A stretch of DNA of 10,270 bases from positions 1-10,270 of the forward strand of contig JAHHIK010000183.1 of NCBI GenBank assembly GCA_019358935.1, read 5' to 3'. Under the pieces are notes generated by a model. That model saw only the letters and a program-made list of their open reading frames with translations. It searched no databases and was not told the DNA's origin. Position numbers and translations under genes: made by a program. Shown here one piece after another: positions 1-10,270 of this stretch. Numbering within the stretch: position 1 is the stretch's first letter; the number at the start of each line of letters is the position of its first letter. This DNA comes from Tolypothrix carrinoi HA7290-LM1. Its GTDB lineage: Bacteria; Cyanobacteriota; Cyanobacteriia; Cyanobacteriales; Nostocaceae.

Positions 1-372
1 AGCATATATGGAAATTATTTCGTTTAGCATCTAGCCCTCCTTATTTTCTCTTCTTGGAGGGCATTTTATTGCTTTACTGTCCCAAAGCGATCGCCTAAAT
101 CAATAACTAGCAACTTAGGTTAGTAGCTGCTTAAATTTGGTAGGGTCAATCGATATTTGGCTTGATTGTGGTATTTTCTTGCCAGTCCATATAGCGCGAT
201 TTTAAATCGGGTAGTGGTTGCTGTATTGGTTCCATGATAAATTAAGATTGAGTTAAAGCTACGGGGGTCCAATTTGCGCGATACTTCCGGTTTCAGTCAT
301 CCGTCAATATTCGGCATTTAATTTAAAGAAACTGTCAAGTTCTTTGCAGCCATGAAGAGGGTTGCAGGTTTC

Positions 373-483
373 GGGTGTAGGGTGTGGGGAACCCCATAAT
401 TAAAATCAGGGGTTTCACTTCCCAACACCCTACCCCCTACCCCCCTTCTTCTACTACACCCCACACCCCACACCCCACACCCT
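373..483. repeat. STRR-like heptamer tandem repeats in inverted arrangement
   Basis: GGGTGTA-GGGTGTG at 373-389 and CCCTACC/CTACACC/CCACACC units at 421-483; typical of heterocystous cyanobacterial intergenic DNA. Confidence 0.75.
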
Positions 484-512
484 GTTTTTAATCAAGCTGG
501 AAAGGTATCTAT

Positions 513-545
513 TTCGTAGTAAGCACTCTCCGTGCTAACTACGAA
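513..545. repeat. Small palindromic dispersed repeat; possible terminator of the SRPBCC gene
   Basis: TTCGTAGT-A-AGCAC / GTGCT-A-ACTACGAA inverted repeat about 100 bp downstream of the minus-strand stop at 649. Confidence 0.55.
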
Positions 546-648
546 TGTGAAATTATGCGCTAATTGCGTAAGCTATAATGTATAAAAAATAGAAAAGTTT
601 ATCAGATACAAAGAATTGGATATCTTCCCCAGCCTTCGGTGGTAGCAA

Positions 649-1218
649 CTAAGTAGCTAACTCCTCTACACGCTGGCGAATCGCTAGCAGATTTAACTGT
701 AGGTCATTTTTTAACCGACGCTCAATCACTGTGACTGGCATAACAAGTTTAGGCCAAATATTGACTGTGTAGCAAAGATTAGTTCCCACATCTTGACCAA
801 CGCAGTAAGGTTCTAAATACCAGCTACCAGAGTAGTCTTTAAAATCTCCCTCTACCATTTGGAAATTAATTGCTTTGAGAAAGCATTCTTCCAAATCGAG
901 AACTACACGCGCACAAAAGTTAAAATTTAATAAGCGCTGAGAGCCTACTTGCTCTAGCCGAATACCGCCGGTAGGATGCGCTAATCGACGACTTTTGGCA
1001 AGGTTAGGAATAAATTCAGCTAAAGCCTCGTAATCTGTCAGGACTTTCCAAACGTGTTCAACTGATTGGGGAATTTGGATTTTAGCAGTGATTTGTCGCT
1101 TTCGCTCTGCTATTTTCTCAATTTGGACTTCCACATCGGTTGTTAAATTCTCTTCTAGGTTGGTGTCGTCACTAGCATTCAAATCAAAGTCCTCTGTTGT
1201 ATTGTGTTGCTCAGTCAC
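649..1218 (-). CDS. SRPBCC/START-family (polyketide cyclase/dehydrase, COQ10-like) protein
   Basis: 189 aa with motifs VWKVLTDYEALAEFIPNL, RLEQVG, FQMVEGDFKDYSGSW; stop of the kinase gene is 16 bp upstream, so probably co-transcribed. Confidence 0.88.
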   Translation of the reverse strand: MTEQHNTTEDFDLNASDDTNLEENLTTDVEVQIEKIAERKRQITAKIQIPQSVEHVWKVLTDYEALAEFIPNLAKSRRLAHPTGGIRLEQVGSQRLLNFNFCARVVLDLEECFLKAINFQMVEGDFKDYSGSWYLEPYCVGQDVGTNLCYTVNIWPKLVMPVTVIERRLKNDLQLNLLAIRQRVEELAT

Positions 1219-1234
1219 TTTTAAATGGTTTGCT

Positions 1235-3322
1235 TTATTCAGAAAATTGGGGCAGAGTCAGGGTGAAGCAAATTCTGCTCAAGTTAGAGTCCTCAATTGG
1301 AGTACTCTCAACAGCGATCGCTCCATTTAAATGCTGCACTAAAGACTTGACTAAAGCAAGCCCCAAACCAGTACCTGGAGTCCATCTTCCTCCTCTACCG
1401 CGACGGAATCTGTCAAATATGTAAGTCGCATCTTCATCAGAGATACCAAGTCCGGTGTTAGTTATTTTAATAATAACTTGATCGATTTGTTCTTCAACTT
1501 GGTGATAGACTTGCAATTGAACCACAGAATCGCGTTCTGAGTATTTACTCGCATTCGTAAACAACTCTTGGAGAATGCGGTTAAAACTTTCTACTTCAGT
1601 TTGTAGAGTTAGTGATTCTGTAGGTAAATTCAGGGAAATACTTAATCCCTTAAGAGCGAGTTTTTGCTCAAAAGATGCTGCTATATCTTGAATTTTTGTA
1701 TTTAAATCGATGTTTTCATATTGTGGGCGCTCATGATGAGAATCAAGCCTTTGAAGCGTCAACAAGTCATTAATCAAGTTGATTTCTTTAGTACACTCGC
1801 TTTCTAAGATATCCACATATATAGCTTGACGCTCTGGTGCTATTCCTGGTAGACGTAAATTGCGGATTGACATCAGCATATTCGTCAGCGGGTAACGCAA
1901 GCGATCGCTCATGTTGCTCAAAAATTCATCTTTGAGTTCGTTAAGTTCCCGCAGCTGCTCAACATATTGACGAGTTCTTTCGTGCAGTTTTGCCTGCAAT
2001 TCTAGACTACTTTGTAGTTTTGCCGTGCGCTCGTCTACCAACATCTGTACTTGCCGCAGTGTTTGTGATTGAATTATGGCATTGCTCATTTGAGCGCAAA
2101 CCATTTCCATCATATTTAATTCTGCAAAATCCCAATTGCGAGGCACTGCTTGCTGAAGCACTAAAAATCCTATGACTTTGCCTTGATTCTCTAAAGGTAC
2201 TAATAGCACCGCAGGCAATATATCCAAAGCAAACACCCCAGCAATTGAAATACTGTTTTGGTCTATATTTTCATTTATAATTACTGCTTTTCCTGATGTG
2301 AAGACGCGCTGGCATAAACCACACTCGGAAACAGAGAAAGACTTATCCAAAGTTTCTAGTTGAGTGCTGCTTTGACTTTCGTCTCTAGACCATTCAGCAA
2401 CAACAGTTGCTTTTGCTTTGGGAATTTGTTTTTTAGGTTGAGTCCTAAATAGCGGATCTGTATATTTTAGCAGTATGAGCATACCGCGATCTGCTTGAAG
2501 ACACTCTGCTGTCGAGGCGATCGCTAACTGAAGCATTTGATTTAACTCCAGGTTGCTGCGACTGAGTATTGTCAATTGCGTGATCAAGCTTTGATGCTGG
2601 GCGCTCTTAGCTATATATTTTTCTTGAGAAGCAATTACCTGTGCTTGTGCTACTTGGGAAAAAGCGATCGCGCAAGACGATTCTACCGCTTTTAGCAGTT
2701 GTTTTTCTGACTCACTCCAATCATAGGGATGAAACTGTATTAGACTTATCACCCCGTTATTTTTGCCCCCAAAGCGTGTGGGAATTGCCAAAACCGCTTT
2801 AATCGGTAACGGTAAATGTTGATATCCTGTTTCCAGACTATTTTTAATAGTCGAAATGTCCTCAATCGTTGGTTCACAAGCACATTCCACCTGTTCGGTT
2901 GAGAATATCTCATCTGGATGCGGCAAGCCTAAATACTCCGACGCACACCAATTAGCAGTAATTGCCCGATCAAATTTTTCACTTGTTACTGGAACTAAGC
3001 AGCAAGAATCAACTTGGAACACGGTTCCTAGCAGTTGGGCAATCTCTTGCAGCATCGTTGCTGGAGCCAAGCTCTTGGCGATGATTTGATGAATATGACG
3101 TGTCAACTGGTGTGATGGTTCTTCCTGATGCTGCATCAGCTTGACTGGGTATTGTTGTCGATCTACTTCATCTTGGCGCAGTACTGGCGATGATAAAGTT
3201 TTTTTCATTCCTGGCACACTGTTTGATAATGACCCCATCCTCTTTTTACCCAACCTCCTGGCATTTCTTTTACTCAAAGTCCTTTCTTCTGCACCTGATG
3301 ATTCGCTTATCGAGGCGATCAA
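1235..3322 (-). CDS. Two-GAF sensor histidine-kinase-like protein with atypical H-box (start codon uncertain)
   Basis: Two GAF-like regions (ending YDWSESEKQLL and RNWDFAELNMM), coiled coil, DHp FLSNMSDRLRYPL, N box ELFTNASKYS, G1 TNTGLGI, F box IFDRF, G2 GTGLGLALVK. Confidence 0.9.
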   Translation of the reverse strand: MIASISESSGAEERTLSKRNARRLGKKRMGSLSNSVPGMKKTLSSPVLRQDEVDRQQYPVKLMQHQEEPSHQLTRHIHQIIAKSLAPATMLQEIAQLLGTVFQVDSCCLVPVTSEKFDRAITANWCASEYLGLPHPDEIFSTEQVECACEPTIEDISTIKNSLETGYQHLPLPIKAVLAIPTRFGGKNNGVISLIQFHPYDWSESEKQLLKAVESSCAIAFSQVAQAQVIASQEKYIAKSAQHQSLITQLTILSRSNLELNQMLQLAIASTAECLQADRGMLILLKYTDPLFRTQPKKQIPKAKATVVAEWSRDESQSSTQLETLDKSFSVSECGLCQRVFTSGKAVIINENIDQNSISIAGVFALDILPAVLLVPLENQGKVIGFLVLQQAVPRNWDFAELNMMEMVCAQMSNAIIQSQTLRQVQMLVDERTAKLQSSLELQAKLHERTRQYVEQLRELNELKDEFLSNMSDRLRYPLTNMLMSIRNLRLPGIAPERQAIYVDILESECTKEINLINDLLTLQRLDSHHERPQYENIDLNTKIQDIAASFEQKLALKGLSISLNLPTESLTLQTEVESFNRILQELFTNASKYSERDSVVQLQVYHQVEEQIDQVIIKITNTGLGISDEDATYIFDRFRRGRGGRWTPGTGLGLALVKSLVQHLNGAIAVESTPIEDSNLSRICFTLTLPQFSE

Positions 3323-3955
3323 AACTTTCTCTCACCTGTTATAGCCCCTTTCTATTTCAGATGACCAAATCACTGGTATATTAAATAAATGTATACTTAC
3401 TTTCAGAAATACCAATTATAGAGTAAAACTCGGAAACCAGTTAATTTCTGCCTTTTATGTATTGAGTTAATTTACTAACTTGGATTTAGAATATCCTGTC
3501 TGTAAGTATACATAAACAGTAATTTCTCTAGAATTTAGGCAGAAACTACGTAAATCTCTTCCGGGTTAACACTGAGGCGTTTTCTCGCGCTTTGTAATAT
3601 TTCTTTCAACTTATGTTTATCTAACTGCGCGACTATTCTTTTTTAAAATTAAAAGTAGAATCTGATTCAAGGAAAACTGAGGCATAGTTTTTACGGGTTA
3701 CTTAGGCAGATAGTAAAGAAGTTGTAAAGTTTTGCTCTTCAAAATTTTCTTGGGGACAATCATTTACCGATAGTGGTGGTGGTTGCCATCTGTTAAGTCT
3801 CCCCCAACGCGCTCCTTGCCACTACGAATAGAACAAAAAGTCCGCGATTTTTGCTCTTAACCCGCGCACGCGGCAGGCTTTGGTACAGGCAACCTGAGAG
3901 TGGACTCACCATTTTTTTGTTAGCAATAGGAATGAGCGCACCCACTAAAGTCTTC

Positions 3956-3981
3956 TAGGGGCAATTCATGAATTGCCCCTA
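3956..3981. repeat. Perfect 26-bp palindrome, SDR/REP-like dispersed repeat
   Basis: TAGGGGCAATTCATGAATTGCCCCTA is its own reverse complement. Confidence 0.8.
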
Positions 3982-4011
3982 CGTAAATTCAAGCTTTGAC
4001 GACGACATGAG

Positions 4012-4023
4012 TGCGTAAGTCCT
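4012..4023 (-). mobile_element. Solitary IS/MITE terminal repeat remnant
   Basis: TGCGTAAGTCCT is the reverse complement of AGGACTTACGCA found in the IS ends at 9879 and 10147. Confidence 0.5.
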
Positions 4024-4153
4024 AACCAAATTGGTCACAAATATTTGGATTTTATGAAATTTATTTATTTTATTAATAAAAATTAATTATAGTATAGCCC
4101 AGTTACCAGCAAACAGACGTGAGTAACTGAGCCGTATTTACTTGAAACGAGAG

Positions 4154-4492
4154 TTATCCAACCAAACTTTCGACACAAAGAGGAACCATATCGCCATTCC
4201 TCGTCAGTCCTAACAACATTGGTTGTTGGGGTTGAATTAATTGACCTGTGAGTACGCAGCGTTCTTCTTGTTGAGCTGTTGCGGCTATGCTGGCTCGAAT
4301 ATCAGATCGCGAAAATCGGGGTTTCCACTCACCTGATTTTTGCTGGACATAATTCCAGAGTATATCTCGGATCAATGCCTGATATCCCTGGCTGCCGGCT
4401 AATTCTTTGAGTTTATCTTTTAGTTCGCGCTCCAGACGGATGCTGGTAACTTCCATGTCGGTGGTTGGCGTGCGAGCGATCGTATGCATCAC
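4154..4492 (-). CDS. trcR: Ribbon-helix-helix (CopG-like) repressor, TrcR-like regulator of the tRNA array
   Basis: RHH pattern EVTSIRLERELKDKLKELAG..GYQALIRDILWNYV; AAGGAG RBS upstream (ATG at 4489 may be the true start); gene order recalls the Anabaena PCC 7120 all0854 locus; symbol from recollection, not a search. Confidence 0.78.
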   Translation of the reverse strand: MMHTIARTPTTDMEVTSIRLERELKDKLKELAGSQGYQALIRDILWNYVQQKSGEWKPRFSRSDIRASIAATAQQEERCVLTGQLIQPQQPMLLGLTRNGDMVPLCVESLVG

Positions 4493-4510
4493 TTTTTCTC
4501 CTTATAGGTA

Positions 4511-4557
4511 TGGACAGGATAGTAATACAAGTGTAGTATGTTTAAAGGAATGTTCAA
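4511..4557. promoter_or_regulatory. Overlapping divergent promoters with two putative TrcR boxes
   Basis: Plus strand TGGACA(4511-4516)-17 bp-TAGTAT(4534-4539); minus strand TTGAAC(4557-4552)-16 bp-TACACT(4535-4530); boxes AGTAATAC(4521) and TGTAGTAT(4532) 11 bp apart. Confidence 0.6.
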
Positions 4558-4665
4558 TAGGTGAAATTTTCTGTGAAATCCGTTTACCCCAACTCTACTT
4601 CTTCGCGTGCTGCCAACTGCCGATTCAGTTGGGAATCAGCCGCTGCGGGAGTGGAGTATTTATTT

Positions 4666-4809
4666 ATGGGTGACGAAGTCCATAATCACGGGCAAATCAC
4701 AGAGGGTAATCATGATTTTAGATATCAGAGAATTAGTGGGCTGAATATAGCACTAAAACCAAACCAAGCAAGCGGGAGGTACAGATACCAAGATGCTGTA
4801 CCGATATAA
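4666..4809 (+). CDS. Putative 47-aa leader peptide (uORF) upstream of the HNH gene
   Basis: GGAG at 4653-4656, 9 nt before ATG 4666; in frame with the 4561..4809 ORF; stop lies 27 nt before the terminator stem. Confidence 0.4.
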   Translation: MGDEVHNHGQITEGNHDFRYQRISGLNIALKPNQASGRYRYQDAVPI

Positions 4810-4836
4810 GACCAGAACACTTTCCGGTCAATTTCC

Positions 4837-4874
4837 AACCCCCGCTTCAGAAAAAAAAGAAGCGGGGGTTTTTT
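4837..4874 (+). terminator. Intrinsic terminator / attenuator directly upstream of the HNH gene
   Basis: 12-bp perfect stem AACCCCCGCTTC/GAAGCGGGGGTT with a T run at 4869-4874. Confidence 0.8.
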
Positions 4875-4890
4875 AATAAGGAGTCAAGCT

Positions 4891-5409
4891 GTGACGAGCG
4901 CAATGCAAGTGTTAGAGCAATCCGTGGTGGTTTTTTCGCAAAACTACTTGCCACTGTGTCGGGTAAATATCAAGCGGGCGATCGTGCTGTTAGTAACAAA
5001 TAAAGCCGAACCGCTCGACTTTATCGCCGAAAACGGATGGCAAGTCCACTCACCCAGCTTGGTACTTTATGTACCAAAACACATTCGCTTGAAAATCGCT
5101 TCTAGTGAGCGCGTGTGGAAAATTCCACCGGTAAATCGACGGGAAGTGTTGCGACGAGACCATCACAGTTGCCAATATTGCGGTAGCAGCAAACATCTAA
5201 CGCTGGATCATGTGATTCCGCGATCTAAAGGCGGTTTGCATAGTTGGGATAACGTAGTCACAGCTTGTGAAAAATGTAACTCCCGTAAAGGCGATCGCAC
5301 TCTCTTTGAGACTGGTATGCAACTGCGTACCAAGCCAAAAGCACCAGTTCATCCGGCTATATCTTTCGCCGAACAGTTCTGGCGTTCGGAACAAGCAAAC
5401 CTGGAATAA
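4891..5409 (+). CDS. HNH endonuclease (McrA-like, zinc finger)
   Basis: RREVLRRDHHSCQYCG..LTLDHVIPRSKGG..SWDNVVTACEKCNSRKG; AAGGAG RBS 7 nt before GTG. Confidence 0.93.
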   Translation: MTSAMQVLEQSVVVFSQNYLPLCRVNIKRAIVLLVTNKAEPLDFIAENGWQVHSPSLVLYVPKHIRLKIASSERVWKIPPVNRREVLRRDHHSCQYCGSSKHLTLDHVIPRSKGGLHSWDNVVTACEKCNSRKGDRTLFETGMQLRTKPKAPVHPAISFAEQFWRSEQANLE

Positions 5410-5425
5410 CAGGAGAGCATAAGGA

Positions 5426-5842
5426 ATGTTGAAATTAACTTACACTGAAAAAAGCTTTCACTTAGAGTGTTTAAATCAGTCCTTGGAGCAATGGGTGCAA
5501 GGGCGAGTGATTTTGGCACTGCGAGTTGGGCAATGTCTGTGCGTAGAACCGAGTACCGCTTCCTTTTTGCTTCCTGTTGATTTACCAGGAGTAGAAGCGC
5601 TAAAAGCTGAGGTAAAGCGCGACGTGTCAGAAATTATGGCGTTGTCAGTTTGTGATGCCGACTATTTAGAAGTTACTCTGCGCGGTTCTTGGATATCAAA
5701 TGGTTCTGAGGATGCTGAGGGTGTGTTTGTCACGACGATGAGCGATTCGCCTAACGGCGATAGCTTCGCTTCACGCACTGAATTTTTTGTACACAAACTC
5801 TGGCAAGAGGCGCAAAAAAGCGCCTCCGTCGTGAGCGAGTGA
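5426..5842 (+). CDS. Conserved cyanobacterial hypothetical protein (Alr0857-like)
   Basis: 138 aa, MLKLTYTE..LEQWVQGRVILALRVG..EPSTASFLLP; GGAG upstream; 16 bp after the HNH stop. Confidence 0.75.
   Translation: MLKLTYTEKSFHLECLNQSLEQWVQGRVILALRVGQCLCVEPSTASFLLPVDLPGVEALKAEVKRDVSEIMALSVCDADYLEVTLRGSWISNGSEDAEGVFVTTMSDSPNGDSFASRTEFFVHKLWQEAQKSASVVSE
5747..5773. mobile_element. 27-bp SDR5-like insertion splitting a HIP1 site inside the CDS
   Basis: GCGAT(5742-5746) + 27 bp with hairpins TCGCC-TAAC-GGCGA and AGC-TTC-GCT + CGC(5774-5776); in frame. Confidence 0.6.
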
Positions 5843-5852
5843 AATGACTTTT

Positions 5853-5878
5853 GAGGTGAGTAGAAATGCTCACCTTTT
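5853..5878 (+). terminator. Intrinsic terminator of the HNH/Alr0857-like operon
   Basis: AGGTGAGTA-GAAA-TGCTCACCT hairpin followed by T residues. Confidence 0.65.
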
Positions 5879-6204
5879 ATAACTTCATTTGTAGTAAGCG
5901 TGTTACAAATCGTTAGCCTTGCTTTTGATACCAAGTTGCTGATTTGTTGGCGTTTGGCTATTTTTTTCCAGTATAAAAAAGTGCCGAAAGCAATACTACA
6001 GACAGTTACAAAGTTGGTTTGCAGTCAAATCAGTGCGATCGCACTAAATATGTTTTGTCGTTTGAGATGATTGTCTATTAAGTTAAATTTTCAGAAATTC
6101 ACGATTAGCACAAGTTGTAGTTTGACCCCCTAAACAAGGTCTTGAGTTAAAGCCTAAGCACAGAAGCAGTTTTAGACAATTTAAAAAAAACTTTCCCAAA
6201 CCCC

Positions 6205-6245
6205 TTGACATCCTTTGTAGTATATTTGTAATATTTGTGTAGTGA
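6205..6245 (+). promoter_or_regulatory. Sigma70-type promoter of the tRNA array with three phased operator boxes
   Basis: TTGACA(6205-6210)-18 bp-TAATAT(6229-6234); TGTAGTAT(6216), TGTAATAT(6227), TGTAGTGA(6238). Confidence 0.78.
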
Positions 6246-6490
6246 AGGGAAAGACAAACGAACCAAGGATTAAAAACTATGTTCTACATACAAGTAGTGC
6301 AGAAAAGCTGGGATAAACCACAGACCCCAGCAAATAAAGCTCCTCCTTCTTGCAAATTATCTGAAGTAGAAGGAAGAAATCACAAAAGTTCTCATCCAAA
6401 GAACAAAACCACCGAATACATGCGTAATACACAACAGGTTTATTACTTAGAGCGTCGGTTGTTTTGCTAACAGTTAAAAGTAATTTTTCT

Positions 6491-6502
6491 GAACCTTGAA
6501 AA
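6491..6502 (+). promoter_or_regulatory. rrn-type boxA antitermination element
   Basis: GAACCTTGAAAA matches the boxA of cyanobacterial rRNA spacers; preceded by a long hairpin (6404-6466). Confidence 0.65.
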
Positions 6503-6530
6503 CTAAATATGAAATGGGCAAATTCACCAA

Positions 6531-6570
6531 AAATCTGTGCCTAAAAGTCTAAAAGTTTAGGCACAGATTT
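6531..6570. repeat. 15-bp perfect inverted repeat before the first tRNA
   Basis: AAATCTGTGCCTAAA-10 nt-TTTAGGCACAGATTT. Confidence 0.8.
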
Positions 6571-6577
6571 CAAACAT

Positions 6578-6651
6578 GGGGGTATAGCTCAACTGGTTAG
6601 AGCAGTCGCCTGTCGAGCGAAAGGCTACGAGTTCAAGTCTCGTTACTCCCG
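6578..6651 (+). tRNA. trnD: tRNA-Asp(GUC)
   Basis: Acceptor GGGGGTA/TACTCCC, G73, loop CT-GTC-GA, T arm ACGAG-TTCAAGT-CTCGT. Confidence 0.88.
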
Positions 6652-6655
6652 TGAT

Positions 6656-6729
6656 AGTCCTGTAGGCGAATAGTTTAAGCGATCAGTTTCTCAAGCTGAA
6701 GATTGCGGGTGCAAATCCCGTCGGGACTT
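6656..6729 (+). tRNA. trnE: tRNA-Glu(CUC), atypical or degenerate
   Basis: AGTCCTG/CGGGACT, anticodon arm TCAGT-TT-CTC-AA-GCTGA; poorly paired D arm, T loop TGCAAAT. Confidence 0.6.
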
Positions 6730-6735
6730 GCAAAT

Positions 6736-6808
6736 GGCTGAGTAGCTAAGTGGTTGAAGGCGTCGGTCTGCAAAACCGATATCGTGAGTTCAAATCTCAC
6801 CTCAGCCT
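6736..6808 (+). tRNA. trnC: tRNA-Cys(GCA)
   Basis: GGCTGAG/CTCAGCC, U73, TCGGT-CT-GCA-AA-ACCGA. Confidence 0.9.
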
Positions 6809-6814
6809 TTGTGT

Positions 6815-6885
6815 CGCAGTGTAGCTTAACGCAAAGCCCCAAGCTCATACCTTGGTTGATGCGGGTGCAAATCCCGCCACTGCTA
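6815..6885 (+). tRNA. trnM: tRNA with CAU anticodon (Met-like), atypical
   Basis: CGCAGTG/CACTGCT with C1-U72 mismatch, CCAAG-CT-CAT-AC-CTTGG, D loop lacking GG, T loop TGCAAAT. Confidence 0.65.
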
Positions 6886-6890
6886 CTCAT

Positions 6891-6961
6891 GCAGGGATGG
6901 TGTAACGGCAACACCGCGCTCTCCAAAAGCGTTGTTCTGGGTTCAAATCCTAGTCCCTGCG
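6891..6961 (+). tRNA. trnW: tRNA-Trp(CCA)
   Basis: GCAGGGA/TCCCTGC, G73, GCGCT-CT-CCA-AA-AGCGT. Confidence 0.88.
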
Positions 6962-7001
6962 TTCTACTTCTTAAACTTGCACGGAGTAGATATTTAAATA
7001 T

Positions 7002-7074
7002 GGTGCCGTGGGCAAATGGTTAAGCCACCAGGCTTTCAATCTGGGGATTGCGGGTTCAAATCCCGTCGGCACTA
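7002..7074 (+). tRNA. trnE: tRNA-Glu(UUC)
   Basis: GGTGCCG/CGGCACT, CCAGG-CT-TTC-AA-TCTGG. Confidence 0.88.
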
Positions 7075-7082
7075 TAAAATTT

Positions 7083-7163
7083 GGGTCGGCTCGCCTATTG
7101 GTGTGGGCAGCGCTCTGTAAAAGCGTCCTTTATTGGTTGCAGGTTCAATTCCTGCCCGACCCA
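7083..7163 (+). tRNA. trnY: tRNA-Tyr(GUA)
   Basis: GGGTCGG/CCGACCC, A73, GCGCT-CT-GTA-AA-AGCGT, extended variable region. Confidence 0.85.
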
Positions 7164-7167
7164 CTGA

Positions 7168-7257
7168 GGAGAAGTGGCTGAGTGGCTAAAAGCGTCCTCC
7201 TGCTAAGAGGAAACGGGTAGTTAATACCCGTCGCAGGTTCAAATCCTGTCTTCTCCG
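7168..7257 (+). tRNA. trnS: tRNA-Ser(GCU)
   Basis: GGAGAAG/CTTCTCC, G73, TCCTC-CT-GCT-AA-GAGGA, long variable arm ACGGGTA/TACCCGT. Confidence 0.92.
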
Positions 7258-7261
7258 TTTT

Positions 7262-7335
7262 GGTCGCGTGGTGTAACTGGATAACATCTGAGTCTACGAA
7301 ACTCAAGAGTGAAGGTTCAATTCCTTCCGCGATCG
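7262..7335 (+). tRNA. trnR: tRNA-Arg(ACG)
   Basis: GGTCGCG/CGCGATC, TGAGT-CT-ACG-AA-ACTCA. Confidence 0.9.
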
Positions 7336-7343
7336 CCTTACAT

Positions 7344-7412
7344 GGGAGAGATGAAGTAGTGGCTGATTAGTGTTGAATTAAAGCAGTCCACTAGATAAAA
7401 CTTATCTCTCCT
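7344..7412 (+). ncRNA. Non-tRNA 69-nt stem-loop element within the array
   Basis: GGGAGAGATGA/TTATCTCTCCT (11 bp), asymmetric internal loop, TAGTGG/CCACTA, CTG/CAG; no T or D loop motifs. Confidence 0.4.
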
Positions 7413-7419
7413 TCTATAT

Positions 7420-7493
7420 CCCCCGGTAGCTCAGTTGGTAGTAGCGTCTGTCTGAAGAACAGAAGGTCGTCGGTTCGATTCCGACCTGGGGGG
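7420..7493 (+). tRNA. trnF: tRNA-Phe(GAA)
   Basis: CCCCCGG/CTGGGGG, TCTGT-CT-GAA-GA-ACAGA; unusual G73 and an extra nucleotide in the D arm. Confidence 0.82.
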
Positions 7494-7499
7494 CTTCGT

Positions 7500-7574
7500 T
7501 GCCCCATAGCTCAATGGTAGAGCGAGCGGCTGTTAACCGCGAGGTTGTAGGTTCGAGTCCTACTGGGGCAGCCA
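7500..7574 (+). tRNA. trnN: tRNA-Asn(GUU), CCA encoded
   Basis: TGCCCCA/TGGGGCA, G73-CCA, loop CT-GTT-AA. Confidence 0.92.
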
Positions 7575-7584
7575 TTTATCTCAT

Positions 7585-7660
7585 TGCCGGGTGGACAAAT
7601 TGGTAAAGTCACCTGGAGAAAGAAACAGGGGTTTTGCAGGTTCAAGCCCTGCCCCGGCAG
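7585..7660 (+). pseudogene. tRNA pseudogene, Gln-like body with corrupted anticodon loop
   Basis: TGCCGGG/CCCGGCA (U1-A72, G73), D and T arms intact, anticodon arm CCTG-GAGAAAGAAA-CAGG all purine with no U33. Confidence 0.65.
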
Positions 7661-7728
7661 CGATTTTCGATTTTGTAAGTTTAGTATTGTACCGCTAACA
7701 TCCAAAATTTTTGGTTAGCGGCATCTAT

Positions 7729-7804
7729 TGGGGAGTAGGCGACGTTGGCGATCGCCACCTGATTTTGGATCAGGATCTCGCGGGTTCGATTCCTGCCTCC
7801 CCAG
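7729..7804 (+). tRNA. trnQ: tRNA-Gln(UUG)
   Basis: TGGGGAG/CTCCCCA, G73, CCTGA-TT-TTG-GA-TCAGG; HIP1 in the D arm. Confidence 0.85.
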
Positions 7805-7833
7805 TTTCTGCTTTCATAAAGCAGCTAAATTAT

Positions 7834-7907
7834 GCTCCTGTAGCCCAACTGGTAGAGGCTGCCGTCTCAAAAACGGTAGGTTGTGAGTTCGAGTCTCACC
7901 AGGAGTA
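7834..7907 (+). tRNA. trnL: tRNA-Leu(CAA), short variable region
   Basis: GCTCCTG/CAGGAGT, A73, GCCGT-CT-CAA-AA-ACGGT. Confidence 0.85.
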
Positions 7908-7921
7908 GCAATTTTTACTTT

Positions 7922-7996
7922 GCTCTTGTAGCCCAATTGGTAGAGGTGGCAGATTTAAAATCTGTTTATGTGTGGGTTCGAGTCCCACCAAGAGCA
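7922..7996 (+). tRNA. trnL: tRNA-Leu(UAA), short variable region, no intron
   Basis: GCTCTTG/CAAGAGC, A73, GCAGA-TT-TAA-AA-TCTGT. Confidence 0.85.
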
Positions 7997-8000
7997 TCAA

Positions 8001-8073
8001 CGGGGTGTAGCGCAGCTGGCAGCGCGCCTGCTTTGGGAGCAGGATGTCGCAGGTTCAAATCCTGTCACCCCGA
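8001..8073 (+). tRNA. trnP: tRNA-Pro(UGG)
   Basis: CGGGGTG/CACCCCG, A73, CCTGC-TT-TGG-GA-GCAGG. Confidence 0.93.
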
Positions 8074-8080
8074 TCGCTTT

Positions 8081-8154
8081 ACTCCCGTAACCCAACTGGC
8101 AGAGGTGTCAGGTTGAGAGCCTGATTAGTACCAGTTCAAATCTGGTCGGGAGTA
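8081..8154 (+). tRNA. trnL: tRNA-Leu(GAG), short variable region
   Basis: ACTCCCG/CGGGAGT, A73, TCAGG-TT-GAG-AG-CCTGA. Confidence 0.82.
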
Positions 8155-8162
8155 TTAATTAT

Positions 8163-8236
8163 ACCTCCATAGCCCAACGGTAGAGGCGCTGTGTTCAGAA
8201 CGCAGTTACGTGTCGGTTCAAATCTGACTGGAGGTA
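8163..8236 (+). tRNA. trnL: tRNA-Leu(CAG), short variable region
   Basis: ACCTCCA/TGGAGGT, A73, CTGTG-TT-CAG-AA-CGCAG. Confidence 0.82.
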
Positions 8237-8244
8237 TCTATTAA

Positions 8245-8319
8245 GCCCCTGTAGCCCAATTGGAAGAGGCTCTAAGCTTAGAACTTAGATGTTTACTGGT
8301 TCAAGTCCAGTCAGGGGTA
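8245..8319 (+). tRNA. trnL: tRNA-Leu(UAG), short variable region
   Basis: GCCCCTG/CAGGGGT, A73, CTAAG-CT-TAG-AA-CTTAG. Confidence 0.85.
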
Positions 8320-8328
8320 TTGGTGCGA

Positions 8329-8407
8329 TGCGGGTGAAGTAGCCACGGTAGGCTTGGAGGTCTCATAAGCCTCTTTTTAGCAGGTTCAATTCCTGCCCCC
8401 GCCACCA
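8329..8407 (+). tRNA. tRNA with CAU anticodon (Met/fMet/Ile2 undetermined), irregular 5' half, CCA encoded
   Basis: GAGGT-CT-CAT-AA-GCCTC, T arm GCAGG-TTCAATT-CCTGC, 3' CCCCGCC-A-CCA; 5' strand TGCGGGT pairs only partly. Confidence 0.6.
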
Positions 8408-8417
8408 AAAAAAGCGT

Positions 8418-8494
8418 GCTGGTGTAGCTCAATCTGGCAGAGCAACCGCCTTGTAAGCGGTAGGTTGCAGGTTCAACTCCTGTCACCAGCCCCA
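8418..8494 (+). tRNA. trnT: tRNA-Thr(UGU), CCA encoded
   Basis: GCTGGTG/CACCAGC, ACCGC-CT-TGT-AA-GCGGT. Confidence 0.93.
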
Positions 8495-8553
8495 GAATTT
8501 CGCCATCTGCGTGCGGCTATGCCAAATTTGTATAGTCGATTGAGGAGTGTAAT

Positions 8554-9189
8554 ATGGCTGTAATAACTGTTACTGATGCTTTGGCAGAATTGACGCTGCT
8601 GCAAAAGCGCATCGAATCTACGAGAGCGGCTTTAGAAAACAATACTTTAATAACTGTTGTTGAAGTCGGCAAAGTTCCTACTGGCTTTAAATCCAGAGAG
8701 GAATACGAAGTCAATGCTAAAGCACTTGTGCAAAGAGTTCAAGCATTGCTTGACAGAAGACGAGCGATTAAAAGAGCAATCGTAGTTTCCAATGCTTCTA
8801 CTCGCGTGACAGTTGCAGGAGAGGAGATGACGGTAGCAGAAGCGATTGAAATGAAAAATTTCATCGACTATTACGAGGCAATTCTCGATACTATGCAGTC
8901 AGCTTACACTCAAACTCGCAATCAATACGAGAAAGCGCAGGCGAAAATTAAAGAAAGACTGGATAAACTGGCTTTAGAGGTTTTGGGAAAAAATGAAGCT
9001 GTAAATTCTGACCAATATCAGTCTTTGGTTGATAGCTTTATGGCAAGAGAAGGTGTGGAATTGTTAGATCCGACTAATATCTCTAAAGAAATAGAAAGAC
9101 GAATGACATTTATTGAAGAGTTCAAATCGACATGCGATCGCGTACTTTCCATCAGCAATGCCACGACAACTGTAGAAATCCCAGATTAG
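8554..9189 (+). CDS. Hypothetical helical/coiled-coil protein embedded in the tRNA array
   Basis: 211 aa, GAGGAG RBS at 8542-8547; two related motifs ITVTDALAEL and MTVAEAIEMK, plus AIVVSNAST and SISNATTTVEI; resemblance to DIP1984-like proteins is by eye only. Confidence 0.88.
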   Translation: MAVITVTDALAELTLLQKRIESTRAALENNTLITVVEVGKVPTGFKSREEYEVNAKALVQRVQALLDRRRAIKRAIVVSNASTRVTVAGEEMTVAEAIEMKNFIDYYEAILDTMQSAYTQTRNQYEKAQAKIKERLDKLALEVLGKNEAVNSDQYQSLVDSFMAREGVELLDPTNISKEIERRMTFIEEFKSTCDRVLSISNATTTVEIPD

Positions 9190-9198
9190 AATAATACT

Positions 9199-9428
9199 TG
9201 CTGGTCACTCGAAAATCTCTGAATTTATGGACTGCCTGAAAAGGCAACGAACTTAGGATTCGTCTCTAACTTTAAAGCTCAAAGGTTAACGCTCATCGCT
9301 TAAACCTTAACGCTCAAAGTTTAACTTGTTAAAGTTCAAATTTTAAAGCCTAAAGTTCGATGAAATCCAGGATGACGGTTTTAGGTTCCATAAAGCCTTG
9401 GGGTTTCCACCTGGCTGAGTGGTCAGCA
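9199..9428 (+). ncRNA. Candidate structured ncRNA with an internal heptamer-repeat tract
   Basis: 13-bp closing stem 9199-9211/9416-9428; TTTATGGA/TCCATAAA 9224-9231/9387-9394; GAAA-tetraloop hairpin 9233-9246; hairpin 9247-9263; CCAGG/CCTGG 9367-9371/9410-9414. Confidence 0.7.
9268..9359 (+). repeat. 13 degenerate tandem heptamer units (consensus AAGYTYA)
   Basis: AACTTTA AAGCTCA AAGGTTA ACGCTCA TCGCTTA AACCTTA ACGCTCA AAGTTTA ACTTGTTA AAGTTCA AATTTTA AAGCCTA AAGTTCG. Confidence 0.85.
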
Positions 9429-9447
9429 TTTTAAAGCTTTTAACTAT

Positions 9448-9518
9448 GCGAATGTGGTGTAGCGGTAGCATGTGAGTCTTCCAAACTCTTGGCACGAGTT
9501 CGAGCCTCGTCATTCGCT
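9448..9518 (+). tRNA. trnG: tRNA-Gly(UCC)
   Basis: GCGAATG/CATTCGC, U73, loop CT-TCC-AA. Confidence 0.9.
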
Positions 9519-9523
9519 TTAAT

Positions 9524-9599
9524 AGTCTTGTAGCTTCAACGGTAGAGCATTTGCATACTGAAGAGCAAGTGGTTGCAAGTTCGATTCTTGTCAGGACTA
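9524..9599 (+). pseudogene. tRNA pseudogene (possibly ex-Val) with 10-nt anticodon loop
   Basis: AGTCTTG/CAGGACT, A73, T arm GCAAG-TTCGATT-CTTGT; anticodon arm TTTGC-ATACTGAAGA-GCAAG. Confidence 0.6.
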
Positions 9600-9609
9600 T
9601 TAATTTTAT

Positions 9610-9683
9610 GGGGTCATAGCTCAATTGGCTAGAGCGCCTGCCTTGCAAGCAGGAGGTTATGGGTTCGATTCCCATTGATTCCA
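9610..9683 (+). tRNA. trnA: tRNA-Ala(UGC)
   Basis: GGGGTCA/TGATTCC with G3-U70, A73, CCTGC-CT-TGC-AA-GCAGG. Confidence 0.92.
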
Positions 9684-9749
9684 CTTAGTTTTAGGTACAA
9701 GTAGTCGAGTCACTGTAAAATTATTTTACTTGCTTGACCACTAAAGCCA

Positions 9750-9929
9750 ATGACTAAAAAACAACGCGTATATATCAAAGAAGTTTTAGAAGCTGCTGTA
9801 CGTGAATCAAAAAGTATCAGTGAAGTAGCGAGGAGACTTGGAATTTCAGATAGAGGAGGAAACAGGAAAACAATAAAAACAGGACTTACGCAACTGGCAC
9901 ATTGCGATCGCCAATTAGTAGTAATTTAG
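9750..9929 (+). pseudogene. N-terminal fragment of a tRNA-associated HNH endonuclease, truncated by an IS at 9879
   Basis: My translation MTKKQRVYIKEVLEAAVRESKSISEVARRLGISDRGGNRKTIK resembles the helical N-terminus of HNH proteins found next to tRNA genes; the frame then runs into the IS end; no HNH core present. Confidence 0.6.
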
Positions 9930-10146
9930 TACTAGAAACAAGTATTTCTGAAATCAGCCCTTTTTAGAATTGTTGATAGAAATGAATCAAGTAGATTCCG
10001 GGAAAAATTTTATGAGACAATAAGTAGAGGGTGCATAAAAAAATTAGTTAGCAATGAAATTTACTAAACTTAATTATTGTCAATATTTACTTAGTAGTCA
10101 AATTAACTATACAATGACTAATTTAGCAGAGCACTTAGAAAATATT
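9879..10146 (+). mobile_element. IS701-family element, left part
   Basis: End sequence ACAGGACTTACGCAACTGGCACA followed by a transposase start at 10054. Confidence 0.7.
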
Positions 10147-10218
10147 ACAGGACTTACGCAACTGGCACAAGCAATGGCGCGGCTGCGCCGCGCCGAGCGC
10201 CTAAAAACTAAACTATAG
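10054..10218 (+). pseudogene. IS701-family transposase N-terminal fragment
   Basis: MKFTKLNYCQYLLSSQINYTMTNLAEHLENI, typical of cyanobacterial IS701 transposases; interrupted after codon 31. Confidence 0.75.
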
Positions 10219-10270
10219 ACATAACAATGTCCGGACGTTTTAGTTGCTCGATTAGATAATTGGAAAGTAA
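10147..10270. mobile_element. Second, nested IS/MITE end running out of the window
   Basis: 23-bp exact copy (10147-10169) of the end at 9879-9901, followed by different internal sequence. Confidence 0.7.

Follow-up and report, generated by a model that had tools for sequence, protein, structure and literature searches.

Why does a tRNA operon carry, between two of its tRNA genes, a protein gene followed by a run of seven-nucleotide repeats? The question is raised by a 10,270-nt stretch of Tolypothrix DNA (the window). We find that protein gene and RNA gene form a genuine module, obligately linked, and that it is present in phages as well as in cyanobacterial tRNA arrays.

The cassette and its tRNA operon

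The cassette is framed on the forward strand by tRNA-Thr(UGU), directly on its 5' side at 8418-8494, and by tRNA-Gly(UCC) at 9448-9518, 19 nt past the end of the RNA; both were found with ARAGORN and Rfam. Between them lies, as a sequence-only reading of this DNA had stated, an intact 211-aa ORF (8554-9189, forward strand, ATG start, TAG stop at 9187-9189), with the strong ribosome-binding site GAGGAG at 8542-8547, read from the sequence 6 nt ahead of the ATG. The gap of 9 nt from the stop codon to a 230-nt element (9199-9428) had also been given correctly. That reading closed the element by a 13-bp helix between its ends; the helix is there but has 12 bp, including two G-U pairs (9199-9210 with 9417-9428). 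The 13 heptamer units that it placed inside are borne out by the unit count and lag analysis: they lie at 9271-9362 on the forward strand, with the consensus N-U-Y-A-A-a-g, and their phase slips by 1 nt at 9327.

Both the RNA element and the protein gene are single-copy in the 7.96 Mb genome. On contig C148 of the GenBank assembly (GCA_019358935.1) there is a tandem array that resembles only the tract and not the whole element. Folding of 9190-9447 gives a z-score of -2.85, and 2 of 200 shuffles fold equally well. The arrangement of the cassette is beyond chance, because it recurs in about 90 independent loci and the controls are empty.

The surrounding array has 24 tRNA genes on the forward strand (6577-9684; the union of 23 from ARAGORN and 22 from Rfam). 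Upstream is a trcR-like gene for a ribbon-helix-helix repressor (4154-4492, reverse strand), assigned by weak Pfam matches to that fold and by synteny, then an HNH gene (4891-5409) and a gene of the alr0857 family (5426-5842; NF045647, E 1.3e-47). This order matches all0854-alr0857 of Anabaena. In front of trcR, on the reverse strand, 4522-4539 is the exact reverse complement of the 18-nt TrcR motif given in PMC10272220. The putative promoter of the tRNA operon (6205-6244, forward strand) has a -35 box TTGACA at 6205-6210 and a -10 box TAATAT at 6229-6234. Three TrcR-like boxes, read from the sequence on the same strand, lie 11 nt apart, and their array overlaps the -10 box: TGTAGTAT at 6216, TGTAATAT at 6227 and TGTGTAGT at 6237; TRF reports a period of 11 at 6214-6243. 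The same paper reports a footprint on TGTAGTAT at the trn promoter of Anabaena. The window thus shows what defines an L-array, i.e. more than 20 same-strand tRNA genes, a promoter that carries operator boxes and a trcR gene that has an operator itself, in line with the earlier description of a repressor-controlled tRNA operon. These sites suggest that the cassette is co-transcribed with a tRNA operon that stress induces and that a TrcR-type repressor controls.

Release of the cassette by processing of the flanking tRNAs, also part of the sequence-only reading, is plausible, as tRNAs on the same strand are found here and at many other loci. Assembled metatranscriptome contigs from four studies cover the element (X1 8463-9488, X7 8958-9419, X5 9197-9348 and X10 9208-9348); such contigs may derive from DNA, their ends may reflect strain variation, the parts that they do not cover are uninformative, and they give no transcript ends, strand or level.

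Linkage of the gene and the RNA

Among about 90-100 related phage and cyanobacterial loci examined, the same RNA lies 3' of the gene in nearly all. The carriers are many large phages, among them T5 and phages of Bacillus, Vibrio, Pseudomonas, Lactococcus and Clostridioides, and mobile cyanobacterial tRNA arrays. A search of viral contigs with the single protein gave nothing, and homologues were found only with an alignment as query.

A covariance model of the 3' domain was run against 98 sources, of which 49 had supplied training rows (L104 and L105 were trained on and left out of the search). In 87 of the 98 it gives one match, on the strand of the gene and downstream of it. The model has no match in the other 11 sources; one of these is cut short (L009), and in six the excess of identity at lag 7 is above the upstream 95th percentile (L022, L025, L041, L043, L090 and L098), as it is in L005 and L071. 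Across 151 genomes of cyanobacteria, the same three are matched by the RNA model and by the protein, and there the two are adjacent and on one strand; neither was found in the other 148.

Whether homologous genes are followed by something similar had been named as a test of the idea, and they are: the downstream element again has a closing stem and a tract of 7-nt period. The pattern of the closing helix P1 and the inner helix P3 is present in 62 of 89 distinct downstream regions, and in none of 89 reverse complements, 87 upstream regions and 89 shuffles. In the periodicity test, 82 of 90 downstream regions are above the upstream 95th percentile.

Further, the module keeps close company with tRNA genes. 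At viral loci there is a tRNA within 1.5 kb in 55 of the 81 distinct cases, with all 198 tRNAs on the strand of the gene, and eight of nine cyanobacterial loci are inside tRNA arrays. Otherwise the neighbours are heterogeneous, and no single third partner is conserved among the loci. Some phages have Tad2-like anti-defence genes (three loci), PARG-like genes or YqeY nearby, and in T5 the neighbour T5.084 is a gene with a cREC cyclic-phosphate domain. The presence of the module both in the tRNA clusters of phages and in a cyanobacterial operon of tRNA genes that translational stress de-represses joins two questions, namely why phages and mobile elements carry tRNA arrays and what else such arrays need to function. 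Both T5 in E. coli and cyanobacteria of the Anabaena type would allow direct tests.

The RNA and the protein

In the RNA, the closing helix P1, a pseudoknot P2 and two more helices (P3, P4) accompany a tract of 7-nt period that is about 95 nt long. The element measures from 230 to 464 nt across the family, with about 357 nt in T5 and about 230-245 nt in cyanobacteria. A core, consisting of P2, P3, P4 and the junctions CGAAAAC, AAAUC and GCUG, clamps a large loop that contains an insertion-tolerant region and the periodic tract. P1 starts at a median of 16 nt past the stop codon (the spacing of gene and RNA is 5-60 nt), and a terminator-like hairpin follows the element in 16 of 63 cases, typically 7 nt past P1.

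In Tolypothrix, where all parts are on the forward strand, P1 is followed by the conserved junction GAAAAUCUCUGAA (9211-9223; family consensus CGAAAAC..AAAC, from the alignment) and the 5' strand of P2, UUUAUGG at 9224-9230. Then comes the variable region with two hairpins, read from the sequence at 9233-9263. The second of them (9247-9263), with a 5-bp stem and the 7-nt loop CUUAGGA, has the shape of an anticodon arm; relatives have different hairpins or entire tRNA-like inserts at this position. Across the family, anticodon-arm-like hairpins are present in 14 of 63 elements where 2.7 are expected, and whole tRNA-like inserts are found in a minority (L011, L044 and L053). After the periodic tract, 9363-9371 contains the conserved AAAU and the 5' strand of P3, CCAGG at 9367-9371, which pairs with CCUGG at 9410-9414. 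Inside P3 is the P4 hairpin AGG/CCU (9383-9398), placed by homology here and 4-5 bp long in relatives, whose loop carries the 3' strand of P2, CCAUAAA at 9388-9394. The segment 9410-9416 ends with the CU of GCUG, a junction that is invariant in 52 of 52 elements. A hammerhead-like reading of CUGA..GAAA was dropped, as CUG alone is conserved.

Across the family, compensatory changes are seen at 11 of the 12 P1 pairs, and P3 is paired in 99.2% of cells with covariation in four of five pairs; these are numbers for elements that were selected by these very helices, a bias that spares just P2, the periodicity and the co-occurrence. P2 in its anchored register is a perfect 7/7 match in 29 of 52 elements. 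Off register, perfect matches number 8 and 12 of 52 at the two neighbouring positions and 2-8 of 52 at two or more columns away, and shuffled 7-mers give 12%. P2 and P4 were established sequence by sequence; MAFFT misaligns the loop, so that column-wise P2 is just 44.9% paired, and RNAalifold on the 3' domain recovers P3 alone. The G-U pairs and the strand specificity point to an element that acts as RNA rather than as DNA.

The tract itself is regular in both period and length. Over the approximately 105 nt ahead of P3, lags 7, 14 and 21 give identities of 0.53, 0.59 and 0.51, against 0.08-0.11 for the non-heptad lags 3-4. Lag 7 is the top lag in 53 of 63 elements. The tract is 92-97 nt long in 31 of 52 elements, which corresponds to about 13-14 units across the family. 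With 39% A and 32% U it cannot be fully self-paired, and a reading of the tract as a self-paired rod is ruled out by this composition. For a pseudoknot clamp combined with a single strand of fixed length and 7-nt period, no described counterpart was found.

The sequence-only reading knew of no named family with this layout. This stands for the catalogues of named families, as the protein has no Pfam match above cut-off and the RNA no match in Rfam 15; the protein does fall in phrog_1491 (E 2.7e-54, residues 3-209 against positions 4-209 of the 211 in the profile), a family with 731 phage records and 2111 clusters at 50% identity. PHROGs labels it a tail fiber protein. This label does not fit, as the gene is among tRNA and early genes in T5 and inside chromosomal cyanobacterial tRNA arrays with tail genes absent nearby, and as the protein is predicted to fold into a short bundle of helices. 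The name seems to have been passed on without ever being tested. A family of more than 2000 sequence clusters, including that of the model phage T5, thus carries a misleading name, and its obligate RNA partner is without an Rfam entry.

In the Pfam scan, which extended to E 0.1, the protein has five weak matches (E 0.0035-0.072) and none at the cut-off, and NCBIfam gives none above cut-off. In the ESM Atlas the matches are solely to unnamed, mainly viral clusters. Foldseek finds nothing at E <= 0.001 in the PDB, and the best hit of the PDB sequence search has E 0.032. This hit, from the profile-to-sequence comparison, is DIP1984 of Corynebacterium diphtheriae (PDB 3KDQ), which is also the best structural match and may share the fold: VIA-align gives Z 11.4 (the next row 7.8) over 152 of 152 residues at 16% identity, with a high rmsd of 7.7 Å, and Foldseek gives E 2.1e-3. 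However, 3KDQ has 152-154 residues against 211 here, and helical bundles easily score high. The match explains nothing about the role.

The AF2 model of the protein, with a mean pLDDT of 96.4, is a helical bundle with a small sheet. As a homodimer it is predicted to be symmetric with a score of 0.72, against 0.00 for the best control; in a benchmark, 20 of 30 proteins with a structure solved as a pair and 1 of 23 with a single-chain structure attain this mark, and the score may partly reflect memory, the related fold 3KDQ having been solved with four chains. At least 91% of contacts are shared between the runs, and the partner pLDDT is 89 or more. The protein is thus modelled as a symmetric dimer, not as a head-to-tail polymer, and therefore the earlier idea of one subunit per heptamer does not simply follow. 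The family has a median pI of 6.0 and five conserved basic columns; the Tolypothrix copy has pI 5.1 and a net charge of -5. A family that is not basic is unlike RNA-coating proteins.

A kinship with Alr3301 had also been suggested but finds no support. The 211-aa protein was detected in just 3 of the 151 cyanobacterial genomes. The Anabaena TrcR regulon paper describes Alr3301 as a hypothetical protein co-transcribed with rimK. Among the ORFs beside the RimK-like genes of GCA_019358935.1 none resembles the 211-aa protein, and the TrcR box is absent there.

Possible roles of the module

The explanation to which we lean, although it falls somewhat short of an even chance, is that the module makes a ribonucleoprotein with a role connected to tRNA and translation stress. 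Processing of the tRNAs would free the stretch of transcript that lies between tRNA-Thr and tRNA-Gly, and the protein translated from this stretch would form symmetric dimers. We infer that the protein binds the RNA. The dimers would bind the RNA made in cis; they could sit on its core or line up in register on the heptad tract, which is mostly single-stranded, and the outcome would be a particle whose size is fixed at about 13-14 heptads. In an infected cell or under translational stress, such a particle may act on tRNA and the machinery of translation; it might, for instance, be the scaffold of a factor directed at tRNA or RNA, or its decoy.

Parts of this picture are known from other systems. 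The Ro60 gene adjoins a Y RNA gene in bacteria and phages, and the Y RNA has paired ends and a tRNA-like module. Our module is also a protein gene beside an end-closed RNA, with a tRNA-like module in some elements; PMC4201824 links Ro60 (Rsr) and Y RNA (YrlA) to genes of RNA repair such as rtcB, and rtcB is in the Anabaena TrcR regulon. However, Ro60 is a TROVE/vWA ring of about 500 aa and not a 211-aa helical bundle, TROVE is not among the five weak Pfam matches, and the Y RNA models of Rfam give no match. Neither a 7-nt periodic tract nor a comparable pseudoknot core is known from Y RNAs, and the tRNA-like insert is restricted to a minority of elements here. TRAP reads 11 GAG/UAG triplets and HutP reads UAG repeats 7 nt apart, and a fixed number of regularly spaced unpaired motifs would suit an oligomer of fixed size. 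The likeness is in the short regular motifs of unpaired RNA and their fixed number, about 13-14 at 7 nt here. The TRAP and HutP arrays, however, are in mRNA leaders, act in attenuation and are not known to have a closing pseudoknot scaffold, and the proteins are beta-rich and unrelated to the present fold, for which binding is putative. GOLLD and ROOL RNAs are found near tRNA genes and resemble the module RNA in being intricately folded and phage-associated. The module RNA differs in being smaller (230-464 nt) and in having an obligate protein-gene partner and a periodic tract, and it has no Rfam match; GOLLD and ROOL, big ornate RNAs often in phages, are reported as RNA-only assemblies (bioRxiv 10.1101/2024.12.08.627333).

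At the gathering score, Rfam 15 finds only tRNAs in the window and in nine related loci or their sources (L004, L005, L008, L010, L011 and L016-L019), apart from one skipping-rope RNA elsewhere in L018. In E-value mode the best match to 9150-9470 is a microRNA model with 27 bits against a cut-off of 66, so a strong Rfam family, which would have removed the novelty, is not found. The module is undescribed in the literature on phrog_1491, DIP1984, T5 genes, RNA repair, T5 non-coding RNA and structured phage RNAs that we searched. The available part of the PMC10690425 catalogue of 10,006 viral candidate RNAs has no passage on it, and six contig names of module loci are absent from its supplements, three files excepted.

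A broader version of the preferred reading, which we consider rather improbable as a whole, is that this is an unrecognised, widespread class of ribonucleoprotein common to large phages and mobile cyanobacterial tRNA operons, working as a decoy or docking platform. The RNA would display about 13 unpaired 7-nt units, of the size and pattern of a tRNA loop, and swappable inserts resembling tRNAs or anticodon arms on a pseudoknotted scaffold, and would protect translation and the pool of tRNAs against stress factors or nucleases aimed at tRNA. If true, this role would explain why translational stress switches the module on and why it moves along with tRNA arrays.

The RNA might instead be a decoy on its own, whose approximately 13 units and tRNA-like inserts titrate a factor of host or phage that recognises tRNA loops or A-rich single strands, e.g. 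an anticodon nuclease, another endoribonuclease or an RNA chaperone. The protein would be a helper (a stabiliser, a chaperone or an effector of its own) and would not read the tract. Anticodon loops follow the pattern Y-U-NNN-R-N, and anticodon and T loops are 7 nt in size. The heptad N-U-Y-A-A-a-g fits that pattern, the anticodon-arm-like hairpins and tRNA-like inserts are in line with such a decoy, and so are the tight linkage to tRNA genes, the phage neighbours (Tad2-like genes, T5.084, PARG-like genes and YqeY) and the acidic to neutral protein. The strict co-occurrence and the short spacing argue for a direct partnership, however, and the conserved length of the tract suggests an assembly of fixed size rather than an open-ended sponge; moreover, real tRNA loops have stems at their sides, which the units lack. 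We regard this account as possible but unlikely. A cis-acting 3' UTR element, controlling the stability, termination or translation of the upstream mRNA, e.g. in autoregulation with the protein bound to its own message, is improbable. A terminating ribosome would touch P1 given its distance from the stop codon, the terminator-like hairpins agree with such a role, and the RNA is always directly downstream on the same strand. A pseudoknotted fold of 230-460 nt with a tract of about 13 units and conserved length far exceeds the needs of known 3' stabilisers, though, and embedded tRNAs would be excised, which would sever the element from the mRNA. The short contigs X5 and X10, covering the element alone, are a weak hint in the same direction.

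Phages are known to carry mimics of antitoxin RNAs, and the pairing of a protein gene with a repeat-bearing RNA recalls ToxIN, likewise a protein with a tandem-repeat RNA that belongs to the systems of phage-host conflict. A type III-like toxin-antitoxin or abortive-infection pair, in which the repeat RNA neutralises a toxic protein, is nevertheless very improbable: the repeats here are 7 nt long and 3' of the gene, where those of type III systems are about 34-36 nt long and upstream, behind a terminator, the scaffold is pseudoknotted, and the protein is a helical bundle of another fold, with no ToxN/AbiQ family among its weak Pfam matches up to E 0.1. Least credible of all is a repeat of the DNA level or a junk repeat, be it STRR-like heptamers, a miniature transposable element ending in terminal inverted repeats or an array of iterons bound as DNA; this reading is already close to refuted. 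Cyanobacterial genomes are rich in heptamer repeats, the window has some at 428-482, and the array of similar heptads on contig C148 is a 21-nt tandem. Against it, the helices tolerate G-U pairs, a motif search of the opposite strand is empty, and the element is conserved in phages of Firmicutes and Proteobacteria; where a dispersed repeat would have many copies, a single full one is present in the 7.96 Mb.

The cassette and its TrcR-linked setting

The cassette lies between tRNA-Thr (8418-8494) and tRNA-Gly (9448-9518), both on the + strand like the cassette itself. An intact ORF of 211 aa (8554-9189), with GAGGAG 6 nt 5' of its ATG, is followed 9 nt past the stop by an RNA element of 230 nt (9199-9428), which holds 13 heptamer units with a single 1-nt slip (9271-9362). 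This layout had been read from the sequence alone, and its coordinates proved correct. The helix pairing the two ends of the element is also present, but it has 12 bp, including two G-U pairs, one fewer than the 13 claimed. The window is an entire contig (10,270 nt) of a 7.96-Mb genome, in which searches with the RNA model and the protein found one copy of each.

The array that holds the cassette comprises 24 tRNA genes, all on the + strand (the union of 23 from ARAGORN and 22 from Rfam). Upstream of it lie a ribbon-helix-helix gene (4154-4492, - strand), an HNH gene (4891-5409) and an alr0857-family gene (5426-5842; NF045647, E 1.3e-47). This is the order that passages of PMC10272220 give for Anabaena: all0854 (trcR), alr0856 and alr0857. 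Positions 4522-4539, 5' of the trcR-like gene, are the exact reverse complement of the 18-nt trcR operator in those passages. The box TGTAGTAT, which the same passages describe as footprinted at the Anabaena trn promoter, is present at 6216 in the promoter of the array (6205-6244). Two more TrcR-like boxes follow (three in total, 11 nt apart), overlapping the -10 box, which sits 3' of TTGACA. The cassette is here under a putatively stress-responsive promoter. The description of the operon as repressor-controlled is well founded on the operator boxes and the trcR-like gene, and repression itself is what these would predict. The window contributes the cyanobacterial, TrcR-linked setting of the module.

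Anabaena PCC 7120 carries its tRNA array on a megaplasmid, whereas in the present genome trcR and the array adjoin. Protein genes embedded in cyanobacterial tRNA arrays are remarked on in passages of a 2021 NAR paper (PMC8421152), and those on non-coding and ORF content make no mention of any RNA element. The window also has a tRNA at 7585-7661 with an 8-nt anticodon loop and the four-base anticodon "aaag", called by ARAGORN and absent from Rfam at the gathering score. A tRNA at 9524-9599 is found by Rfam (46.6 bits) and missed by ARAGORN, and a tRNA-Met at 8333-8407 is called by ARAGORN and not in the Rfam list. Odd tRNAs occur in the arrays of relatives, with four-base or two-base anticodons (L006 and L013) or a stop-reading "tta" anticodon (L012).

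Expression was viewed through assembled contigs of RNA libraries, and four metatranscriptome studies contain the region. One contig in study X1, from a relative (83 differing positions and 11 gaps over 1026 bases), spans 8463-9488, that is from tRNA-Thr through the gene and the RNA into tRNA-Gly. A contig in X7 covers 8958-9419, and short contigs in X5 (9197-9348) and X10 (9208-9348) cover the element alone. These are a hint of expression, which DNA carry-over and strain variation can also explain.

Recurrence and fold of the RNA

The protein gene and a structured RNA gene are obligately linked, and the pair recurs widely, in large phages as well as in mobile tRNA arrays of cyanobacteria. In 12 annotated phage records from unrelated groups (Achelous, PN09, T5, Deep Blue, AM9, phiCD211, RsoM2USA, Dulem virus 39, Astolliot, a Klebsiella phage, LAh_9 and Ea35-70) the next 300-640 nt after the protein gene contain no credibly annotated gene. 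Judged by eye, these gaps have the same RNA layout, as do the cyanobacterial loci after the protein gene.

In 5'-to-3' order the RNA comprises the closing helix P1, a conserved CGAAAAC..AAAC, the 5' strand of the pseudoknot P2, a variable region, the periodic tract, CGAUA-AAAUC, the helix P3, AAGGUU, the helix P4, UAGUUUCC, P3', CUG and P1'. The P4 loop (12-13 nt) contains the 3' strand of P2; the tract and P4 are aligned only approximately. P1 starts a median of 16 nt past the stop codon, and a terminator-like hairpin follows 16 of 63 elements.

The detection counts come from 101 loci, selected for encoding the protein. In distinct regions, the P3 motif (AAAU/C, then a 5-bp helix whose 3' strand precedes CUG) occurs downstream of the gene in 71/89, against 0/89 reverse complements, 1/87 upstream regions and 4/89 shuffled regions. 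When at least 9 of 10 bp of P1 are demanded as well, 62/89 downstream regions remain, and none of the 89 reverse complements, 87 upstream and 89 shuffled regions. Independently of structure, the lag-7 excess is above the upstream 95th percentile in 82 of 90 downstream regions and above the upstream maximum in 69. The closing stem and 7-nt tract that the sequence-only reading proposed to seek downstream of homologues are both there. A covariance model of the 3' domain, trained on 49 sequences (47 of the searched sources plus the unsearched L104 and L105), matches 87 of 98 sources, once per source, 3' of the gene and on its strand. The 11 misses include a contig cut short (L009). Eight others exceed the upstream 95th percentile for lag 7 (0.19): L022, L025, L041, L043, L090, L098, and also L005 and L071. 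L046 and L099 show no such excess. In an even draw of 151 genomes across the cyanobacterial class, the RNA model is found in three and the protein in the same three, with the RNA about 200-290 nt farther 3' on the same strand; the remaining 148 have neither. The three carriers come from separate families, which fits a mobile element.

Across 52 non-redundant elements, pairing reaches 91.6% in P1 and 99.2% in P3, and 11 of the 12 P1 pairs and 4 of the 5 P3 pairs show compensatory change. Their covariation scores 0.679; shuffles give 0.220 (0/500 reach the observed score) and slid partners no more than 0.211. Since the elements were selected by P1 and P3, these statistics partly restate that choice. 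The test of P2 is free of this bias: with its 5' strand anchored at the conserved junction, 29/52 have a perfect 7-bp complement within the P3 domain, usually 15-21 nt in, compared with 8/52 and 12/52 at offsets of +/-1, 2-8/52 farther away and 12% for shuffled 7-mers. The pairs are diverse in sequence, for example UUUAUGG/CCAUAAA, UACAAUC/GAUUGUA and CAGAGAA/UUCUCUG. Because G-U pairs are frequent and the reverse strand is empty, the fold is selected in RNA.

Among lags 2-13, lag 7 is best in 53 of 63 distinct elements. Mean tract identity is 0.466, 0.432 and 0.396 at lags 7, 14 and 21 versus 0.20 at lags 3-4; in the variable region of these RNAs it stays level at 0.27-0.31. In the window, the ~105 nt leading up to P3 give 0.53, 0.59 and 0.51 at lags 7, 14 and 21 and only 0.08-0.11 at lags 3-4. 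The heptad consensus is N-U-Y-A-A-a-g. The tract measures 92-97 nt in 31/52 elements (median 95 nt, or 13.6 units), and longer tracts contain inserted hairpins. Since its composition is 39% A, 32% U, 15% G and 13% C, the tract cannot fully self-pair. A fixed count of evenly spaced, unpaired motifs in a closed scaffold would look like a binding platform of defined size.

Elsewhere in the genome, an intergenic near-perfect tandem array (G000:C148:10523-10679; L002:1445-1670) has about 11 copies of a 21-nt unit of three heptads, similar to GGCTTAA AGTTCAA AGCTCAA and 71-74% identical to the RNA tract. It may be a plain heptamer-type genomic repeat or kin of the module. Perfect short heptamer repeats at 428-482 of the window (CCCTACC x2.4, ACACCCC x3.9) are typical of filamentous cyanobacteria and bear no relation to the tract.

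The protein and readings of the module

Pfam and NCBIfam gave the 211-aa protein no family above its cut-off; it is a full-length match to phrog_1491 (E 2.7e-54). The "tail fiber protein" label of phrog_1491 is at odds with both gene position and fold. By tblastn the protein is present in 731 of 50,697 phage records, and in 710 the match spans at least 80% of the query; the hosts and groups include T5-like phages (Salmonella, Escherichia), Pseudomonas, Vibrio, Bacillus, Klebsiella, Erwinia and Lactococcus. An exhaustive search gave 2111 clusters at 50% identity (E <= 1e-3; 1375 at E <= 1e-10), with a length of 200-217 aa in most of the 150 clusters listed. Cyanobacteria have 607 proteins at E <= 1e-5.

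The AlphaFold2 model (mean pLDDT 96.4) combines five long helices with a small sheet of four strands; the motif SNAxT occurs twice. The sole structure that stands out is 3KDQ, the DIP1984 protein of unknown function (VIA-align Z 11.4, rmsd 7.7 A, 152/152 residues, next row 7.8; Foldseek E 2.1e-3). A homodimer model with a symmetric interface passes its controls, although its score (0.72 versus 0.00 for the best control) may partly reflect memory of a related fold already solved with four chains. That mark is reached by 20/30 proteins solved as pairs and 1/23 solved as single chains; the runs have at least 91% contact agreement and partner pLDDT of at least 89. The family is not basic (median pI 6.0; 5.1 in the window) and has five conserved basic columns.

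We tentatively favour a ribonucleoprotein, in which protein and RNA would form one particle, the periodic tract would be its reading surface, and the particle may act on tRNA or translation in infection or stress. The acidic-to-neutral charge and the symmetric modelled dimer argue against a simple coat of one subunit per heptamer. An RNA that acts as a decoy, its tract not read by the protein, is rather unlikely. A purely cis-acting 3' element we consider improbable; like the other rivals, it stands below the ribonucleoprotein. A Type III-like toxin-antitoxin pair, again a protein gene with a repeat-bearing RNA, would be quite surprising. A DNA-level or junk repeat is hardly credible for a tract set in an RNA whose fold is selected.

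The module works most like Ro60 with its Y RNA, sharing adjacent genes, an end-closed RNA, the company of RNA repair genes and, in some members, a tRNA-like module; however, it fails the defining test of a TROVE-domain partner protein, TROVE being absent even from the weak Pfam hits. TRAP and HutP read spaced repeats, which the tract recalls, and the association of the module with phage tRNA genes is reminiscent of GOLLD and ROOL. Rfam models gave no match to the RNA element, so the strong hit that was to remove its novelty did not appear. In the literature we found no description of the module; a catalogue of viral candidate RNAs was searched in part, and an unnamed entry there is possible.

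tRNA links and neighbouring genes

The protein gene is within a tRNA array in 8 of 9 cyanobacterial loci, with tRNA-Thr just 5' of it in five. Of 81 distinct viral loci, 55 have a tRNA no more than 1.5 kb away, and all 198 of these tRNAs are on the strand of the protein gene; in 21 viral loci a tRNA ends at most 150 nt from the gene start. After the element, a tRNA follows within 150 nt in 16/54. Among 63 elements, 14 have anticodon-arm-like hairpins in the variable region, where 2.7 would be expected; whole tRNA-like inserts occur there in L011 (3809-3883, an Rfam tRNA of 46 bits), L044 (tRNA-Gln, element positions 104-175) and L053. Erwinia phage Ea35-70 (L025:3030-3110) has fragments resembling a permuted tRNA whose T arm precedes the acceptor and D arm.

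The neighbours of the module vary among loci. Directly 3' of the RNA, within the tRNA array, two Calothrix genomes have a microbial PARG-type (macro-domain) gene (L008:3912-4754 and L013:3909-4739; Pfam PF10021, E 1e-52). We take the TIGR02452 family to be PARG-like. One gene of this family, alr1372, is listed in the Anabaena TrcR regulon in passages of PMC10272220. In phage T5 the next gene after the RNA, T5.084 (L016:4070-4384), is annotated only as a hypothetical protein and has a cREC domain (PF20274, E 3.4e-15), a receiver-like domain proposed to process cyclic phosphates. Tad2-like genes are near the module in three loci, and further neighbours are YqeY, ProQ, PhoH, HU and homing endonuclease genes. 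Lactococcus phage AM9 has a skipping-rope RNA (L018:215-293; RF02924, 71.8 bits) beside tRNA genes, about 2.7 kb 5' of the module.

Follow-up and report, generated by a model that had tools for sequence, protein, structure and literature searches.

TRAP and HutP are oligomeric proteins that read evenly spaced short motifs in single-stranded RNA, their sites lying in 5' leaders with a terminator. In the Ro60/Rsr systems with Y RNA or YrlA, the RNA has paired ends, a region that binds the protein and a domain that resembles tRNA and is sometimes permuted; these systems are found near tRNAs and repair genes. In VIPR, as far as the accessible text of two preprints goes, a small and mostly phage-borne gene lies beside an RNA that combines a track of short-period repeats with a pseudoknotted portion, the vrRNA having 9-16 short repeats and then a pseudoknotted tail (10.64898/2026.04.26.720920), and Vipr protomers polymerise along the repeats (10.64898/2026.04.26.720927). 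As to genomic setting, the excerpts available of PMC8421152 and PMC10272220 describe a trn operon of 26 tRNA genes in Anabaena PCC 7120.

The locus studied here lies in a window of 10,270 nt (the whole stretch of DNA that was analysed), which is a cyanobacterial tRNA-array locus of the TrcR type. It shares with the trn operon an RHH repressor gene, an HNH gene, an alr0857-family gene and a TrcR-type promoter site, the 8-nt site being the one placed at the trn promoter in the excerpt of PMC10272220; a motif search found a second copy of it in front of the RHH repressor gene (Table 1). It differs in that a gene for a 211-aa protein and a structured element behind it are embedded in the array between tRNA-Thr and tRNA-Gly, a gene-RNA unit that goes unmentioned in the same excerpts of PMC8421152 and PMC10272220. 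For this genome, we infer that transcription of the array from the probable promoter at 6205-6234 would include gene and RNA. The element starts nine bases past the stop codon of the ORF, and tRNA-Gly follows at 9448.

Table 1. Features of the locus, in positions of the window
Feature	Position	Strand	Basis or remark
RHH repressor gene	4154-4492	minus	
HNH gene	4891-5409		
alr0857-family gene	5426-5842		
Probable array promoter	6205-6234	plus	promoter scan
TrcR-type site TGTAGTAT	6216-6223	plus	motif search; inside the promoter-like site; site as in the available excerpt of PMC10272220
tRNA array holding gene and RNA	6577-9684	plus	23 ARAGORN calls, plus Rfam
Partner gene, 211 aa, predicted helical hairpins, phrog_1491/T5.085 family, DIP1984-like fold	8554-9189	plus	ORF call
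Predicted structured non-coding RNA, 230 nt	9199-9428	plus	closed by P1
P1	9199-9211/9416-9428	plus	13 pairs, three G-U
P2	9213-9219/9400-9406	plus	5' strand behind conserved YGAAA
P3	9224-9231/9387-9394	plus	
Two small hairpins, variable slot	9233-9246 and 9247-9263	plus	alignment
Heptamer register, 13 units U-Y-A-A-N-N-N	9272-9362	plus	unit 8 one base longer (8 nt)
AAAU and pseudoknot 5' strand CCAGG	9363-9371	plus	CCAGG at 9367
Pseudoknot 3' strand CCUGG and conserved CUG	9410-9417	plus	runs into P1

The resemblance to VIPR, a small gene beside an RNA with a repeat track and a pseudoknot, goes along with clear differences. The period is 5 with GGY/NN in VIPR and 7 with U-Y-A-A here; the protein has a RAMP/RRM fold there and is helical and DIP1984-like here; the track of the present unit sits inside a closed RNA, 230-460 nt long among its copies; and the variable bases, where VIPR has hypervariable skip-code positions, are not hypervariable here and have no target in the own genome. 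Compared with TRAP and HutP, the RNA is a closed one behind the gene and the protein fold is unrelated. A tRNA-like module, called in 26 of the 77 cellular homologues and 2 of the 66 viral ones but absent from the present copy, is reminiscent of the Ro60-Y RNA systems, and the heptamer track and pseudoknot are foreign to Y RNA; the YrlA model of Rfam had no match on the element, and no TROVE protein occurred among the 10 + 24 representatives of recurrent neighbours that were scanned.

The original prediction had proposed that this stretch folds into nested long-range helices with a looped-out 7-nt register, and all of the motifs it quoted (P1, P2, P3, two local hairpins and CCAGG/CCTGG) were found at their places. 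Folding of the single sequence gave a modest signal that did not pick the strand (z -2.56 for plus and -3.40 for minus, against shuffles). Pair probabilities were high for P1 and 0.72-0.88 for seven of the eight pairs of P3, with 0.03-0.04 for P2, 0.30-0.36 for hairpin A and 0.01 for hairpin B, and the heptamer tract was just 35% unpaired. The two local hairpins can be located at 9233-9263, but their probability in single-sequence folding is low and the slot they occupy is variable among copies. A scan of the window with Rfam 15 found no family at gathering threshold for the element, the best sub-threshold match being mir-1502 on the minus strand (27 of 66 bits, E 0.63); this covariance-model search, which the prediction had proposed as a check, yielded tRNAs alone in 8 homologous loci. 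A coding reading of the tract is ruled out by stops in all six frames, and tmRNA identity was rejected on the same stops together with the lack of a tmRNA call by ARAGORN. Because single-sequence folding was modest and comparable tracts are common in the genome, the case needed comparison.

Among 22 homologues, pairing reaches 98% in P1 and 99% in the pseudoknot, with compensation at 10 of 13 and 3 of 5 pairs, respectively; P2 stands at 82% (6 of 7 compensated) and P3, where the alignment is poor, at 61% (7 of 8). The covariation score was reached by none of 500 shuffles, and partners slid out of register pair at 32-45%. Exchange between G-U, G-C and A-U in P1 of the homologues fixes the plus strand, which bears out the earlier argument, made from the G-U pairs of P1, for RNA pairing rather than a DNA palindrome. 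The CCAGG/CCTGG pairing, predicted to cross P2 and P3, does so, as CCAGG falls inside P3 and CCTGG between P2' and P1', and it covaries strongly, as P1 does. In 39 representatives with <60% protein identity, the cognate P1 was the best of all in 34 (P1 being picked by best pairing), while the cognate P2/P3 duplex beat all non-cognates in just 8 (-13.0 vs -9.2 kcal/mol), so that P2 and P3 have their compensated pairs in their favour and are less well supported than the other two. The RNA ranges from 208 to 461 nt across homologues. As a whole, the comparison supports a structured RNA on the plus strand, whose helices are nested and crossed by a pseudoknot and whose register is selected for spacing.

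Within the register, 11 of the 13 units begin with T-Y-A, one with CTA and the last with TCG, and an identical 13-unit parse with one longer unit recurs in 58 of 65 cyanobacterial loci, where the A is invariant. The fixed U and A of the unit show 0-5% divergence between homologues, compared with 7-75% at the four-fold sites of the gene, in line with the proposed selection on spacing. Positions 5-7 also drift more slowly than four-fold sites (0.08 vs 0.19; 0.41 vs 0.63), and the variable positions are biased to A, G/C and C. Over the 39 representatives the unit count has a median of 12 and a range of 2-21, obtained by loose chaining for which the shuffled control reaches 13 at its 95th percentile. 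In some phage tracts, hairpins appear by eye to be inserted between units.

A larger point, absent from the original prediction, is that the RNA is linked to the upstream gene: as judged by comparison of loci, the element belongs to a widespread gene-plus-RNA unit that extends across phyla and phages. Of 112 loci with a gene match, 100 were distinct, had a full 3' end and offered enough DNA for a test of periodicity; period 7 was the best lag downstream of the gene in 87 of these 100 as against 15 of 97 upstream, with z >3 in 80 and 3, respectively. A pseudoknot motif (AA[TC]C-NNNN ... N'N'N'N'-GCT[GA], four pairs required) was present downstream of the gene at 143 of 163 loci and upstream of it at 1 of 159, and it took 25 different paired sequence forms; this sample includes GTDB loci and comprises 187 matches minus 18 duplicates and 6 that were short. 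P1 starts <=40 nt past the stop codon in 114 of the 143, and the gaps reach 283 nt. Most of the 20 loci without the strict motif carry, by eye, a variant of it.

As the motif test selects for pairing, a pairing-blind test was added, in which two positions were left free on each side. In viral contigs, 12 of 12 such patterns beside the gene were complementary, as against 14 of 68 elsewhere (80 fetched of 118 loci found). An RNA model built from 17 cyanobacterial RNAs gave 17 full-length matches in 150 genomes, all with the gene upstream, though some of these may be model-building loci; a further 13 partial matches had no gene upstream, one of them at a contig end. No other gene recurred in more than 15 of the 63 cellular loci or in more than 10 of the 70 viral ones. 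At the level of sequence comparison, these results establish a closed, pseudoknotted RNA with a conserved register that is linked to one gene and none other. Single loci depart from the pairing: an Aeromonas phage (L032) and L188 have the gene with no evident RNA behind it, and L229 has a tract and a paired pseudoknot with no gene match within reach.

The partner protein matches phrog_1491 (E 2.7e-54), a large family that includes T5.085 and stands under the database label "tail fiber", which is without support from fold or neighbourhood. The gene is patchily distributed, in 10 of 301 genomes of its own family and 14 of 401 of the phylum; the protein family occurs in 735 of 50,697 phage records, T5.085 among them, and a profile search returned 2,442 clusters at 50% identity. 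Scanning viral contigs with the single protein found no locus, whereas an alignment-based scan found 347. In several relatives (L009/L011, L008, L010, L335) the gene is truncated, interrupted by a stop or broken at a contig end next to insertion-like sequence, and in L010 most of the gene and the RNA appear to have been lost together.

The protein model (pLDDT 95.4) consists of helical hairpins with four short strands. Its best fold match is 3KDQ, a DIP1984 protein (Foldseek E 1.5e-3; Z 11.2, with the next match at 7.8; rmsd 8.5 A over 152 aligned residues), and we regard it as a distant DIP1984 relative at most, because the rmsd is high and middling Z scores come easily to helical proteins. 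The DIP1984 and DUF6847 family HMMs stay below cut-off (15.5 of 70 bits and 14.9 of 27 bits), 3 of 150 partner-family members reach E 0.01 against them, and the partner profile met a single DIP1984 sequence at probability 3. A sequence search of solved structures gave nothing under E 0.04, with 3KDQ at E 0.082 when a deep alignment was used, and the ESM Atlas holds 30 unnamed look-alikes, the nearest named one being DUF6847 at 0.88, which is a lead only. A relation to T4 gp61.2 was rejected (probability 0.1).

Conserved basic residues are R19, R68, R69, K73 and K101, of which R19, R69, K73 and K101 are basic in >90% of 150 sequences. Predicted self-association of four copies scored 0.55 vs 0.24 for the best of 3 controls; in the calibration, which did not use four copies, 20 of 30 solved pairs and 1 of 23 single chains attained the mark applied. 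Contacts agree to >=94% and pLDDT is >=81 in these models, made of protein without RNA, which support, and do not show, self-association. The modelled interface is that of a symmetric pair, indicating neither a ring nor a filament; the similar fold 3KDQ was solved with four chains.

DIP1984 (NCBIfam NF038048, Pfam DUF6847, PDB 3KDQ) resembles the present system in the shared fold and in that its genes also precede a conserved structured element, in 8 of 9 loci. It differs in the size of the protein (about 150 aa, 211 aa here) and in the RNA, which belongs to another sequence family with no 7-nt autocorrelation and no match to the heptamer RNA model. That element, about 200 nt long and directly behind the DIP1984-family gene in L194-L202, has two copies with a T-loop-like insert; 10 of its 26 predicted pairs are compensated in 7 sequences, and none of the 5 copies scanned had an Rfam match. 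That DIP1984 genes have a downstream element of their own suggests that DIP1984-fold systems form a superfamily of protein-RNA pairs.

The slot between P3 and the tract is variable. In 26 of the 77 cellular loci and 2 of the 66 viral ones, ARAGORN calls a tRNA there; the calls bear 14 different anticodon labels, and their acceptor, D and T arms stay largely the same. One such nested tRNA scores 60.8 bits in Rfam, and this was the sole part to score in the 8 homologous loci. The drifting anticodon on a kept elbow suggests that the domain may be a tRNA mimic. By eye, it looks circularly permuted in distant families of the phylum and in one Erwinia phage. The present copy and the Calothrix-type copies lack it and have instead two hairpins of differing sequence. 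A tRNA is also close by (<=2 kb) at 63 of the 77 cellular loci and 49 of the 66 viral ones. The commonest neighbours in 63 GTDB loci are NADAR (15), PARG (13) and HNH genes (12 and 9), and in 70 viral loci PhoH (10).

Contigs of relatives from four metatranscriptomes cover 9197-9348, 9208-9348 and 9233-9370, and one spans gene and RNA; the 9233-9370 contig has adapters at both ends. The 5' part and the tract are covered in contigs from three studies, of which two have no gene cover, proving nothing. These contigs weakly indicate presence in RNA libraries, not ends, strand or level.

Of the explanations considered, we favour one in which the element supplies the RNA, and the upstream gene the protein, of a ribonucleoprotein, and as a whole we judge it moderately likely. 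The RNA would be transcribed with the upstream gene, here within a stress-induced tRNA array, and then be set free as a separate, closed molecule. Its compact core, made up of P1, P2, P3 and the pseudoknot, would grip both ends of a loop of about 12-13 heptamers, and the 211-aa protein would self-associate and bind along this loop, one unit after another, recognising U-Y-A-A and disregarding most of the remaining three bases, so that the RNA would dictate the size of the particle. A particle templated in this way suggests itself because evenly spaced fixed bases with free spacers suit a repeating protein surface, and the adjoining protein is taken as the reader because it is the only constant candidate, is basic and is predicted to self-associate. 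This part of the proposal, an RNA-templated protein-RNA particle, seems to us probable.

The optional tRNA-shaped domain would present a tRNA elbow to tRNA-binding machinery, and the most likely role of the particle would then be that of a helper of tRNA arrays, which keeps up or re-establishes translation under tRNA attack by acting as a scaffold or decoy for tRNA-directed enzymes. We infer this functional step from the neighbourhood only; granted the particle, a role in translation protection or rescue, suggested by neighbourhood and tRNA mimic, is conceivable but somewhat doubtful. More tentative still is the idea of a new class of RNA-templated assembly, in which a DIP1984-fold protein would build a fixed-size particle on a heptamer track closed by a pseudoknotted core, with an exchangeable module, a tRNA mimic or another, on display; the particle would counter tRNA-directed defence or rescue translation.

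A much less likely alternative is a cis-acting 3' element, where the protein would wrap around the repeats in the mRNA that encodes it and thereby regulate this mRNA or read-through to the tRNAs that follow. The fixed place directly behind the stop codon, the metatranscriptome contig that covers gene and RNA, and the precedent of TRAP and HutP as readers of spaced short motifs would all agree with it, but a long covarying helix closes the ends, as in free RNAs, the downstream genes vary, the gaps from the stop codon can be as long as noted above, a tRNA-shaped insert is difficult to account for, and no terminator-like site overlaps the element. It is improbable that the RNA is a guide of the VIPR kind, in which U-Y-A-A would be covered by the protein and the other three bases per unit would jointly specify a nucleic-acid target. 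Despite the similar outline of the vrRNA, the variable positions evolve more slowly than four-fold sites and are biased, skip rules 0-4 gave no target in the own genome above unit-shuffled controls, there is one RNA per locus, and the protein has no RRM fold. Slightly less probable again is a catalytic or once-catalytic RNA, akin to the core of RNase P and serving tRNA arrays. Here, the succession P1 - P2 - insert - pseudoknot 5' - P2' - pseudoknot 3' - P1' and the flanks are reminiscent of P4 in the RNase P RNA of this genome (AAAGTCCGG ... CCGGCTTA there, AAAATCCAGG ... CCTGGCTG here), and the context is one of tRNAs. However, no RNase P model matches at E up to 1, the G-C pair and one A-U pair next to the bulge have given way to mismatches, the bulged U is C in 5 of 39 representatives, and about 50 nt separate the strands, as against about 350 in RNase P. 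Identity with RNase P RNA itself was rejected, since the defining P4 flanking pairs and the inter-strand domains are missing and the bulged U is not invariant.

The repeats themselves raise the question whether an STRR of the Nostocales has fallen into a chance hairpin, a caveat already attached to the original prediction together with the concern that such a tract might be scattered through unrelated intergenic regions. Generic tracts are indeed scattered: there are 188 T-Y-A heptamer tracts in the own genome (T-Y-A at 7 or 8 of 8 steps), and an STRR even lies inside its RNase P RNA. For this reason, the tract alone is not evidence. However, 180 of the 188 hold six or fewer distinct units of eight, and the pseudoknot pattern is found within 330 nt of just 2 and directly behind the tract only in this one. 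Moreover, the scatter does not refute the structured-RNA reading, because the same tract and core recur behind the same gene in non-cyanobacterial phages, those of Escherichia, Vibrio, Klebsiella, Lactococcus and Bacillus. With the strong covariation of the element added, a chance hairpin is extremely improbable, and identity with STRR, which are near-homogeneous scattered arrays without a conserved partner, is refuted by the period, motif, covariation and pairing-blind tests. The best nucleotide match to the tract in the own genome, an exact 21-nt tandem repeat with a T-Y-A sub-period (C148 10442-10699, L350) that is open in one frame without a start, was discarded, having neither core nor partner gene. 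In the RNase P RNA of the own genome (L205), an inverted pair of STRR arrays lies inside the gene; STRR insertions in this gene are known from heterocyst-forming cyanobacteria.

The protein-RNA unit is widespread and undescribed: the literature on T5.085, DIP1984, DUF6847, 3KDQ and phrog 1491, surveyed outside subscription journals, contains no account of it. The available part of the COMPASS preprint (10.64898/2026.10.21.760802) reports one period-7 cluster, of another build with inverted arrays and no partner protein. PMC10690425 lists 10,006 viral candidates, and 6 of its supplementary files hold no match to the element; fragments of the RNA may be listed in its remaining supplements or in the COMPASS database. 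The accessible portion of PMC4933390 describes two 100-nt phage sRNAs, and those of PMC11109978 and PMC10884466 contain nothing bearing on the unit. In the T5 reference record, eight stable RNAs are annotated in the region and the RNA behind T5.085 (T5 43143-43504) is left blank.

The presence of this conserved protein-RNA unit in T5 makes it testable in E. coli. For the DIP1984 fold it is a first lead to function, and it may help to explain why stable RNAs that lack an assigned function occur in phages and stress-induced tRNA arrays. If the templated particle is real, then it would form, with the sister RNAs of DIP1984, an old superfamily of protein-RNA particles present in a textbook phage, and phages and mobile tRNA arrays would use such a particle against tRNA-directed defence or for translation rescue.

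Some further observations concern the array. At 9524-9599 there is a tRNA-like gene (Rfam 46.6 bits) with an odd anticodon arm that was missed by ARAGORN and is decaying in relatives. Atypical tRNA genes lie at 7585-7661 and 8333-8407, one with a four-base anticodon call and one with a weak Rfam score, and a hairpin-closed stretch without a tRNA call (7338-7419) separates tRNA-Arg from tRNA-Phe. Behind the array, 9750-9929 holds a truncated HTH/HNH-like gene (phrog_10822, E 1.6e-5); a full HNH gene stands near the gene-RNA unit in 12 of 63 loci of relatives.
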